From the IMG/VR virus record IMGVR_UViG_3300021963_003887, positions 1-64,000 of that record: a DNA stretch of 64,000 nt; one strand, written 5' to 3'. How positions within the stretch are numbered: position 1 is the stretch's first letter; the number at the start of each line of letters is the position of its first letter. Source of the DNA: a virus. Taxonomy: Duplodnaviria > Caudoviricetes. Shown here piece after piece: positions 1-64,000 of this stretch. Position numbers and translations under genes: made by a program. The notes beneath the pieces were generated by a model. It was not told where the DNA came from. It ran no database searches and saw nothing but the letters and a program-made list of their open reading frames with translations.

Positions 1-1
1 A

Positions 2-994
2 ATAATTGCCGCCACTGTAAAAATCAGCAACTGTTAGGTCTTCAACAGTAGTTTCACCGTTTAATAAAAAACCGTCATTGTATTCTGTAGCGGTAGTGGG
101 CACGATACGCACAGAACGAATTCCTGTGCCTTTGACTGTTACACCCACAGGTACTTCTAATGGAAATTGTTCTTCGTATACACCTGGATAAAGATATATG
201 GTTGTTCCAGCAGGTGCTATGCTCAAAGCATATTTTAGAGTTCTTAGCGAATCATTAGGATGTTCGCCCTGGTGTGAGTCGTTGCCGTTAACTGCTGACA
301 CGTAAAGCATATTTCCAGGCAATGCTGAAATATTAACACCGTCAATAATTAAATTCTGAGAAGTAATTATATCAGCGTATAAATTTCTAGTCCAAACGTC
401 ATACCAACGTTTGCCGCCTGTAAGCGGATTTGATCCTATATTGTATACTTCGTTAGCATCAGGAATTAGATTACTGTTGATTTCTGCGTTGAAAGTAATA
501 GTATCAGTAGTAGCATCGCCTAAAACAATATTACCGTCTGCGGTAATCGCACCATCGACTTGTAGATCCCCAGCAACCTGTACTCCAGACTTGATATCTA
601 TTATACCAGTACCGCTAGGGCGTAATTCTAAATTAGCATTAGATTCATTAGTAGCTATGATATTATTAAAAATATCAATCGAATCTATGGAAAACTTACT
701 GGTTCTTAGAGCGGAACCTTCTGGCAGATTAAAAGTTAAATCACCATCGTAGGTTATGGTATTTGGTGAAAATAAGAAGTCTCCAATTTGTGCTGTAGAG
801 CCTGTGACTTCTAGATTTGTTGTGCGGGTCGTGCCGTTTACTTGAAGTTCGTGACTAGGAGTAGCAGTCTTTATGCCGATTCGCCTATTATTAACATCAA
901 GATAAAGTAGGTCGGTCTCAAAGGCCAGATCCACACCTTGGCGTAGAAGGTTAGCCTTTAAGAGCGGACCGCTAATTCGACCAAGCTGGCTCAT
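2..994 (-). CDS. Large virion fibre/structural protein, 5' part (runs off the left edge); paralog of 1114..6810
   Basis: Not in the ORF track. ATG at 994 follows GGAGAGCGA. Hand translation gives MSQLGRISGPLLKANLLRQGVDLAFETDLLYLDVNNRRIGI... and later YVSAVNGND...LRTLKYALSIAPAGTTIYLYPGVYEEQFPLEVPVGVTVKG, collinear with the 1898-aa protein. Confidence 0.85.
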   Translation of the reverse strand, partial: MSQLGRISGPLLKANLLRQGVDLAFETDLLYLDVNNRRIGIKTATPSHELQVNGTTRTTNLEVTGSTAQIGDFLFSPNTITYDGDLTFNLPEGSALRTSKFSIDSIDIFNNIIATNESNANLELRPSGTGIIDIKSGVQVAGDLQVDGAITADGNIVLGDATTDTITFNAEINSNLIPDANEVYNIGSNPLTGGKRWYDVWTRNLYADIITSQNLIIDGVNISALPGNMLYVSAVNGNDSHQGEHPNDSLRTLKYALSIAPAGTTIYLYPGVYEEQFPLEVPVGVTVKGTGIRSVRIVPTTATEYNDGFLLNGETTVEDLTVADFYSGGNY

Positions 995-1094
995 TCGCTC
1001 TCCTTTTCACCCCGTGTTTCACGGTTAACCACCTTACATTGCGGGTTTACCACAGTTTAACCATACAAGGATTGGTCGTCCTTGTAATCAATAG
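995..1094 (-). promoter_or_regulatory. Structured 5' leader (candidate cis-regulatory RNA)
   Basis: Lies between late promoter ATAAATA (1095-1101) and the SD. Stems: TACAAGGA/TCCTTGTA (1064-1071/1079-1086), GGTTAA/TTAACC (1023-1028/1057-1062), CCGTG/CACGG (1012-1016/1020-1024). Confidence 0.55.
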
Positions 1095-1101
1095 TATTTA
1101 T
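1095..1101 (-). promoter_or_regulatory. T4-type late promoter (ATAAATA)
   Basis: Intergenic match to the gp55 consensus TATAAATA, oriented toward the downstream gene; gp55 is encoded in the window. Confidence 0.7.
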
Positions 1102-1113
1102 CGTTTGGGTAGA

Positions 1114-4100
1114 TTAACCAAGTAGGATGGCGTAGATCTCATTTAGCTCTTGTATTTCTGCTAAAGTAGCGTTTGTTGATGTACCTGCTAGAGTAGAATA
1201 GGCGATTCCGTTGAAAACTTCAGGAGCACTAAGATCTGTATTGAATCGAATATCGCCAACTTCGGGCGTTAATGGTCGACTATCAGAATCGCCTGTGGGA
1301 ATAACCAATGCGGTTGTAGAGTTGAATTTAACATACCCAGAACCAGTGGTTTGTAATACCATATTTTCTGTAGGATCGGTGTTAGTTAAAGTTGTACCTG
1401 TAAAGAGTATATCACCCATTACTACTTCACCGGTACCGTCGGGTGTTAGATTGATATTACTATTGCTGGTACTAGAAATAGTGTTACCACTGAATAATAA
1501 CGATCCCGTTAACAGTGCTGTGAGATTAACAGTACTGCTAGTAATGCTCATCCTAGAAACATTGTTTACTCTAAAATCTAAAACATTAGTATCTAATGCT
1601 CTTACAGAAGTAGCACGATTTCTAGAAAAAATGCCTCCGTAAGTTATAGCACCGTTATTAGTCCACCCTTCAAATCTAGATACAGAAGTATTAAATCTTA
1701 ATTCTCCTGTTACGCCGGTTAATTTATTAAGACTAGTACCTGCCGGCAATTTAATAGCATCAGTTTTATCAAAATCTACTATTCTACCAGTAAACGGAAT
1801 TACATTTAGATTGGCATTAGTGTCTACAGTAGATATGATGTTGTTTAGAATACTGGTTTTTTCTAATATAACTCTACCAGTGCCTGAACCTAAAAGATGT
1901 AAATTACTGTTTGATAGTGTAGTCTCTATAAAATTATCTTTGATACGAATGTCGTCGTTAAACAATGTGTCTGTGAGTATAGTTGTGCCTGTAATGTTCC
2001 TAGTGAATATATCACCAGCAACTGACAAATTCTGGCTTAGTAACACAGAATCGTTTAACAAAATCTTAGCAGAGCCTTGAGCTCTAAGATCAATGTTGCT
2101 GTTTGATGTAGTGGTAGCAATTCTAAAATCAATAAAGTTATAATCTTCAAATAGAGCCTGACCGTTAGTTGTTAAGTCACCAGTTAGATTATATTCCCCT
2201 GCTAGATTATATGCTCCGGTGTGTTGTTTTGTTCCAGTTAATCCAAATATTCCATTAATAGCCGTAGCTGTAAAAGTAGAATTGCCAGTTAAGTTTAATT
2301 GGCCTGTGGTAATTTCTAGCGTAGGTTGTACAGTTACTCGTCCAGTACCGTGTGCGGCCAGCTCTAGATCTGTGTTTGACGTAATTGTTTCTATGTAATT
2401 GTTTTGAATTCTAATCTGATCGGTTTCGTAGACATCGCTAGTTACGTCATTGGGGAATGTTATATTCTGTACAGCTATGTAAGCGTCATTTACTGTAAGA
2501 TCATTTTCTATGACCACATTAGCATTTGGTACTACAATATTGCCTATCCCGCCCGACGCTATTAATTCTAAATCTGAATTTGAACTAGTAGTAGTAACAG
2601 TATTTCCAGATATAATCACATCGCCGTTAGTGAACTGATCTGCTATTAAATCTCCTGTAATATTCACGTTACCGGTCTGGATAATGTTTCCGGTTTGATT
2701 TAATTGCCCTGCTAATACTAGATTTGTTAGCTGAGTATTCAGTAATGTTGACGTTCCGGAAATAGTAAGATTGTTGTCAATTTCAAAATTATCAGTAATA
2801 TTAACTCGACCGGTGCCATTGGCACGTAATTCAAGATCGGCATTAGATACTGTGGTTGTAATAAAATTTTCTTGTACAAGAATATCGTCGACAAAAATCG
2901 ATAATCCTGTTGCCTGTGTCCTAACAGTTAGATCATCAGAAATTAGCTCGCCTTGTATTTCTAAATTGTTTTCAATTATTAGATCGTCATTGAATACAAC
3001 AAGTCTAGCCGGTTGTGCCAATATTTCGATATTTGTGTTAGAGGATAATTTATTTCCTTCTATTCTTAAATTTTGAAATTGAGCGTAACTCGATGCTGAT
3101 AAGAATCCCTGTATTGTAGTAGCTCCTGCGATATCAGCATCGCCTATTCTTACTAGATCGTTTGTATGTGTTACTGTAGCTGATATGTTTAAATCTAATA
3201 AGTCGCTGGATCCCGAAACTGAAAGATATGTATCAGCAATTAAATCAGTGTCTACTATGTTTAATAATCCAACAGGATCTAATACTAAATTAGTGTTTAA
3301 ATTATTAGATTCTATCACATTGCCTGTAATCGTAACACCGTTTAAAATCATAGCAGACGAAGTTACTTGATATGCTATAGATGCTAGATTAGTTGAAATT
3401 GTATTTTGTACTAATAAATTATTGTCTACAAGAACATTTTCTTGTAACAAAACTTTTCCCGATCCTGCCGCTTGTAATAATAAATTATTATTAGCTAACG
3501 TAGTTGATATTACATTACCTTGTATAGAAATATCTTCAAATTCTATGTAGTTAACACTTAAATTATTAGATATAGCAAGATCGCCAGTAATCGCAGCATT
3601 GCCAGATGCTGTGATATTGCTAGTGCTGTTTATAGAGTCGACTGTGATTGATTTTAAATTTGTTGTTCCGTTTACAGTTAAGGCTTGATCTATTAGTATA
3701 CTATCGGTTTTTACTTTTCCTGTACCATCGGCATTTACTATTAAATCTTGTGTGGGTGTTTCTATTACATTTCCGTATATTTTAACTCCCGCATCAAAAA
3801 TGTCCGAGGTTATCTGAGAGAGTTGTATATCAGACGAATTGATACTGTTGTATATTAAATTTTGATCTATTTGTACATCGTTAACAGGCACATAGATATT
3901 TCCAGTGCCGTTAGCACGTAATTCAAGATCCGAATTTGATTGTACTGTAGATATTACATTACTATCGACAGATATGTCACCAAAACTTAAACTAGGAACT
4001 GATAAGGCAAGATTGTTAGATAACTGATAATTCCCTGTTACTGTAGTATTTCCTATTAGGTTTTGATTGCCGGTCTGTGAAAAAATACCTAGGATATTTG

Positions 4101-6810
4101 TATCTTTGAGATTTAAAATATTAACAGCATCAAACCCTGTCTCTACTTGTAATGCGTCAAAAACAACTTTTCCTGTCCCAGCGGCATATAATTCTAAATC
4201 ACTGTTGCTAGATTTAGTATAAATTTTATTGTCGTCAAATACGATTTCGCCAAAGTCGGCTTTACCTAACCAAATAGAATTCCAAGTTAATACTGACGAA
4301 CCTAATGAAGAAACATTAGGATATTTAGGAATAATATCACTATCAACCTCGCTGGCAAATGTCACCGTATCTATGGCTCCGGCATTACCGATATTGATAG
4401 TACCGTCTATGCTGAGATTTCCTGTTAGATCTAGATTGCCTGCGACATTGCTAGTTTGTAGTGTCTGAGGTACGACCGCAGATTTGATATTTAGATCGCC
4501 AGTAGTTGTAGACAGTGTATTACCTTGGAATATTACGTCACCGGTTTCAATCTTTTCAGCGTTTAATATCGTTATGTCTGTTCCGTCGGAAAAAATAATT
4601 TCATTGATTCCGCTTACGCTTTGCCCTATCCCGTTGAAGGTAACTAGGCCAGTTTCTTGGTCTACAAAAAATGCTTCGCCTACTCGAAAGTTACCGTTGT
4701 GGTCGTCACTTTGCCAGTATATCCTAGCATTGTTTAGGGTAACTGTTTCATTAGCTTGTATAACTGTAGTAGGATCATTTGTGACATTGGTACCTGTGCC
4801 AATGTAGGCAAAGTTATGATTGATCAAATACATTAATACATCAGCACCGTCGCCCTCAGCACCAACAGTACCATAGACGTTGGCAGAGCCGATACTTCTG
4901 AGTTCTGCTCCGTAGAGCATTGTCGATCCGTCAGGACTTAGTCGACCCAAAGATCCGTTAGTTGCGTATAGTCCCTTTGAAGCAAAATATGTAAAAGAAT
5001 TTAACCATTCAACTCTGACACCGTTAGTCATGTATAGACCAACAGAATTAGGAACTATAAATGTCACGGAATGAAATAACATGCTGGCTGTTATTGACTG
5101 CGGCACTACAGCACCGCCGTCAACTAACGCACCTCTACCAGCCGGTGCTGCTGCTGATCCGCTAGGCGATGAAAAAATCGGAATACCGACACCTGCTACT
5201 AATGATGTAGTAACATAGATTCTCCACATGTTGGTGTTGATCGGATCTTCGATGATATAATCAACAATGTATATTGTACCTGCTACGTTAATTGACCATT
5301 CAGGTCCAACGACACTAGTAAAGAAAGGAGGTAGATTAGTTTTGTACCAGGCTACCCATTTTTCTCCGATTGAATTACCGGTTGTGTCCCAAATGTCATT
5401 AGTGACTATTTGTGTTGTTCCTACATCGGGGTAAAAACTAATTGGTTTGAGTTGGCCGGCTGGATTAAATGTTGTATCAACGGTCATTCTCCACTGCGTT
5501 GGGGATAACGGTTCTGTTTCGATTGATACAACTGTGTAATATAAAGGAGGATTAGGATACCTATCAATGACTGCGATTTGGCCCACTAAAGAATCTACAA
5601 GAGCTTGACTATAGAATGATTTATCTAAAGTTACACTATCGCTAGTTAAAGAAATTCCTGTAGGTGCCGGTCCGACTGTAATATTAGTAGGTGTTAATGT
5701 TCCAGCAACTTCCTGTGTTATAACAGTTATGTTCTGTACATATGGAGATCTTTCAGTAGCGTCGTATCCATCTGCAAATCTAAAACCATAACCTTCATCG
5801 GTTGTCTCGTTATAAAAGAAATCTCTTACTGTGAGATTTGAAACTGTTGATCCGGCATTGAGTAAGAAACAATCTTTGAACTCGCTGCTAGAATCTGGTT
5901 CAACAATAACTGTTCTAATGTCTGTACCGTTAACTGTCACGCCACTCGGTACTTCTAAAGGAAACGTTTCTTGATAAACACCGGGATAGATAGTTACAGT
6001 ATCGCCTGCTGTGGCAAAACTCAAAGCATGTTTAATAGTTCTAAATCCGCCAAGCTGATGAGTACCGTCATTCCATATACCACTGTCTTCACCTAATGTG
6101 CTAACGTAATAGGAATTTCCTGGTCTAAGGGCCACGTTAGGATTGATATTAGCTACAGAAGTGATATCTTCGGTGATTAAGAACTCGCCGTTAATTAACT
6201 CGGTATGTAGTTCGTTCCATTTTCTGTCTGATGAACCAATATTATATGTTTCGTTTAACGTAGGCATTAGGTCGCCTACTATTTCCGCTGTGAATGCTAA
6301 GGTGTCAAGAGCATTATTATCGCCAAATGTAATATTGCCCTTTAATGTTAACCCATCATTTCCTTCTATATTTCCCGCAATCACAGCATTTCCGTCAAAT
6401 AATACTTTACCTGTACCGTGAGGAGAAAGCTCTATATTTTCGTTGCTAATAACACCTTGGATATAGTTGTCGTTGAAAATTAGACTAGGAGTTTCTAAAA
6501 TATCAGCAAACAAAGTGCCTGTGGCATTTATAGTTACGTTGCCGGTATAACTGGTTATAGTTCCAGTATCTCCGTCGAGATAGAGATTAGTTAACTGTGC
6601 GTCATTATCGACTATTAATCCTACAGTAGATATGGTTCCATCAACTGTAAGTTCTCTAGGCATAGCATTGGTATTAATACCGAGCCTGCGTGAATTTACA
6701 TCGAGATAGAGATTGTTATCTCCAAACTGATTTTCAAAGACAAGGTCCACTCCCAACCGTTCAAGGTTGGCCTTAAGCATTGGACCGGAAATTCTACCTA
6801 GATCTGCCAA
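1114..6810 (-). CDS. Giant repeat-rich virion fibre/structural protein with a probable parallel beta-helix (pectin-lyase-like) domain
   Basis: 1898 aa, TTG start after GGGGCG. Many imperfect repeats of I.I.(D/G)N.I(S/E)T..SN.DLEL.A.GTG.V. The segment YYVS...FRTIKHAL..A..GDTV.IYPGVY.E is typical of beta-helix N-caps. Two C-terminal P.G......G..RFNT motifs. Confidence 0.75.
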   Translation of the reverse strand: MADLGRISGPMLKANLERLGVDLVFENQFGDNNLYLDVNSRRLGINTNAMPRELTVDGTISTVGLIVDNDAQLTNLYLDGDTGTITSYTGNVTINATGTLFADILETPSLIFNDNYIQGVISNENIELSPHGTGKVLFDGNAVIAGNIEGNDGLTLKGNITFGDNNALDTLAFTAEIVGDLMPTLNETYNIGSSDRKWNELHTELINGEFLITEDITSVANINPNVALRPGNSYYVSTLGEDSGIWNDGTHQLGGFRTIKHALSFATAGDTVTIYPGVYQETFPLEVPSGVTVNGTDIRTVIVEPDSSSEFKDCFLLNAGSTVSNLTVRDFFYNETTDEGYGFRFADGYDATERSPYVQNITVITQEVAGTLTPTNITVGPAPTGISLTSDSVTLDKSFYSQALVDSLVGQIAVIDRYPNPPLYYTVVSIETEPLSPTQWRMTVDTTFNPAGQLKPISFYPDVGTTQIVTNDIWDTTGNSIGEKWVAWYKTNLPPFFTSVVGPEWSINVAGTIYIVDYIIEDPINTNMWRIYVTTSLVAGVGIPIFSSPSGSAAAPAGRGALVDGGAVVPQSITASMLFHSVTFIVPNSVGLYMTNGVRVEWLNSFTYFASKGLYATNGSLGRLSPDGSTMLYGAELRSIGSANVYGTVGAEGDGADVLMYLINHNFAYIGTGTNVTNDPTTVIQANETVTLNNARIYWQSDDHNGNFRVGEAFFVDQETGLVTFNGIGQSVSGINEIIFSDGTDITILNAEKIETGDVIFQGNTLSTTTGDLNIKSAVVPQTLQTSNVAGNLDLTGNLSIDGTINIGNAGAIDTVTFASEVDSDIIPKYPNVSSLGSSVLTWNSIWLGKADFGEIVFDDNKIYTKSSNSDLELYAAGTGKVVFDALQVETGFDAVNILNLKDTNILGIFSQTGNQNLIGNTTVTGNYQLSNNLALSVPSLSFGDISVDSNVISTVQSNSDLELRANGTGNIYVPVNDVQIDQNLIYNSINSSDIQLSQITSDIFDAGVKIYGNVIETPTQDLIVNADGTGKVKTDSILIDQALTVNGTTNLKSITVDSINSTSNITASGNAAITGDLAISNNLSVNYIEFEDISIQGNVISTTLANNNLLLQAAGSGKVLLQENVLVDNNLLVQNTISTNLASIAYQVTSSAMILNGVTITGNVIESNNLNTNLVLDPVGLLNIVDTDLIADTYLSVSGSSDLLDLNISATVTHTNDLVRIGDADIAGATTIQGFLSASSYAQFQNLRIEGNKLSSNTNIEILAQPARLVVFNDDLIIENNLEIQGELISDDLTVRTQATGLSIFVDDILVQENFITTTVSNADLELRANGTGRVNITDNFEIDNNLTISGTSTLLNTQLTNLVLAGQLNQTGNIIQTGNVNITGDLIADQFTNGDVIISGNTVTTTSSNSDLELIASGGIGNIVVPNANVVIENDLTVNDAYIAVQNITFPNDVTSDVYETDQIRIQNNYIETITSNTDLELAAHGTGRVTVQPTLEITTGQLNLTGNSTFTATAINGIFGLTGTKQHTGAYNLAGEYNLTGDLTTNGQALFEDYNFIDFRIATTTSNSNIDLRAQGSAKILLNDSVLLSQNLSVAGDIFTRNITGTTILTDTLFNDDIRIKDNFIETTLSNSNLHLLGSGTGRVILEKTSILNNIISTVDTNANLNVIPFTGRIVDFDKTDAIKLPAGTSLNKLTGVTGELRFNTSVSRFEGWTNNGAITYGGIFSRNRATSVRALDTNVLDFRVNNVSRMSITSSTVNLTALLTGSLLFSGNTISSTSNSNINLTPDGTGEVVMGDILFTGTTLTNTDPTENMVLQTTGSGYVKFNSTTALVIPTGDSDSRPLTPEVGDIRFNTDLSAPEVFNGIAYSTLAGTSTNATLAEIQELNEIYAILLG

Positions 6811-6828
6811 AATACGCCCCTTATTTGA

Positions 6829-6835
6829 TATTTAT
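6829..6835 (-). promoter_or_regulatory. T4-type late promoter (ATAAATA)
   Basis: tatttat on the + strand in the intergenic gap, 18 nt upstream of the TTG start. Confidence 0.7.
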
Positions 6836-6851
6836 CGGAGCGATTGGGTGA

Positions 6852-7700
6852 TTATTGATCGTACCCGAAATAAACAATAACTGGTTTTGTGTCAGGTACT
6901 GCTGAAAGAAATTTAATATGCCAACCTGGTTTAGCAATCTTTACATTGTATGTACTAGGCCCAGTTTCGCCTGTAACTGTAACAGTCGGAGTGCTAGCAC
7001 CGGTGTATCCAGTACCAGGATTTGTAATATTAATTTCTGTAATAGCACCAGTTCCGTCTGTAGTTCCTAGACCTGTAGCAGTTGTACCTGCGACATCCGG
7101 AGCACTAAAAACCACAGGAATAGTTGTGCTGTTCGGAGTTAATCCTGTACCGCCTGTGACTACTTCTACACCAACAACAATTCCGTCTGATTCTATTAGA
7201 TCAAAGTTTGTACCCGAAACTTGAAATACGTTTTCTACGATAACAATCATGTTATCTACATAATCTAAAGGGTCATGCCCTTGTTCTAGTCCCGGAACAT
7301 AATCTAAAGGATCTCCGCTGATAGGAAACCATTTGCTAATATCTTCATTAGGTTGTAAAACTGCGTCCCAGTTACCTACCCCAAGTTCTTCTTTACGAAC
7401 TCGAGCTGGTCCTGTCATTCTTAATGGATACCATTGACCTTCGTAGTACATTTCAAAACCCACAGGTCTGGTCGGGTCCCAATAAACAGCAGTATCAGCA
7501 ATCTCATGCCCGCTGTTAACATCTGTGTTATAGCGTATCATACCTTCTGTAGGATAATACGGTCTAAATATCTGTTCTCCAGTAGGCATTTTGATACCAC
7601 TTTTAGATTCAATATTAACTTGATTGGTAGGATATTGAATGATAAAAGTTTTATCATTTGGAGTATACTTAGAAAGATTTTGACTTTTAAGATATTTCAT
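6852..7700 (-). CDS. Virion structural protein
   Basis: 282 aa. Contains the P.G....RP..P.EGMIRYNTD motif shared with the fibre proteins and an ITNPGTGYT...P.VTVTG beta repeat; lies in the structural operon. Confidence 0.7.
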   Translation of the reverse strand: MKYLKSQNLSKYTPNDKTFIIQYPTNQVNIESKSGIKMPTGEQIFRPYYPTEGMIRYNTDVNSGHEIADTAVYWDPTRPVGFEMYYEGQWYPLRMTGPARVRKEELGVGNWDAVLQPNEDISKWFPISGDPLDYVPGLEQGHDPLDYVDNMIVIVENVFQVSGTNFDLIESDGIVVGVEVVTGGTGLTPNSTTIPVVFSAPDVAGTTATGLGTTDGTGAITEINITNPGTGYTGASTPTVTVTGETGPSTYNVKIAKPGWHIKFLSAVPDTKPVIVYFGYDQ

Positions 7701-8068
7701 ACAGGTAGTACACTCACTGTAGCAACAACTTTGCTGTTTTCAGAAGCACGGGCACGTATACTGTCACCAGCACCTAACACGACCCTTTCAGTATCAAAGA
7801 ATACTGTTTCCCCTGCAGGAATTCTTAAAGATTTAATAATAGCATTCACTAAAGGATCGGCGGCAGCTCCAGACTTTACAAGATACACATCGATATTAGT
7901 GTCTCCGCCAGCGGCACCGGTACTTAATGCTAGGGTTGAGTCATCCGGATCAGCAACGTTACAGAATATCATAGTTGTTACAGCACTTTGAGAATTTAAA
8001 TCTCCTGGAGTGCCCGGTGCTGTAAAAATTGTTTCAATGTCAACTGTTAATAATTTATTTTCTATCAT
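7697..8068 (-). CDS. Small virion structural protein (beta-sandwich-like)
   Basis: 123 aa, ATGA overlap with the next gene, beta-rich sequence. Confidence 0.65.
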   Translation of the reverse strand: MIENKLLTVDIETIFTAPGTPGDLNSQSAVTTMIFCNVADPDDSTLALSTGAAGGDTNIDVYLVKSGAAADPLVNAIIKSLRIPAGETVFFDTERVVLGAGDSIRARASENSKVVATVSVLPV

Positions 8069-8077
8069 GTTCGATCC

Positions 8078-9616
8078 TTAAAAAAGCATACTCATAACGA
8101 GAGCTTTTTGTTTACTTATTAGTTCATTTTTAACAGGATATGTTAAAAGATTAGCAGGTGTGTTTTCTGCTACTGGGTTATTAGTTACCCACTGATCCCA
8201 ACTTAGACTTTGTTTTAGATTATTAAAATATAGTCCAGTGCCTCCAGGCGTTGGTCTTACTAATACATTGTCGTTGGGGTTTCCATATAATACTGTAGAT
8301 CCTGCTACATAATTTAAAGCTACTGTAGGTGTAGCCTGTGCTTCAAACTGTATACCTCTATTAATTTCAACTTTACCGCTGCCTAGGGTTGTAAGTTTAA
8401 AATTAGAATCGGTTACAGTATTAGCAATTTGATTGTCTTCAATTTCAAAATCTTGTATCTTAACTCTATTTTCGTAGAACGTCGAAGATAAAACACCGTC
8501 TACTACAACACGAACTTGGCTTTCTGTTAGTGATGGATTAGCACCGGCACTGAATGTAATTAACGGAACGTAATCGTACTCGCCGGGATCACTGACTGTG
8601 ATAGTAGATATGGATCTGTAGCTGGGCGAAAACACATCTAAGTCTACTGCGGCTACTGCCGAAGCAGTAAGTATTCCTGCTCCTAGATCAGTTCCTGGTT
8701 GAAAATTAACTGTGACTGATTCATAATCGTTACCTGAATTGATAATTTCAACTTCTTCTACACCCCATACTACATCAAACTTTGCTCCAAACCCTAAGCC
8801 GTTAGTGCTAGTTGATATGTTATAAATGGATGGTGGAATGTCAGCAAACAGTCCGCCATCAATGACGGTAAATGTTAATATTCCGCCGCTAACATCAACA
8901 GAATCGACACGAATTTTTCCATCTCTACGGGTCGATCCGCCTACTAATAATAATTCATCGTTAACTGAATAATTAGCACCTGGTACTGTTATCTGTGCTA
9001 ATTGAATAGACATTATAGAGATAGCACTAGCACCACCGTCAATGTCTTGAACTATTACATAAGTATCATCTCGTTTGATTTCGTTGTCTGGCTGTCTATT
9101 TAAAATAGCTACATCAACATATTTCTTATTAGGTACATCGTCGTCTTGTGTAACTTGATTTTCATAGTTAGTAGTTCCGGCAACAGAAATTACACCTAAT
9201 CCTGAACCAATAACAGTAAGATCGCCGTTGTCTATAAAAGGATTAGTTAAGATTCGTCTTACTTTTAGATTACTATCAGTGTACGATGATAAACCTCCAG
9301 CAACAGTTACGATCTCCCAAGTACCTGCTGCCTCATCGTACCAAAATGTTGGAAACGGGTTTCTAGTAGAATCGTCGCTGAATCCTCGATCAATCTGTAT
9401 ACCAGCATAACCTTCAGTAACACCATCACCTGTTTCGTTTTTGTTTAAGGTGATGATGTTATCTTCAATATCTAAATTCGTCACGTTTACAGTTACATAG
9501 TCGCCTTCAACTCGTAAATTTCCAGTGACCAAGACTTCATTGGTGTCAAGAGTTATCCTGCCATCAATCTGCGTTTTTATTTTATAATCGCAATTAGTCT
9601 GTAAAACCTGTGCCAT
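8078..9616 (-). CDS. Virion structural/fibre-like protein
   Basis: 512 aa. The segment VTGNLRVEG..VTVNVTNLDIEDNIITLNK...AGIQIDRG resembles 56355..58421; also PG.NY/G.DY beta repeats. Confidence 0.7.
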   Translation of the reverse strand: MAQVLQTNCDYKIKTQIDGRITLDTNEVLVTGNLRVEGDYVTVNVTNLDIEDNIITLNKNETGDGVTEGYAGIQIDRGFSDDSTRNPFPTFWYDEAAGTWEIVTVAGGLSSYTDSNLKVRRILTNPFIDNGDLTVIGSGLGVISVAGTTNYENQVTQDDDVPNKKYVDVAILNRQPDNEIKRDDTYVIVQDIDGGASAISIMSIQLAQITVPGANYSVNDELLLVGGSTRRDGKIRVDSVDVSGGILTFTVIDGGLFADIPPSIYNISTSTNGLGFGAKFDVVWGVEEVEIINSGNDYESVTVNFQPGTDLGAGILTASAVAAVDLDVFSPSYRSISTITVSDPGEYDYVPLITFSAGANPSLTESQVRVVVDGVLSSTFYENRVKIQDFEIEDNQIANTVTDSNFKLTTLGSGKVEINRGIQFEAQATPTVALNYVAGSTVLYGNPNDNVLVRPTPGGTGLYFNNLKQSLSWDQWVTNNPVAENTPANLLTYPVKNELISKQKALVMSMLF

Positions 9617-9630
9617 GACGTAATCCTAGA

Positions 9631-10038
9631 TTAGATAGCGGTTAGTTGGATATAATCGCTAGTTGAATCGTTAACTAAAATCCAAGTATAACGGTTATTA
9701 CTAAAATCTGTAGCTACACGTTTTGTGATCTTAGCGATCGGAGTTGGGGCAGCAGCGTTACCACCGATGTATCCGTTTAATCTCATTTCGCCATTGCTAT
9801 CTGGAATAGCAGACTGTAGTACGCATGGACCAAGATTATCGCCGTCTTGATTCTTTAGCGTAAATGTTTTTGCTCCGCGTTGCTTATAGATATAAGCATA
9901 ATTTGTTGAAGCATTGTAAGTAGCATCAGTATAAGCTGTGCCGCCTGCATAGGCTTCAACTCTTACACCGGTGTTAGTAGTTGCTGGGGTACCGATGGCA
10001 TCTGTGCCAAGTACATCTTTTCTTAATGGACGTCCCAT
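9631..10038 (-). CDS. Probable virion structural (head-associated) protein
   Basis: 135 aa, strong SD (AAGGAG), its own late promoter, near gp23. Confidence 0.65.
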   Translation of the reverse strand: MGRPLRKDVLGTDAIGTPATTNTGVRVEAYAGGTAYTDATYNASTNYAYIYKQRGAKTFTLKNQDGDNLGPCVLQSAIPDSNGEMRLNGYIGGNAAAPTPIAKITKRVATDFSNNRYTWILVNDSTSDYIQLTAI

Positions 10039-10051
10039 TTGTTTCTCCTTA

Positions 10052-10119
10052 ATTTGACGTTCTAGGTCTACGCTGCGGGTTACAGCATAAGTTACTCTGT
10101 GAGTACGCTCTAGATACTT
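10052..10119 (-). promoter_or_regulatory. Structured 5' leader, three-way junction (candidate cis-regulatory RNA)
   Basis: P1 TCTAG/CTAGA (10061-65/10110-14) encloses P2 TACTC/GAGTA (10093-97/10101-05) and P3 (10069-75/10083-89, one G-U pair in the mRNA). Confidence 0.55.
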
Positions 10120-10126
10120 TATTTAT
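10120..10126 (-). promoter_or_regulatory. T4-type late promoter (ATAAATA)
   Basis: Overlaps the stop codon of the upstream gene and precedes the structured leader. Confidence 0.65.
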
Positions 10127-10392
10127 CCGCGGCTGAGTAAGGACATCAGTTCCATTTTTTCAGCTATAGCAATAATTCTGTTAATTTCATCTAGCTCGTT
10201 TTGTGCTATTTCTAGATATTTTTTACTTTTTGTTTGTCTATAATAAACACCTGCTTCAGAAAAATTTTTTATATGATTTTCAATTGTATGTTCTATATGT
10301 GTTACATCGTGTGCGAACATAGAAAACTTTTTACGCCAACCGGCTATCTGCTTTCTTAATTCTGGAAAATCGGCATCTGATTCAACACGCAT
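10123..10392 (-). CDS. Hypothetical helical protein
   Basis: The ORF-track start (10413) overlaps the terminator. ATG at 10392 (MRVESDADF) lies 5 nt after TAAATA (10398-10403) and is the more likely start. Confidence 0.65.
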   Translation of the reverse strand: MRVESDADFPELRKQIAGWRKKFSMFAHDVTHIEHTIENHIKNFSEAGVYYRQTKSKKYLEIAQNELDEINRIIAIAEKMELMSLLSRG

Positions 10393-10411
10393 GCCAATAT
10401 TTAAGTCAAAC

Positions 10412-10435
10412 AAAAAGGCTCCGGAGAGCCTTTTT
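10412..10435 (-). terminator. Rho-independent terminator after the major capsid gene (symmetric, possibly bidirectional)
   Basis: AAAAAGGCTC-CGGA-GAGCCTTTTT perfect inverted repeat, 26 nt past the gp23 stop. Confidence 0.85.
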
Positions 10436-10461
10436 GAAACATATAAAATGTTTTTACTAGA

Positions 10462-11637
10462 TTAGCTAAATTTAACGCTAGCGTAGTTGGTAGAAATATC
10501 AACTTTACCTAGGTAATCAGCTGCGTTACCTAGAGAAGAAGCTGCATTTGTCAACTCAACATAACCATAACGTGTCATGAAGCTTACGACTGGTTCAAAT
10601 GTTGCTGGATCTAGTACAACACCGCTTGACATCAATGGGATGTATGGGCAGTAGAATGCTGGAGCATCAGATTCGCTAGAACCTTTGTATCCGATCAACA
10701 CATCTGTGTTATCAGTTGCGTATGCGTCAACATACACTTTCATCGCACTGTTCAATGTACCAACAAACTTAGTGTTTGTAGGTGCTTCGAATGTACCTTC
10801 TGTTGTTCTTGCGAACGCAGAAGTTGTAGCACTTTGAAGAATTGTTAGTGCAAATGGGCTAACAACTGCGTAGTTACCAGCACCACGACGTGTACGCTGA
10901 GCGATCAAGTTAGCAACACGGTTGATCTGAACAGCTAAAGCAGCGTGTTCGTCACCAACGAATGTAGCAGTACCTGAAACGGCAGCTTGGTTATAAGTCT
11001 CAACTGCTGTACCAGCTAGGGTACGTAGTGAGCCAAGAACCTCTTGGTCGATTTCAGCTGTAATTTCTTGAGCTAAAGCAGCCATGATTTCTGCTTCGAT
11101 GTCAATGCCTTGTTGGGCTTGTGCATCTTGAGCAGCTTCAAACGTCCAGCGAGCAGACAATTTACGTGTCTTAGCTTCGACTGTTTGTTTCAAGATTTGG
11201 ATGCTCATCTTACGACCAGCTACACCTTCTAGGCTAGCAGTAGAAGCAGCTTTACCAGCAGGATCAGTACCAGTACCGGAGTAGCTAGTAGCGATCTTGA
11301 ATGGGCTTAGAGCCTCTTCACCAGCTGATACGTTATCGTTAGCATCGCTGTAACGAACACGTAGAGTGTGAATTTGACCAACTGGACCAGTCATTGGTTG
11401 TACACCAACGAGTTCATTAGCGATGACTGTGGGCATCACACGTCTGATCACTGGAAGGATCACACGATTTAGGGTTGCAACGTTACCGGCAGAAGTAGCA
11501 CCAGCAGTGGCACTCTCCGACAAATACTTGCGGGTATTTTCAAGAGTAGTGGCCATTACTGAACGACGAGTTCCTTGTAGGCCTTCTAGAAGTGCCTCTT
11601 TGGTTTCCTGCCAGCGTGACTCGAGTAGTTCTGACAT
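10462..11637 (-). CDS. gp23: Major capsid protein (T4 gp23-like)
   Basis: Motifs RRVMP...GVQPMTGPVGQIHTLR, VEAKTRKLSARWTFEAAQD, EITAEIDQE, FYCPYIPL, F.P..SFMTRYG. Confidence 0.97.
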   Translation of the reverse strand: MSELLESRWQETKEALLEGLQGTRRSVMATTLENTRKYLSESATAGATSAGNVATLNRVILPVIRRVMPTVIANELVGVQPMTGPVGQIHTLRVRYSDANDNVSAGEEALSPFKIATSYSGTGTDPAGKAASTASLEGVAGRKMSIQILKQTVEAKTRKLSARWTFEAAQDAQAQQGIDIEAEIMAALAQEITAEIDQEVLGSLRTLAGTAVETYNQAAVSGTATFVGDEHAALAVQINRVANLIAQRTRRGAGNYAVVSPFALTILQSATTSAFARTTEGTFEAPTNTKFVGTLNSAMKVYVDAYATDNTDVLIGYKGSSESDAPAFYCPYIPLMSSGVVLDPATFEPVVSFMTRYGYVELTNAASSLGNAADYLGKVDISTNYASVKFS

Positions 11638-11648
11638 ATTAGTTCTCC

Positions 11649-12740
11649 TTAAACTTTAAGTCCCGCGAGCTTGCGGATATGTATAATATCAGCAGTATTT
11701 TCCTGACTGCTGATTTGAGTAGCCTCTTTATTGCCTGTCACTTCCTTGCCTTCTGTTAGTGCCTTCTTTTTAGGAGCCTCGCCGGCCATAACGGCTGGGA
11801 GATATTTGTCAAATGCCGTATTCAACTTTTCAGTCTGTACAGACTCAAGAAGTTGACTCATAACTGTTTTCTTATCTCCAGTCAACGGATTTAACAATTC
11901 GCTCATGATCTTTTCACGCTGAGCCATGCCTTTTACAACACGGATTTCGCGATCTTTAGATTCTACGATCTGTTCCTTTTCTTGAATTGCCTTAACGGCT
12001 TCTTCAAGTTCTGCTTCTTTTTGCTCAACTACTTTTAATAGTTTAGCAGTTTCGCTTTTCTCATTGAGATGGCTCGAAGCATATTCGCTTGCGAAGCTTT
12101 CAAAAATTCTGCGACCAAAATCATTCTTACGAGCAGCTTCGATATCTTCTTTGAGCTGTGTCATTTCTGCTGTTAACTTAGTGATAACAACGTTCTCGAC
12201 TAGCTTAGAAGCCTTAGCGATAAATTCTGTTTTGACAGCATTGAATTTTTCTTTGCTCTCACGTACAAGTTTAACCTTGGTATCAACAAGGTCTTTCTTA
12301 TCAGTGTGGAACTCAGAAATTTCTTTAGCTAGAGCATTTACAATGAAACTCTCTAATTTAGAAACATTCTCTGCTACAGATTTACGATCTTCGTGTAGTT
12401 CTTTTAACTCTGCCGCTAATTGACGTAGAACAAATTCCTTCATTTTCTCGGAATCGTCTTTCATCTTTTTAGCATATTTGGTTTTAGCTTCGATAAGTTG
12501 ATTACGATCTTCGGCAAGCTCAGCAAGCTCAGCTTGTAGACGATCACCAACCATTTTATCAACGGCTTCTACCATGGCAGTTTTATCATGTTCGTATTTT
12601 TCTGCGAATTCTTCACGAAGTTCTGCTGTCATTTGATCACGGGTTTCTTGAATTCTGCTGTTCCAAGCGGATTCAATTTCCGATTTGATTTCTTCGGAAA
12701 TCACATTGTTTTCAAATAATTGCTTAACGATGTCTAGCAT
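11649..12740 (-). CDS. gp22: Prohead core scaffolding protein (gp22-like)
   Basis: 363-aa Glu/Lys-rich coiled coil between the protease and capsid genes, as in T4 synteny. Confidence 0.85.
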   Translation of the reverse strand: MLDIVKQLFENNVISEEIKSEIESAWNSRIQETRDQMTAELREEFAEKYEHDKTAMVEAVDKMVGDRLQAELAELAEDRNQLIEAKTKYAKKMKDDSEKMKEFVLRQLAAELKELHEDRKSVAENVSKLESFIVNALAKEISEFHTDKKDLVDTKVKLVRESKEKFNAVKTEFIAKASKLVENVVITKLTAEMTQLKEDIEAARKNDFGRRIFESFASEYASSHLNEKSETAKLLKVVEQKEAELEEAVKAIQEKEQIVESKDREIRVVKGMAQREKIMSELLNPLTGDKKTVMSQLLESVQTEKLNTAFDKYLPAVMAGEAPKKKALTEGKEVTGNKEATQISSQENTADIIHIRKLAGLKV

Positions 12741-12755
12741 GTGATTCTCCTACTG

Positions 12756-13385
12756 TTATTTGAGTCCTGAAATAATCTTTTTCAGGCTCTCTGCTATGTA
12801 TTGCTGTGCCTTTGGATCGCCTTGTACTTCCCTTGCTATTTTAAATGCCTTGTAACCACCTGCTTGATTCATCAAGTGTTCATAAACTGGTGTTGGATAA
12901 GCACCAGGAGCTGATGGTTGAGCAACAACGTCAACGGTAATAATTTCAAAACCTTTGACTTTGCCGTCTACATCGACATCACCGGAACCCCTCGAACTTA
13001 CGCCTAATTTTACTCCGCTCTCCAACATGGTTTGAATTAATTGTCCCATAGGAGTAGGAAGTAGTTTTAATTTTCCGTAACCATTAGGACCGTCCATCCA
13101 CATTTTTGTAATCATGTGGCTGACGCGGTCTAGGTTGATACGTAGGTCTTCGGGGTGATCTACTTCTCCGAGAACTGAATATCCGCCCGCAATTTGATCA
13201 TTGACAGTTTTGACAGCCCTAGCGATTTCAGAGGAGGGGTAAACTCTCTGATTCTGGTTTCTAATATCGCCCTGGATACAGATACCATTCAGATGTAGAG
13301 TTTTACCGCCCTTATCATCTTCGGTACTTTCAAGGACCAACTGTGCTTGGTCAAAACTCAGATTTTCTCTTAGATAGTTTTTCAC
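12756..13385 (-). CDS. gp21: Prohead protease (gp21-like)
   Basis: GICIQGDIRNQNQRVYP, LGEVDHP (catalytic His), GVSSRGSG (catalytic Ser), DVVAQPSAP; GTG start. Confidence 0.95.
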   Translation of the reverse strand: MKNYLRENLSFDQAQLVLESTEDDKGGKTLHLNGICIQGDIRNQNQRVYPSSEIARAVKTVNDQIAGGYSVLGEVDHPEDLRINLDRVSHMITKMWMDGPNGYGKLKLLPTPMGQLIQTMLESGVKLGVSSRGSGDVDVDGKVKGFEIITVDVVAQPSAPGAYPTPVYEHLMNQAGGYKAFKIAREVQGDPKAQQYIAESLKKIISGLK

Positions 13386-13399
13386 CTAGATCGTTCCGA

Positions 13400-14284
13400 T
13401 TATCTGCTACCGCGAATGATTGATGTAGTATCTACACCACTTTCAGCAGTACCTTTCTTTTCAGCTCCATGTCCTTGGCTATTCTTACTATAGAAAGCCT
13501 TGGCATTGGTGCCTCCAACTACGTTAACATTACCGGTATTCATATCTTGTGGCTTTTGCTTTGTTAGGCCGTTACCTTTGATGGTACCGCCAGCTCCAGC
13601 GTAAGATGGGCTATCTTCTTTGCTAGAAAGAATGTTAGCAGTTGTACCGCCCATGTCGTTTTTACCTGCTACTGTTGACTTTGTGTTGTCAGCTTTTTCA
13701 GCAGCACCTTTCTTTTCAGCACCGTGACCTGCTGGAACTTTCTCAACATATTCACGTACTGTTTCTAAATCAAATTCATCTTTCATCATGCCTGGCATGT
13801 TGTCCATGTCCATGTCGCTTGGGCCGCCCATGTTATCGGCATCTGGCTCAGCATGATCACCACCGGCATATTTTGCGAAAGCTGCTTCTAGTTCGTCAAC
13901 GATATCTTTTAAATCGCCTTTAGTAGCTGGCTCATCATCATCGCCTTCTTCTTCACCTTCTTCGCCACCAAATTCTTCTTCACCTTCTTCTTCGCCTGCT
14001 GCTGCGATGTCTGTTTCAAGGTCGCCAGTTTCATCATCGCCTTCTGCGGTGATGTCTTCAAAATTTTCGTCTAGATCGTCTTCGTTTGTTTCGTCTAGAT
14101 CTTCGTCTGCTGTTTCGTCTAGATCTTCATCTTTGACTTCTTCATCGATTTCAGAATCGATAAGATTTTCATAAATTTCACGGGATTTACCAACTACATA
14201 CTCGTGAAACATTTCTTCTGCTTTTTGTTGTTCGTTGTTTAGCAAGTGTTCTAACACTGCTGCGATTTGATTTTTATCTGCCAT
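13400..14284 (-). CDS. Highly acidic prohead core/internal protein (gp67/gp68-like position)
   Basis: 294 aa, rich in D/E, with repeated L-x-E sites; directly upstream of gp21; SD GGAGG. Confidence 0.65.
   Translation of the reverse strand: MADKNQIAAVLEHLLNNEQQKAEEMFHEYVVGKSREIYENLIDSEIDEEVKDEDLDETADEDLDETNEDDLDENFEDITAEGDDETGDLETDIAAAGEEEGEEEFGGEEGEEEGDDDEPATKGDLKDIVDELEAAFAKYAGGDHAEPDADNMGGPSDMDMDNMPGMMKDEFDLETVREYVEKVPAGHGAEKKGAAEKADNTKSTVAGKNDMGGTTANILSSKEDSPSYAGAGGTIKGNGLTKQKPQDMNTGNVNVVGGTNAKAFYSKNSQGHGAEKKGTAESGVDTTSIIRGSR
14065..14125. repeat. Three-copy coding tandem repeat, 24-bp period (DLDE units)
   Basis: TTTCGTCTAGATC at 14065, 14089 and 14113. Confidence 0.85.
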
Positions 14285-14319
14285 GATTTTTCCTCCAAAA
14301 TGGTTAGGCTGTCAAGTTA

Positions 14320-14325
14320 TATTTA
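14320..14325 (-). promoter_or_regulatory. Late promoter core (TAAATA) for the core-gp21-gp22-gp23 operon
   Basis: tattta on the + strand in the intergenic gap, 35 nt before the ATG at 14284. Confidence 0.55.
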
Positions 14326-14376
14326 ACTATTAATATAAAGATCGGGATTAAATGGTAGTTTTTTGATGAATTTTGA

Positions 14377-15009
14377 TCATTTAAATATCGCCTTATGTAG
14401 ATCTCTTTTCAATTCATCATAGGTTACGTGACTGAAATTTTCTGTTATACCTGCCAGTATAGGAGGTATAAAATCTTTTTTATCTTCTACTATACGATAG
14501 TATTTAATTTTTCTAAACTCTCTTATGACTTTTTCGGTCTGATTTACCCAATTTCCAAAATAAGTTGCTGGTTCATAGCTGCGTCTATAGTTAGGAGTGT
14601 CAGCATATACATTGTTTAATTTGCCTTCAGACCCTTGGAAATCAAAACCAGAAATATAGATTTCGTCATATCCATGTGTGCTGGCTAGCCACAATGCTGT
14701 AGGCCCAGAACTCCATCCTTTGTGAGGATTAAAGAACTGGAATCCTTCTAGTTTCAGTACATTTTTGTTAGGGTTAGTCCACACCTGTTTGCCAAATTGC
14801 CAACGAGAATTAGCAATTTCTCTTACCATTTTTTCGTCCACAGCCACAAGATAATCCGGCTCATACTCTCTATATAGAGCATTACACCCATAGATTTTTC
14901 CGTATTTTTTTAGTTCTGGGAGATTGAGTCGCAGCCTACTACGGCCGTTGCCTAGCACAAATGCGACACGTTTAGGCTGGTTGTTCTTCTGCGTTTGGTG
15001 GCTGTCCAT
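14377..15009 (-). CDS. Glycosyltransferase-like protein (GT29/GT42 sialyltransferase- or MptE/Maf-like fold)
   Basis: Motif series AFVLGNGRS, IYGCNALYR...PDYLVAVD, SSGPTAL.LA...GYDEIYISGFDF. Confidence 0.6.
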   Translation of the reverse strand: MDSHQTQKNNQPKRVAFVLGNGRSRLRLNLPELKKYGKIYGCNALYREYEPDYLVAVDEKMVREIANSRWQFGKQVWTNPNKNVLKLEGFQFFNPHKGWSSGPTALWLASTHGYDEIYISGFDFQGSEGKLNNVYADTPNYRRSYEPATYFGNWVNQTEKVIREFRKIKYYRIVEDKKDFIPPILAGITENFSHVTYDELKRDLHKAIFK

Positions 15010-15220
15010 ACATCTGCTGTATAAATTCTAGTTCCGCAGCCTGCTCAAACTCGTGTGCTTCACTTTGTTTTCTTAATTGATTGATCTGTCGTAGGGTGAG
15101 AGACATTTTTCTTGTGTCATCTTTATCAAGGACAGACTTGTCACGCTGATTTTCGTAGCGTTTGTCGTCTACGTACTCAGCTTGTTTATCGTTAAAATAG
15201 AAAAATTCTAGAAGCTTCAT
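14972..15220 (-). CDS. Small hypothetical protein downstream of the portal gene
   Basis: 82 aa; ATG 5 nt after ATAAATA; overlaps the next gene by 38 bp. Confidence 0.7.
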   Translation of the reverse strand: MKLLEFFYFNDKQAEYVDDKRYENQRDKSVLDKDDTRKMSLTLRQINQLRKQSEAHEFEQAAELEFIQQMYGQPPNAEEQPA

Positions 15221-15225
15221 TCTAA

Positions 15226-15232
15226 TATTTAT
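15226..15232 (-). promoter_or_regulatory. Late promoter (ATAAATA), probably leaderless transcript
   Basis: ATAAATA-TTAGA-ATG with no SD. Confidence 0.6.
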
Positions 15233-16950
15233 TAGATTGCCGTCGGAGTTGATGGCGTTGCTGCAGCTGTATCCCCACCTTCTGGGGCTGGATTTTCAGC
15301 TTGTGCGGCTAAATCATCTGGTGCTTCTTGATCCTGTGCATCCATATCTGCTGATATTCCACCGGGTGTTACACCTACTGATCTCATTTCGCTTGCTGCA
15401 TTCATTGCGGCCGATACCAGCGTTCCGTTTTCTTCTTTCCACATACGCTCGTTTTCTGTGATTTCTTCTTGACTTAGGCCTAAGAAGCGTTTTAGAGCAA
15501 AGCGTTTACTCATAAAAGGAACTTCTTGCAGTGCTGCGAATGTCTGTACTCGAGCATTGTCAAGTTCACTTTGACGATAGGCCGCAAAGTTTTGCGGAGG
15601 ATTAAACTTTAATTCAAATAAACTGTTGTCGATATTAATGCCAGTATCGATCAACCATGTTTTAAATTCTAGATCAAATTCTTCAATTAAATTTGTCTGT
15701 AGGCGTTTACAGTATTCATTAAAACGTAGCTCTTGGATGTAGGCTGTGCCTACTTTTCCGTCTGTGAATGCTGCTTGACTATCGTCGGGCATTGTAGGAA
15801 GATAGCTGCTAGGAATACGTAATGCACGGAATAATTTATTAGTAAAATAACGTAAGTCGTCGATCTCGCCTAGATTAGTACCACCTGGTAAAGTATCAAC
15901 TTTTGATCCTCGTCCTTCTGCTGTCTGCGGGAAAAAGTAATCTTCGGATATGCTTAATGGATTATAACTAGCATCAATCATATTAGCACCGCCGCCGCTT
16001 TGGCTAGGTATGCGTCTTTGATTAATTTCGTTTTTTACACGTTCTACAAAGCTCATGGCCATGTGTGCTGGCATGTTACCGACGTCAATATAGAACACTC
16101 TGCGTTCTGGAGCACGTTGTACACGATAGATAATAATAGCGTCTTCAAGCAGTTCTTTCTGCTTGTAGACTTTGAATACTGATTCTAATAATGAATTGCC
16201 AAACGGATAGTTATTGTCTAATCCTTCTGATAAGCTCAAATGTACGATATGTTTAGCATCGATAGCTAATTCTTCTTGGGTAGTACTGAACCTAGTACCT
16301 GTCTGTGTAGGTGCTGTGCCTACCATGCCTCGTCCAAAAGACCCGCCGCTGACGTATGAGGCAGAACCTGCTGGAGTTTTATTTGTATTATTCAGTAATG
16401 AAGTTGCTACTAGATTTCTAAAATTAAAATTCATGTCACGAACTACATACTGTTCGGGCTTTTTACCTTCAGATTCGTTGACTATAATTTTTACTAGTTT
16501 AGCAGGATCAACATAATGGAGTTTTTGTGTTTCCGGATCTCTGATAAAAAACGAATCACCGTATTTGAAAACGTTACGCACAATGCGGAACATACGTGTT
16601 TCAAATTGTTGGAACTTATGCCACTTCTGTAATCCATCTTTAAGGATTTTAACTTCTGTAGCTGTAGGTTGTCCTTTGAAATTGATTTGGAAAGCTGTGT
16701 TGTTTTCTCTGTTAGTTTGTGTACAGAATTCTGCTAGGATGTCTAGGGCAGCATTAACTTCTGAGTCCATGTCCATAGTTTCATACTGCATGTATCGTTC
16801 TACACGATTTGGAGTACCCGCATATACATCAGGTAAAAAACTAGAATAGTTTGAGCGTGCCGGGCCTGGTCGAGAACCATTCCCCAATGGGCTCATGGAT
16901 CCTGCTTGTTTAGCTACAGGTACAGGCGTAAAATATTTTTTCCAACTCAA
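15232..16950 (-). CDS. gp20: Portal protein (T4 gp20-like)
   Basis: LLEDAIIIYRVQRAPERRVFYIDVGNMP, EDYFFP...GRGSKVDTLPGG.NLGEIDDLRYF..KLFRALRIP; TTG start after GGAG. Confidence 0.97.
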   Translation of the reverse strand: MSWKKYFTPVPVAKQAGSMSPLGNGSRPGPARSNYSSFLPDVYAGTPNRVERYMQYETMDMDSEVNAALDILAEFCTQTNRENNTAFQINFKGQPTATEVKILKDGLQKWHKFQQFETRMFRIVRNVFKYGDSFFIRDPETQKLHYVDPAKLVKIIVNESEGKKPEQYVVRDMNFNFRNLVATSLLNNTNKTPAGSASYVSGGSFGRGMVGTAPTQTGTRFSTTQEELAIDAKHIVHLSLSEGLDNNYPFGNSLLESVFKVYKQKELLEDAIIIYRVQRAPERRVFYIDVGNMPAHMAMSFVERVKNEINQRRIPSQSGGGANMIDASYNPLSISEDYFFPQTAEGRGSKVDTLPGGTNLGEIDDLRYFTNKLFRALRIPSSYLPTMPDDSQAAFTDGKVGTAYIQELRFNEYCKRLQTNLIEEFDLEFKTWLIDTGINIDNSLFELKFNPPQNFAAYRQSELDNARVQTFAALQEVPFMSKRFALKRFLGLSQEEITENERMWKEENGTLVSAAMNAASEMRSVGVTPGGISADMDAQDQEAPDDLAAQAENPAPEGGDTAAATPSTPTAI

Positions 16951-16971
16951 TTTATTCTCCAGTGCTTGACC

Positions 16972-19458
16972 TTAGGTCATAGCTAACAGTTTAGAACGTT
17001 CTAATCCAACATCTTGTTTTGCTACATCAATCATGCGATTAATATTACTATTTAAACGTTTTACTACATCTCTCATCGAGATCTGAGCACTTGTATTGAT
17101 CACATTTTGAAGTTGTCCTGGTGATACTACTGCTTCTTTTCCGTGAAGTGTGGCCATTGTACCGCGTTTAAAGTTTCCAAACAATCCTCCAAGGGTTCCA
17201 AGAGTACCAGTATTCATACCCATATAAGTTGAAGGATATTCTTTACGTAATCTTTCTACTTCATCGGCATACTCTTTTCTCTCCATGATCTTTTGAATTT
17301 TAGGGAGATTTCTATCTTTTGTTTGGGCAAACATCTTAGCATCAAACATTACTCGTCTTAAAGGATTTAGATTAGTACCTATTCCACGTATGTTCTTGTT
17401 TAAAAGATTAGCCACTGCTTCTCTCTGTAACAGTGTTAATCCTCCAAATTGATCGCTATCATCAATTATTGAAGCACCCGCCTGTGCTTTACGTTCTCGA
17501 AGTGCTAGAATTGCTGCGGTAAGAGCAGCATTTGTAACTTCACTGCCGCTACCTCCTTCATAAACGCTTCCGTAAGATCTAAAACGTCCATCTGAGCCTC
17601 TTAATAAATCTCTAATATAATATGTTTTACCATCTATAACAACTTTTTCATCTTCCGGATTCACCGGCATCCTTCTTTCTTCTTTAGGCAAAAATATCTG
17701 TCTTCCACTTTCTTTGGCAAAGCCAAGTTTAGCTTCAGCTGCTGCTGCCATCCGATCAAGGTCTGGGCCGATTCCTATTTTTGCCAGCCACTTTGCTGCA
17801 CCTTCAACATTAAATGTTGAATATATTGCTTTTCGCATGTACATATGAAAATATATAATAGCCGCTTCAAACATGCCTTCAAATATATTTTTCATGTATA
17901 CAAGCGTGTCATCATCTGTGAGATTTGCAAAAAAGTTTTTTACATATGGTAAAGCATCATTAGCTAATTGTATTAGATATTTGTTAAACGCTCTCAGTTG
18001 ATCGGGCACCATAGCTATTTTAAATTCTTTAGCCAGATCTTTCATAACGGGAAAGAATCCTTTTAATAACGCCCGATAGACACGATATACCGATCTTTGA
18101 AATTTTCTTAGAGTGTCTGTAAACGCATCTGTTTTACCTTGTTCTTTTTTAGCGGCTTCAACCATCTTAACAAATTGACTTTGCATGTTTTTGCTTAGAC
18201 CGCCTTGTTTAATCATAAATTCCATTGCTGGTGTGAGAGCCTTAACTAGTTTTTTAGAACTTTCATTTCCCGACACCGAACCTTTTATTATGCCTTCTAA
18301 TTCTCTCATAGCTTCTTTAGAATTAGCTAATTGACTACCTATGGTATTATTAACATAATCTTCAAATACTTTAGGACTAACACTAGTATCTTTAGCCATT
18401 TTAATAATAGTGTCCATAGACCTTTCAAAACTTGGCCCTAACGCATACTGTAATGCTATTACAGTATCATTGATAGACTGAACACCCAATTCTCTAGATT
18501 TAAATAGTTCTGCTCCCTGAGCACCAAACACCATAGAAAAACTCTGTAAAGCTGTTTCCATCCTAGCCTGCTGAGCAGGCAGTAATTTTCCAACTTTTAG
18601 TTTATATGATATATCTTGATTAGCTGCTGCTGCGGCTTCTTGACGCTGCTCCTTGCCCATACCTGTTATTTTTTGAAAAGCATCAATTTGACTAGCATAT
18701 TGTAAAAATTCGTTGCTGGTGCTGTTAAGATTTTTTTCTGTTACAGCTTTTCCTCTTCTAGTTGCGGCATAGAATTCTAATAGTAAATCATTTTGTTGAT
18801 ATGTGTTATATCCCCATCGGTCTAATATATCCGATACTTTATCAGAATCCATAAACATAGCAGCAGATAATTTTCGTAGATTATCTATACCGGTAGTCAT
18901 CGTACCTCCGCCTAAAGATACCAACGTTTCTGCGTTACTTCCAACCAACGACACAAGCTCGTCAGTAGACAATCCCATATCTAAAGCAGTTTCTTTAAAT
19001 TTAAAAATACTATAATTAAATGTTGCTCCGTGCTTGTTTGCTTCTCGCAGCCCGTCGTTCCAAGATTCTAAAGCCACTATAGTTTCTGTTACAATGCCGG
19101 CAAGATCACCCAAGGTGTCTCCTACTACTGGAAGTTTTTTAATTAAATCATCTTGTATAAATTTTCCGTAAGCACTGAGTTTATCTTCACCCCTAGCTAT
19201 CATAGAGATAAAATTCTTACCAGCACTGACTGTATTTGATAGTCCGGCAGTTAATGTAGTAAACCCTTTTTTTAGTAATTTAAGTGATGTGCCAGCAGCA
19301 CCTGCTTCGTCAGCTACGTCATCATCGCCTCCTCTGTTGTTGTTAGAGTTGTCTTTATAATATCTAACAATTTCTTGAAGCGTGGCTTCAGACGCAGCAT
19401 TGTTGATTACGCCGCTACCTAATTTTGAACTAAAGTATTCTACAGTATTTTTGGCCAT
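16972..19458 (-). CDS. Tape-measure/baseplate-hub-like helical protein, paralog B
   Basis: 828 aa, helical, rich in A/K/M; collinear with 19458..22043 (NNAASEATL, PVVGDTLG, GMNTGTLG...LHGKEAVV). Confidence 0.65.
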   Translation of the reverse strand: MAKNTVEYFSSKLGSGVINNAASEATLQEIVRYYKDNSNNNRGGDDDVADEAGAAGTSLKLLKKGFTTLTAGLSNTVSAGKNFISMIARGEDKLSAYGKFIQDDLIKKLPVVGDTLGDLAGIVTETIVALESWNDGLREANKHGATFNYSIFKFKETALDMGLSTDELVSLVGSNAETLVSLGGGTMTTGIDNLRKLSAAMFMDSDKVSDILDRWGYNTYQQNDLLLEFYAATRRGKAVTEKNLNSTSNEFLQYASQIDAFQKITGMGKEQRQEAAAAANQDISYKLKVGKLLPAQQARMETALQSFSMVFGAQGAELFKSRELGVQSINDTVIALQYALGPSFERSMDTIIKMAKDTSVSPKVFEDYVNNTIGSQLANSKEAMRELEGIIKGSVSGNESSKKLVKALTPAMEFMIKQGGLSKNMQSQFVKMVEAAKKEQGKTDAFTDTLRKFQRSVYRVYRALLKGFFPVMKDLAKEFKIAMVPDQLRAFNKYLIQLANDALPYVKNFFANLTDDDTLVYMKNIFEGMFEAAIIYFHMYMRKAIYSTFNVEGAAKWLAKIGIGPDLDRMAAAAEAKLGFAKESGRQIFLPKEERRMPVNPEDEKVVIDGKTYYIRDLLRGSDGRFRSYGSVYEGGSGSEVTNAALTAAILALRERKAQAGASIIDDSDQFGGLTLLQREAVANLLNKNIRGIGTNLNPLRRVMFDAKMFAQTKDRNLPKIQKIMERKEYADEVERLRKEYPSTYMGMNTGTLGTLGGLFGNFKRGTMATLHGKEAVVSPGQLQNVINTSAQISMRDVVKRLNSNINRMIDVAKQDVGLERSKLLAMT

Positions 19459-22043
19459 TATGCTATTGTCATTTTATTATTTTCTATATAAGAAAGTTGA
19501 GATCTTGATAGATTAGTACGCTCTCTCATTAACAATTCTAATCTTGCAAAATTTACATCTATAGATTCCAACAATTCTCTAGTGGCTATATTGCCAGCAC
19601 CTGTCATAACATTATTCATTTGCTCAGGAGTCATAACAGCTTTTGTACCTTCTAACATAACATCTGTGGCTGATCCAAAATCTTTAAACAAACTACCATA
19701 AGTTCCTAAAGTTCCTGTACTCATACCTGGCTTTATTAACGATGTAGGATCAAATCTTACTCCGTTGCGTCTAGCTTCTAAATGTAGATGTCGACCTGTA
19801 GAAGTTCCTGCTCCCGGATCGCCCTTGCCGCCTCCTGATATTCCTATCTCTGTGCCAGCCGTTACTGTACCGCCATGTAGTTTTCTAGTAAATTGTTCTT
19901 GTGTGTCGTTTTGGTGTAAATGACCGTAAAGTAATTCAACACCGTCGGCACCTAAAATTTTTGCATAGTATCCGTAACCCGGTTCATGTCCGTATAAAAT
20001 TTTTCCGTCTATGCCGGCTCTTATTTTTGCTTTATCCGCCTTTACATCTAAACCTGGATGTGCAGTTTCACGCATCACGTTACCATTATCATCGCGATAT
20101 TGACGTATATTACCAAATTCGCTGTTTATTGATAAAGCTGCTCCTTTTCCTACGGGATTAAAAATAGCTAGTTTATCTTTTAATTCAGCAACTATTTTAT
20201 CTGAAGCAGCTATTACACCTTGATCTTTTTTACCGGTTTCGGTTATTGAGCTTGCCCTACCACTCTTATTTGGTACTGCTGCCCCTCTTTCTGATTGTGG
20301 TGTATATCTTTCTGGTAACTTTGGACGAAGTATATTTTGTCTCTGTTCGTGATCTTCTAGAGCTTTTGCTAATGCGTTATCTCTATCTACAGCAAAATCG
20401 CCCATCTTATCTTTATCAAACATGGTTTTAGCATGGTACATAAAATTAATGCCCATACGATCAAAGAAATATGTTACTTCGTTCCAGATAAAGTCTCTGC
20501 CGTTTTCATCTCCTAGATATTTGAAAAATGTTATCACATCAGGCAGATACTTTTCAACACTGTCTTTGATCCAGGTACCAAACTGTCTTACTTTACCCGG
20601 AAGATCTTGTCTTTCTAAAAATTTTCCTAGATCATCTAACAATGGATATAAAAACTCCATTAGCTGAAATTTTAAATCCTGCATCGCCATTTCAAAATCA
20701 TTTAGAAATTTAGTAATTGCGTCTCTAGCTTTTTGTTCTTCTCTGGCTTTCTTAAACATGTCGCGAAGATCTTTTTCAGTTAACTTAGACACATCTCCGT
20801 ATTTTACCAATTGATTTAGAATAGGATTTATAGCAGCGGTAAGAGATTTTGCATCTCCGTAACTGGCACCAGCAGCAGCTAATAGTCCTTCTAAACCAGA
20901 TGCTGATTTAGCAGATTTTAACATCACTGAAATAATATCATCTTCTATTCTACTAGACATCTTATCTACAGTAACATTGGTATCTAACGCAGTGTTAATA
21001 GAATCTTTCATAGCCCTAACTAATTGCGGTTGTAATACCATTAAGTTTCTAGCACCTTCATCGCCTGGCGGCATTTGAAGATACAATGATTTATACAGTT
21101 CAGCACCAGACTGGCCATACATAGCAGTGTAATTGGCTAATGTGTTAAGCAACTTAGTTCGTTCTTTTTCATCTAATTTTTGTAAAGCCATTTTAAACAC
21201 AACGTCTTTAGTTGCTACAGCCATTTCTTCTTCTAATTTTTTTACACTTTTTCCTGTCAATGAAGTCAATCTCATTATGTTGAGTTGAAACTTTTCATAA
21301 CTTTCTGCGACATCGTCATCTGAACGTTTATCTTTAAGTAATCCTCCGCCCATAATATCAATATAGCTAATCAATCCTTCATTAACATTCCTAGCATTCA
21401 TACCCATTTGTCTTAGAGTTTGTGTTGCTTTGCCGCCATCCCTATTCAGTAGTCTAGATATTTTACTAAATCTTTCAGCACCTTCAGTAACTGTTTTTCC
21501 TAGGTTCAGCATCACTGATGAGTTGCTAGAAATCATTTTCATATACGAATCAATATCCATAGCCGCAGCCGTTGCTGCTTTTGAAGCTCTAAGGATACTG
21601 TTACCAAATGTTGCTCCAGTTTGAGTGCCTGTTTTTAAACTGTCATTCCAATCTTCAAACACTTCAATGCTGTCACTGATTATTCCACCTAGTCCACCTA
21701 ACAGGCCCCCAACGATAGGCAATTTAGCAATAACTTGATCATTTAATGTTTTGGTATAAGAACTCATCTTGGTGTTGCCTGTTAGCAACATTGCTCCCAT
21801 ACTGCCCACGGCACCTATTACATTGCCAATCTGATTACCTAGACCGTTGGCTAATTTTGACATTACATCTAGATTTTTAGCTGGATTTTTTGCCTTGCCA
21901 GATCCGCCACCACCGCCACCGGAAGATTTAGATTCTGATTTAATTGCGGCCAGTAGTTCACGCATAGTAGCTTCGCTAGCTATGTTGTTTAGTACTGTAC
22001 CGTCTAGTTCTCCGCCTAGGATTTCTACTGTAGTTTTTGCCAT
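19458..22043 (-). CDS. Tape-measure-like protein, paralog A, with C-terminal M23 metallopeptidase
   Basis: 861-aa helical body. M23 motifs INSEFG.IR...HPGLD (HxxxD), GYGYY, LYGHL, G.SGG.G...STGRHLHLE (HxH), DPTSLI. Confidence 0.75.
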   Translation of the reverse strand: MAKTTVEILGGELDGTVLNNIASEATMRELLAAIKSESKSSGGGGGGSGKAKNPAKNLDVMSKLANGLGNQIGNVIGAVGSMGAMLLTGNTKMSSYTKTLNDQVIAKLPIVGGLLGGLGGIISDSIEVFEDWNDSLKTGTQTGATFGNSILRASKAATAAAMDIDSYMKMISSNSSVMLNLGKTVTEGAERFSKISRLLNRDGGKATQTLRQMGMNARNVNEGLISYIDIMGGGLLKDKRSDDDVAESYEKFQLNIMRLTSLTGKSVKKLEEEMAVATKDVVFKMALQKLDEKERTKLLNTLANYTAMYGQSGAELYKSLYLQMPPGDEGARNLMVLQPQLVRAMKDSINTALDTNVTVDKMSSRIEDDIISVMLKSAKSASGLEGLLAAAGASYGDAKSLTAAINPILNQLVKYGDVSKLTEKDLRDMFKKAREEQKARDAITKFLNDFEMAMQDLKFQLMEFLYPLLDDLGKFLERQDLPGKVRQFGTWIKDSVEKYLPDVITFFKYLGDENGRDFIWNEVTYFFDRMGINFMYHAKTMFDKDKMGDFAVDRDNALAKALEDHEQRQNILRPKLPERYTPQSERGAAVPNKSGRASSITETGKKDQGVIAASDKIVAELKDKLAIFNPVGKGAALSINSEFGNIRQYRDDNGNVMRETAHPGLDVKADKAKIRAGIDGKILYGHEPGYGYYAKILGADGVELLYGHLHQNDTQEQFTRKLHGGTVTAGTEIGISGGGKGDPGAGTSTGRHLHLEARRNGVRFDPTSLIKPGMSTGTLGTYGSLFKDFGSATDVMLEGTKAVMTPEQMNNVMTGAGNIATRELLESIDVNFARLELLMRERTNLSRSQLSYIENNKMTIA

Positions 22044-22081
22044 TTAAGTGTCCAGGATTATAATACCAGAAAATCTGCGTA

Positions 22082-22089
22082 TATAAATA
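22082..22089 (+). promoter_or_regulatory. Late promoter TATAAATA (rightward)
   Basis: Exact T4 late consensus, 31 nt before the ATG at 22121. Confidence 0.8.
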
Positions 22090-22101
22090 TCTTGCTACGT
22101 T

Positions 22102-22109
22102 TATTTATA
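22102..22109 (-). promoter_or_regulatory. Late promoter TATAAATA (leftward)
   Basis: Exact consensus on the minus strand, pointing to the tape-measure/portal operon. Confidence 0.8.
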
Positions 22110-22120
22110 GGTGGAAAAAC

Positions 22121-23014
22121 ATGCCAGATTTTGATCCAAGTAAGTTTCAGTCTCAACAAAATGCTGCTCCAGCAGTTAATCCTCTAGCGGCGTTTTTTAG
22201 ACAACCAAAGATCTATGTTTCTCTGCCGTCAAAAGGTGAATTTTATCCGGAAGGGTCGTTAAAAAAGACCACTAACAACGAATATCCTGTGTTCGCCATG
22301 ACGGCCAGGGATGAATTGTTATTTAAAACTCCAGACGCATTGATGAACGGAGTAGCAACTAGAGAAGTTATCAGCAGCTGCATCCCCAACATTTTAGATC
22401 CTTGGAAAATTCCAAGTCTCGATGTTGATGCTGTATTATCAGCAATTAGGATTGCTACATACGGCGAAGAGATGGAAGTTTCTGTTAGATGCCCCCAATG
22501 TGAAAATCTTAACGACTCTATGGTTGATCTACGTGATGTGTTAGATAGATTAAACAAAATTAATTTTGATACCAAAGTTGAAATTGGTTCAGACATGATT
22601 GTGTATCTGCGTCCTATGACTTACGAAGAAATTACTAAAACTGCTTTAAAGGCATTTGAGCATCAGCGAATTTTTCAAGTAATCAACGATGACACAATTG
22701 AAGAGCAAGAAAAATTAAGAATTTTCCAAGAAAGTTTTATTAAATTAACCGATTTAACCATAGACACTGCTGTAAACTGTATTACAAGGATTGAAAGTTC
22801 TGCGGGTATGACTGAGGATCCTGCGTTTATAAAAGAATTTTTACAAAAGACCGACAAGTCTGTGTTTGAACAGATTAACACAGCAGTAAGCAAGACTAGA
22901 GAAACTGGAAATCTTAGCAGCTTCCATAGCAAATGTCAAAAATGCGAGCATGAATGGGATGTTGAGCTTACTATGGACCAATCGGATTTTTTCGGCAACG
23001 GCTTTCGACGTTAA
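22121..23014 (+). CDS. gp26-like baseplate hub/tail assembly chaperone
   Basis: LPSKG.FY...V.AMTARDE, L...DVDAVL.AIRIATYGE.M...CPQC, second CQKC near the C-terminus, ending SDFF; divergent from the tape-measure genes. Confidence 0.75.
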   Translation: MPDFDPSKFQSQQNAAPAVNPLAAFFRQPKIYVSLPSKGEFYPEGSLKKTTNNEYPVFAMTARDELLFKTPDALMNGVATREVISSCIPNILDPWKIPSLDVDAVLSAIRIATYGEEMEVSVRCPQCENLNDSMVDLRDVLDRLNKINFDTKVEIGSDMIVYLRPMTYEEITKTALKAFEHQRIFQVINDDTIEEQEKLRIFQESFIKLTDLTIDTAVNCITRIESSAGMTEDPAFIKEFLQKTDKSVFEQINTAVSKTRETGNLSSFHSKCQKCEHEWDVELTMDQSDFFGNGFRR

Positions 23015-23046
23015 GTATCCCCGAGGTATTAGCCGAGTCGAAAGCC
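22987..23046 (+). other. Programmed -1 ribosomal frameshift signal
   Basis: In-frame T_TTT_TTC heptamer (22987-22993), a 6-nt spacer, then a perfect 10-bp stem GGCTTTCGAC/GTCGAAAGCC (23000-23009/23037-23046). The -1 frame is open to 23223. Confidence 0.75.
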
Positions 23047-23223
23047 CTTGATGAACAGGCAAAGCAGATCAAACTAGAAGCTATGCGTTCAGTTTGGTAT
23101 ATGCGTGGCGGATTGTCGTTTGCCGAAGCCATGAACCTCAGTTGGGACGAAAGAGAGTTAGTCCTTGAGATTGTCAAGGACAACATGGATATTACTAAGA
23201 GTTCTGGACTACCGTTCTTTTAA
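22990..23223 (+). CDS. gp51-like small assembly ORF, probably the -1 frameshift extension of 22121..23014 (alternative ATG at 23083)
   Basis: Not in the ORF track. Reads FRQRLSTLSIPEVLAESKALDEQAKQIKLEAMRSVWYMRGGLSFAEAMNLSWDERELVLEIVKDNMDITKSSGLPFF*. The S..E..NL...ER pattern resembles gp51/gpT-type domains. Confidence 0.7.
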   Translation, partial: FRQRLSTLSIPEVLAESKALDEQAKQIKLEAMRSVWYMRGGLSFAEAMNLSWDERELVLEIVKDNMDITKSSGLPFF

Positions 23224-24272
23224 CCAGCACGTACAGCTTTTAATAACTGAAGTGCCTTAGCAGTCTGAGCAGGATCCATCTTAACCAATTCTCCAAAAGC
23301 ATTAGACATCACATTCATTTGCTCTCTAGTTAATGGATTCCCAGCCATATAGCTAGTAACCGATTTTCTTAATTGATTAGCATCAATACCTGGAAGTAAT
23401 TCTGATAGTTTACCGTAGTTAAGACTGCCCTTGGTTTTAGTTGGCTCCTCGCCACCAGACATGCCCTGTTTAACTCCGCGAATGAATGATGATCCTATAC
23501 CGCTGCTACCATCATCATCACCGGCATCGCCGCCTGCTTTACTAATATCTTGGGCCGAAGCACCTTGACCACCGATAACCGCATCAAGTTGTTGTCCCAT
23601 TTTGGCTTTAAGGATATCAGTAACTGCTGCTTTGATAATACTATCTACAGTTGAATTCTTAAGTTCTACTTCGTCAATGATTGTTTCACTAACTGGGTTA
23701 TATCGTAATCCCGCTAATTGAGCGATGCGTGACAATTCACCAATTCCCTCAGCTGGTTTTTTCTTTTTTTCTTTAGGAGGAACTTCACTTGCTGCCGGTG
23801 CCTCTGGTTCAGCTGGAGTTTCTGGAGCAGCAGAATCAGCCGGTGCCTCAGGACTGCCAGGCTCAGCTGGAGTTTCTGGGGCAGCGTCGCTGTCCGGACC
23901 AGGAGGTACCTCTATAGTACCAGTGGGCTCAATTTTATCCGCTCCAAGTTCTTTGGCAATATCTCCGGTTGCTGCCCCACCTGACGCCATAGCTGCTTGT
24001 TTTAATGCTGCTTCAGCTCCTGCAGTAGGAAAACCATTTGATTTTAAAAAGGCAATTAACGCATCTGAATTAGGCTTTTGATCTGTTTGACCTAGATAAA
24101 AGTCAAATTGTTTTCTAAGACCGTTGGCGTATTTGGCCATGTCAAGAGCACCTTTAGCAGTACTACTTCCAAACTTAGAAGCAATACCTAGACCAGCCCT
24201 TTTTAACATACCTACAGGTGCTTCAGATACCTGTTGTTGTTGTTTTTGAGATAATATATCAGTGATTTTCAT
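23220..24272 (-). CDS. Hypothetical late protein, probable internal head protein with a Pro/Ala/Glu linker
   Basis: 350 aa with its own TATAAATA promoter; the RIAQLAGL motif resembles the gp22 C-terminus. Confidence 0.7.
   Translation of the reverse strand: MKITDILSQKQQQQVSEAPVGMLKRAGLGIASKFGSSTAKGALDMAKYANGLRKQFDFYLGQTDQKPNSDALIAFLKSNGFPTAGAEAALKQAAMASGGAATGDIAKELGADKIEPTGTIEVPPGPDSDAAPETPAEPGSPEAPADSAAPETPAEPEAPAASEVPPKEKKKKPAEGIGELSRIAQLAGLRYNPVSETIIDEVELKNSTVDSIIKAAVTDILKAKMGQQLDAVIGGQGASAQDISKAGGDAGDDDGSSGIGSSFIRGVKQGMSGGEEPTKTKGSLNYGKLSELLPGIDANQLRKSVTSYMAGNPLTREQMNVMSNAFGELVKMDPAQTAKALQLLKAVRAG
23794..23885. repeat. Coding direct repeat (AAPETPAEP x2)
   Basis: TCAGCTGGAGTTTCTGG at 23809 and 23863; GCCGGTGCCTC at 23794 and 23839. 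Confidence 0.8.
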
Positions 24273-24300
24273 TTAAAAGTGTCCTAAGAACTTATAGAGT

Positions 24301-24308
24301 TATTTATA
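24301..24308 (-). promoter_or_regulatory. Late promoter TATAAATA
   Basis: Exact consensus, 28 nt upstream of the ATG at 24272. Confidence 0.8.
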
Positions 24309-24315
24309 TGTTTAG

Positions 24316-24779
24316 GAGTGAGCGATGCTCACTCGTGTCTATCGCTAACGCTCAGACACATTTTTTTTAGAGTTAACTGCGAAGCAGTTTTAACTATTAT
24401 CCAGATTGTTTCAGTCAGACGGAACCTATCTACATGGTTCCGTCTTTGCTTGGGCATTATCCGAGTTGCAACAGCCAAGACATTGGAAGTAGGTGTTTTT
24501 ACCGTATGCTAATGGGCTCTGACCTTTCCCAACCTACGTCGACTCGCTTAATTTTAAGCGTCTTAGACCTCGTTCCTAGTGTCTAAGTTTTTATAGCACG
24601 GTTTTTCGTATGCTAACAATCATACTATAGCAATGCGTCGGGCATATGGTTCGAACCCTCTGACTCACTTCCGATTTTTCAGGATACTGGAATTCCTCCA
24701 GGGGAGTGCCTTACTATGTTTCGTGTGCCGTTTCTTACGCGGCCCTTTCACAGCGGTATTACAAACTGGCCCGCCAACC
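24316..24779 (-). ncRNA. Large structured non-coding element (candidate ncRNA; alternatively a DNA origin-type element)
   Basis: The only gene-free stretch over 150 bp in 64 kb. It holds at least 9 inverted repeats, long-range complementarity and internal direct repeats. Strand is inferred from the flanking operon. Confidence 0.6.
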
Positions 24780-25040
24780 TTAAGTGTTAGATGAAATGTA
24801 GCCTTTTGGTAACCAAGTAATAAATTTGCCTCCGCAACTATTACAGATTACTTTGCCTGCGTGTGGACCTGTCGGTTTATTGATGATTTCCCAATGATGA
24901 TCTTTGTGAACGCCTAAATGATCTTGTAGTTTTGCCCGCTGACTATGCCATTTTTGATCAAAACCTTGCTTTGGATTACGATAATAATCTGAATTTAACA
25001 CACTATTAACGGGGTTTCTATTCCAGTTTAGCTTGGTCAT
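24780..25040 (-). CDS. Small His/Cys-rich protein, putative zinc-binding
   Basis: 86 aa; HKDHHW...GPHAGKVICNSCGGKFITW. Confidence 0.65.
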   Translation of the reverse strand: MTKLNWNRNPVNSVLNSDYYRNPKQGFDQKWHSQRAKLQDHLGVHKDHHWEIINKPTGPHAGKVICNSCGGKFITWLPKGYISSNT

Positions 25041-25056
25041 TATTAAAAAATGGTTC

Positions 25057-25491
25057 TTATTTTGCCTTTTTATGTTCTTCTAGACGCTGTCTAAGTATGT
25101 TTGATCCGCCAACTCTGACGTTTATAATGCCATTATAATAGTCATCTGTTTCTAAAACTCTGCGTTCAAACTGCTCTCTAGCCTCTAGATATGACATTTC
25201 TGCCTTGGATTTACAGTAGTAAAGTATTTCTCTAGTGAAGTTTTCCGGACCTAATGCTTGGACGTCTGCGTTGAGCCTATCAGAAGAACCAAAGTAGTCA
25301 CGCCAATCGCTTTCTACTACTGATCTTCTTTTAAGTTTTTTGCCTTTAAGGGGTGGTTTAGTACGTTTGAATTGAGCTAATTTCTTGCCTATGTACTTCT
25401 GTCCGGTTTTGAGATTCGTGATGAGATAAACAAAGCCAATATAGCCTTCGGGAATTTCTTCTACGGGTTGATTTTGGTATGTCCACAGCAC
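25057..25491 (-). CDS. GIY-YIG endonuclease, catalytic domain only
   Basis: GFVYLITN...KYIGKK, YFGSS, FTREIL, YLEAREQ (catalytic Glu), YYNG; 144 aa; GTG start. Confidence 0.88.
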   Translation of the reverse strand: MLWTYQNQPVEEIPEGYIGFVYLITNLKTGQKYIGKKLAQFKRTKPPLKGKKLKRRSVVESDWRDYFGSSDRLNADVQALGPENFTREILYYCKSKAEMSYLEAREQFERRVLETDDYYNGIINVRVGGSNILRQRLEEHKKAK

Positions 25492-25722
25492 TCACTTAGT
25501 TATTTTTGGGGGTCTGCCTAACATGCCTTTTCTGGCTGCTTTACGTTGTTGCCTTTTTTCTTGTATTTCTACACGCCTAACACTTGCCTCGTTGCGTATT
25601 TCTGATAGCCAATATCTTGCCTTTATTCCTGCCTCGTCAGATCCTTTGTACTCAAAGCGGTCCTGCCACTTAAAGTACTCTTGGAATGCCTTGATCATAC
25701 GATCGTGAGCATCTGTGCTCAA
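25492..25722 (-). CDS. Small basic helical protein, resembling Hc1-like DNA-binding proteins
   Basis: 76 aa; EAGIKAR.WLSEI...A..RR.EIQ with a K/R-rich tail ending GRPPK. Confidence 0.5.
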   Translation of the reverse strand: MSTDAHDRMIKAFQEYFKWQDRFEYKGSDEAGIKARYWLSEIRNEASVRRVEIQEKRQQRKAARKGMLGRPPKITK

Positions 25723-27497
25723 GCTACGATCTCCACATCATTCGAATAACTGGTAAAACCGTTTTCTTTTATTACTTTTAGCACATGATTCACCCTGCTG
25801 GTTAGGTCGTCTCTATGCGATATTAAGAACACATTCTTATTGCGTTCACGTGTCATGCGTTTCAATACTGCGATAGAACTCTCAACACCGCTAGAATCCA
25901 TGCCGCTGTCTACTAATTCGTCAATGAACAACAGATTAATTGGCTGATATAGGTTTTCCCACACATCACGGAATGCCCAACTTAGACTTAATATCAGTCT
26001 ATTACGCTCTCCACGGCTCAAGTTATCAAAATCTAGGTCTTGTCCTAGCTGTGTAATGATCACTGATAGGTCGTTTTGGAATTCTACTATGTGTGGCAAG
26101 CCGATCTTGTCCAGATAATAAGTTAACCGCTGATTCAAGAACGCTAGATTTTGATCAATAATACGTTTGCGTACAAAACTGTCTTTGTTAGTCAACAATT
26201 TGTATAGAAACTCTTGATGATCCTTGAGTTTTGTTAACTCATTAACTGCTTCCCAGTCTATTTCTTGTACTGCGGTATTTTTTAAATCATCAATCTGTTC
26301 AGCATACGGATTGGTTTCTGCTTCTTTGATAGTGATATCTTTTTCTAAACCAGATAATGTGTTTTTATGATTTAGAGCTTCTTCGAGATTATCATAACTT
26401 ACCTGCGGACAAGCATTAAGTTCGCCTAGTAACACCAGTGCTTCTCTAAGGGTATCTAACTCTTTTTGGTGTTCATTAACAGAATTAGCACTATCTTCTA
26501 ATTGTTTGGTTTTAGTAGACACCATACTTTCATGTTTTTCGTCATGTAAGTCTTGTCCACAGCTATGACATTTATGATCGGCTAATAGACTTAATTCTTT
26601 TTCTAGTTTGTCTAGTGTTTTTTGTTCTTTTTCAAAAGTAGTAACCTGTTTTGCGATCATCGCAGTTAGATTATCGTGTTCTTTTTTGTTTTTGTTCCAC
26701 TCTATCAGAGCACGTTGGTTAATAATTTCCTGATCGATATCAATAGTACCTAATATATCGATACTTTTTCTAAGGTTCTCTAAAGCCTTTTCTTTTTGAT
26801 CTTCCCAGAGTTTTTGTTTACGTTCTAAACTTTCAATACTTTGTTGTATTTTTTCGTTAGAGATCTTAATAGTCTCTATCCTTGTGTTTTCTGTAGCAAT
26901 AGCATCTTTAGTCTGCTTGACTTGTTCTTTGAGATTTTCTGCTTTCTCGCTGAGCAGCGTGATACCTAAGAGCTGCTCAATAATTGATCGTTGATCAGCA
27001 GCCTTCATTGATAAGAATGGCTCGGTGTAGGTATTCAAAGCCACAAGGTGTTTGAACATTTCGTGCGTCATTCCAAACATTTCTTCGATGGCTTTTTGTG
27101 TCTCTCTAGAATCGCCTTGACTTTCGTCTAGATCATCTAGCTCTTGTTCTTGGCCGTTGACACTAAACTTTAATAAGTTAGGCTTACGTCCGCGTTCGAT
27201 ATGATACTCGATACCGTCTTTTTCGAAAGTCACGGTGGCTAACATTCCCTTGCCGTTGATTTTATTAACAAGGTTGTCTTTCTTAATATTGGTCAAAGCA
27301 TTGCCGTAGATAGCATAGCTCAGTCCGTTGATGATTGTAGTTTTACCAGTGCCGTTACGAGCACCGCTGTCATCACCACCTAGGTCTAAATTTTCACCTA
27401 ACACCAAAGTTAATTGCCCGCGGTCAAAATCAATAGCTTGGGTTTGATTCCCCACACTCATAAAATTTTTAACAGTAAGATTTTTTATTTTAATCAT
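25719..27497 (-). CDS. gp46: Recombination nuclease ATPase subunit (gp46/Rad50/SbcC)
   Basis: KNFMSVGN, Walker A NGTGKTT, zinc hook CHSCGQ, signature LSRGE, Walker B LLFIDE, ISH. Confidence 0.95.
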   Translation of the reverse strand: MIKIKNLTVKNFMSVGNQTQAIDFDRGQLTLVLGENLDLGGDDSGARNGTGKTTIINGLSYAIYGNALTNIKKDNLVNKINGKGMLATVTFEKDGIEYHIERGRKPNLLKFSVNGQEQELDDLDESQGDSRETQKAIEEMFGMTHEMFKHLVALNTYTEPFLSMKAADQRSIIEQLLGITLLSEKAENLKEQVKQTKDAIATENTRIETIKISNEKIQQSIESLERKQKLWEDQKEKALENLRKSIDILGTIDIDQEIINQRALIEWNKNKKEHDNLTAMIAKQVTTFEKEQKTLDKLEKELSLLADHKCHSCGQDLHDEKHESMVSTKTKQLEDSANSVNEHQKELDTLREALVLLGELNACPQVSYDNLEEALNHKNTLSGLEKDITIKEAETNPYAEQIDDLKNTAVQEIDWEAVNELTKLKDHQEFLYKLLTNKDSFVRKRIIDQNLAFLNQRLTYYLDKIGLPHIVEFQNDLSVIITQLGQDLDFDNLSRGERNRLILSLSWAFRDVWENLYQPINLLFIDELVDSGMDSSGVESSIAVLKRMTRERNKNVFLISHRDDLTSRVNHVLKVIKENGFTSYSNDVEIVA

Positions 27498-28504
27498 AAG
27501 TCTCTGTAAATGTCCAACAATAATTTTTTGTCGTAGGAATCGCTTTCGATAGCATCGATCTGATTCATTACGATAGTATCAACAGATTCAAAATTAACGT
27601 CTATGGCCACAGCATTGCTTTCTACCTCTACTTTTTCGGGTATAAGCATAAGTTCTCTAAGATTATACTGAGGTATAAACTGTTCTTTGATAAAGTTAGC
27701 CTCTTCAAATGTGATAGGTAGATCTATAGTGACTCTACAGTGCATTTTTTCTTTAAGCAAAGAATCCGGGCTATCTATAATTTGGCTCAACTTGTAGGTT
27801 CTAAATGTAGGCTGATTAGGCCAAACACGATATTCGGGCTTGCTGCCCCATTCTAACATCATCATGCCTCTATCGTCATCACCGGCATCGGCATAATTAT
27901 GCGGAAAGGCATTACCAATGTAAGTGATGTTCCTGCTGGTTTGACGCTTATGGAAGTGTCCAGAGAATACATATTCTTGATTTACAAAATGTGTGCTCTG
28001 TAGTTGTCCATGGTCAGGCATCTGTACCATAGCATTCATGTAGAAATTTGGAAGCTCGAGGTGTCCAAAAATATAACGACTCTTGATCTTAGGAACCCGT
28101 TGCCATTCGTCGCCCACTAGCCACGGTAGAATAGTAACATCGCCTTCGGTAAATGGATCTCTAATGGGTACTACATTAGGAAACAATCTCATAAACTCTA
28201 TAGAGTTAATTTCACGTTTGTCTTTATAAAATAGATCGTGGTTTCCTAGAATAAAATATACTTTTTCAAAGTTTTGACTTAGTCGTTCTAGATTCGAAAC
28301 GGTATAGTTCATGGTACTAACATCAGTGGTCGCACGATTGTGATGCCAGTCGCCTAAAAATATAGCAGTTTCGCAACCTTCGTCCTTGGCAGTGTCGCAA
28401 AACCATTTGACAAATCCTTCACAATCGGCGTTATGCGTTCGACTGCCCGATTTTAATCCAAAATGTATATCTGTAAAACACGCTGCTTTTTTGAATAGAC
28501 TCAT
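27494..28504 (-). CDS. gp47: Recombination nuclease subunit (gp47/Mre11/SbcD)
   Basis: Phosphoesterase motifs DIHFG, LGDWHH, GNHD, GHLE, SGHFH. Confidence 0.95.
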   Translation of the reverse strand: MSLFKKAACFTDIHFGLKSGSRTHNADCEGFVKWFCDTAKDEGCETAIFLGDWHHNRATTDVSTMNYTVSNLERLSQNFEKVYFILGNHDLFYKDKREINSIEFMRLFPNVVPIRDPFTEGDVTILPWLVGDEWQRVPKIKSRYIFGHLELPNFYMNAMVQMPDHGQLQSTHFVNQEYVFSGHFHKRQTSRNITYIGNAFPHNYADAGDDDRGMMMLEWGSKPEYRVWPNQPTFRTYKLSQIIDSPDSLLKEKMHCRVTIDLPITFEEANFIKEQFIPQYNLRELMLIPEKVEVESNAVAIDVNFESVDTIVMNQIDAIESDSYDKKLLLDIYRDL

Positions 28505-28510
28505 AAAGTT

Positions 28511-28539
28511 ATTATACTATTTTTGTTATAAAAGATCAA
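28511..28539 (-). promoter_or_regulatory. Sigma70-type promoter for gp47 (leaderless)
   Basis: TTGATC (28534-39), 17 bp, TATAAT (28511-16), 6 nt, then ATG; no SD. Confidence 0.65.
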
Positions 28540-29390
28540 TCCCAATCACCGCCTTCGGTGGTAACTGGACCAGGAGCAGCAACGCCGCCCCCCCCGCCAC
28601 TGTTCTGTCTAGTCCAACTAGGATTCATTCCATTCATTTCAAGAATGTCGTCTCGAATGTTTTGATTGCGTTTCTCAATGTTGATAATTCTAACGAATGA
28701 GTTAGTAACAGCAGCGGTATAATAAGCAAAAGGATTATTAGATTTACTTTCATCGAATTGTAGTCCTATCTGAGTTAGTTGTAGAATAGCCTGCCCTTTC
28801 ATCTCATCGTTATAGGTATAACCACGAACGTTACCGCGGGTGGCATAGCGTTCGCAGAGTTTGATAAACATACGGGCTAGGTCATTGGTCATCTGACCGT
28901 GATCCTTACAGAACTCTCCGGAGTCAATGCCTCCCTTCCAATGACTTTTTCCAACACATATAAGATTGTTATTCTCGTCATATTTCCAGTGCTGGAACGG
29001 CGGAAAGTTAACCTTTTCATGGCTGTCTGCTCTAGATTTAACTGTCTTTTTACGACCCGGTGCTAAGGGTATATGATCAAAGGTCATGATCCTAAACACA
29101 AGATCGTGTTTGTTAATTTTTTTATAATCTATTTCTGAATCTTTAGCAGATGCTTTTTTATTAGTCTGTTGTGCTATTTCGTGTGCCTTCTTGCTTTCTT
29201 TGGCGGCCCTATTTCTTTTGGCTTCTGCTACGGTTCTTACATTTAGTTTGTCAAGATTGGGTATTATTAGATCATAATCTGAATATTCTGGACTGGTATA
29301 AAAACAAAATGTATTTTTACTTCTGTGTATTTCTGCTAGTAAATCCTTGTTTGTTAAGTACTTTACTTTTGGTGGTTGTATTATCGTCAT
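28536..29390 (-). CDS. gp55: Late-transcription sigma factor (gp55-like) with a large insertion
   Basis: YLTNKDLL, RGYTYNDEM, FDESKSNNPFAYYT...NSFVRIINIEK; gp55-gp47-gp46 synteny. Confidence 0.88.
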   Translation of the reverse strand: MTIIQPPKVKYLTNKDLLAEIHRSKNTFCFYTSPEYSDYDLIIPNLDKLNVRTVAEAKRNRAAKESKKAHEIAQQTNKKASAKDSEIDYKKINKHDLVFRIMTFDHIPLAPGRKKTVKSRADSHEKVNFPPFQHWKYDENNNLICVGKSHWKGGIDSGEFCKDHGQMTNDLARMFIKLCERYATRGNVRGYTYNDEMKGQAILQLTQIGLQFDESKSNNPFAYYTAAVTNSFVRIINIEKRNQNIRDDILEMNGMNPSWTRQNSGGGGGVAAPGPVTTEGGDWD

Positions 29391-29413
29391 CTATTGATTC
29401 CTCTGGAAATATA

Positions 29414-29424
29414 ATAATAGCACA
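29414..29424 (-). promoter_or_regulatory. Putative extended -10 promoter for gp55
   Basis: TGTG-C-TATTAT, 23 nt upstream of the ATG; SD GAGG present. Confidence 0.4.
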
Positions 29425-29435
29425 TTTTTAAGAAA

Positions 29436-29442
29436 ATAAATA
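29436..29442 (+). promoter_or_regulatory. Late promoter (ATAAATA) for the baseplate operon
   Basis: At the divergence point, 19 nt before the ATG at 29462. Confidence 0.7.
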
Positions 29443-29461
29443 GTCTAAAGGATACCAATTT

Positions 29462-30481
29462 ATGCCATTACCATTAAACACGGAAACTACTATCGGCGGA
29501 GTAGCGGTCGTTGTGAAGTCAGTTCCGGAGAAGTCATCGGGGCCAAATAGAGGCGGCCGTAGCGATACTCCCCAGAATGCTGCCGATCAGGCGGTAAGTG
29601 CTTATGCCGCCCCGGGCGGTAGTAATAGTTATAACAATAGGCCTAAGGGATTCAACATTCCTGATTTTAGCGGATTAGATAAGGCTTTAGGAATCCTAGG
29701 AACGGCAGCTGCTCTAATATCATCTGGAAAATCTGCGTATGAAAATGTTAAAGATCTAAAGTTTGATTTCGGTGCCTTATCGTATAACCGATTAACAACT
29801 ACCTCTGTACCAACCCTAAACCTGTGGTCTTCTGCGGTTGATCTCGGTGAAAGAAATACAACTAGACGCAGTGTTCTCGGCGACTCTCGTATACGGTTGA
29901 ATACTGATTTTACTGTTTTTAACGGCAATTCAGGAAATCCATACTTTAAACGGTTAATAGAAACCGGAGGTTTACTATTTCCCTATACCCCAAATATTTC
30001 TCTAACATACAAAGCTAATTATACAGGCACTGAAGGAATAGTTCATTCAAATTTTCCTTTTCAAGCATATAAAAATAGTCAGATCGAAGATATAACTATA
30101 CAAGGTGAATTTACAGTACAAAATGCTGCCGAAGGGCAATACTGGTTAGCAGCAAATCATTTCCTGCGTTCCGCTACTAAAATGTTTTATGGTAAATCAG
30201 TCCCTGCCGGATTTCCGCCAGTGGTGTGTACGTTAACTGGCTACGGGCCAGAAATGTTGCCTTCTCTGCCAGTGGTAGTTAAATCTTTTCAGGTAGACCT
30301 TAAAGATAACGTGCAGTATCTAACAGTTCCGTCATTGGTACAGGCTGGAGCAGGCGGAAACAACAGTGTTCCAATGCACAGTACTATAACAGTTATTCTT
30401 AGCCCTATGTACAATAGAGAACAAACACGAAGAGAATTTAATCTTGCTGATTACTCAGCAGGCAGATTAACAGGATTTTAA
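29462..30481 (+). CDS. Baseplate/tail-tube initiator-like protein (gp48/gp54-like)
   Basis: C-terminal tube-like domain GLLFPYTP.I...ITIQGEFT...FLRSATKMFYG...PPV..L.GYG...PVVVKSF; first gene of the baseplate operon. Confidence 0.6.
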   Translation: MPLPLNTETTIGGVAVVVKSVPEKSSGPNRGGRSDTPQNAADQAVSAYAAPGGSNSYNNRPKGFNIPDFSGLDKALGILGTAAALISSGKSAYENVKDLKFDFGALSYNRLTTTSVPTLNLWSSAVDLGERNTTRRSVLGDSRIRLNTDFTVFNGNSGNPYFKRLIETGGLLFPYTPNISLTYKANYTGTEGIVHSNFPFQAYKNSQIEDITIQGEFTVQNAAEGQYWLAANHFLRSATKMFYGKSVPAGFPPVVCTLTGYGPEMLPSLPVVVKSFQVDLKDNVQYLTVPSLVQAGAGGNNSVPMHSTITVILSPMYNREQTRREFNLADYSAGRLTGF

Positions 30482-30483
30482 TA

Positions 30484-30783
30484 ATGGCCAACTATAAAAA
30501 TACATCACCTTGGTTTAAGACTAGACAAAATTCTCTTTACCTAGACATCTTAAAGATTAGACCAGTACCGTCTAGCGACACTGATTTTACCTACATCATA
30601 GATACAAAATATAAACATAGGCCAGATCTACTGGCTTACGATCTTTATGGAACACCTAAGCTGTGGTGGGTATTTGTACAAAGAAACATGTCTATTATCA
30701 AAGATCCCATATATGATTTTGAACCGGGATTAGAAATAAAAATACCTCAAAAAAATAATCTAATGAATTATCTAGGAATATAA
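30484..30783 (+). CDS. gp53: Baseplate wedge protein (gp53-like, LysM-type)
   Basis: RPDLLAYDLYGTPKLWWVF..RN...DP.YDF.PG..IKIP. Confidence 0.8.
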   Translation: MANYKNTSPWFKTRQNSLYLDILKIRPVPSSDTDFTYIIDTKYKHRPDLLAYDLYGTPKLWWVFVQRNMSIIKDPIYDFEPGLEIKIPQKNNLMNYLGI

Positions 30784-30784
30784 G

Positions 30785-33127
30785 ATGGCTGATCAAGTTA
30801 CACCTGCTACTGCTTCGCCCCTAAATGCTGTAGTGGGGGGCACGTTGCCAGACCGGGCAATAGTTGACTTAAGAAAAGAACTAGACAGCGGTAGTCCTGC
30901 TAAAGAATTTGCCAATGTTGAAGATAATATTTTAAAATATTATACTAATGTTACTCCTGTTTTTACCTTAGCACCATTAACACCAACAAATTTAGATTCT
31001 TTGCAATCTAACGGAACGTTTGGTACTGCTTTACAAAATGTAGTGCTATCATCTGCTGGGCGATATGATGCTGAGCGGGTTACTACTTTTTATGGTTCGC
31101 CTGAATATTTTATCAACAACGTTGAAATTTACACGTTTGCTACCCCGACAAAAATATCTGGTCTCTCCGGCAACCTTACTATAAATTTTGATGTTCATGA
31201 GCCTTATAGCTTAGGCCTATTCATGCAGAGTTTACAAACCGCTGCTATCAAATCCGGATATACAAATTATGTAGAATGTGCTTGGTTATTAAGGATAGAA
31301 TTTCTTGGATATACGCCTAATACTTTTAAACAACAGATAATCCCAGGTACAACTAGAGATTATCCAATAAAATTACAACAAATACAGTTCACGTCTAACG
31401 AAGGCGGCAGCAAGTATACTGTGAGATGTTTAGATTTTAATCTTGAAGCATTTAATAATGTATATGGAAGTGTGGAAGGTAGTATAACAGTTGAAGGCAG
31501 CACTGTTGGAGAAGTTCTTGCGGATTTAACTAAAAAACTAAACGAGGCACAACTAAAATTAAAAGACAGTAAATTAATACTTAATGAGGATACGTATAAA
31601 ATTATAGTATCCGGAGCCGAACCAGATAAAATTTTAAAATCTAAATTTGTTAACGCAGACGGACAACCTGCCGAGCGTGGATCAAACAGTACTAATGTTA
31701 AAAACGAATCTGAAGATAGGAATCAAAAACAAGGAGGAAAACGAAGTTTTTCTTTTCCTGCCTTAGAAGGTCGCCCTCGAAAAATTGAAGACATTATTAA
31801 AGAAATAATGAAAACTTCTGAGTACTGTGTTAATGCTCTAAAAAATATTCCAAAGGATGGTTATGTTGTTTGGTACAGGCCTTCAGCAAAATTAAAATAT
31901 AAAGGTCAAAAATTTCAGTTAGATACTGTGCAAAACAGACCGGCATACGACATAGAATATTATATTAGGCCTTACAGAGCTCATCATTCAAATTGGAAAC
32001 TGCCTTCAGACGAAACCAAAGGATTCGCCCCCGACGATATCCCTGCCCAAATTAAAAAGAAATATGATTATCTGTACACCGGACAAAATGATGATATTAT
32101 TCGTTGGGAACTAAAATTTGACAATACTTTTTATACTGCTATGTCAGCTCAAGGATATAATAGTCAACGAGGAGCCATCGACAGCGACGGAAAAACTATC
32201 AAACCTGAAGACATAGGAGGAAACGAACCTGGCACTAATGTCAAAGGGTTAACTTTAGAAACCCATGCAGGAAGAATGTTAAGAGATAAAAGATCATCTT
32301 ATAGTGCTCCACAGGGCGGAGGCACCAAAGATACAGCAGAAATAAGAGTAGCCAGGGCCTTTGAACAGGCCATGTTGTTAGATACAGAAATGATAATGTT
32401 AGATCTCACTATACTAGGTGACCCATACTATCTAACTAAATCTGGAGTTTTTATAGACAATGTAGCACCAGTAGCAGCAGGTGCCCAGATCAATAGTGAC
32501 GGAACGATGGCCAGCGAAGAAGTTGAAATTCGACTTTATCTAAGATTTAAAAGTCCAATTGATGCTCCTCGTACTGGAAGGTCGCTGTTCCTATTTCCAG
32601 CAGCTGGTTTTACAGATAGTCCTTACAGCGGCTTGTTTAGAATCAGAACAGTTAAAAGTAAATTTGTTGATGGCGTTTTTACACAAGAATTAAATTTATT
32701 TAGAGATCGAGGACAACAACCTGAAGAATTAATTAATCAGAAATCAGATCCATTCTTACAAAGTCCAGGACTATCACCTACTCCTGATCCTAATAGGGCT
32801 CAGGTAAAAGCAACCACAGCAGCAGCATCAGCCGCTCCGGCTATCATAAACGCTCCAGAAGTATCTGCCTCACCTGCGGCCGCTCCTAATGCTAAGGTTG
32901 ACGTTACAACAGGCAACGTAACTGTTACCGAATCAGCTACCGTGAAGGTAGAGACATTCCCAGTACCCTCAGATACAATTGAAATTACTAATCAATGGAG
33001 AGCTTCAGACTTATCAAATAAACCTCCATTTGAGGGTTTTAAGAAAACCGGCCCTAACGTTCAAAAAATCGAGGTTACCCCTGAAATACGAGATGCTTTA
33101 GATGCCGTAGAGAACAAAACAGATTAA
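30785..33127 (+). CDS. Baseplate hub protein (gp27/gpD-like)
   Basis: Lies between the gp53- and gp5-like genes; LTILGDP...YSGLFRIRTVKSKF..G.FTQEL.L.R is typical of hub C-termini; Ala/Pro-rich tail. Confidence 0.6.
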   Translation: MADQVTPATASPLNAVVGGTLPDRAIVDLRKELDSGSPAKEFANVEDNILKYYTNVTPVFTLAPLTPTNLDSLQSNGTFGTALQNVVLSSAGRYDAERVTTFYGSPEYFINNVEIYTFATPTKISGLSGNLTINFDVHEPYSLGLFMQSLQTAAIKSGYTNYVECAWLLRIEFLGYTPNTFKQQIIPGTTRDYPIKLQQIQFTSNEGGSKYTVRCLDFNLEAFNNVYGSVEGSITVEGSTVGEVLADLTKKLNEAQLKLKDSKLILNEDTYKIIVSGAEPDKILKSKFVNADGQPAERGSNSTNVKNESEDRNQKQGGKRSFSFPALEGRPRKIEDIIKEIMKTSEYCVNALKNIPKDGYVVWYRPSAKLKYKGQKFQLDTVQNRPAYDIEYYIRPYRAHHSNWKLPSDETKGFAPDDIPAQIKKKYDYLYTGQNDDIIRWELKFDNTFYTAMSAQGYNSQRGAIDSDGKTIKPEDIGGNEPGTNVKGLTLETHAGRMLRDKRSSYSAPQGGGTKDTAEIRVARAFEQAMLLDTEMIMLDLTILGDPYYLTKSGVFIDNVAPVAAGAQINSDGTMASEEVEIRLYLRFKSPIDAPRTGRSLFLFPAAGFTDSPYSGLFRIRTVKSKFVDGVFTQELNLFRDRGQQPEELINQKSDPFLQSPGLSPTPDPNRAQVKATTAAASAAPAIINAPEVSASPAAAPNAKVDVTTGNVTVTESATVKVETFPVPSDTIEITNQWRASDLSNKPPFEGFKKTGPNVQKIEVTPEIRDALDAVENKTD

Positions 33128-33148
33128 TTAGCAAACTAGGAAATAATA

Positions 33149-34786
33149 ATGGCACAGACGCATAGATTAAATGAAGAACGATATCAAGAACAGAGATCGC
33201 TAGGAATCCGTTTAGCCAAAGTAGTCGCTCATAAAGATCCAAATTTTATGGGGAGACTAACGGTTACTCTAGTTACTACGGATTCTGATCCAATAGGTCT
33301 AGAAGGTCAAACAGTAGATGTATATTATTGTCCTCCATTTTTTGGCTCTACAAATTATGTTTTTAACGGCTCTAACACCGGCAACGAAAACGCATTCAAT
33401 GACACACAAAAATCTTACGGGATGAGTTTTATTCCGCCAGATATTGGAGTAACTGTGTTGTGTGTATTTGAATCAGAAACTGGCAAAGGATTTTGGGTAG
33501 GCTGTGTTCCTGATACTTATATGAACAATATGGTCCCCGCTATAGCCGCTTCGTCGGCAGTCGATCTCTCACCGAGCCAAAAAGAAGATTTTGGAAATAT
33601 TCCGCTTCCTGTAGCAGAATACAATAGGGCAATACAAAGAAAAGAAAGCCCCGACGAAACTAAAAAGCCTGTTCACCCTATAGCAGGATTTATGTTAGAA
33701 CAGGGACTAATCGAAGACGATATACGCGGTAGAACTTCATCTACTATGCGAAGAAATCAAACACCGTCTGTGTTTGGTATATCAACTCCGGGGCCTTTAG
33801 ACAAGCGTCCGGGTGCTAAAAGAATGCCTACCGGAACTTCCGATGATAAGACTAAACCTATACCAGTAAGCAGAGTGGGCGGCACACAATTTGTTATGGA
33901 TGACGGGGACGACAGATTTGTAAGAAAGACGCCAGCAGCAGAAGGTCCTCCAGAATATGCTAATGTTCTTAAAGGGGAAAAGGGCGATGTTAGGATTCCT
34001 ATCAGCGAATATTTTAGAGTAAGAACACGAACCGGTCATCAGATACTATTACATAACTCTGAAGATTTAATTTATATAGGAAATTCAAGAGGAACATCTT
34101 GGATTGAATTAACTAGTAATGGAAAAATTGATATCTTTGCGGCAGATAGTGTGAGTATTCATACTCAAGGAGATTTTAATTTTAGAGCAGATAGAGACAT
34201 TAATTTAGAAGCTGGGCGTAATATTAATGTCCGTGCCGAAAAGAATTACACTCAAGATATTGAAAAAGCGTTTTCATCATATATTGGCGGTACTGTTAAC
34301 AATTATGTTGGCGGAGAAATACAAAATGTTTTCAACGGATCATTATTACAAACAGTAGAGGGAAGCCTAGAATTATCTGTCGGTGCTGATCAAAAAATCT
34401 TAGTTGCTGGTAATAGTCATCTAACAGCCGGTACAAGTATATTTTCGACAGCAGGAACTGACAGTCATTTTTTAAGCGGTAGTAAACATGTACAATATGC
34501 TGAACGCATAGAAATTAAATGTGATCCTGCTACTCCCGCAGAATCTCCAACATTGGCAGAGAGTATTGTAAAAGAAGAAAGAATAAAACTTCATCCTAAC
34601 GAAGTAGTTGATGCTTCGCAAAAATATGCTCAAACAAGATATCAATCATTTAATCTGATACAAAGCATAATGAAACGTATGCCTATGCACGAGCCATGGT
34701 ACAAACATGAAAATGTAAATCCTCAAGAGAGTGCGTTAGAAAAGACCGATAGAGAAACTCGTCAAGCTCTTCCACCTGCCACATAA
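33149..34786 (+). CDS. gp5: Baseplate central spike (gp5/VgrG-like) without a lysozyme domain
   Basis: OB-fold DP..MGRL.V...PPDIGVTVLCVF...GFWVGC, RTRTGHQILL, and 8-residue beta-helix repeats. Confidence 0.8.
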   Translation: MAQTHRLNEERYQEQRSLGIRLAKVVAHKDPNFMGRLTVTLVTTDSDPIGLEGQTVDVYYCPPFFGSTNYVFNGSNTGNENAFNDTQKSYGMSFIPPDIGVTVLCVFESETGKGFWVGCVPDTYMNNMVPAIAASSAVDLSPSQKEDFGNIPLPVAEYNRAIQRKESPDETKKPVHPIAGFMLEQGLIEDDIRGRTSSTMRRNQTPSVFGISTPGPLDKRPGAKRMPTGTSDDKTKPIPVSRVGGTQFVMDDGDDRFVRKTPAAEGPPEYANVLKGEKGDVRIPISEYFRVRTRTGHQILLHNSEDLIYIGNSRGTSWIELTSNGKIDIFAADSVSIHTQGDFNFRADRDINLEAGRNINVRAEKNYTQDIEKAFSSYIGGTVNNYVGGEIQNVFNGSLLQTVEGSLELSVGADQKILVAGNSHLTAGTSIFSTAGTDSHFLSGSKHVQYAERIEIKCDPATPAESPTLAESIVKEERIKLHPNEVVDASQKYAQTRYQSFNLIQSIMKRMPMHEPWYKHENVNPQESALEKTDRETRQALPPAT

Positions 34787-34800
34787 AATAAGGAATAAAA

Positions 34801-35241
34801 ATGTCTAATAAAATTTATAATGTAAAAAAAGTTGAGTCTATCAAGGCATCAACTGGGGACGATAGAATCAGCGGAGGTATTGCGTACAGAGGATTTAGTA
34901 GTAAAGCTATCCGACAAAAATTTAAATTATATGATATAGATCTTGTTAAACAAGATATTATGAACGCCTTTAATATTAAAAAAGGCGAAAAGATGGAAAA
35001 TCCAGAATTTGGAACTGTAATTTGGTCTATGATATACGAACCAATGAATGACAATAATATCAGGATGATAGAGGATGATGTTATAAGAATACTTAGAGCA
35101 GATCCTAGAATTGAAGTTAAAAGTGTAGCAGTTGTTCCTAACGAGCAAGGAATAAGAATTGAAGCCGATCTTAAGTATGTAGAATTTGATATTACAGAAG
35201 AAATGTTTATTGCTTTTAATCGAAACGATATTCCGAGATAA
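34801..35241 (+). CDS. gp25: Baseplate wedge/sheath initiator (gp25-like)
   Basis: D..LVKQDI.N.F...KGEK..NPEFG..IW..IYEP...DPRI. Confidence 0.88.
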   Translation: MSNKIYNVKKVESIKASTGDDRISGGIAYRGFSSKAIRQKFKLYDIDLVKQDIMNAFNIKKGEKMENPEFGTVIWSMIYEPMNDNNIRMIEDDVIRILRADPRIEVKSVAVVPNEQGIRIEADLKYVEFDITEEMFIAFNRNDIPR

Positions 35242-35262
35242 TATGCGTACATTTTAAAAAAA

Positions 35263-35269
35263 ATAAATA
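35263..35269 (+). promoter_or_regulatory. Late promoter (ATAAATA)
   Basis: Intergenic, 18 nt before the gp6 ATG. Confidence 0.7.
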
Positions 35270-35287
35270 TTATACAGGACACATTAG

Positions 35288-38200
35288 ATGACTACAACTA
35301 CTAGACAAAATAACTTAATTTTAGCTGAAGACTGGACTAGAATTTATCAAACTTTCCGTAATGCGGATTTTCAAAGTTATGATTTTGAAAATCTTCGCAG
35401 GGTAATGATTAACTATATCAAAGAAAATTATCCAGAAGATTTCAACGATTTTATAGAAAGTTCTGAATACGTGGCATTAATAGATCTGATAGCTTTTCTA
35501 GGGCAGAGTCTAGCATTTAGGATCGACTTAAACAGTAGAGAAAATTTCATTGAACTAGCTGATAGAAAAGAAAGTGTATTGCGTCTAGCTAGAATGCTGT
35601 CTTATAATGCTAGGAGAAACAAATCTGCTTCAGGGTTGTTGAAATTTGAATCTGTTTCAACAACAGAAGGACTAGTCGACAGCAATGGAACAAACCTATC
35701 TAATCAAATTATTGTATGGAATGATCCAGCAAACTCTAATTGGTATGAACAATTTATATCAATTTTAAACGCTGCTATGATACCAAACGTTGAGTTTGGA
35801 AAAGAACAATCAAATAAAATTATAGACGGAATTAGGACAGAGCAGTATAGACTCAATTCTTTTAGTACCGGGTTGCCAATATTTTCTTTCAGCAAATCTG
35901 TAGCCGGCAGATCTATGGGGTTTGAATTAGTTAGTACAGGACTAGCTGAGTCTAGAGATTTTATATTTGAAGAAGCACCAGTTCCGAGCCGACAAGTGGG
36001 ATTTATTTATAGACAAGACGGTAAAGGCACAGCAAGTAATAATACTGGATTCTTTATGATGTTTAAACAAGGAACATTAGAAAGTGCAGATTTTAGTATA
36101 TCTCGCCCAACCCCAAATGAAATAGTTTCTATCACTACCCAAAATATTAATAATGATGATGTATGGTTATATTCTATTGATGGTTCAAGTAATATTACAA
36201 ATGTCTGGACAGAAGTTTCATCAGTTGCCGGAAACAACATTGTTTTTAATAGTTTAAGTAATAATCAAAGAAATGTATATTCAGTAATTACACAGGCCAA
36301 CGATGCTGTAGATTTACAATTCTCAGATGGTGCGTATGGAAAATTGCCTCAAGGAACTTTTAGATTTTATTATAGAGTAAGCAACGGTCAAAGTTATGTT
36401 GTAAATCCTTCAGAAATGAAGGCAATCACTATATCAGTTCCTTACATTAATAAACGAGGAACCCAACACAGCTTATCGATAACTTTAAGTTTAGAATATA
36501 CTGTCGACAATGCGTCATCGTCAGAAACTATAGATTCTATTAGATCTAAAGCCCCTGCTGTGTACTACACTCAAAATAGGATGATTACTGGAGAAGATTA
36601 TAATATTGCTCCATTATCAAGTTCGCAAGAAGTAATAAAAGTCAAAGCTATCAATAGAACTAGCAGCGGCATTAGCAGAAATTTTGACATCATTGATGCT
36701 TCTGGAAAATATTCTAAAATAAACATTTTTGCCGATGACGGATTAATTTATAGAAAAGATGAAGAAAGATATTATTCTTTCAAATATACTAATTCTGCTA
36801 CAGTTTTAAATTTTATACGAAATATAGTTCAGCCTGCTTTAAGCTCTTTTCAGACATATAATTTTTATCTTACAAATTTTGATAAAATTTTTACAGCCGA
36901 CGTGAATGTTAAGTGGATTAAATCTACCACAGAGGAAAACGCATCGACTGGATATTTTGGAAACGTATTTGATTCATTTCCTATTAAAATCGGATCTTAT
37001 ACAAGCAGTAATTTAAAATATATAGAGCTAGGAAGCCTTATTAAATTTATTCCTCCTTCAGCAGACAAAGCATTTTATAACGGAGAAATAGTTAATTATG
37101 ATCCTTCAAATGCTAACCATAAGAAATTTATATGGACTAAAGTTGTTAAATTAATAGGCGACGGAACCAATGCCGGAAAGGGAAATCTAAGCTCAGGTAA
37201 AGGGCCTATAACCTACAGTGAAAATATTCCTACAGGATCTTTGCCTAGTCAGGTAGTATCTAAATTTGTAACGACATTGCCGACAGATATTGAAAATGAA
37301 ATTTTAAATCTAACATTTAGTTCCGAAACATTTGGTTTAAGATATGATGTATTAGATGGTATGTGGAAAGTAATAAGCTCTACAAACATTGATTTAGAAA
37401 ATGATTTTAATTTAGGACAAGCTGGTAATACTAGCAACGAAGCTGTTGATACATCGTGGATTGTAGCATTTGTCTATGACGGCGACGAATATAGGGTTAG
37501 AGTAAGAGGCACGGAATATATTTTTTCTAGTATTCTGCAAAATAGATTTTATTTTGACAGGGGAGAAAAAGTATACGATAGTCGTGCTAGAACTGTAATT
37601 AAAGACCAAGTTAAAGTATTGGCTATTAATACTTCGCCTTTAAGTTCTGTATTAAGCAATACAGAAATAGCCAACGCAATAGTAAATTTAAGACAGGTAA
37701 ATCCTCTATTTTCCGTATCAGAAGTATTGGCAATAGTAGATAGACAGCAAACACTAAAAGATGATATATCTTTTGAGATAGCCGATTCTGTGAGATTTCA
37801 AGACGGGTACAAGAGCTCCGATTCTGTTAAAATATCATTTTATGATAGCGACAACGACGGAGTTATAGACAATCCTGATTCATTTGATGAAATAGTAGGA
37901 TCTAATATCAATAACAAATATGTGTTTTTCCAACAAGTTCAAGATGAAAACGGATTCGATATCTTTAATTATATTCCAAATGTTAACAACAAGTTTATTA
38001 TTATAGACAAAGAAGTTAACGCTAACGTTAATGATTACGAACATAATCAATTAATTTATTTTTATGATAGGGCTGAAAATTTAATTAAAAAAGTTGATCT
38101 TATAACTCGTTCTTTTGTTCTAGAACCTAGTTATGTAGGATATATTGGTAGGGATAACTTAAAATTTCAATACATTCATAATGCCAGTGAAAATAGAAGA

Positions 38201-38800
38201 ATTGATCCTAGCGTTAGCAATATTATTGACATATATCTTTTAACCAGGTCCTATGATGACAACTATCGATTATGGCTCACTGGCGGATTATCAACTAAAC
38301 CCGCAGAGCCTACTTCCGAAAGTTTAAGCATACAATTTGGATCTACACTTGGACCAATTAAATCTATCAGCGATGAAATAGTTTATCATCCTGTAAAATA
38401 TTTTCCTTTATTTGGGGACAAGGCAAGCCCAGAATTTCAGGCAATTTTTAAAGTTGTAAAAAATCCTAACAGAGTTATAAATGATAACGACCTCAAAGTA
38501 AGAATAATTAATAGTATCAATGAATTTTTTGATGTAGGCAATTGGGATTTTGGCGATAGATTTTTTGCTAGCGAATTAATCACTTATATTGTTTCTAACA
38601 ATTCTCCTAATATTAGTAATATTGCGTTAGTGCCTAAGCAGGAAAATCAAGCGTATGGAAGTTTGTCAGAAATAAGAGCCCAGCCAGATGAAATTCTAGT
38701 AAGTGCTGCTACAGTAGATAGTATTGAAATATTGTATAATATTACAGCTACAGAATTAAATCTTTTGAATAGTCAGGTTGTAACTAGGACAGCAAAATAA
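35288..38800 (+). CDS. gp6: Baseplate wedge protein (gp6-like)
   Basis: YDFENLR...F.DF.ESS...LID..A, ENF..LA.R.ESV..LA..L.Y, F.DG.YG, E.IDSIR..AP..Y.TQNRMIT.EDY; follows gp25. Confidence 0.85.
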   Translation: MTTTTRQNNLILAEDWTRIYQTFRNADFQSYDFENLRRVMINYIKENYPEDFNDFIESSEYVALIDLIAFLGQSLAFRIDLNSRENFIELADRKESVLRLARMLSYNARRNKSASGLLKFESVSTTEGLVDSNGTNLSNQIIVWNDPANSNWYEQFISILNAAMIPNVEFGKEQSNKIIDGIRTEQYRLNSFSTGLPIFSFSKSVAGRSMGFELVSTGLAESRDFIFEEAPVPSRQVGFIYRQDGKGTASNNTGFFMMFKQGTLESADFSISRPTPNEIVSITTQNINNDDVWLYSIDGSSNITNVWTEVSSVAGNNIVFNSLSNNQRNVYSVITQANDAVDLQFSDGAYGKLPQGTFRFYYRVSNGQSYVVNPSEMKAITISVPYINKRGTQHSLSITLSLEYTVDNASSSETIDSIRSKAPAVYYTQNRMITGEDYNIAPLSSSQEVIKVKAINRTSSGISRNFDIIDASGKYSKINIFADDGLIYRKDEERYYSFKYTNSATVLNFIRNIVQPALSSFQTYNFYLTNFDKIFTADVNVKWIKSTTEENASTGYFGNVFDSFPIKIGSYTSSNLKYIELGSLIKFIPPSADKAFYNGEIVNYDPSNANHKKFIWTKVVKLIGDGTNAGKGNLSSGKGPITYSENIPTGSLPSQVVSKFVTTLPTDIENEILNLTFSSETFGLRYDVLDGMWKVISSTNIDLENDFNLGQAGNTSNEAVDTSWIVAFVYDGDEYRVRVRGTEYIFSSILQNRFYFDRGEKVYDSRARTVIKDQVKVLAINTSPLSSVLSNTEIANAIVNLRQVNPLFSVSEVLAIVDRQQTLKDDISFEIADSVRFQDGYKSSDSVKISFYDSDNDGVIDNPDSFDEIVGSNINNKYVFFQQVQDENGFDIFNYIPNVNNKFIIIDKEVNANVNDYEHNQLIYFYDRAENLIKKVDLITRSFVLEPSYVGYIGRDNLKFQYIHNASENRRIDPSVSNIIDIYLLTRSYDDNYRLWLTGGLSTKPAEPTSESLSIQFGSTLGPIKSISDEIVYHPVKYFPLFGDKASPEFQAIFKVVKNPNRVINDNDLKVRIINSINEFFDVGNWDFGDRFFASELITYIVSNNSPNISNIALVPKQENQAYGSLSEIRAQPDEILVSAATVDSIEILYNITATELNLLNSQVVTRTAK

Positions 38801-41800
38801 TGTCAAATAAAATTTTCAAAAAAAGTGAACTACCAGTAAGAAGAACCGTTGATCTACTTCCTGATGCTTTTAAAACAAGTACCAATGATAAGTTTCTTTC
38901 AACTACGCTAGATGCGTTAGTCCAACCCGGTACTTTAGAAAGATTGTCGGGATTTGTTGGTCGTCGTTATGGAAAAACATTTAATTCTCAAGACATTTAT
39001 GTTGATGTAGAAAAATCTTTAAGATCATCTTATCAACTAGAACCTGCGGTAGTAATAGAAAGCGGTCAGAAAGTAAAGAAAGTATATGACTATGTTGATT
39101 TAAAAAATCAATTAAAATTTTTTAATAACTTATCTGAAAGAGACGATTTAGCAACTTATCAAGAACAATATAGTTGGAACCCCCCTATCGATTGGGACAA
39201 GTTTATAAACTATAGAGAATATTATTGGTTGCCAGTCGGGCCAGAAACAGTCTCAGTAGCCGGTCAAGCAGAAAATGTTATATCTAGTTATCGTGTACGT
39301 TCAGACGGCCAGAACGAATGGTTGTTCTATCCAGACGGATTAAAAAGAAATCCTCAACTTACTCTTTACAGAGGCCAAACATATATTTTTGATGTTAATA
39401 GTCCCGGTGATCCGTTTGTTATTAGATCCGGAAATCTTAAAGGTAATCAAGAAAATTATAATAAAGGTGTAACTAATAACGGAATTGAAGTTGGTACTAT
39501 AACATTCGAAGTTCCGTTAGATGCTCCAGAATTATTATATTATCAAAGCGAAAATAATATTAATCGTATTGGCAGTTTTGTAATTGCGTCTGTTTTAGAA
39601 AATTCTTTTATAGACGTTGAAAAAGAAATTCTTGGTAAGGTAAATTACACAAGTTCTAATAATATAAAATTTACCAATGGATTAAAAGTACAATTCGTAG
39701 GTAAAGTACAGCCTGCTATCTACAATGATAGTTTATGGCTAGTAGAAGGAGTTGGCGAATCTATTAAATTAGTAAATTTTGCCGAATTAGAAATTCCTCC
39801 TATTATATCCAATGAGATAGAAATTACTTTTGATGATGGCGGATTCGATACTTTGCCTTTCGACGATGCTTCGTCATACCCTACACAAAAAGATTATATT
39901 ACTATTAATAGAAGTAGTAAAGATAAAAATCCGTGGACACGTTATAATAGATGGTTCCACAGAGATGTTATAGAATATGCTGCTAATATAAACGGAGTAC
40001 CGCCGTCGTTAACAGAAACTGGCAGAGCCAAGCGTCCTATAATAGAATTCCTTCCAAATATTCAATTGTTTAATCATGGGTCAACGCCTAAGAAAACAGT
40101 TGATTTGGTAGACGATTTTACTAAAGATGTATTTTCAACTATAGAAGGATCTGCCGGTTATAATATTGACGGGCAATCAGTTGAGGATGGCGATAGAATT
40201 TTATTTTTAAATGACGCTGATCCATTTGTTAAGAATAAAATTTTTGAAGTAAAGATTATAACTGTTCAAACTAGTACAAACACTATTAATAGAACCCAAA
40301 TTAGTTTAGTTGAAACCAACGATACTGATCCTATTATAGGTGAAGCTATAATCATATCTAAGGGTAGTGTGCCAAACAAAGGTAGGATGTATCATTATGA
40401 TGGCGAACAGTGGGTACGTAGCCAAACAAAAAATTCTATAAATCAATTCCCGTTATTTGATTTGTTTGATGACGAGGGAGTTTCGTTTTCCGATAATCAA
40501 AAATACGAAACATCAACTTTTGCTGGAAGTGAACTTATTAGCTATAAAATAGGAAAAGGACCGGTAGATAAAGAATTAGGGTTCTCGTTGTCCTATTTGA
40601 ATATTAATAATTCTGGAGATATTTTATTTGAAGTTGATTTCGAAAAAGATTCATTTCTATATCAACAGTCTGGACAGACCATTAATAAATTATCAGCGTC
40701 CGGTTTTTTTAAAAATCATCAAACTGAAGAATTTTTCAACGGGTGGATTAAAACTAATCCTAATTTAAGACAACCTATCCTTGAAACTTTTGTTATAGAA
40801 AGTGATACAAGTTCATTAACATCATCGGCGTGTATTTGGTCAAACAATGCTACAGAGCATATATTATTTTATATTAATGGTAAAAAAATTAACGCAAGTT
40901 TTACCAGCACAGTTGTAGCAAATACAAGAACTTTTGTTTTTAATCAAACTTTAAAAGCAGGAGAAACTGTAACCTTAAAAATTTTTACGACTGACGAGCC
41001 AAATCTAGGTTATTATGAAATTCCTAATTCTTTAGAAAAAAATCCCCTAAATGAAAACCTAGAACAATTTACTCTAGGTCAGGCCAATGATCACTTAAAA
41101 ACTATGATTGAAGTAGACACCGGATTCCAAGGAGAATTTCCGGGAGCTAGTAATATCAGAGATATAGTGAATTATAGACAGAACGGTTCTAGATTTATGA
41201 AACGAGCTAGTTTAGGAGTATTGGCATTTCCATTATTATGTGATAAAGATATTAATCTAATAAAGTCTATTAGACACGCAGCCAACGAATACGAAAAGTT
41301 TAAAAATAATTTTATTACTCTAGCTAGCGAATTAGATTTTGATCAACGTAGTATTGTGGAATTTGTAGATAAAATTTTAGATAAGATGTCTAAATCTAAT
41401 GTTATTGATTTTCCTTTTGCTACATCGGACATGATCGGTAGTGGTGCTTATAAAGTAATTAATTATACTGTTGAAGATGAAGGCATTACAACTTTTGCTT
41501 TAAATGAAAAATTTGATTTAGATACAAATTCATCTCGTGCTGTCTACGTGTATGTTAACGATATCCAATTGTTACATGGGTTTGATTATGTATTTGATTC
41601 TACCTTTGGATTTGTAAAATTATTAGTAAATCTAAACGAAAATGACAGAATTGAGATTAGAGAATATCTAACAACGGCTTACAATTTTATTCCAGAAACA
41701 CCTACTAAATTAGGGTTGTACAAAAAATTTACTCCTAGAATTTATCTTGATGACACTCTGGTAGAACCTACAGAAGTAATACAAGGGCACGACGGCAGTA

Positions 41801-44800
41801 TTACGATTGCTTTTGGTGATTTAAGAGATGATATTATATTGGAATTAGAAAAGAGAATCTATAATAATCTTAAAATAAAATATGATACAGAAATTTTTGA
41901 TGTTGATAGATTTTTTAAAGGATATCACGGTCAAGCAATATATGATGTATCTACAATAGACGATGTTATAGAGACAGATTTTTTAAAATGGTCTAATAAT
42001 TTAGGAATTGACATTTATAAAAATGAAGTTTATCAGTCCGAAAATCCTTTTACATACACATATTTTAGAGCCACTGATAGAAACAAAAAACTTAAACTTC
42101 CTCAATATTGGAGAGGCATATACAAATTTTTATACGATACTGATAGACCTCATACATGCCCCTGGGAGATGTTAGGGTTTAGCGAAAAGCCCTTATGGTG
42201 GGAAGAAGAATATGGTCCTGCTCCTTATACCAAAGGTAACCTATTATTATGGGAAGATTTAGAACAGGGAATTATAAGACAAGGTCCAACTACGGGAGCA
42301 AACCCTAGATATGCTAAGCCGGGTTTATTAGATTACATTCCTGTAGATGATCATGGAAATTTATTATCACCGCAAGACGCTTCTGCGATTATAGATTATT
42401 CATTGAATAAAATAAATGAAGATTTTCAATTTGGAGATTACGGACCAGTTGAAAATTCTTGGAGAAGAAGTTCGCTGTACCCGTTTTCTATAATTACAGC
42501 CGCGTGTCTCCTAACTCCTTTTGAATTTATATCTACAAATTTTAATAGGAACAAAATTGTAAAAAACAAATTAGATCAATTAATTGACAAAGATACTGGA
42601 ACATTTATCGATAAGCAAACCTTAACGTCTAGTGTAGACAGTGACCCATCGGGTTTGTTTACTTACATTCAAAATTATCTAAAATTTAATGCTATAGATA
42701 TTTCGCTATTGTCAAATACAATAAGCAATTTAGACGTAAGAATATCTCATAAGATAGGCGGATTTGTTGAAAAAGCAAGACAACGATACATTTTAGATAG
42801 TAAGAGTCCGACATCTAAATCTCCAGCAGTCTTTATACCGCCAGAAGATTTTCAAATTATTTTTAATACTGGTTCTGTAGCAAAATCTATCAGCTATTCT
42901 GGGTTAGTAATAGAAAAAGTTGACGGCGGTTTTAAATTGTTTGGCTACGATAAATTAAATTCGTACTTCAGTGTATATGAACCGTACACTAGGGTTGACG
43001 ATCCGATTATATCTGTGGGCGGTATAAGCGAAAAATATGTAGATTGGGATGCTGAAAAATTTTATGGCAAAGGCTCCTTGGTACGGTATCAAGGATTATA
43101 CTATCGTTGTACAGCAAATCATGTTTCTGCTAATAGTTTTCAAAATGAAAATTTTACAGTATTGCCAGCATTACCGATAGTTAATGATGTTACAGCAATA
43201 AAAAGGACCACCTTTAATAAATTTTTAGTAAAGCGTATTCCATATAATGCCTTTTTCTCTACAATACAACAAGTAGTTGATGTAATATTAGGTTACAGCG
43301 AATGGTTAATAGATCAAGGAATTGTCTTTGATGATTTCAATAAAGAATTACTAGTTCCTAACGACTGGATGTTGTCAGTTCAAGAATTTATGTTCTGGAC
43401 TTCTCATAACTGGGCTGTGGGTGCGTTAATAACTTTAAGTCCGGCTGCAACATTATTAAAAATTGTCAATGCCGGTAGTGTAGCAGATAATATTTTAGAT
43501 AATTTTTACGAATATAATATTTTTAAAAATGACGGAACTAAAATACCTGCCTCTGATATCCAAGTTTACAGAGGATATAATGAATTTATTTTAACTCCGT
43601 TAGATACACAGGCTACCGGAATATATTTTGCTAAAATTAATTTTGTACAAAAAGAACATGTGGCAATCTTCAACGATAGAACTATGTTTGGAGATGTTAT
43701 ATTTGATAAAGGTCCGGGATACAGACAAGATAGAATGAAATTAGTAGGATTTAGGACTACTGATTGGGACGGAGACTACACCAGCCCGGGCTTTATATAC
43801 GATTCTGCTGACATTACTCCGTGGCAGGCATTTACAGATTACAAATTAGGAGACATTGTTCAATATAGAGAATATTATTATGTCTCTAAAGTTTCTCAAT
43901 CTGGATCTAACGATTTCAATTTTAACGATTGGGAAAGATTAGATTCGATTCCTACACCTAGTTTAGTTGCTAATATTGATTATAAGATTAATCAAATTGA
44001 AGATTATTATGAATTAGGTTATCAAGGAATTGATGATACTGAAAAAGAATTAGCTAGACATTCTATTGGATATCAAAAACGTGGATATCTAGACGAATTA
44101 GCTCAGGACGAAGTTACGCAGTTTAGAATTTATCAAGGATTTATTAGGGAAAAGGGAACAAAAAATTCTATTACTAAAATTTTTGATAAGCTAAGTTCTT
44201 TAGATCAAGATGCTATTGAAATGAATGAAGAGTGGGCATTCTTAATGGGAACATTCGGGGGCTCATCTCAATTTAAAGAATTGGAATTATTATTAAATCA
44301 AAAGGATATAAGATTAAATCCTCAGCCTGTTATCATCGATAGTAGAGGGTTATCAAAATCAAATTATCAAAATTATATTTTAATAGGATCTAATGATTTT
44401 ACTATCGGTGGTCCAGAATATATTTTTCCAACAAAATCTTATCCTGTGACCGAATCATCGGCAGGTTATGTATATTCTGGCGATGTAGATTTTGTAGTAA
44501 AAACTAGAACTAACTTATATGCTTTAGATATAACTGAATTAAAAGACGGTTCTAAGGTGTGGGTGACTTTTGATAGTCCGGGCTGGTCTGTATTGAGATA
44601 TACAATTACAGATATTATTATAGGAGCAGTGGCAGTAGTTGATACTACGTCAGTTACTTTAGAATGTAATAAACCACACGGATTAAAAGTGGATGATATT
44701 ATAGGAATTAATAATATCAAATACTTGGAAGGTTTTTGGAGAGTTAAAGCGGTTGATCCTAATACGATAATCATTGAAATAGCCGGCTTTGATGAGGAAC

Positions 44801-47800
44801 CAGTTATTGATCAAAGTTCTTTTGCTACAATATCTATTTTTGAAACCTTACGTGTAGGTCAATACAGCGACTTAATTTCTGACAGATTCGCAGCTTATAA
44901 AGAAGGAACCAGAGTTTGGTTAGATGACAATGGAGAAGGCAAGTGGGAAGTCTTAGAAAAGAAAAGAATTTATAAACCTGTTGATGTAGCCAATTATGGT
45001 GTGGCATTCCCTACCGGTTCGGGAAAAGATGTTTTATTTTTAGAAGCAAGAAATCAAATTATTTCGTCAAATCCTGGTCAGGTAGTGCCTGCTGGAGAAG
45101 TGATTAGAGAATCAGCAGTGGTTGTCTACGGCCAGAGCGAGGAAGGATTAATTCCTTTACAGATATTAAATCCTAATTCAAATTTAAGATCAATATTTTT
45201 AGGATCCTACGGAGAAGTATTAGCGACAAGTAAAGATGGACGATGGCTAATGGTAGGGTCTCCTACTGTTTCTTATATTCCCAGCAATTATAAAGAAGTC
45301 TTTAGTCCTAGTGCAACATACAATCCGGGCGACACTGTGTTATTTGCTGGTAAATTGTACCAAGCACAGACTACAGTTGTAGGCGATGGGTCAACAATTA
45401 ACATAGATAGTCAAGATTGGAAACCGGCCACAGAACATCTTGCTAACCCCTTAGGTATAGGATTGTATGATGTTAATCAAGGATATAGACAGCAAGGTGC
45501 TTTAGAGATATTTGAGTACGATGAAATTTTTAGCCAATATCAATTAAGGCATACGATAATAAGCCCACGTCCAGCACACGGAGAAAAATTTTCGTCTACA
45601 ATTAGTTTATCGAAAAGAGAAGGCATAGAAGGAACCAGCGGAGACGTAACCTTAACAGTGGCTTCTATAGACAGTGTTGGCGGAATTTTAGAAGTATCTG
45701 CCCAAGGAGAAAGCGGATTAGAAGACACTAGATTTTCAAACGTCAGCGGGTCAGATATCAGTTTGCCAGGTTCTAATGCTACATTTGATGTCCAGAAAAC
45801 CAATAATACCTATAGTGTTTTAGTAAGAACTGGCGGATCTAGATATGCTATAGGTGACAGAATAAAAATTACCGGTAGTAACTTATTAGGTCTTACTCCT
45901 TTTAATGATTTAATCATAACTGTAACAGCAGTCACGTCAACAGGGGAAATAGTTGGATCGGCAACCTACAATAATATCAAAGGTATTAATTCAATATTGC
46001 CTGACGAAGAAGCTACTTTTAGAGTAACTAAATCTGGAAACAGGTACGCGGTTACTCGTACTAGTGCTGGTAGCGGATATAGCTCAAGAAGTATCGTAAG
46101 ATACTCTGGCAGATTGTATGCTTGTATCAAAGATACTAGAATAGATCTAGGGGTGTGGAATCCTAGCCGAACATACCAACCCGGAGATGTAGTCAAATAT
46201 CCAGCTAACTCTACAGCATATTATACAGCTACTGGACTAAACACTGGGATCGTTCCTACAGATGTTTCCAAATGGGAAAACACTTTACCAATATTCCCAA
46301 CTAATCAAGAGTACTGGGAACAGGTGTCTGGTGCTGTGTTTGCCGAAACAGCAGTAGAATGGGCAGATTTAGATTTGACCGGAAATAAAATTAGATACAC
46401 AGCGGGGTCTGTCATAGTTATTCCCGGTAGCGAACTCGGCGGCGAAGACGGTGAACATAACATTACCATTCGAGTAAATTTAGTTACAACAAATTCTGCT
46501 ATTGATAATTTTTCTTATAGAGGCACTGCTTCGTCGGGAATTATTTGGTCAGGAACTGCCACTGCCGGAGAAAGACAATTTAATGATCTACAAGGCGAAG
46601 ATGTTAGCGATCCGGGCCAGGGGGCTATTTTTGATCTTGTAAGAGAGGATGGTAGATATAATGCTATAGTTAATGTAGCAGGAACAAGATATAATGTTGG
46701 AGACCAAATAAGAATTTTAGGCAGCACGTTAGGTGGTGTTGAAGAAGCTTATTATATGGTAGTAGGTGCTCCGGGATCTAAAGACGATATGGGTCGTGCC
46801 TACCTTTATAAATTTGACGGCGTAAGCTGGAAGCATCTTGACGATCCTAATTTTGTAGGAATATATTCGTCAACAAAAAATTATCCGTTAGGTTCTAAGG
46901 TATGGTATAATTCCGATTATTGGCAAGCATTGTCGAATATACCCGCTGTTCCTAATAACCAACCCGGCACCGGCAATTGGGAAAAAATTGCTGAAGTTAC
47001 TAACAGTATATTTCCTCCTTCGTTGGCCTACGCTGACGATGGATCCACTATACAACAACCAGCCACCGGCGACATAGAATTTTTGAATATTGGAAGTTCT
47101 TACGGAACGTTCTCAGCGTTCAATAAAGACGGTTCTGTAATGATAATATCAGCTCCAGCAAATGACACAGCCAGCTTTGAAAATTTTAAAGGTGTCTGGA
47201 GAAACAATATCAATTACCTAGCAGGTGATACTGTAAGACGTGGCACTTTTTATTATAACTGTCTAGCAGATAATATTAATTCTATTCCAGAATTTTCTCC
47301 ATCTATTTGGCAAGAAAATTCAGATTCTACATTAGGAAAAACTGGTTCGGTTTTTGTATACGAAAAAACTTCTAATGAAACATTTATTCTTATTCAAACA
47401 ATAGATAGCGACGAAGTTGAATTAGAAGCTGGTGATGAGTTTGGTCACAAAGTAGTATTAAATCAAGAAGGTACCCGATTATTTGTATCTGCTCCTAACT
47501 TTGATTATCTAGGCAAGGATCAAGGCAGTGTATTTGTTTTTGACAGAACCGCCTCTGGATTTGTTTTAAAACAAAAATTAAATGGCCTAATTATGGAACC
47601 TGGAGAACGATTTGGGTCTAACGTGTCTGTATCGCCAGACGGCGTAACTTTGGCTATTTCGGCAGAAGGAGCGGCAAGTTACAAGACCACTATATTTGAC
47701 AGAGGCAATACTGCGTTTGATAGATTTGTAACTAGATTTAGAGACAGTCAAGGAAAAACCGGTAAAGTCTATGTGTATACAAATTACACTGGATCTTTTG

Positions 47801-50800
47801 TATTGTCAGAAATTTTAGATCAGGGATTAAACACTGATGAAGATTTCGGTAGAGGGCTGTCTGTTTCTAATAATTCTATAATAGTAGGTAGTCCGTCGTT
47901 CATATCCGAAGATCCTGCGTTCGAAGCTGTTAGGATTGGTAGGCTTCAAAAATTTGATAAAATACCTAATTCGAAGCCTTGGTTTACTATTAAACAACAA
48001 GATGATCAAGTAAACATTGATTTGCTTAAGAATTTTTCTTTCTACGACAAATTTAATAACGTAAAACTAGCAGATGTTGATATCTTAGATCCTGCTAAAG
48101 GAAAAATCTTATCTCTAGCCGACCAGTATATTGATTTTAAAACATCATTCGATCCAGCGGTATATTCTGTTGGAACTGAAGAATCCGCTATTGATCCTAA
48201 ACAATCATGGCAGTTGGATAAAGTTGGCACAATTTGGTGGGATTTATCTGCGGTTAAGTGGGCGTTATACGAACAAAACTCTTTATCTTTTAGAAACGGA
48301 AACTGGGGCTCTACAGCAGTCGGTAGTAGCGTAGATGTTTATGAATGGGTTGAAAGCCCTTACAGTCCTAGCGAGTGGAACGCTCTTACTGGAACCACCG
48401 AAGGATTTTCGTTAGGCGTAACCGGAACGGCCCGCTATGGCGATGATACAAATTACAGTGTCAAAACTAATTTTGATACTATTACAGGATTGCCATCCGG
48501 ATCAATGTATTACTATTGGGTAAAAAATAAAACTACTGTACCTGAAGATTCAGACAGGGGTCTTAGTGCTAGTCAAATAGCCAATTACATTTTAGCTCCT
48601 TCGTCTGCTGGGATACCTTATGCTTTATTAACATCTAAAAACACATTTAGCTTAGTAAATTTCAACAGTGTAATAGACGACGATGAATTTTTAGTTAATA
48701 TACAATTTTATGATCAAGAAAAAGAAATCAATCTAATTCATAATGAGTATCAACTATTAGCTGAAGGTACGATACAAGTACCTAATTTAGAATTAGAAAA
48801 TAAATGGATCGACAGTTTGATAGGTGAGGATATCGCTGGACAAGCTGTTCCGGATAGAAAATTACCAGTAAAATTAAGATACGGCATTTCTTCTAGACCA
48901 AGACAGTCGATGTTTATAAACAGAAATAAAGCAGTTAATTTAATAATTGATTACGTTAACAATATCCTAAAGAAAAAACCATTTGCTGAGATAATAGACT
49001 ATGGCAATCTTAATTTACAAGATGAAAAACCTGCTTTAACAAAAAATCTTTATGATCAAGTATTAGAAACTGAAAAAGAATTAAGATTTATTGCTACTTC
49101 TAAAATTAAAACAGCAAAACTTAAAGCAAACATAGTAAATGGTCACATTAATACCGTGGACATTATTGATGGCGGGTACGGATACAAAACGGCTCCCAAT
49201 ATAAAAATTGTTGGCTCAGGGTCAGGTGCAAAATTTAAACCAATCCTAGATAATAGAGGATCTATAACTTCTGTAGAAGTAATAAATCAAGGAAAAAAAT
49301 ATCTAACTGCTAGCTTAATAGTCAGACCATTTTCTGTTCTCGTTTTACAAGATTCTAGTGTAAACAATTTTTGGAGCATTTATTCTCTAGATGAAAAAAA
49401 TAAAGAATTTTATAGAACAGCTACGCAATCTTTTGATACTAAAAACTTTTGGAAAAAGGTTGATTGGTGGCTAGAACCGTTTAATGAAAAATCTAAAATT
49501 AAAAAAACCATTGCCGGTCTTTATGAAGAAGCTAGTGTAGATCTAGCAATTGGTGATTTATTAAGATTAGAAAATTATGGAATTGGTGGTTGGGCCGTTC
49601 TTGAAAGGGTTGATGCTACTGATGCTGATATAAGCGGAAAATATAAATTAGTGGGAAGAAAACTAGGAACTATTCAAATTATTAACGGTTTTTATAACAC
49701 TGATTCTGAGTCTACCGGTTACGATTTAACACAGGCATTTGATAGTAACAAATATGATAGTTCAGCATCTACAGAATTTAGAAACATTTTAAACGCTGTA
49801 AAAGAAGATATTTTCAAAGAAGATTTATCTGTAGAGTGGAATAAACTTTTCTTTGTAAGTTTACGATATGTATTTTCAGAACAACTATATGTTGACTGGG
49901 CATTTAAAACTAGTTTCTTAAATGCTGTACATAACGTCGGTACTCTCGAACAAAAATTAAATTATAAAAATGATAATCTTTCTAGTTACCAATCTTATAT
50001 TGAAGAAGTAAAACCATACAGGACTAAGATTAGAAATTTTATCAGCAAATATTTTAATCTAGAAACAGCTAACCAGTTAACTACTGATTTTGATTTACCG
50101 CCTGTATGGAACTCAGAAACTTCTTCAGTGGATATTATTGGTAGCAATTCTAACCAACTATCTCAATACCCATGGAAGCTTTGGGTTGAAAATAACCATT
50201 ATTCTGTTATAGATATTAAGATAGTAAGTCCAGGAAAAAATTATTCTTCTGTGCCTCAAATTGTATTTGATGGTGGAAACGGAACAGGTGCTCAAGCTCA
50301 GGCATATATTTCAAACGGCAAAATTTCTAAAATTGTAGTTACTAATCCAGGTAGTGGTTATGTTTCTGCTCCTACCGTTATGATTGTAGGCGGCGTAGGC
50401 AGTGAAATACAAAATGCTGCTCGTGCTGTAGCTATTATTGGAGATTCAAAAGTTAGAACTTTTGATATGAAGATGAAGTTTGATAGAATTTCTAAAACTC
50501 CTAATTTTAAATCTTACAGTTTCAATGAAAAGTTTATAGAAATAGAAACGTTTAACGCTTCGGCAAAACAAACAACTTATAAATTAAAATATCCTTTATC
50601 CTTAGATAAATCTACAATCACAGTAACGTTAGACGGATCTAGATTATTGTCTAGTCAATATTCTGTAACACTAACTGAAGAATTAATTAATTCTAAAACA
50701 GAACTCATTGGAAGATTAATTCTTAATTCTGCTCCTGACGAGGGAAGTGTGGTTGATATTGAATATCAGAAAAACAATGAAATACTTGATAGTCTAAACA

Positions 50801-53472
50801 GAATAGACAAATACTATAAACCTAAAGACGGACAGTTAGGTGTAGAAAAAACTAGAATTGATGATATTGAAGGCAGTGAAGTAGTTTCTGATTACTCTCA
50901 GTTAATTACAGGTATCGATTACGGCGGCACTATTGTTCAGGGAGCTACTTTTGACATTGGTGCGGGCTGGGATGCTCTACCTTGGTTTACTGAAGGATGG
51001 GATAGTTCTGAAGTTAACGAAACTGATTTCTACTTCCTAGTTGACGGAAGCACTACTTCGGTGTTATTGCCCGAGGTTCCTAAGCAGGGCACAGACATTA
51101 ACATTTACGTTAAGAGAGCATCTACAGGAAAAACAGTAAGATTAGATTTTGAAACTTATAATGAATATCAGTTAGGTGATAGTTCTTACACTGGCGAAGT
51201 TCCGCCCGACACAGCAATAATGAATACATTCGTTGGCGACGGGTCTACAGCATCAATAATAATTCCTCAAACGGCAAATTTAGAATCTGGCGATTTATTG
51301 ATTTTCCGCCCATCCACTAGCGATGGCAGTTTAGTTATTGGCGGACGTAACAGCATAGACGCTTATATATCAGGCGGCTCTTTATCGGGAATGTCGGCGT
51401 ATTCAACTGCCACAGGAACTACTGCTGCTGAGATAGTACTTGACGGAGATAGACTTATCAGTCCCGAGCAAGTTCCTGCTCCTGAGGAAAATGTTCCTGG
51501 TCAGGTCTTAGAAGCATTAAGTATCAAAGTGTTTCATTCTTCAAGAAGCGGATCTTCGGCTGTTCAGTCTAAAATTTATATAGCTGACGGAAATACCATT
51601 ATTTTTGACATAGGACAAAAAATAATTGAAAAAACAAATATACTTGTATTTGTAGATAAGTTTAAAAAGGATATCGATACAGAGTTTGTTATATTGTCAG
51701 AAACTAATTCTATTAGATTTATTGGAACAACGCCAACTGCCGGAGCAGTGATTGAAATTTTCACTATGGGCACAGGCGGCAAAGGAATACTAGATTACAG
51801 AGAATTTACCGGCACAGGCAACGATAGATATTTTATTACGGGAGCATCATTTAACGAAACAGTTACAGTATTTGCTAGCGTGGATACTCAGCCAGTTGAT
51901 GTCGGGTTTATTAACAGTGCACAACTTACCGATACTCAAGATAAAACTCTTGTGGAATTTGGAGTGGCACCCACTGAAGGTTCTAGAATAGTATTGATAG
52001 CCTTAAACACAGACCAACGTCCGTTAGTCAAAATTAATCAAGTTGAAATACCTCTTGACGAAGCGATTAAAGAATATGCTATACCTACTTTTAGCGGATT
52101 AGATATTGATCCAGCTGGAGACATGTTGGTAGAAATTAATGGTGAATTATTACGAACTGTTGAAACAACCTATAAGATCTATGACGGAAACAATAATATA
52201 CAAATAGGTGTTGATACTCCAAGAGATCCAGGAACAGTTATTTTTACTGACTTAAAAGTATTCGTTGATAATCAACTAAAAACATTCGGTATTGATTTTA
52301 CATTTACATCTGAAAACAACACAGTTACTTTTATTAAACCAGTAACGTTAGGAGCTGTGATACGTATAGAAGATTCGTCTGGTAGACAGTATTCTATAGC
52401 AGATACTAATATTGTTTTAGAGCAGTTTACAGAATATTCAACCGGCGATACCTTATCTATAACTTGGTTTGAAAGATATACAGAATTAGATATAGTCAAA
52501 GACGAATTCGTTGGAGGAAAAGTTAGCTTTTCTTTACAAAGACCCCTAATAGGAATTTCATATGTATGGGTATACAAGAATGGTATTCGACTAACGCCTG
52601 ACATTGATTTTTATGTAGAATTACCAAGGGCTATATATCTAAGACAGCAAACAACAGAATCTGATATAATTGAAACTATTAGTTTTGGAGATCGATTATA
52701 TAAGCAGCCGTTATCTTTTGAAATATTCAAAGATGTGTTGAATAGAAATCATTACAACAGATACAGTGTTCTTGATCTAAAACTTGATAAAGACTTTAAC
52801 TATTTTGATAATGAAATTACTCTTGTGGATGCTAGTCCTTTAGCACTTCCATCAAAAGATCAGCCAGGTATAATAACTATACAGGGAGAAAAGATTCAGT
52901 ACTACGAAAAAATAGGAAATGTGCTAAAAAATATTAGAAGAGGACTTTTTGGAACGGCTATCAGAGCAGTCTACCCAAAAAATACTCCTGTAGTTGATAC
53001 TGGTTTCTTAGAGTTTATTCCGTATCAAGAATTACAAGAAAAAGAAGATTTTATTTCAGACGGTACATCCTTATTAGTAGGGCCTTTAAATTTCCTACCA
53101 AGAAAAGCCGATATCAGTAACTGGTACAGAAATACTATTCCTACAAACTTTGGAAGATGTGATGAGATTGAAGTTTTTGTAGGAGGAAGAAGACTTCGCA
53201 AAGATGCTACTAAAATTTATGATTCTACAGTAGGTGCTTATAGCCCTGCGGGAGATATTGATATAGAAGCAGAATTTTCCGTAGACGGGATTAATGAAAA
53301 TATAAGATTGACATACCCAGTTCCAGCAGGAACACGTATCACAGTTATCCGTAGACAAGGTAGATTGTGGTATGATAGGGGAGCATCAACTGCTACAACC
53401 GGCCAAGGACTCAGCTATAGTAACACCGCTATCGCTAAGTTCTTACAAAATAGCAGTACAAAATTACCATAA
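38800..53472 (+). CDS. Giant baseplate wedge/adhesin protein (gp7-like position)
   Basis: 4890 aa, translationally coupled to gp6 (TAATG). Contains CBM5/12-like W...Y..GD.V.Y repeats, FG-GAP-like propeller repeats and G.GY..AP beta repeats. Confidence 0.7.
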   Translation: MSNKIFKKSELPVRRTVDLLPDAFKTSTNDKFLSTTLDALVQPGTLERLSGFVGRRYGKTFNSQDIYVDVEKSLRSSYQLEPAVVIESGQKVKKVYDYVDLKNQLKFFNNLSERDDLATYQEQYSWNPPIDWDKFINYREYYWLPVGPETVSVAGQAENVISSYRVRSDGQNEWLFYPDGLKRNPQLTLYRGQTYIFDVNSPGDPFVIRSGNLKGNQENYNKGVTNNGIEVGTITFEVPLDAPELLYYQSENNINRIGSFVIASVLENSFIDVEKEILGKVNYTSSNNIKFTNGLKVQFVGKVQPAIYNDSLWLVEGVGESIKLVNFAELEIPPIISNEIEITFDDGGFDTLPFDDASSYPTQKDYITINRSSKDKNPWTRYNRWFHRDVIEYAANINGVPPSLTETGRAKRPIIEFLPNIQLFNHGSTPKKTVDLVDDFTKDVFSTIEGSAGYNIDGQSVEDGDRILFLNDADPFVKNKIFEVKIITVQTSTNTINRTQISLVETNDTDPIIGEAIIISKGSVPNKGRMYHYDGEQWVRSQTKNSINQFPLFDLFDDEGVSFSDNQKYETSTFAGSELISYKIGKGPVDKELGFSLSYLNINNSGDILFEVDFEKDSFLYQQSGQTINKLSASGFFKNHQTEEFFNGWIKTNPNLRQPILETFVIESDTSSLTSSACIWSNNATEHILFYINGKKINASFTSTVVANTRTFVFNQTLKAGETVTLKIFTTDEPNLGYYEIPNSLEKNPLNENLEQFTLGQANDHLKTMIEVDTGFQGEFPGASNIRDIVNYRQNGSRFMKRASLGVLAFPLLCDKDINLIKSIRHAANEYEKFKNNFITLASELDFDQRSIVEFVDKILDKMSKSNVIDFPFATSDMIGSGAYKVINYTVEDEGITTFALNEKFDLDTNSSRAVYVYVNDIQLLHGFDYVFDSTFGFVKLLVNLNENDRIEIREYLTTAYNFIPETPTKLGLYKKFTPRIYLDDTLVEPTEVIQGHDGSITIAFGDLRDDIILELEKRIYNNLKIKYDTEIFDVDRFFKGYHGQAIYDVSTIDDVIETDFLKWSNNLGIDIYKNEVYQSENPFTYTYFRATDRNKKLKLPQYWRGIYKFLYDTDRPHTCPWEMLGFSEKPLWWEEEYGPAPYTKGNLLLWEDLEQGIIRQGPTTGANPRYAKPGLLDYIPVDDHGNLLSPQDASAIIDYSLNKINEDFQFGDYGPVENSWRRSSLYPFSIITAACLLTPFEFISTNFNRNKIVKNKLDQLIDKDTGTFIDKQTLTSSVDSDPSGLFTYIQNYLKFNAIDISLLSNTISNLDVRISHKIGGFVEKARQRYILDSKSPTSKSPAVFIPPEDFQIIFNTGSVAKSISYSGLVIEKVDGGFKLFGYDKLNSYFSVYEPYTRVDDPIISVGGISEKYVDWDAEKFYGKGSLVRYQGLYYRCTANHVSANSFQNENFTVLPALPIVNDVTAIKRTTFNKFLVKRIPYNAFFSTIQQVVDVILGYSEWLIDQGIVFDDFNKELLVPNDWMLSVQEFMFWTSHNWAVGALITLSPAATLLKIVNAGSVADNILDNFYEYNIFKNDGTKIPASDIQVYRGYNEFILTPLDTQATGIYFAKINFVQKEHVAIFNDRTMFGDVIFDKGPGYRQDRMKLVGFRTTDWDGDYTSPGFIYDSADITPWQAFTDYKLGDIVQYREYYYVSKVSQSGSNDFNFNDWERLDSIPTPSLVANIDYKINQIEDYYELGYQGIDDTEKELARHSIGYQKRGYLDELAQDEVTQFRIYQGFIREKGTKNSITKIFDKLSSLDQDAIEMNEEWAFLMGTFGGSSQFKELELLLNQKDIRLNPQPVIIDSRGLSKSNYQNYILIGSNDFTIGGPEYIFPTKSYPVTESSAGYVYSGDVDFVVKTRTNLYALDITELKDGSKVWVTFDSPGWSVLRYTITDIIIGAVAVVDTTSVTLECNKPHGLKVDDIIGINNIKYLEGFWRVKAVDPNTIIIEIAGFDEEPVIDQSSFATISIFETLRVGQYSDLISDRFAAYKEGTRVWLDDNGEGKWEVLEKKRIYKPVDVANYGVAFPTGSGKDVLFLEARNQIISSNPGQVVPAGEVIRESAVVVYGQSEEGLIPLQILNPNSNLRSIFLGSYGEVLATSKDGRWLMVGSPTVSYIPSNYKEVFSPSATYNPGDTVLFAGKLYQAQTTVVGDGSTINIDSQDWKPATEHLANPLGIGLYDVNQGYRQQGALEIFEYDEIFSQYQLRHTIISPRPAHGEKFSSTISLSKREGIEGTSGDVTLTVASIDSVGGILEVSAQGESGLEDTRFSNVSGSDISLPGSNATFDVQKTNNTYSVLVRTGGSRYAIGDRIKITGSNLLGLTPFNDLIITVTAVTSTGEIVGSATYNNIKGINSILPDEEATFRVTKSGNRYAVTRTSAGSGYSSRSIVRYSGRLYACIKDTRIDLGVWNPSRTYQPGDVVKYPANSTAYYTATGLNTGIVPTDVSKWENTLPIFPTNQEYWEQVSGAVFAETAVEWADLDLTGNKIRYTAGSVIVIPGSELGGEDGEHNITIRVNLVTTNSAIDNFSYRGTASSGIIWSGTATAGERQFNDLQGEDVSDPGQGAIFDLVREDGRYNAIVNVAGTRYNVGDQIRILGSTLGGVEEAYYMVVGAPGSKDDMGRAYLYKFDGVSWKHLDDPNFVGIYSSTKNYPLGSKVWYNSDYWQALSNIPAVPNNQPGTGNWEKIAEVTNSIFPPSLAYADDGSTIQQPATGDIEFLNIGSSYGTFSAFNKDGSVMIISAPANDTASFENFKGVWRNNINYLAGDTVRRGTFYYNCLADNINSIPEFSPSIWQENSDSTLGKTGSVFVYEKTSNETFILIQTIDSDEVELEAGDEFGHKVVLNQEGTRLFVSAPNFDYLGKDQGSVFVFDRTASGFVLKQKLNGLIMEPGERFGSNVSVSPDGVTLAISAEGAASYKTTIFDRGNTAFDRFVTRFRDSQGKTGKVYVYTNYTGSFVLSEILDQGLNTDEDFGRGLSVSNNSIIVGSPSFISEDPAFEAVRIGRLQKFDKIPNSKPWFTIKQQDDQVNIDLLKNFSFYDKFNNVKLADVDILDPAKGKILSLADQYIDFKTSFDPAVYSVGTEESAIDPKQSWQLDKVGTIWWDLSAVKWALYEQNSLSFRNGNWGSTAVGSSVDVYEWVESPYSPSEWNALTGTTEGFSLGVTGTARYGDDTNYSVKTNFDTITGLPSGSMYYYWVKNKTTVPEDSDRGLSASQIANYILAPSSAGIPYALLTSKNTFSLVNFNSVIDDDEFLVNIQFYDQEKEINLIHNEYQLLAEGTIQVPNLELENKWIDSLIGEDIAGQAVPDRKLPVKLRYGISSRPRQSMFINRNKAVNLIIDYVNNILKKKPFAEIIDYGNLNLQDEKPALTKNLYDQVLETEKELRFIATSKIKTAKLKANIVNGHINTVDIIDGGYGYKTAPNIKIVGSGSGAKFKPILDNRGSITSVEVINQGKKYLTASLIVRPFSVLVLQDSSVNNFWSIYSLDEKNKEFYRTATQSFDTKNFWKKVDWWLEPFNEKSKIKKTIAGLYEEASVDLAIGDLLRLENYGIGGWAVLERVDATDADISGKYKLVGRKLGTIQIINGFYNTDSESTGYDLTQAFDSNKYDSSASTEFRNILNAVKEDIFKEDLSVEWNKLFFVSLRYVFSEQLYVDWAFKTSFLNAVHNVGTLEQKLNYKNDNLSSYQSYIEEVKPYRTKIRNFISKYFNLETANQLTTDFDLPPVWNSETSSVDIIGSNSNQLSQYPWKLWVENNHYSVIDIKIVSPGKNYSSVPQIVFDGGNGTGAQAQAYISNGKISKIVVTNPGSGYVSAPTVMIVGGVGSEIQNAARAVAIIGDSKVRTFDMKMKFDRISKTPNFKSYSFNEKFIEIETFNASAKQTTYKLKYPLSLDKSTITVTLDGSRLLSSQYSVTLTEELINSKTELIGRLILNSAPDEGSVVDIEYQKNNEILDSLNRIDKYYKPKDGQLGVEKTRIDDIEGSEVVSDYSQLITGIDYGGTIVQGATFDIGAGWDALPWFTEGWDSSEVNETDFYFLVDGSTTSVLLPEVPKQGTDINIYVKRASTGKTVRLDFETYNEYQLGDSSYTGEVPPDTAIMNTFVGDGSTASIIIPQTANLESGDLLIFRPSTSDGSLVIGGRNSIDAYISGGSLSGMSAYSTATGTTAAEIVLDGDRLISPEQVPAPEENVPGQVLEALSIKVFHSSRSGSSAVQSKIYIADGNTIIFDIGQKIIEKTNILVFVDKFKKDIDTEFVILSETNSIRFIGTTPTAGAVIEIFTMGTGGKGILDYREFTGTGNDRYFITGASFNETVTVFASVDTQPVDVGFINSAQLTDTQDKTLVEFGVAPTEGSRIVLIALNTDQRPLVKINQVEIPLDEAIKEYAIPTFSGLDIDPAGDMLVEINGELLRTVETTYKIYDGNNNIQIGVDTPRDPGTVIFTDLKVFVDNQLKTFGIDFTFTSENNTVTFIKPVTLGAVIRIEDSSGRQYSIADTNIVLEQFTEYSTGDTLSITWFERYTELDIVKDEFVGGKVSFSLQRPLIGISYVWVYKNGIRLTPDIDFYVELPRAIYLRQQTTESDIIETISFGDRLYKQPLSFEIFKDVLNRNHYNRYSVLDLKLDKDFNYFDNEITLVDASPLALPSKDQPGIITIQGEKIQYYEKIGNVLKNIRRGLFGTAIRAVYPKNTPVVDTGFLEFIPYQELQEKEDFISDGTSLLVGPLNFLPRKADISNWYRNTIPTNFGRCDEIEVFVGGRRLRKDATKIYDSTVGAYSPAGDIDIEAEFSVDGINENIRLTYPVPAGTRITVIRRQGRLWYDRGASTATTGQGLSYSNTAIAKFLQNSSTKLP

Positions 53473-53478
53473 TAAATA
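53472..53478 (+). promoter_or_regulatory. Late promoter (ATAAATA), probably leaderless transcript
   Basis: ATAAATA-CATGAT-ATG with no SD. Confidence 0.65.
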
Positions 53479-53484
53479 CATGAT

Positions 53485-54147
53485 ATGAATAAAGACGAGT
53501 CAAACACTATGCTAGAACAACCAACACAACAGCAGCCTTACGATAAAAAACCAGACGAAACCGGCGGTTTTCACGTAGAAGGGCATATAAAGATTTTTGA
53601 TCCGGAAAACGGAGAGATTTTCATTGATAAACGAAACGCTATTCACTATGAAAATATGAGTGTTGCTATGGCACAATCATTGTCCAACCAGTTACAGGGG
53701 TGGATATCAGAAATGGTATTCGGCAACGGGGGAACTGTAGTAGATCCTACTGGGCTAATTACCTATCTAACTCCAAACACTAATGGTACTAATTCAAGTC
53801 TTTATTCTCAAACATACAGCAAAGTAGTAGATCAAAACTCTGCCACAAACAACGATCCTGTTAGAAATAAAATGGAAATTCGCCATGTAACTGGTGCTAC
53901 CTACACAGACATTGTTGTATCTTGTCTACTAGATTACGGTGAGCCAGAAAATCAAGAAGCATTTGACAATTCTGTAGACATGGCAGGCGATTTTGTTTTT
54001 GATGAGTTAGGTTTAAAAGCTGCCGGAACAGGCAAATTACTAACACATGTTATATTCCATCCTGTACAAAAATCTTTAAACCGATTAATACAGATCGATT
54101 ATACCATTAGAATACAGAGCCTAACTGGCTTCACTGAGGTACAATAA
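53485..54147 (+). CDS. Virion structural (baseplate) protein
   Basis: 220 aa; GHIKIFD...KRNAI, FGNGG, FDELGL...LLTHVIF.PVQKS.NR.IQI.YTIRI. Confidence 0.7.
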   Translation: MNKDESNTMLEQPTQQQPYDKKPDETGGFHVEGHIKIFDPENGEIFIDKRNAIHYENMSVAMAQSLSNQLQGWISEMVFGNGGTVVDPTGLITYLTPNTNGTNSSLYSQTYSKVVDQNSATNNDPVRNKMEIRHVTGATYTDIVVSCLLDYGEPENQEAFDNSVDMAGDFVFDELGLKAAGTGKLLTHVIFHPVQKSLNRLIQIDYTIRIQSLTGFTEVQ

Positions 54148-56342
54148 TGGCATATAAAGTATTTTTTACCGACAGCACATTACATCCAGAACCGTTAGAC
54201 GTTCCAGATAATTTTCCTAATACGTCAACGAGTATTTCTATTCCTGGTAGGAATCAAACAGGGTACGGAAAAATTATTGCTGAAAATTTTATTCATTTGC
54301 TTGAAAATTTTGCCAGCGGTTCAGCACCAGAAACATCTAAATCCGTTATAGGCCAACTATGGTTTAATTCAGATGAAAATAAACTTTACGTATATGATGG
54401 AATAGAATATAAGACAACCAGCAACATTAGCACAGGGGTCAATGAGCCAACAGGTGCTAGTCTTGGAGACTTATGGGTAAACTCTAGTACTCAACAATTA
54501 TACCTATGGTCTGGAACTAATTGGGTTTTAATTGGACCGCAATTTAGTGAAGGTACAAAATCAGGACCATTAGTTGAAACTATTCTCGACATTGATAACA
54601 TTGAAAGAACAGTTATTGTATTTTACACTAAAGACATACCAGTGAGTATTGTCAGTAAAGACGATTTTATTCCTAAAGTTGTTATTCAGGGTTTTCCGGA
54701 AATCGGAGCAGGTATAAATGTTACTGCTAGAACAGATATTTCTGAAGAAGTGGTATTACCTAGATTAATAGGTGTAGCTAGATCAGCACAGAATTTATTA
54801 GTAGCAGACGAGGAAATACCATCCTCTAGATTTATTAGAAGTGATGAATCGGGAACAATACAAGCAACACTAGCTGTAAGAGACGATGCTGGATTATTTG
54901 TAGGTACTAACGGTAATATCAACTTATCGGTAAGATCGTCTAACGGCACACTGTATAATTCTACTCCTGGTGCTGCTATTGATTTACAAACAACAAGAAC
55001 CGGTGCTGCTGGGTTACCAACAACCGTTGTAAAAATAGTTGAAGACAGGGTAGGCATTAACAACACCAATCCTCAACAGCCGTTAGATGTCGGCGGTAAT
55101 GTTAAGATAGCAGGCGAAATTATTAATACATCAGAACAGCAGTCGTCAAATCTTAGCAATGGTGCTATACAAACAGCTGGCGGTGCTGCTATCGCTAAGA
55201 ACTTAAACGTTGGCGGCGACCTTTCGGTATTAAGCGGAAACATTTTTTCTAAATCTATTAAACCGTTAACAGGCTCCGAAACAATTGGAGATGCTTCTAA
55301 TAGATATAGTACAGTTTATGCCAATACAATTGATGCTTCAATTATTAAAGGTAACTTAAGCGGTAACCTTGCTGGTAACGCTCAAACAGCAACATCGTTA
55401 CAATCAGCAACTAATTTTAAGTTAGAAGGTGACATTTCTAGTAACGTGGTAGTATTCAATGGTACAGGAAATCTTACAAAAACATTTGTTACTACATTAA
55501 CATCTGATATTATTTCTACAAAATCTGCACTAGGTAATGTACGGGATACAGATGAATTGTTAGTATATAGAAGTACTCTTGGTCTTCGTAAGATGACAAG
55601 AGAAACCTTTATTGACGATGCTGGTGTTCCTCTTGGAGCAGTGTTACCATATGCCGGAACTACAGCACCGACTGGTTATCTACTTTGTGATGGATCGGAA
55701 TATGAAGCTTATAGATTTAGAGATCTGTATGATGTAATCGGAGCAAATGTAAACTATAAAAATTTAGGAAGAACAGTCAACCTTGACTTAAAAGGATCAG
55801 ACAAGGGTGCTACTTTCCGTGTGCCAGATCTGCGAGGCAGATTTGTTTTAGGTAAACAGGATATGAACGCAGATACAACTATTCCTTATCCTGGCGGAAA
55901 TAATAGTCCTGCAGCTGAAACTCCGTTATCTGAAGTGGGAGGTAACAGAGTAGCAGATACAGCCTCGGCAAATAGTTTAGGTAGAGCAGGCGGTGCTGAC
56001 CAATACACGTTACAAACACCAAACGTTCCTGACCACGAACACGACATGTATGGTAGATCTAGTGCTAATATTAGAGCTACTCAATATTATGCCATTACAG
56101 AATCGCCTACAGCTAATTTAGATTATCAACCGGGCGGATCTGTTGCCAATGTAAGGATAGAAGGCGGAACAGTGGCGAACGGAGCACAGGCAATGGCGTC
56201 ATCTGGATTAGTCAAAGTCACAGATGAGAATAAAAGAAGACCAGGCTTTGCTGATTCGCAAACGGGTAAACCTTTTACAGTAATGAATCCGTTCCTTACT
56301 TTAAATTATATTATTCGAAGCGGTAGACCTTCTAATGATTAA
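54147..56342 (+). CDS. Tail fibre protein with tail-collar domain
   Basis: Shared N-terminal module (GRN..GYG..IAENFIHLLENFA...GQLWF). Collar motif VPLGAVLPYAG..AP.GYLLCDG...LYDVIG...FRVPDLRGRF; tip motif HEH...MNPFLTLNYIIR. Confidence 0.85.
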   Translation: MAYKVFFTDSTLHPEPLDVPDNFPNTSTSISIPGRNQTGYGKIIAENFIHLLENFASGSAPETSKSVIGQLWFNSDENKLYVYDGIEYKTTSNISTGVNEPTGASLGDLWVNSSTQQLYLWSGTNWVLIGPQFSEGTKSGPLVETILDIDNIERTVIVFYTKDIPVSIVSKDDFIPKVVIQGFPEIGAGINVTARTDISEEVVLPRLIGVARSAQNLLVADEEIPSSRFIRSDESGTIQATLAVRDDAGLFVGTNGNINLSVRSSNGTLYNSTPGAAIDLQTTRTGAAGLPTTVVKIVEDRVGINNTNPQQPLDVGGNVKIAGEIINTSEQQSSNLSNGAIQTAGGAAIAKNLNVGGDLSVLSGNIFSKSIKPLTGSETIGDASNRYSTVYANTIDASIIKGNLSGNLAGNAQTATSLQSATNFKLEGDISSNVVVFNGTGNLTKTFVTTLTSDIISTKSALGNVRDTDELLVYRSTLGLRKMTRETFIDDAGVPLGAVLPYAGTTAPTGYLLCDGSEYEAYRFRDLYDVIGANVNYKNLGRTVNLDLKGSDKGATFRVPDLRGRFVLGKQDMNADTTIPYPGGNNSPAAETPLSEVGGNRVADTASANSLGRAGGADQYTLQTPNVPDHEHDMYGRSSANIRATQYYAITESPTANLDYQPGGSVANVRIEGGTVANGAQAMASSGLVKVTDENKRRPGFADSQTGKPFTVMNPFLTLNYIIRSGRPSND

Positions 56343-56354
56343 CGGAGCGATTTA

Positions 56355-58421
56355 ATGGCCTATACAGTAAACAAAACAGACGGATCGATAGTAGCTACAG
56401 TAGCTGACGGTCAGATAGATCAAGGATCTACTGATTTAACGTTAATAGGAAAAAATTTCAGCGGGTTCGGTGATTACCTTAATGAAAATTTTGTACACCT
56501 ACTAGAAAATTTTGCTGGACAATCACAGCCGTCTCAACCTTTGTTGGGACAATTATGGTTTGACACAACAGAAAACAGAATTAAAGTTTATTCGGGCAAC
56601 GAATGGAAATCTGTAGGAACTGCTGCGTTATCTATCGCACGACCTTTAGATATCAGCACCGGTGACTTTTGGTTTAATACATCATTGGCACAGTTATTTT
56701 TCTTTGATGGCAATCAAGATACACTAGTAGCTCCTATATATAGTTCGTCTCAAAATATCAGCGGATTTAGAATAGAAACAGTTGAAGATTCGGATAGAAG
56801 AAATAAAATTATATCTGGTGTTTATAATGCTGGAAGATTGATGGGGTATTTTAGTGCCCAGGAATTTACATTAAGAAATCCTATATCAGATTATAATACA
56901 GCCAATCAAAACGGTGAAACTATACCTAATACTTTAATTAAGATTGGATTTAACCCAGCAGATCCATCTTTTAAATGGCAAGGTACTACTTATAATTCTG
57001 ATAGATTAGGAGAAGTAGATTCGTCAAATTATGTAAGAAAAGATTTATCTAACGTTCTTACAGCGGCATTAACAGTTCAAAATAATGAAGGATTGTTTTT
57101 TGGAACAGGTCCTCAAGGGCAATTAGCTGTTGAAAATTTTAGAGATGTGACTATAAGGAACACATCAGATGAGGGAAGAATAACTTTAAGAGCTACACGG
57201 GCTGGAAACTTATTAAGTTATTTTTCAATCGCTCCCGATGCTAGCGGTTCAGATTTGATCGAGATTGCTCCATCAAATCCTTTGAGCTTAACTACAATTG
57301 GAGGCAGTGTTGAAATTACAGGAGACCTAAAAGTATTAGGAAATATGGTCAGCGTTGATGTTTCAACACTAAGGGTAGAAGATAAAAATATAGAACTTGG
57401 TAAAAAATCCGACAATACAAACATTACTGATGCTCAAGCCTATGGTGGCGGAATTGTATTAAAAGGGGATACTGATCATTACATTGTTTGGAATCAAATT
57501 GAGTCGGCAGTAGCCGATGAACAAGATTGGGACTTTAGTGAAAACATTGATATTCCGTCTACCCGCTCTTATAAGATAGGTGGTGTCGAAGTTTTACGAA
57601 ATAATGGTGTTACTATAGAACTAACATCAGCAGTGACAACAGCTCCGGGATTAGTTAGTTTCGGATCACAAACATCACTTACAGCAGACAATATCACAAT
57701 CGACGATAATAGGATTTCTAATAATGGACGCACAACTCCGTATGTAAACGGAGATCCTGCTAATCCTACTAATTTAGTTTTTGAACCTTTAGGTGATGTA
57801 GAATTTACAGGTAATCCTAGATTGTTAGGAATTGCCACCGACGGCGAAAATGCTCCGGATCAAACTCAAGAAGGATATACCTACCTTTCTGTTAACGATC
57901 CTGATCAATTAGAACAAGCAACATCTAAAAAATATGTTACTAATCTAGTTAGAACTCGTAGCATTCCTTTAACTTTAGACATTACAAAAAATACCAACAG
58001 TGGACAAGGTACACAGGCAGAACAACCATTAACTAACGCAGAAATTATTGCCATAGTTACTGATATTTGTCCTCCAGACGAGTATGAAGAAAATACATTG
58101 TGTCGCATAGCAACTACTAGGTACTATCAAGAAGATATTGCTCAGCAGACATTTACTATTAATTACTCTACATTGTATGAAGTTGATGGTTCAGAAACAC
58201 CCGGCGGAGTAGAAACACCACACGGTGTTGTACTGGATATACAAAATCCTGTAGTAATACCTGCTAAAGCACCGCCGTTGTTATTTGTAAGAAGAGGGTT
58301 GATAATATTAAAATTAGAAAATATTTCATCAACATTAACATGGACCGTTGACACCGCGTTGGTTGAAGATCCATCGCCATACGACATCCCGTATTCAACA
58401 TACAGTACAAGATTACCATAA
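56355..58421 (+). CDS. Tail fibre/baseplate appendage paralog
   Basis: MAYTVNKTDG...LIGKNFSGFG..LNENFVHLLENFA...GQLWFD. Confidence 0.75.
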   Translation: MAYTVNKTDGSIVATVADGQIDQGSTDLTLIGKNFSGFGDYLNENFVHLLENFAGQSQPSQPLLGQLWFDTTENRIKVYSGNEWKSVGTAALSIARPLDISTGDFWFNTSLAQLFFFDGNQDTLVAPIYSSSQNISGFRIETVEDSDRRNKIISGVYNAGRLMGYFSAQEFTLRNPISDYNTANQNGETIPNTLIKIGFNPADPSFKWQGTTYNSDRLGEVDSSNYVRKDLSNVLTAALTVQNNEGLFFGTGPQGQLAVENFRDVTIRNTSDEGRITLRATRAGNLLSYFSIAPDASGSDLIEIAPSNPLSLTTIGGSVEITGDLKVLGNMVSVDVSTLRVEDKNIELGKKSDNTNITDAQAYGGGIVLKGDTDHYIVWNQIESAVADEQDWDFSENIDIPSTRSYKIGGVEVLRNNGVTIELTSAVTTAPGLVSFGSQTSLTADNITIDDNRISNNGRTTPYVNGDPANPTNLVFEPLGDVEFTGNPRLLGIATDGENAPDQTQEGYTYLSVNDPDQLEQATSKKYVTNLVRTRSIPLTLDITKNTNSGQGTQAEQPLTNAEIIAIVTDICPPDEYEENTLCRIATTRYYQEDIAQQTFTINYSTLYEVDGSETPGGVETPHGVVLDIQNPVVIPAKAPPLLFVRRGLIILKLENISSTLTWTVDTALVEDPSPYDIPYSTYSTRLP

Positions 58422-58433
58422 TGGAAGAGCGAC

Positions 58434-60404
58434 ATGCCATATCAAATTAATAAATTCAACGGAGAGCGACTAGTTATACTAGAAGATGGTACACTAGATT
58501 CTACAACCAACATTAACCTAGTAGGTAAAAACTTTGCCGGCTACGGCGAAACACAAAATGAAAATTTTGTATGGTTACTAGAAAATTTTGCCAGCGGTAT
58601 AGCACCCGGAAAACCGTTAACCGGACAAATATGGTATGATACTGTTACTAAAAAAATTAAAGTTTATTCGGGATCAACATGGAATTTTGTAGGCGGAACT
58701 AAACTATCAGCCACTGAACCAATTGATCCTTCAGAGGGTGATGGTTGGTACGATAGTGATGATGGAAAATTTTATGTATATGACGGCACAGATTTTAAGT
58801 TTATAGGACCCGAAACTGTAGCAGGTTTTGGAAATACAAGACACGTTTCAGATAAGATAGTTGATTCATTAGGAAACAATGTTCCAGTAATTAAAACTTT
58901 AATTAATGACTCAGTAATAGCTATCACAGCAGATAGATCTTTCAATCCGTTAACTCCTATTACAGGATTTACATCATTTGTAAAAGGTATAAATTTTTCT
59001 AGTACATCTGTCCTTAACGGCAACGTTTCGGGAAATGCTGGCTCAGCAAATGTTTTATCTACAGCTAGAAATATCAACGGAGTATCATTTAATGGATCCG
59101 CTGATGTTACTGTAAAAGCATCTACTACTCATGAGTTGATAGCTGGAAATTACATCACAGGTTCTGATTTTGACGGATCTAGTCCTATCACATGGACACT
59201 TGATGCTTCATCTAACAATGTTCAGGATACTGTGGTTGTTAGAGATAGCTCGGGAAATTTTGCTGCTAATACTATAGTAGCTAATCTTACAGGCAACAGT
59301 GTAGGCACACATACCGGCCCTGTTGTTGGTGGTGTCACAGGAAATGTTATAGGTAATTTAACCGGTAATGTTTTAGGAAATGTCACAGGCGATGTAGTTG
59401 GTGATGTCACAGGTTCATTAACAGGCAGTGTGTTGGGTAATGTCAAGGGTAGTTTAATTGCTGCCGACAATTCCGTAGCCTATGACGGTACTACGAAAAT
59501 TTTTACAGGTACGCTAACAGGTAATGCTACCACAGCTACACGACTACAGAGCAACATACTCATCAACAACGTTCCTTTTACAGGACAATCTAGTATCACT
59601 GTTTATGATAATACTAAATTTCCTAGTACTGGAGGAACATTAACTGGACCGTTAGTTCTTTATAACGATCCTACCACAGGATTAAGTGCTGCTACAAAAC
59701 AATATGTAGATAGTAGAGATACGTTAATTAGAAATGATGTTCTTGCTGCTATTCCAACAAACTATGTAATTACTTACGGCAACACTCAGTATAGTCAGGC
59801 AGGATTTACAAATCAAGTAGGATCATTTAATAATGGAGCAAACTTTTTTGATGTTTATCCTCCGGGCGGGGAACCATCACAGGTAGTTTCTGCTAACATT
59901 AGAACTATTAATGATTGGATTAATTGGGCAAACAATCCTAATTCGATTGATGCTAATCAATGGATTGTTATAGATCCTCCGTTAAGAGCACCTGCGTTTT
60001 TAGGAACTGAATTTTATAATGTAGATTTAGCGATTGATTATAACGGAGAAACTGTAGCAACATCGACACAAGAAACTGCTACACAATTAACTGTTGGCAA
60101 TCGAACATATAGTAGAGGTGCTCTAGCATTTTCTGGACAATTTTCAACAGATTTTGGAGATGGTGAAAAAATATATACTGTCGCTGTTTATGATTATTCA
60201 ATTTTATCAACTGGCGGCAAAACAATGAACGACCTCGTAGCATTTATACCAAGTATTGCTGTTATTCATTATGCTGGCGGTGTTGACGGAAACGACAGTC
60301 TACGTTGTACTTGGACTAATTTAGGCGATAGGATTAGAGTTTATGTACAGAATACAGAACAACGATCAACCCCAGCTGCCAACTGGTTAGCTATTTGGAG
60401 ATAA
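58434..60404 (+). CDS. Tail fibre paralog
   Basis: Same N-terminal module; G(N/D)V.G tetrapeptide run; AR.INGV.F.GS.D repeats; AATKQYVD. Confidence 0.8.
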   Translation: MPYQINKFNGERLVILEDGTLDSTTNINLVGKNFAGYGETQNENFVWLLENFASGIAPGKPLTGQIWYDTVTKKIKVYSGSTWNFVGGTKLSATEPIDPSEGDGWYDSDDGKFYVYDGTDFKFIGPETVAGFGNTRHVSDKIVDSLGNNVPVIKTLINDSVIAITADRSFNPLTPITGFTSFVKGINFSSTSVLNGNVSGNAGSANVLSTARNINGVSFNGSADVTVKASTTHELIAGNYITGSDFDGSSPITWTLDASSNNVQDTVVVRDSSGNFAANTIVANLTGNSVGTHTGPVVGGVTGNVIGNLTGNVLGNVTGDVVGDVTGSLTGSVLGNVKGSLIAADNSVAYDGTTKIFTGTLTGNATTATRLQSNILINNVPFTGQSSITVYDNTKFPSTGGTLTGPLVLYNDPTTGLSAATKQYVDSRDTLIRNDVLAAIPTNYVITYGNTQYSQAGFTNQVGSFNNGANFFDVYPPGGEPSQVVSANIRTINDWINWANNPNSIDANQWIVIDPPLRAPAFLGTEFYNVDLAIDYNGETVATSTQETATQLTVGNRTYSRGALAFSGQFSTDFGDGEKIYTVAVYDYSILSTGGKTMNDLVAFIPSIAVIHYAGGVDGNDSLRCTWTNLGDRIRVYVQNTEQRSTPAANWLAIWR

Positions 60405-60405
60405 C

Positions 60406-60765
60406 ATGTACTACGTTTGTATAGAAAATAATCAAATCACAACAATATTAAATTATCAGCCTAATGTTCCTGGTACTGTGTCAGTAACTGCAATTACTGA
60501 TGAACAATATGATCAACTTGTTAACGACACACATTTTTTTAATGTAGCAACAAACACAGTTGAGTCATTGACCAATGAACAAATAATTGCTAAATCAACG
60601 TTTAATCAAAACAGTGTACATAGAGAATTTTTAAACACCACTGATTGGAAAGTTTTAAGACACATGAGACAAAAGGCATTGGCGTTGCCTACAACACTAA
60701 CAGACGCTGAGTATTTAGAACTAGAGCAGCAAAGACAAACTGCCGCAGATAGCATAACAGAATAA
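60406..60765 (+). CDS. Tail-fibre assembly chaperone-like protein
   Basis: 119 aa directly after a fibre gene; R.FL..TDWKVLR...R resembles Tfa-type chaperone C-termini. Confidence 0.6.
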   Translation: MYYVCIENNQITTILNYQPNVPGTVSVTAITDEQYDQLVNDTHFFNVATNTVESLTNEQIIAKSTFNQNSVHREFLNTTDWKVLRHMRQKALALPTTLTDAEYLELEQQRQTAADSITE

Positions 60766-60777
60766 TAGGAGCAAGTA

Positions 60778-62559
60778 ATGCCATACCAGATAGATAGATA
60801 TAACGGATCGTTTTTTATAGAAGTTCCTGATCAAACGGTTGACAGTTCTAGTTCCGATCTAAAACTTATTGGAAAAAATTATGCTGGATATGGTGAGGTC
60901 CAGAACGAAAATGTTTTACATCTGCTAGAAAATTTTAGAGGATTTAGTGCTCCTAGAAGACCTATTATTGGTCAGATATGGTACGACGAATTAAACAATA
61001 AATTAAAATTTTATGACGATACTCAAAAATGGAAAACTGTTTCTGTAACCGACGTGTCCAGCACAGCACCAACAGGCTTGTCAGTTAAAGACAAGGGAAA
61101 CCTTTGGTACAACGATGCTCTAGATCAATTAAACATCTGGGATGGTACTGATTATAGAATTATTGGACCAGAAATAGCAGTAGGATTCGGAGAAACTAAA
61201 TTATCATCAGGAACAATACGTGATAACGGAAACGTTGAATATCCTATAATCAAAGTCTTTAATAATGATAAAGTTATCGCAGTTGTAAGTAACGATCAAT
61301 TTGACATTGGAATTATTGATACTATTGATGGATTTACAACTATCAAGAAAGGATTCACTCTAGTTGATACTGCTGCTAGCGGTGTAACATCTTCGCAATA
61401 TAGATACTGGGGAACAGCTAGTAATTCGGAAAAGTTCTCAGGATTTACTACTGCTGATTTTGTTATGCGTGGCATGAACGGATCTACTTTTGGAGATACA
61501 GGGGTAACTTTAGGCGATGACAACGATTTAAAAATATTTGTTGAAGATTTTAACAAGATTGTTATATCTAGCCAGTTAAATGGTCCATTAAAAATACGTG
61601 TAAAGAACGGTGCTATTAACAATGATGTAGCTATTTTCTCTGAAGCAGGCATAGAACCTAATACTACTGAAGTATATAACTTGGGTTCGTCTGCTAAAAA
61701 ATGGAGTGCTATACATTCCAAAGATGTATTTGGTAATGTCATAGGTACATTACAAGGGGATCTACTAGCAGAAGACGATCAAGTAATGTTCGATGCTAGT
61801 CTTAAAGAATTTTACGGTACACATGTAGGTATTAACAAAGGCGACATCAGAGCAGCAGATAATTCGTTATGTTTTGATTCATCTGCTAGGGCGTTTACAG
61901 GTGCTTCGGGTACATTTACTAATGTAACTACAGATATACTAACATTAGTTGACAAAGTTATTGGTGATCTCAAAGGAGACATCTACGCCAGTGATGATAC
62001 TATTGCCTATAATGCAGGAACAAAAATATTCACAGGATCGTTAGTCGGTAACGCAGACACAGCCGCTAAATTACAATCGCCTAAGTATATTAACGGTGTT
62101 GCTTTTGACGGATCAGAAAATATCAATGTCATTGACGAAACTAGAGTAGCTAAATCCGGCGGCATTATGACCGGGTATCTAACCTTAGTAGATGACCCTA
62201 TTAATGATAAACATGCTGCCACTAAGAAATATGTTGATGATCAAATAGCAAATAGAACATTATATTTTAGTTTGGATACTAATGGATTATCGACTACAGG
62301 TTCGGGACCAGGGTCAGTAGCAGGTTTGTTAAATCAATTAGCACCACCATTAAACTTCCGTGTGGGCACAATGGCACACATCGCCAGCACTATACAGAAT
62401 GTATCAACATCAACGTCTGTTTCTAGAGGTAGTTGGATCAGCGTTTCGTTCGTAAGCAATGTTAGTGTAACTACTACTGTTTCTAATCCTTCTAGAAATA
62501 ATTTATTGATATATCGAGTTAATACAATACAGTCGAGTTGGGAATATGTCTCAGGTTAA
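60778..62559 (+). CDS. Tail fibre paralog
   Basis: Same N-terminal module; INGVAFDGS, GG.MTG.LTL..DP....HAATKKYVD. Confidence 0.8.
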   Translation: MPYQIDRYNGSFFIEVPDQTVDSSSSDLKLIGKNYAGYGEVQNENVLHLLENFRGFSAPRRPIIGQIWYDELNNKLKFYDDTQKWKTVSVTDVSSTAPTGLSVKDKGNLWYNDALDQLNIWDGTDYRIIGPEIAVGFGETKLSSGTIRDNGNVEYPIIKVFNNDKVIAVVSNDQFDIGIIDTIDGFTTIKKGFTLVDTAASGVTSSQYRYWGTASNSEKFSGFTTADFVMRGMNGSTFGDTGVTLGDDNDLKIFVEDFNKIVISSQLNGPLKIRVKNGAINNDVAIFSEAGIEPNTTEVYNLGSSAKKWSAIHSKDVFGNVIGTLQGDLLAEDDQVMFDASLKEFYGTHVGINKGDIRAADNSLCFDSSARAFTGASGTFTNVTTDILTLVDKVIGDLKGDIYASDDTIAYNAGTKIFTGSLVGNADTAAKLQSPKYINGVAFDGSENINVIDETRVAKSGGIMTGYLTLVDDPINDKHAATKKYVDDQIANRTLYFSLDTNGLSTTGSGPGSVAGLLNQLAPPLNFRVGTMAHIASTIQNVSTSTSVSRGSWISVSFVSNVSVTTTVSNPSRNNLLIYRVNTIQSSWEYVSG

Positions 62560-63043
62560 ATTAGTAAAAAACTATGTTACTAATGTAGATGAAATCATCG
62601 AACTAGCTGAAAAGCATAGCGATAAGTTCTCTAGCCGCACTTCAACCGACACACATAATTTTAAAACATCATACGGTAGCAGTAAATTAAAAAGCCTATT
62701 CCACTTTAATATGGATTCTGAATTAAAATCTGCTATCACAAAAACAATACCTGATGATGCTAGATTTATAACCAGCATGACTATTAATAGATATGATCCG
62801 GGCGATTATCTATTGCGTCACAGAGATAGTATTGGGGGATATTGGAAATTTAAATTGATTTTTTTAAGAAGCGATAGGCCACATTTCAAATATTATGATG
62901 ATCAAGGACAAGACCATTTGGTGGATGAGGAACCAGGTTCTCTTATCGACATGCCTTTACATCTAGAACATGAAGTTACAGAAATTGGATCTACTGAAAA
63001 ATCCAAATACAGTTTAGTATTAGCTTGGGGAAGGATAGGATAA
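62546..63043 (+). CDS. 2OG-Fe(II) dioxygenase superfamily protein
   Basis: INRYDPGDYL.RHRD (HxD)...HEVT (distal His)...KYSLV. Confidence 0.8.
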   Translation: MSQVKLVKNYVTNVDEIIELAEKHSDKFSSRTSTDTHNFKTSYGSSKLKSLFHFNMDSELKSAITKTIPDDARFITSMTINRYDPGDYLLRHRDSIGGYWKFKLIFLRSDRPHFKYYDDQGQDHLVDEEPGSLIDMPLHLEHEVTEIGSTEKSKYSLVLAWGRIG

Positions 63044-63513
63044 TGACAAAAATAGCAAGAGAATTACTTTTTATAAAAAACAGCGGAGTCCTTATTGGAG
63101 AAATTACTCCAGAAACTGACAGATCAACTTTAAATCTAGACAGCTTTGTTGTTAAGATGGTTGAATTAGACGAGGATGCTGGTGACTATTGGTATGGAGA
63201 TTATACCACAGGTGAAGTTAGATCTAGAGCAGATAAACCTGTAATCACAGAATCATATGTGAAGTATAATACTAACGTATCTATACTTAATGAATACCCT
63301 ATACATAAACAACTCAATATAATAATTGATATGTTAGATAGAAGCGAGATCGCAAAAACGTCTGAATTTACAGCTCTTAAAGAGTTTTTAGAAGCTGCTA
63401 AACAGAATCATAGAGAGCAAATTGCTTCATATTCGGCAAATGCCGCTGCTTTTACATTTGTTTCTGAAGCCGAAGAAAAAGAAATTATAGCAAAAAAGCA
63501 GAATTTTGAATAA
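63043..63513 (+). CDS. Hypothetical protein, possibly a fibre assembly factor
   Basis: ATG at 63043 is coupled to the upstream stop (TAATG) and has SD-like AGGA upstream; more likely than the ORF-track start at 63025. Confidence 0.65.
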   Translation: MTKIARELLFIKNSGVLIGEITPETDRSTLNLDSFVVKMVELDEDAGDYWYGDYTTGEVRSRADKPVITESYVKYNTNVSILNEYPIHKQLNIIIDMLDRSEIAKTSEFTALKEFLEAAKQNHREQIASYSANAAAFTFVSEAEEKEIIAKKQNFE

Positions 63514-63523
63514 ACAGTCTGCG

Positions 63524-63530
63524 ATAAATA
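63524..63530 (+). promoter_or_regulatory. Late promoter (ATAAATA)
   Basis: Intergenic, 21 nt before the ATG at 63552. Confidence 0.7.
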
Positions 63531-63551
63531 CAGTGAATTGGACGAACAACT

Positions 63552-64000
63552 ATGACATACCGCGTAGACAGATATAACGGAACTTTTTTAACGAATGTTG
63601 CCGATGGCACCATCGATAATACTACGGATTTAAAATTTGTAGGCAGGAACTATACGGGCTACGGCGAAGTACAAAACGAAAATTTTCTTCATTTATTAGA
63701 AAATTTTGCTAACACGATACCGCCATCTAAGCCAATCTTAGGACAGATATGGTTTGATTCTGTTAATAAAAAATTAAAATTCTACGACGGAACAAAATTT
63801 AAAGTAGCCAGCGGTGCTGAAATAGCGTCAACTCCTCCCCCAGGGCTAACGGCAGGTGATTTATGGTTTGATACTAATACTAATCAATTATCAGCTTGGA
63901 ACGGATCGAGCTTTGTGCTAATTGGGCCTCAGAGTGCTCCGGGATTTGGTACTTCACAGATTGTTACACAGGTTGTAAAAGATTCTAATAATACCAGCCA
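63552..64000 (+). CDS. Tail fibre paralog, 5' part (runs off the right edge)
   Basis: Not in the ORF track. Reads MTYRVDRYNGTFLTNVADGTIDNTTDLKFVGRNYTGYGEVQNENFLHLLENFA...GQIWFD. Confidence 0.85.
   Translation, partial: MTYRVDRYNGTFLTNVADGTIDNTTDLKFVGRNYTGYGEVQNENFLHLLENFANTIPPSKPILGQIWFDSVNKKLKFYDGTKFKVASGAEIASTPPPGLTAGDLWFDTNTNQLSAWNGSSFVLIGPQSAPGFGTSQIVTQVVKDSNNTS

Follow-up and report, generated by a model that had tools for sequence, protein, structure and literature searches.

What does a T4-like phage keep in the 507 nt that separate two of its minus-strand genes? The stretch of 64,000 nt analysed here (the window) lies within a 79-kb viral record, and a comparison of gp46 places jumbo myoviruses nearest to it among cultured phages: PA5oct with 49.6% identity, then Atu_ph07 and Phosso. 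On the minus strand, the SbcD-like gp47 (27494-28504) and the SbcC-like gp46 (25719-27497) are followed by a 76-aa ORF (25492-25722), a SegE-like GIY-YIG nuclease-domain protein of 144 aa with a match to PF19835 (25057-25491) and a conserved 86-aa ORF (24780-25040), for which Pfam, PHROGs and NCBIfam hold no matching family. Then comes the gap (24273-24779), and beyond it a 350-aa ORF (23220-24272, minus) with the baseplate-hub genes next. The original prediction had placed a structured non-coding RNA at 24316-24779. A gene-free RNA element is indeed present, and its boundaries had to be moved: as conserved across homologues, the RNA gene occupies 24317-24790 on the minus strand (about 475 nt), as given by the nhmmer match of the RNA profile (24785-24319, E 2.7e-127) and by one strand of helix P0. 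The latter takes the 5' end to at least 24790, so that it overlaps the final three codons of the 86-aa ORF, which not every cassette includes. Positions 24273-24316 are promoter and leader of the 350-aa gene and lie outside the RNA. That the element is a real structured RNA gene appears to us very likely, for the reasons that follow.

The family was found through its neighbour. Viral contigs contain 12 relatives of the 86-aa protein, each with downstream DNA that is 74-79% identical to the window gap. An invariant 19-letter motif, taken from the alignment of this downstream DNA, was used to scan viral contigs and matched at least 119 of them. Among the matches listed, 109 of the 119 motif loci carry a full or end-truncated copy of the RNA at more than 100 bits in nhmmer, as do all 12 loci found via the 86-aa protein and the window itself. 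Complete copies number 102, and the 73 distinct ones are 64-81% identical to the window. The same motif in bacterial and archaeal genomes led to no real homologue among the 120 matches listed, which gave no more than six hits of 16-20 bits around the motif. Nor did blastn of the 507-nt gap and of a 488-nt sister RNA (see below) find a match in 50,697 records of cultured phages; the gp46-to-baseplate-hub regions of PA5oct and Atu_ph07 were without an nhmmer match, and an Rfam scan of this region in PA5oct returned nothing relevant. The RNA family is carried by aquatic T4-like and jumbo myoviruses. It is found in more than 100 phage contigs from aquatic metagenomes, and the window RNA has strong comparative support. 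Two metatranscriptome contigs, one of 362 nt with about 83% identity over 24567-24871 and one of 189 nt over 24309-24410, are weak hints at RNA expression: such libraries can contain DNA, and both contigs cover the RNA in part, carrying neither its ends nor strand information.

Is the element folded, and on which strand? On either strand, the predicted fold of the gap is more stable than those of dinucleotide shuffles (z -3.16 minus, -4.59 plus; 0 of 100 shuffles as good in both cases), which by itself is weak evidence; the comparative evidence is decisive. After a 93% identity filter of the 73 distinct copies, 53 sequences were left as the covariation set, and structure was counted on their MAFFT alignment, A3, over 4803 pair cells. 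Standard pairs fill 96.5% of these cells, against 84.9% with shuffled partners and 33-39% with partners slid by 1-3 columns. Both sides have changed at 57 of the 93 pairs, and none of 500 shuffles reached the observed value on any of five covariation measures. In the alignment of all 73 sequences, the pairs with the highest mutual information are Watson-Crick pairs, each occurring in as many as four pair types. Many pairs have G-U or U-G as their most common state or as one often seen, for example those at columns 21:44, 92:176, 93:175, 455:480 and 456:479, indicating that selection acts on the minus-strand transcript. Taken together, the alignments show a conserved RNA with about 18 predicted helices and at least three pseudoknotted pairings, the helices that cross others being P0, PKa, and P8 with P11. 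The large multi-domain RNA of the original prediction is conserved and covarying across 53 sequences, and a search of viral contigs, which it had proposed as part of a check, has yielded more than 100 homologues.

The 5' domain (24606-24790, minus) comprises P0-P7, which are paired in 97-100% of cells. P0 (24790-85/24618-13) is a pseudoknot that joins the 5' end, CUAACA, to the loop of hairpin P7, with both-side changes at four of its six pairs; homologues have, for example, CUGACA/UGUCAG or CAGCA/UGCUG. The other helices of this domain, with the share of pairs changed on both sides, are P1 (24776-71/24756-51; 3/6), P2 (24743-40/24730-27; 4/4), P3 (24717-11/24633-27; 3/7), P4 (24707-04/24666-63; 1/4), P5 (24701-697/24691-87; 5/5), P6 (24658-55/24643-40; 2/4) and P7 (24625-21/24612-08; 3/5). 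A further feature of the domain is UAUCCUGAAAAAU(N)GGAAG, which is invariant. The RNA can do without P6, which 5 of the 53 sequences lack, and the T-loop-like GUUCGAACC pointed out earlier falls within the loop of this variable hairpin and is not conserved. The pseudoknot domain (24485-24601, minus) consists of P8 (24601-594/24511-02), P9 (24587-81/24568-62), P10 (24560-55/24550-45), PKa (24540-38/24523-21), P11 (24537-33/24493-89) and P12 (24531-28/24516-13). P10 varies in length and accepts large insertions, while P11 crosses P8. PKa is paired in 100% of cells and has changed on both sides at all three pairs, GAC/GUC alternating with GUG/CAC and GAU/AUC.

The 3' module begins with repeat unit R1 (24456-24481, minus), made up of GUCUUGGCUGUUGCAACUC and the 7-mer GGAUAAU at 24462-24456. 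P13 (24417-24445, minus), a 10-bp hairpin paired in 98.3% of cells, separates it from repeat unit R2 (24396-24420, minus), which consists of GUCUGACUGAAACAAUCU and again GGAUAAU, at 24402-24396. The 3' half of P13, GGUUCCGUCUGAC, is nearly invariant, and the helix varies solely through G-U, which fixes the strand. A K-turn at the base of P13 was considered and rejected, as G replaces the sheared A in 11 of 53 sequences (columns 455:480). Three hairpins complete the module, all on the minus strand: P14 (24371-24395), a small hairpin around a conserved GCUUCGC; T1 (24335-24359), with the conserved loop GAGCG-NN-AGCGA and both-side changes at 5/5 pairs; and T2 (24317-24333), with both-side changes at 7/7. 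T1 is paired in 60.6% of cells in A3, whose alignment is poor at this hairpin.

How does this structure compare with the stems drawn from the window alone? Nine of the eleven local stems coincide with helices kept across homologues: 24316-34 is T2, 24335-59 is T1, 24417-45 is P13, 24489-94/24532-37 is P11, 24545-60 is P10, 24562-87 is P9, 24687-701 is P5, 24727-43 is P2 and 24753-74 is P1. The stem at 24371-95, our P14, is kept in part of the family and not in all of it, as judged by eye. The one at 24594-615 found no support, 24594-24601 pairing with 24502-24511 in P8 instead; in every one of the 53 sequences this distal pairing has the lower free energy (median -12.4 vs -4.6 kcal/mol for the local one). 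The long-range GGAAGT/ACTTCC pairing can form in 100% of cells and shows zero both-side changes, with three of its four pairs invariant in the 53 sequences and one varying from G-C to G-U. It had been said to compete with a local pairing, and a competitor exists in the form of a UCC/GGA hairpin.

Has such an RNA been catalogued before? With the 4227 models of Rfam 15, the whole window gave only freshwater-2 (10036-10106) at gathering scores. In the region 24100-25000, only sR6 (20.1 bits vs 60) and snoU13 (13.6 vs 46) appeared at E<=10, and nothing appeared inside the RNA at E<=1 in the 12 homologous loci, so the cmscan suggested in the original prediction produced no family match for the window RNA or the 12 homologues. 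A C/D-box RNA was rejected on these numbers, the lone sR6 match falling far short of its gathering score. The earlier statement that no tRNA, tmRNA, RNase P or group I/II core is present also stands: ARAGORN finds 0 genes in the window, and the Rfam models for the latter are without a match. The strand, the pseudoknots, the endonuclease link, the sister class and the twin co-varying repeats are additions to what had been noticed at first. In the literature we found no description of such an RNA; the supplementary tables of PMC10690425, in which Fremin et al. 2023 predict 10,006 unnamed candidate structured RNAs from viral sequences, may list one without a name. Unless it stands unnamed in that csRNA catalogue, we consider it likely that the RNA represents a new family.

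Whether the RNA has a transcription unit of its own can be judged from its surroundings. By upstream content, the loci were sorted into four classes: GIY-YIG gene, 86-aa ORF and RNA; GIY-YIG gene and RNA; RNA and GIY-YIG gene; and RNA alone. Of 26 distinct loci in which the RNA has no abutting gene, 22 carry TAAATA, the core of the T4 late promoter TATAAATA, at -85 to -50; where a gene does abut, the count is 0 of 57. The leader of about 75 nt from TAAATA to the RNA contains three to four (A/U)GGCA(A/U) repeats; TTGACA-N17-TATAAT is also present at two loci. At the 3' end, T2 looks like a possible terminator in about half of the homologues, at least four T occurring among the next 8 nt in 23 of 49, and weakly so in the window, whose copy has one T and where a terminator scan of the minus strand found none at T2. 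The late-promoter motif of the next gene often comes after T2; in the window it is TATAAATA at 24301-24308 (minus), which we take to be the T4-type late promoter motif of the 350-aa gene, outside the RNA. Because the downstream genes vary between loci and are often on the opposite strand, the element is to be read as a gene in its own right, neither leader nor trailer, and the comparison shows it as a predicted transcription unit of its own where no gene abuts. In the window, the cassette of GIY-YIG and 86-aa genes sits where promoter and leader stand elsewhere, and no promoter motif directly in front of the RNA was found. With neither its own promoter nor a U tract after T2, the window RNA would be made by read-through and processing.

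The closest relatives of the window reveal how the RNA is put together. Eight sister phages (L001-L008), whose 350-aa protein is 65-97% identical, lack the 86-aa gene and have a gap of 488 nt instead. Compared with L003, the window shows 91.7% identity from gp47/gp46 through the stop of the GIY-YIG gene (25057) and 91.3% from 24420 on; between these points, 636 nt of the window (341 nt in L003) are unrelated. The gap of L003 contains the Polynucleobacter-1 motif (RF01718) at 58.4 bits, the gathering score being 37. A motif derived from this Polynucleobacter-1-type class matched at least 120 further viral contigs, and the 3' part of the window-type HMM matches 67 of the 120 such loci listed, about 200 nt downstream and on the same strand. 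The RNA is therefore modular: in the sister phages, a head with the Polynucleobacter-1 motif replaces its 5' head of about 330 nt, and the common 3' module keeps the order R1, hairpin, R2, small hairpin, T1, T2. With two heads on one homologous 3' module, the 141-nt Rfam motif, as it occurs in phage contigs, appears to be the head of a putative longer RNA of about 480 nt. So clean a cassette swap beside a probable homing-endonuclease gene also illustrates how phages can exchange RNA genes.

The most peculiar part of the common module is its pair of direct repeat units, about 26 nt each and about 60 bp apart, which flank P13 and each end with the 7-mer. In 51 of 53 window-type RNAs the 7-mers of R1 and R2 are the same, in seven variants (ACAUGAA 32, ACAUAAA 7, GCAUAAU 4, ACAUAAU 4, ACAGAAA 2, GGAUAAU 1, GCAUGAA 1), and the two exceptions differ by one base; they also agree in 84 of the 89 Polynucleobacter-1-type RNAs among the matches listed, in 10 variants, which makes about 16 repeat variants across both classes. 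The bases immediately upstream of the 7-mers vary in parallel between R1 and R2 as well. R1/R2 column pairs have some of the highest mutual information, yet they are not complementary. Among the 53 window-type RNAs, GGAUAAU is unique to the window, and it is found again in the sister phages L001-L008 and in 17 of 89 Polynucleobacter-1-type RNAs among the matches listed. Since the window shares the 7-mer of its sister phages even though R1 lies within the swapped cassette, the variant follows the genome, not the head.

What could keep the two repeats in step? No complement of the 7-mers occurs in cis at a consistent place between -400 and +600, and none is found among the pairs of highest mutual information. 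Within the 64-kb window, a search for the repeat unit that allowed up to two mismatches found no copy besides R1 and R2, and there is no enrichment of the 7-mer on either strand (9 matches vs 11.8 expected). Sense-strand sites for ATTATCCAGA occur at 35427 (+) and 2685 (-), both within large structural genes, and these may be chance. Pairing of the 7-mers with a tRNA anticodon loop was rejected, as position 2 is often G, requiring a pyrimidine at tRNA position 37, and as in the alternative register the codons of R1 and R2 differ. The pattern suggests docking sites for a partner acting in trans, a proposal that we regard as evenly balanced between right and wrong; that this partner is a nucleic acid is a more tentative idea, which we rather doubt than believe. 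Compared with a dimeric protein, a base-pairing partner is favoured, because many variants are easier for a nucleic acid to track. Repeats that change in step in this manner offer a concrete handle for locating the partner of the RNA.

The other conspicuous feature is the nuclease gene. A GIY-YIG gene adjoins the RNA on the same strand at 63 of 91 distinct loci, and it is found beside both RNA classes; the 86-aa gene is present at 40 of the 91 and gp46 upstream at 42. The 144-aa protein matches PF19835 over all of its profile (8.6e-37, positions 1-123/123), phrog_447 (7.7e-40) and, over the N-terminal half, TIGR01453 (positions 2-104 of 215). Some 20 residues extend beyond the nuclease domain, and the protein has no recognisable DNA-binding domain. 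Its gene may lie upstream of the RNA, upstream with the 86-aa gene between, downstream, or be absent. The best cultured relative, from Methylophilales phage Melnitz (64.7% identical), adjoins ribonucleotide-reductase genes, where a gap of the size of the RNA is absent. A gene that varies in position, is present in some relatives and not in others, and also turns up in other contexts is what one would expect of a free-standing homing endonuclease settled next to a conserved gene, and we consider the endonuclease to be probably a selfish neighbour of the RNA gene.

We therefore arrive at the following model, which we favour by a modest degree and which is built on sequence comparison: the locus would be the gene for a stable, trans-acting, structured non-coding RNA of an uncatalogued family, with twin docking repeats and a selfish endonuclease at its side. 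The pseudoknotted head would form a compact body, from which the single-stranded R1 and R2 could dock two copies of a single partner. Another part of the phage genome, or the host, would encode this partner, and we would favour its recognition by base pairing over binding of a dimeric protein. The GIY-YIG gene would be a selfish free-standing homing endonuclease with the conserved RNA gene as its landing site, and it may promote the exchange of RNA cassettes between phages.

What else might the locus be? Small ORFs of 49-64 aa do exist within the gap, as a decayed or unrecognised protein-coding gene would have it; the four in the window are open in 0-12 of 52 homologues, and in 33-40 of 52 the difference in length is not divisible by three, so that no reading frame is conserved and the chance of a coding gene is negligible. 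A site at the DNA level, such as an origin of replication or a packaging or recombination site whose repeats bind a protein on DNA, would also fit the two direct repeats, which lie about 60 bp apart and have evolved in step, and the position at a module border next to a gene for a DNA endonuclease. Against this speak the 57 of 93 pairs changed on both sides, among them long-range and pseudoknot pairs, which would not form in DNA, and helices that tolerate G-U and not its mirror image A-C, which indicates selection on one strand only; we regard this reading as exceedingly improbable. Little more credit goes to a cis-acting UTR, whether it stabilised the 3' end of the upstream mRNA or acted as a leader that controls the gene downstream. 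The window RNA does lie directly after the 86-aa ORF and ahead of the 350-aa gene, but the flanking genes vary by locus and the downstream one is often on the other strand, an own promoter motif precedes 22 of 26 free-standing copies, and after T2 comes a separate TATAAATA for the 350-aa gene.

The remaining explanations accept an RNA and differ in what it would do. A ribozyme, self-cleaving or otherwise catalytic, with invariant single strands forming the active site, would explain the multiple pseudoknots and the invariant unpaired stretches UAUCCUGAAAAAU, AGGAACGAGG, GUCAGAG and GGUUCCGUCUGAC, and could provide the processing that the RNA 5' end requires where a gene abuts. No ribozyme model of Rfam 15 matches, however, and a splicing role has no exons to act on, as the RNA comes with a promoter of its own and flanks that vary; we judge such a candidate activity unlikely. 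For the same reasons, Rfam result, flanks that differ by locus and own promoter, a group I intron with a GIY-YIG gene was rejected. Slightly less probable still is that the RNA forms one working unit with the small GIY-YIG protein, alone or joined by the 86-aa protein, in which, for example, the RNA would give the nuclease its target specificity and the twin 7-mers would be guides. We keep a functional link of RNA and nuclease as a rival because their adjacency on the same strand is unusually frequent, in both RNA classes, and because the protein covers the nuclease domain only; moreover, the 7-mers of R1 and R2 vary as guide segments do. But at least 20 distinct loci have the RNA with its own promoter and without the nuclease, the closest cultured relative of the nuclease stands in another context without such an RNA, no complement of the 7-mer was seen by eye near insertion sites, and two identical guides have no obvious double-stranded target. 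A bolder reading, to which we give a small chance, is a programmable recognition RNA, in which identical single-stranded segments of 12-14 nt would pair with two copies of one nucleic-acid target. With an exchangeable head and a common 3' module, the segments would be re-matched to each phage genome, and the RNA might bridge or mark two identical sites, possibly together with the GIY-YIG domain. If true, this would amount to a new kind of RNA-guided system for homing or recombination. A gene for a trans-acting RNA with docking repeats and a selfish neighbour remains the reading we prefer.

Finally, we would like to place this RNA gene among known systems. The T4 seg genes are free-standing homing endonucleases beside conserved genes, and the GIY-YIG enzyme I-TevI resides inside the td group I intron. 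The nuclease in the window resembles the former in lying beside a conserved gene, in being present or absent among relatives and in the replaced flanking sequence, and differs from the T4 enzymes in having no recognisable DNA-binding domain. Compared with the td intron, the window RNA matches no Rfam model and has no exons, and its family has a promoter of its own. HEARO and omega-RNA are guide RNAs associated with the nucleases IscB or TnpB; like them, the window RNA is structured, carries short variable segments and lies beside a nuclease gene. It differs in having no Rfam match to them, in adjoining a GIY-YIG domain of 142-144 aa, in also occurring alone and in the identity of its two variable segments.

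GOLLD and ROOL, to whose scale the element had been likened, are larger than the window RNA, which is of the same size class, going by published sizes. In Rfam 15, the window RNA matches neither in sequence or structure. PMC12286853 describes both as large ornate RNAs, some of them phage-borne; they share with the window RNA a large, intricate fold, a frequent association with phages and an unknown function, and GOLLD is partly derived from lakes. Large, intricate RNAs of unknown function are rare, and earlier examples pointed to new biochemistry. We file the window RNA as a new family among these large orphan structured phage RNAs, one with unusual features in its modular heads, its twin co-varying repeats and its link to a homing endonuclease. 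Closest to it stands Polynucleobacter-1, a motif reported from Burkholderiales and from fresh water and estuary (Weinberg et al. 2010, PMC2864571). The two differ in their heads: nhmmer aligns the 3' module only, RF01718 does not match the window RNA at E<=10 or its 12 homologues at E<=1, and the Rfam model spans 141 nt that exclude the 3' module. On the other side, Polynucleobacter-1 takes up the very locus of the window RNA in sister phages, and in phage contigs the common 3' module with its twin co-varying repeats comes after it; by eye, the two also have a similar order of hairpins, with ACUAUCCU followed by a short hairpin in both heads. An orphan Rfam motif is thereby seen anew, as it shares its 3' module with the RNA family of the window.

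The sequence immediately upstream of the RNA differs between classes of comparison loci. Where the RNA stands alone ('none') or is followed by a gene for a SegE-like GIY-YIG protein ('seg_down'), a leader separates it from a late-promoter-like motif. Within the stretch -95 to -1 upstream of the RNA, this leader (for example at loci L022, L027, L046 and L061) carries three to six (A/U)GGCA(A/U) repeats at 10-16-nt spacing, with a mean of ~3-3.7 per 95 nt versus ~1 for the remaining classes. No such leader is present at any locus in which the endonuclease cassette abuts the RNA. In the window, this cassette includes an 86-aa ORF (24780-25040, - strand), which is a real conserved protein with relatives at L009-L020: across this set, variation falls at codon third positions and the pattern H..H...CxxC...W.PK is kept. 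No family match was found in Pfam, PHROGs or NCBIfam. Its final codons (S/P-N-T) are fixed by the P0 pseudoknot strand of the RNA.

Within the 3' module, the T1-loop GAGCG..AGCGA (24343-24354, - strand) and the GCUUCGC of the small hairpin P14 (24378-24386, - strand), both conserved, are complementary to each other; in the common variant, both halves of the loop could be paired by UCGCUUCGCUC. This complementarity may reflect an alternative or tertiary pairing, for which covariation is uninformative because both sides are conserved. ATTATCCAGA, which complements the R2 7-mer plus three bases, also occurs at two sense-strand sites in the window, 35427 (+) and 2685 (-); they lie inside the structural genes for 1170-aa and 1898-aa proteins and may be there by chance. 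Motifs of the TATAAATA type are rarer than expected (4 in 64 kb versus 10.95 from shuffles), and three of the four immediately precede genes; a back-to-back pair of TATAAATA at 22082-22089 (+) and 22102-22109 (-) sits between the divergent 861-aa and baseplate-hub genes.

In the cultured jumbo phage PA5oct (L261), the syntenic region between gp46 and the baseplate hub (9000-10530) contains a handful of very small annotated ORFs (38-50 aa) together with a ~660-nt unannotated gap; neither nhmmer nor Rfam gave a match there, and an unrelated RNA could be hidden in it. A separate Rfam match in the window, to the freshwater-2 RNA (RF02980; 10036-10106, - strand), barely exceeds the gathering score (50.5 versus 49.9 bits, E 1e-4); it is a second known orphan RNA motif in this phage.

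The Polynucleobacter-1 motif, which occupies the same site in a sister phage (L003), appears in phage contigs to be merely the first 141 nt of a conserved RNA of ~480 nt. In L003:2513-3000 and among L263-L382 (viral loci among the matches listed), the motif is followed by a middle part that is likewise conserved (GAGGUACCGG..ACCGCCUC, for instance) and then by the common 3' module. The Rfam Polynucleobacter-1 model seems limited to the head of a longer RNA.
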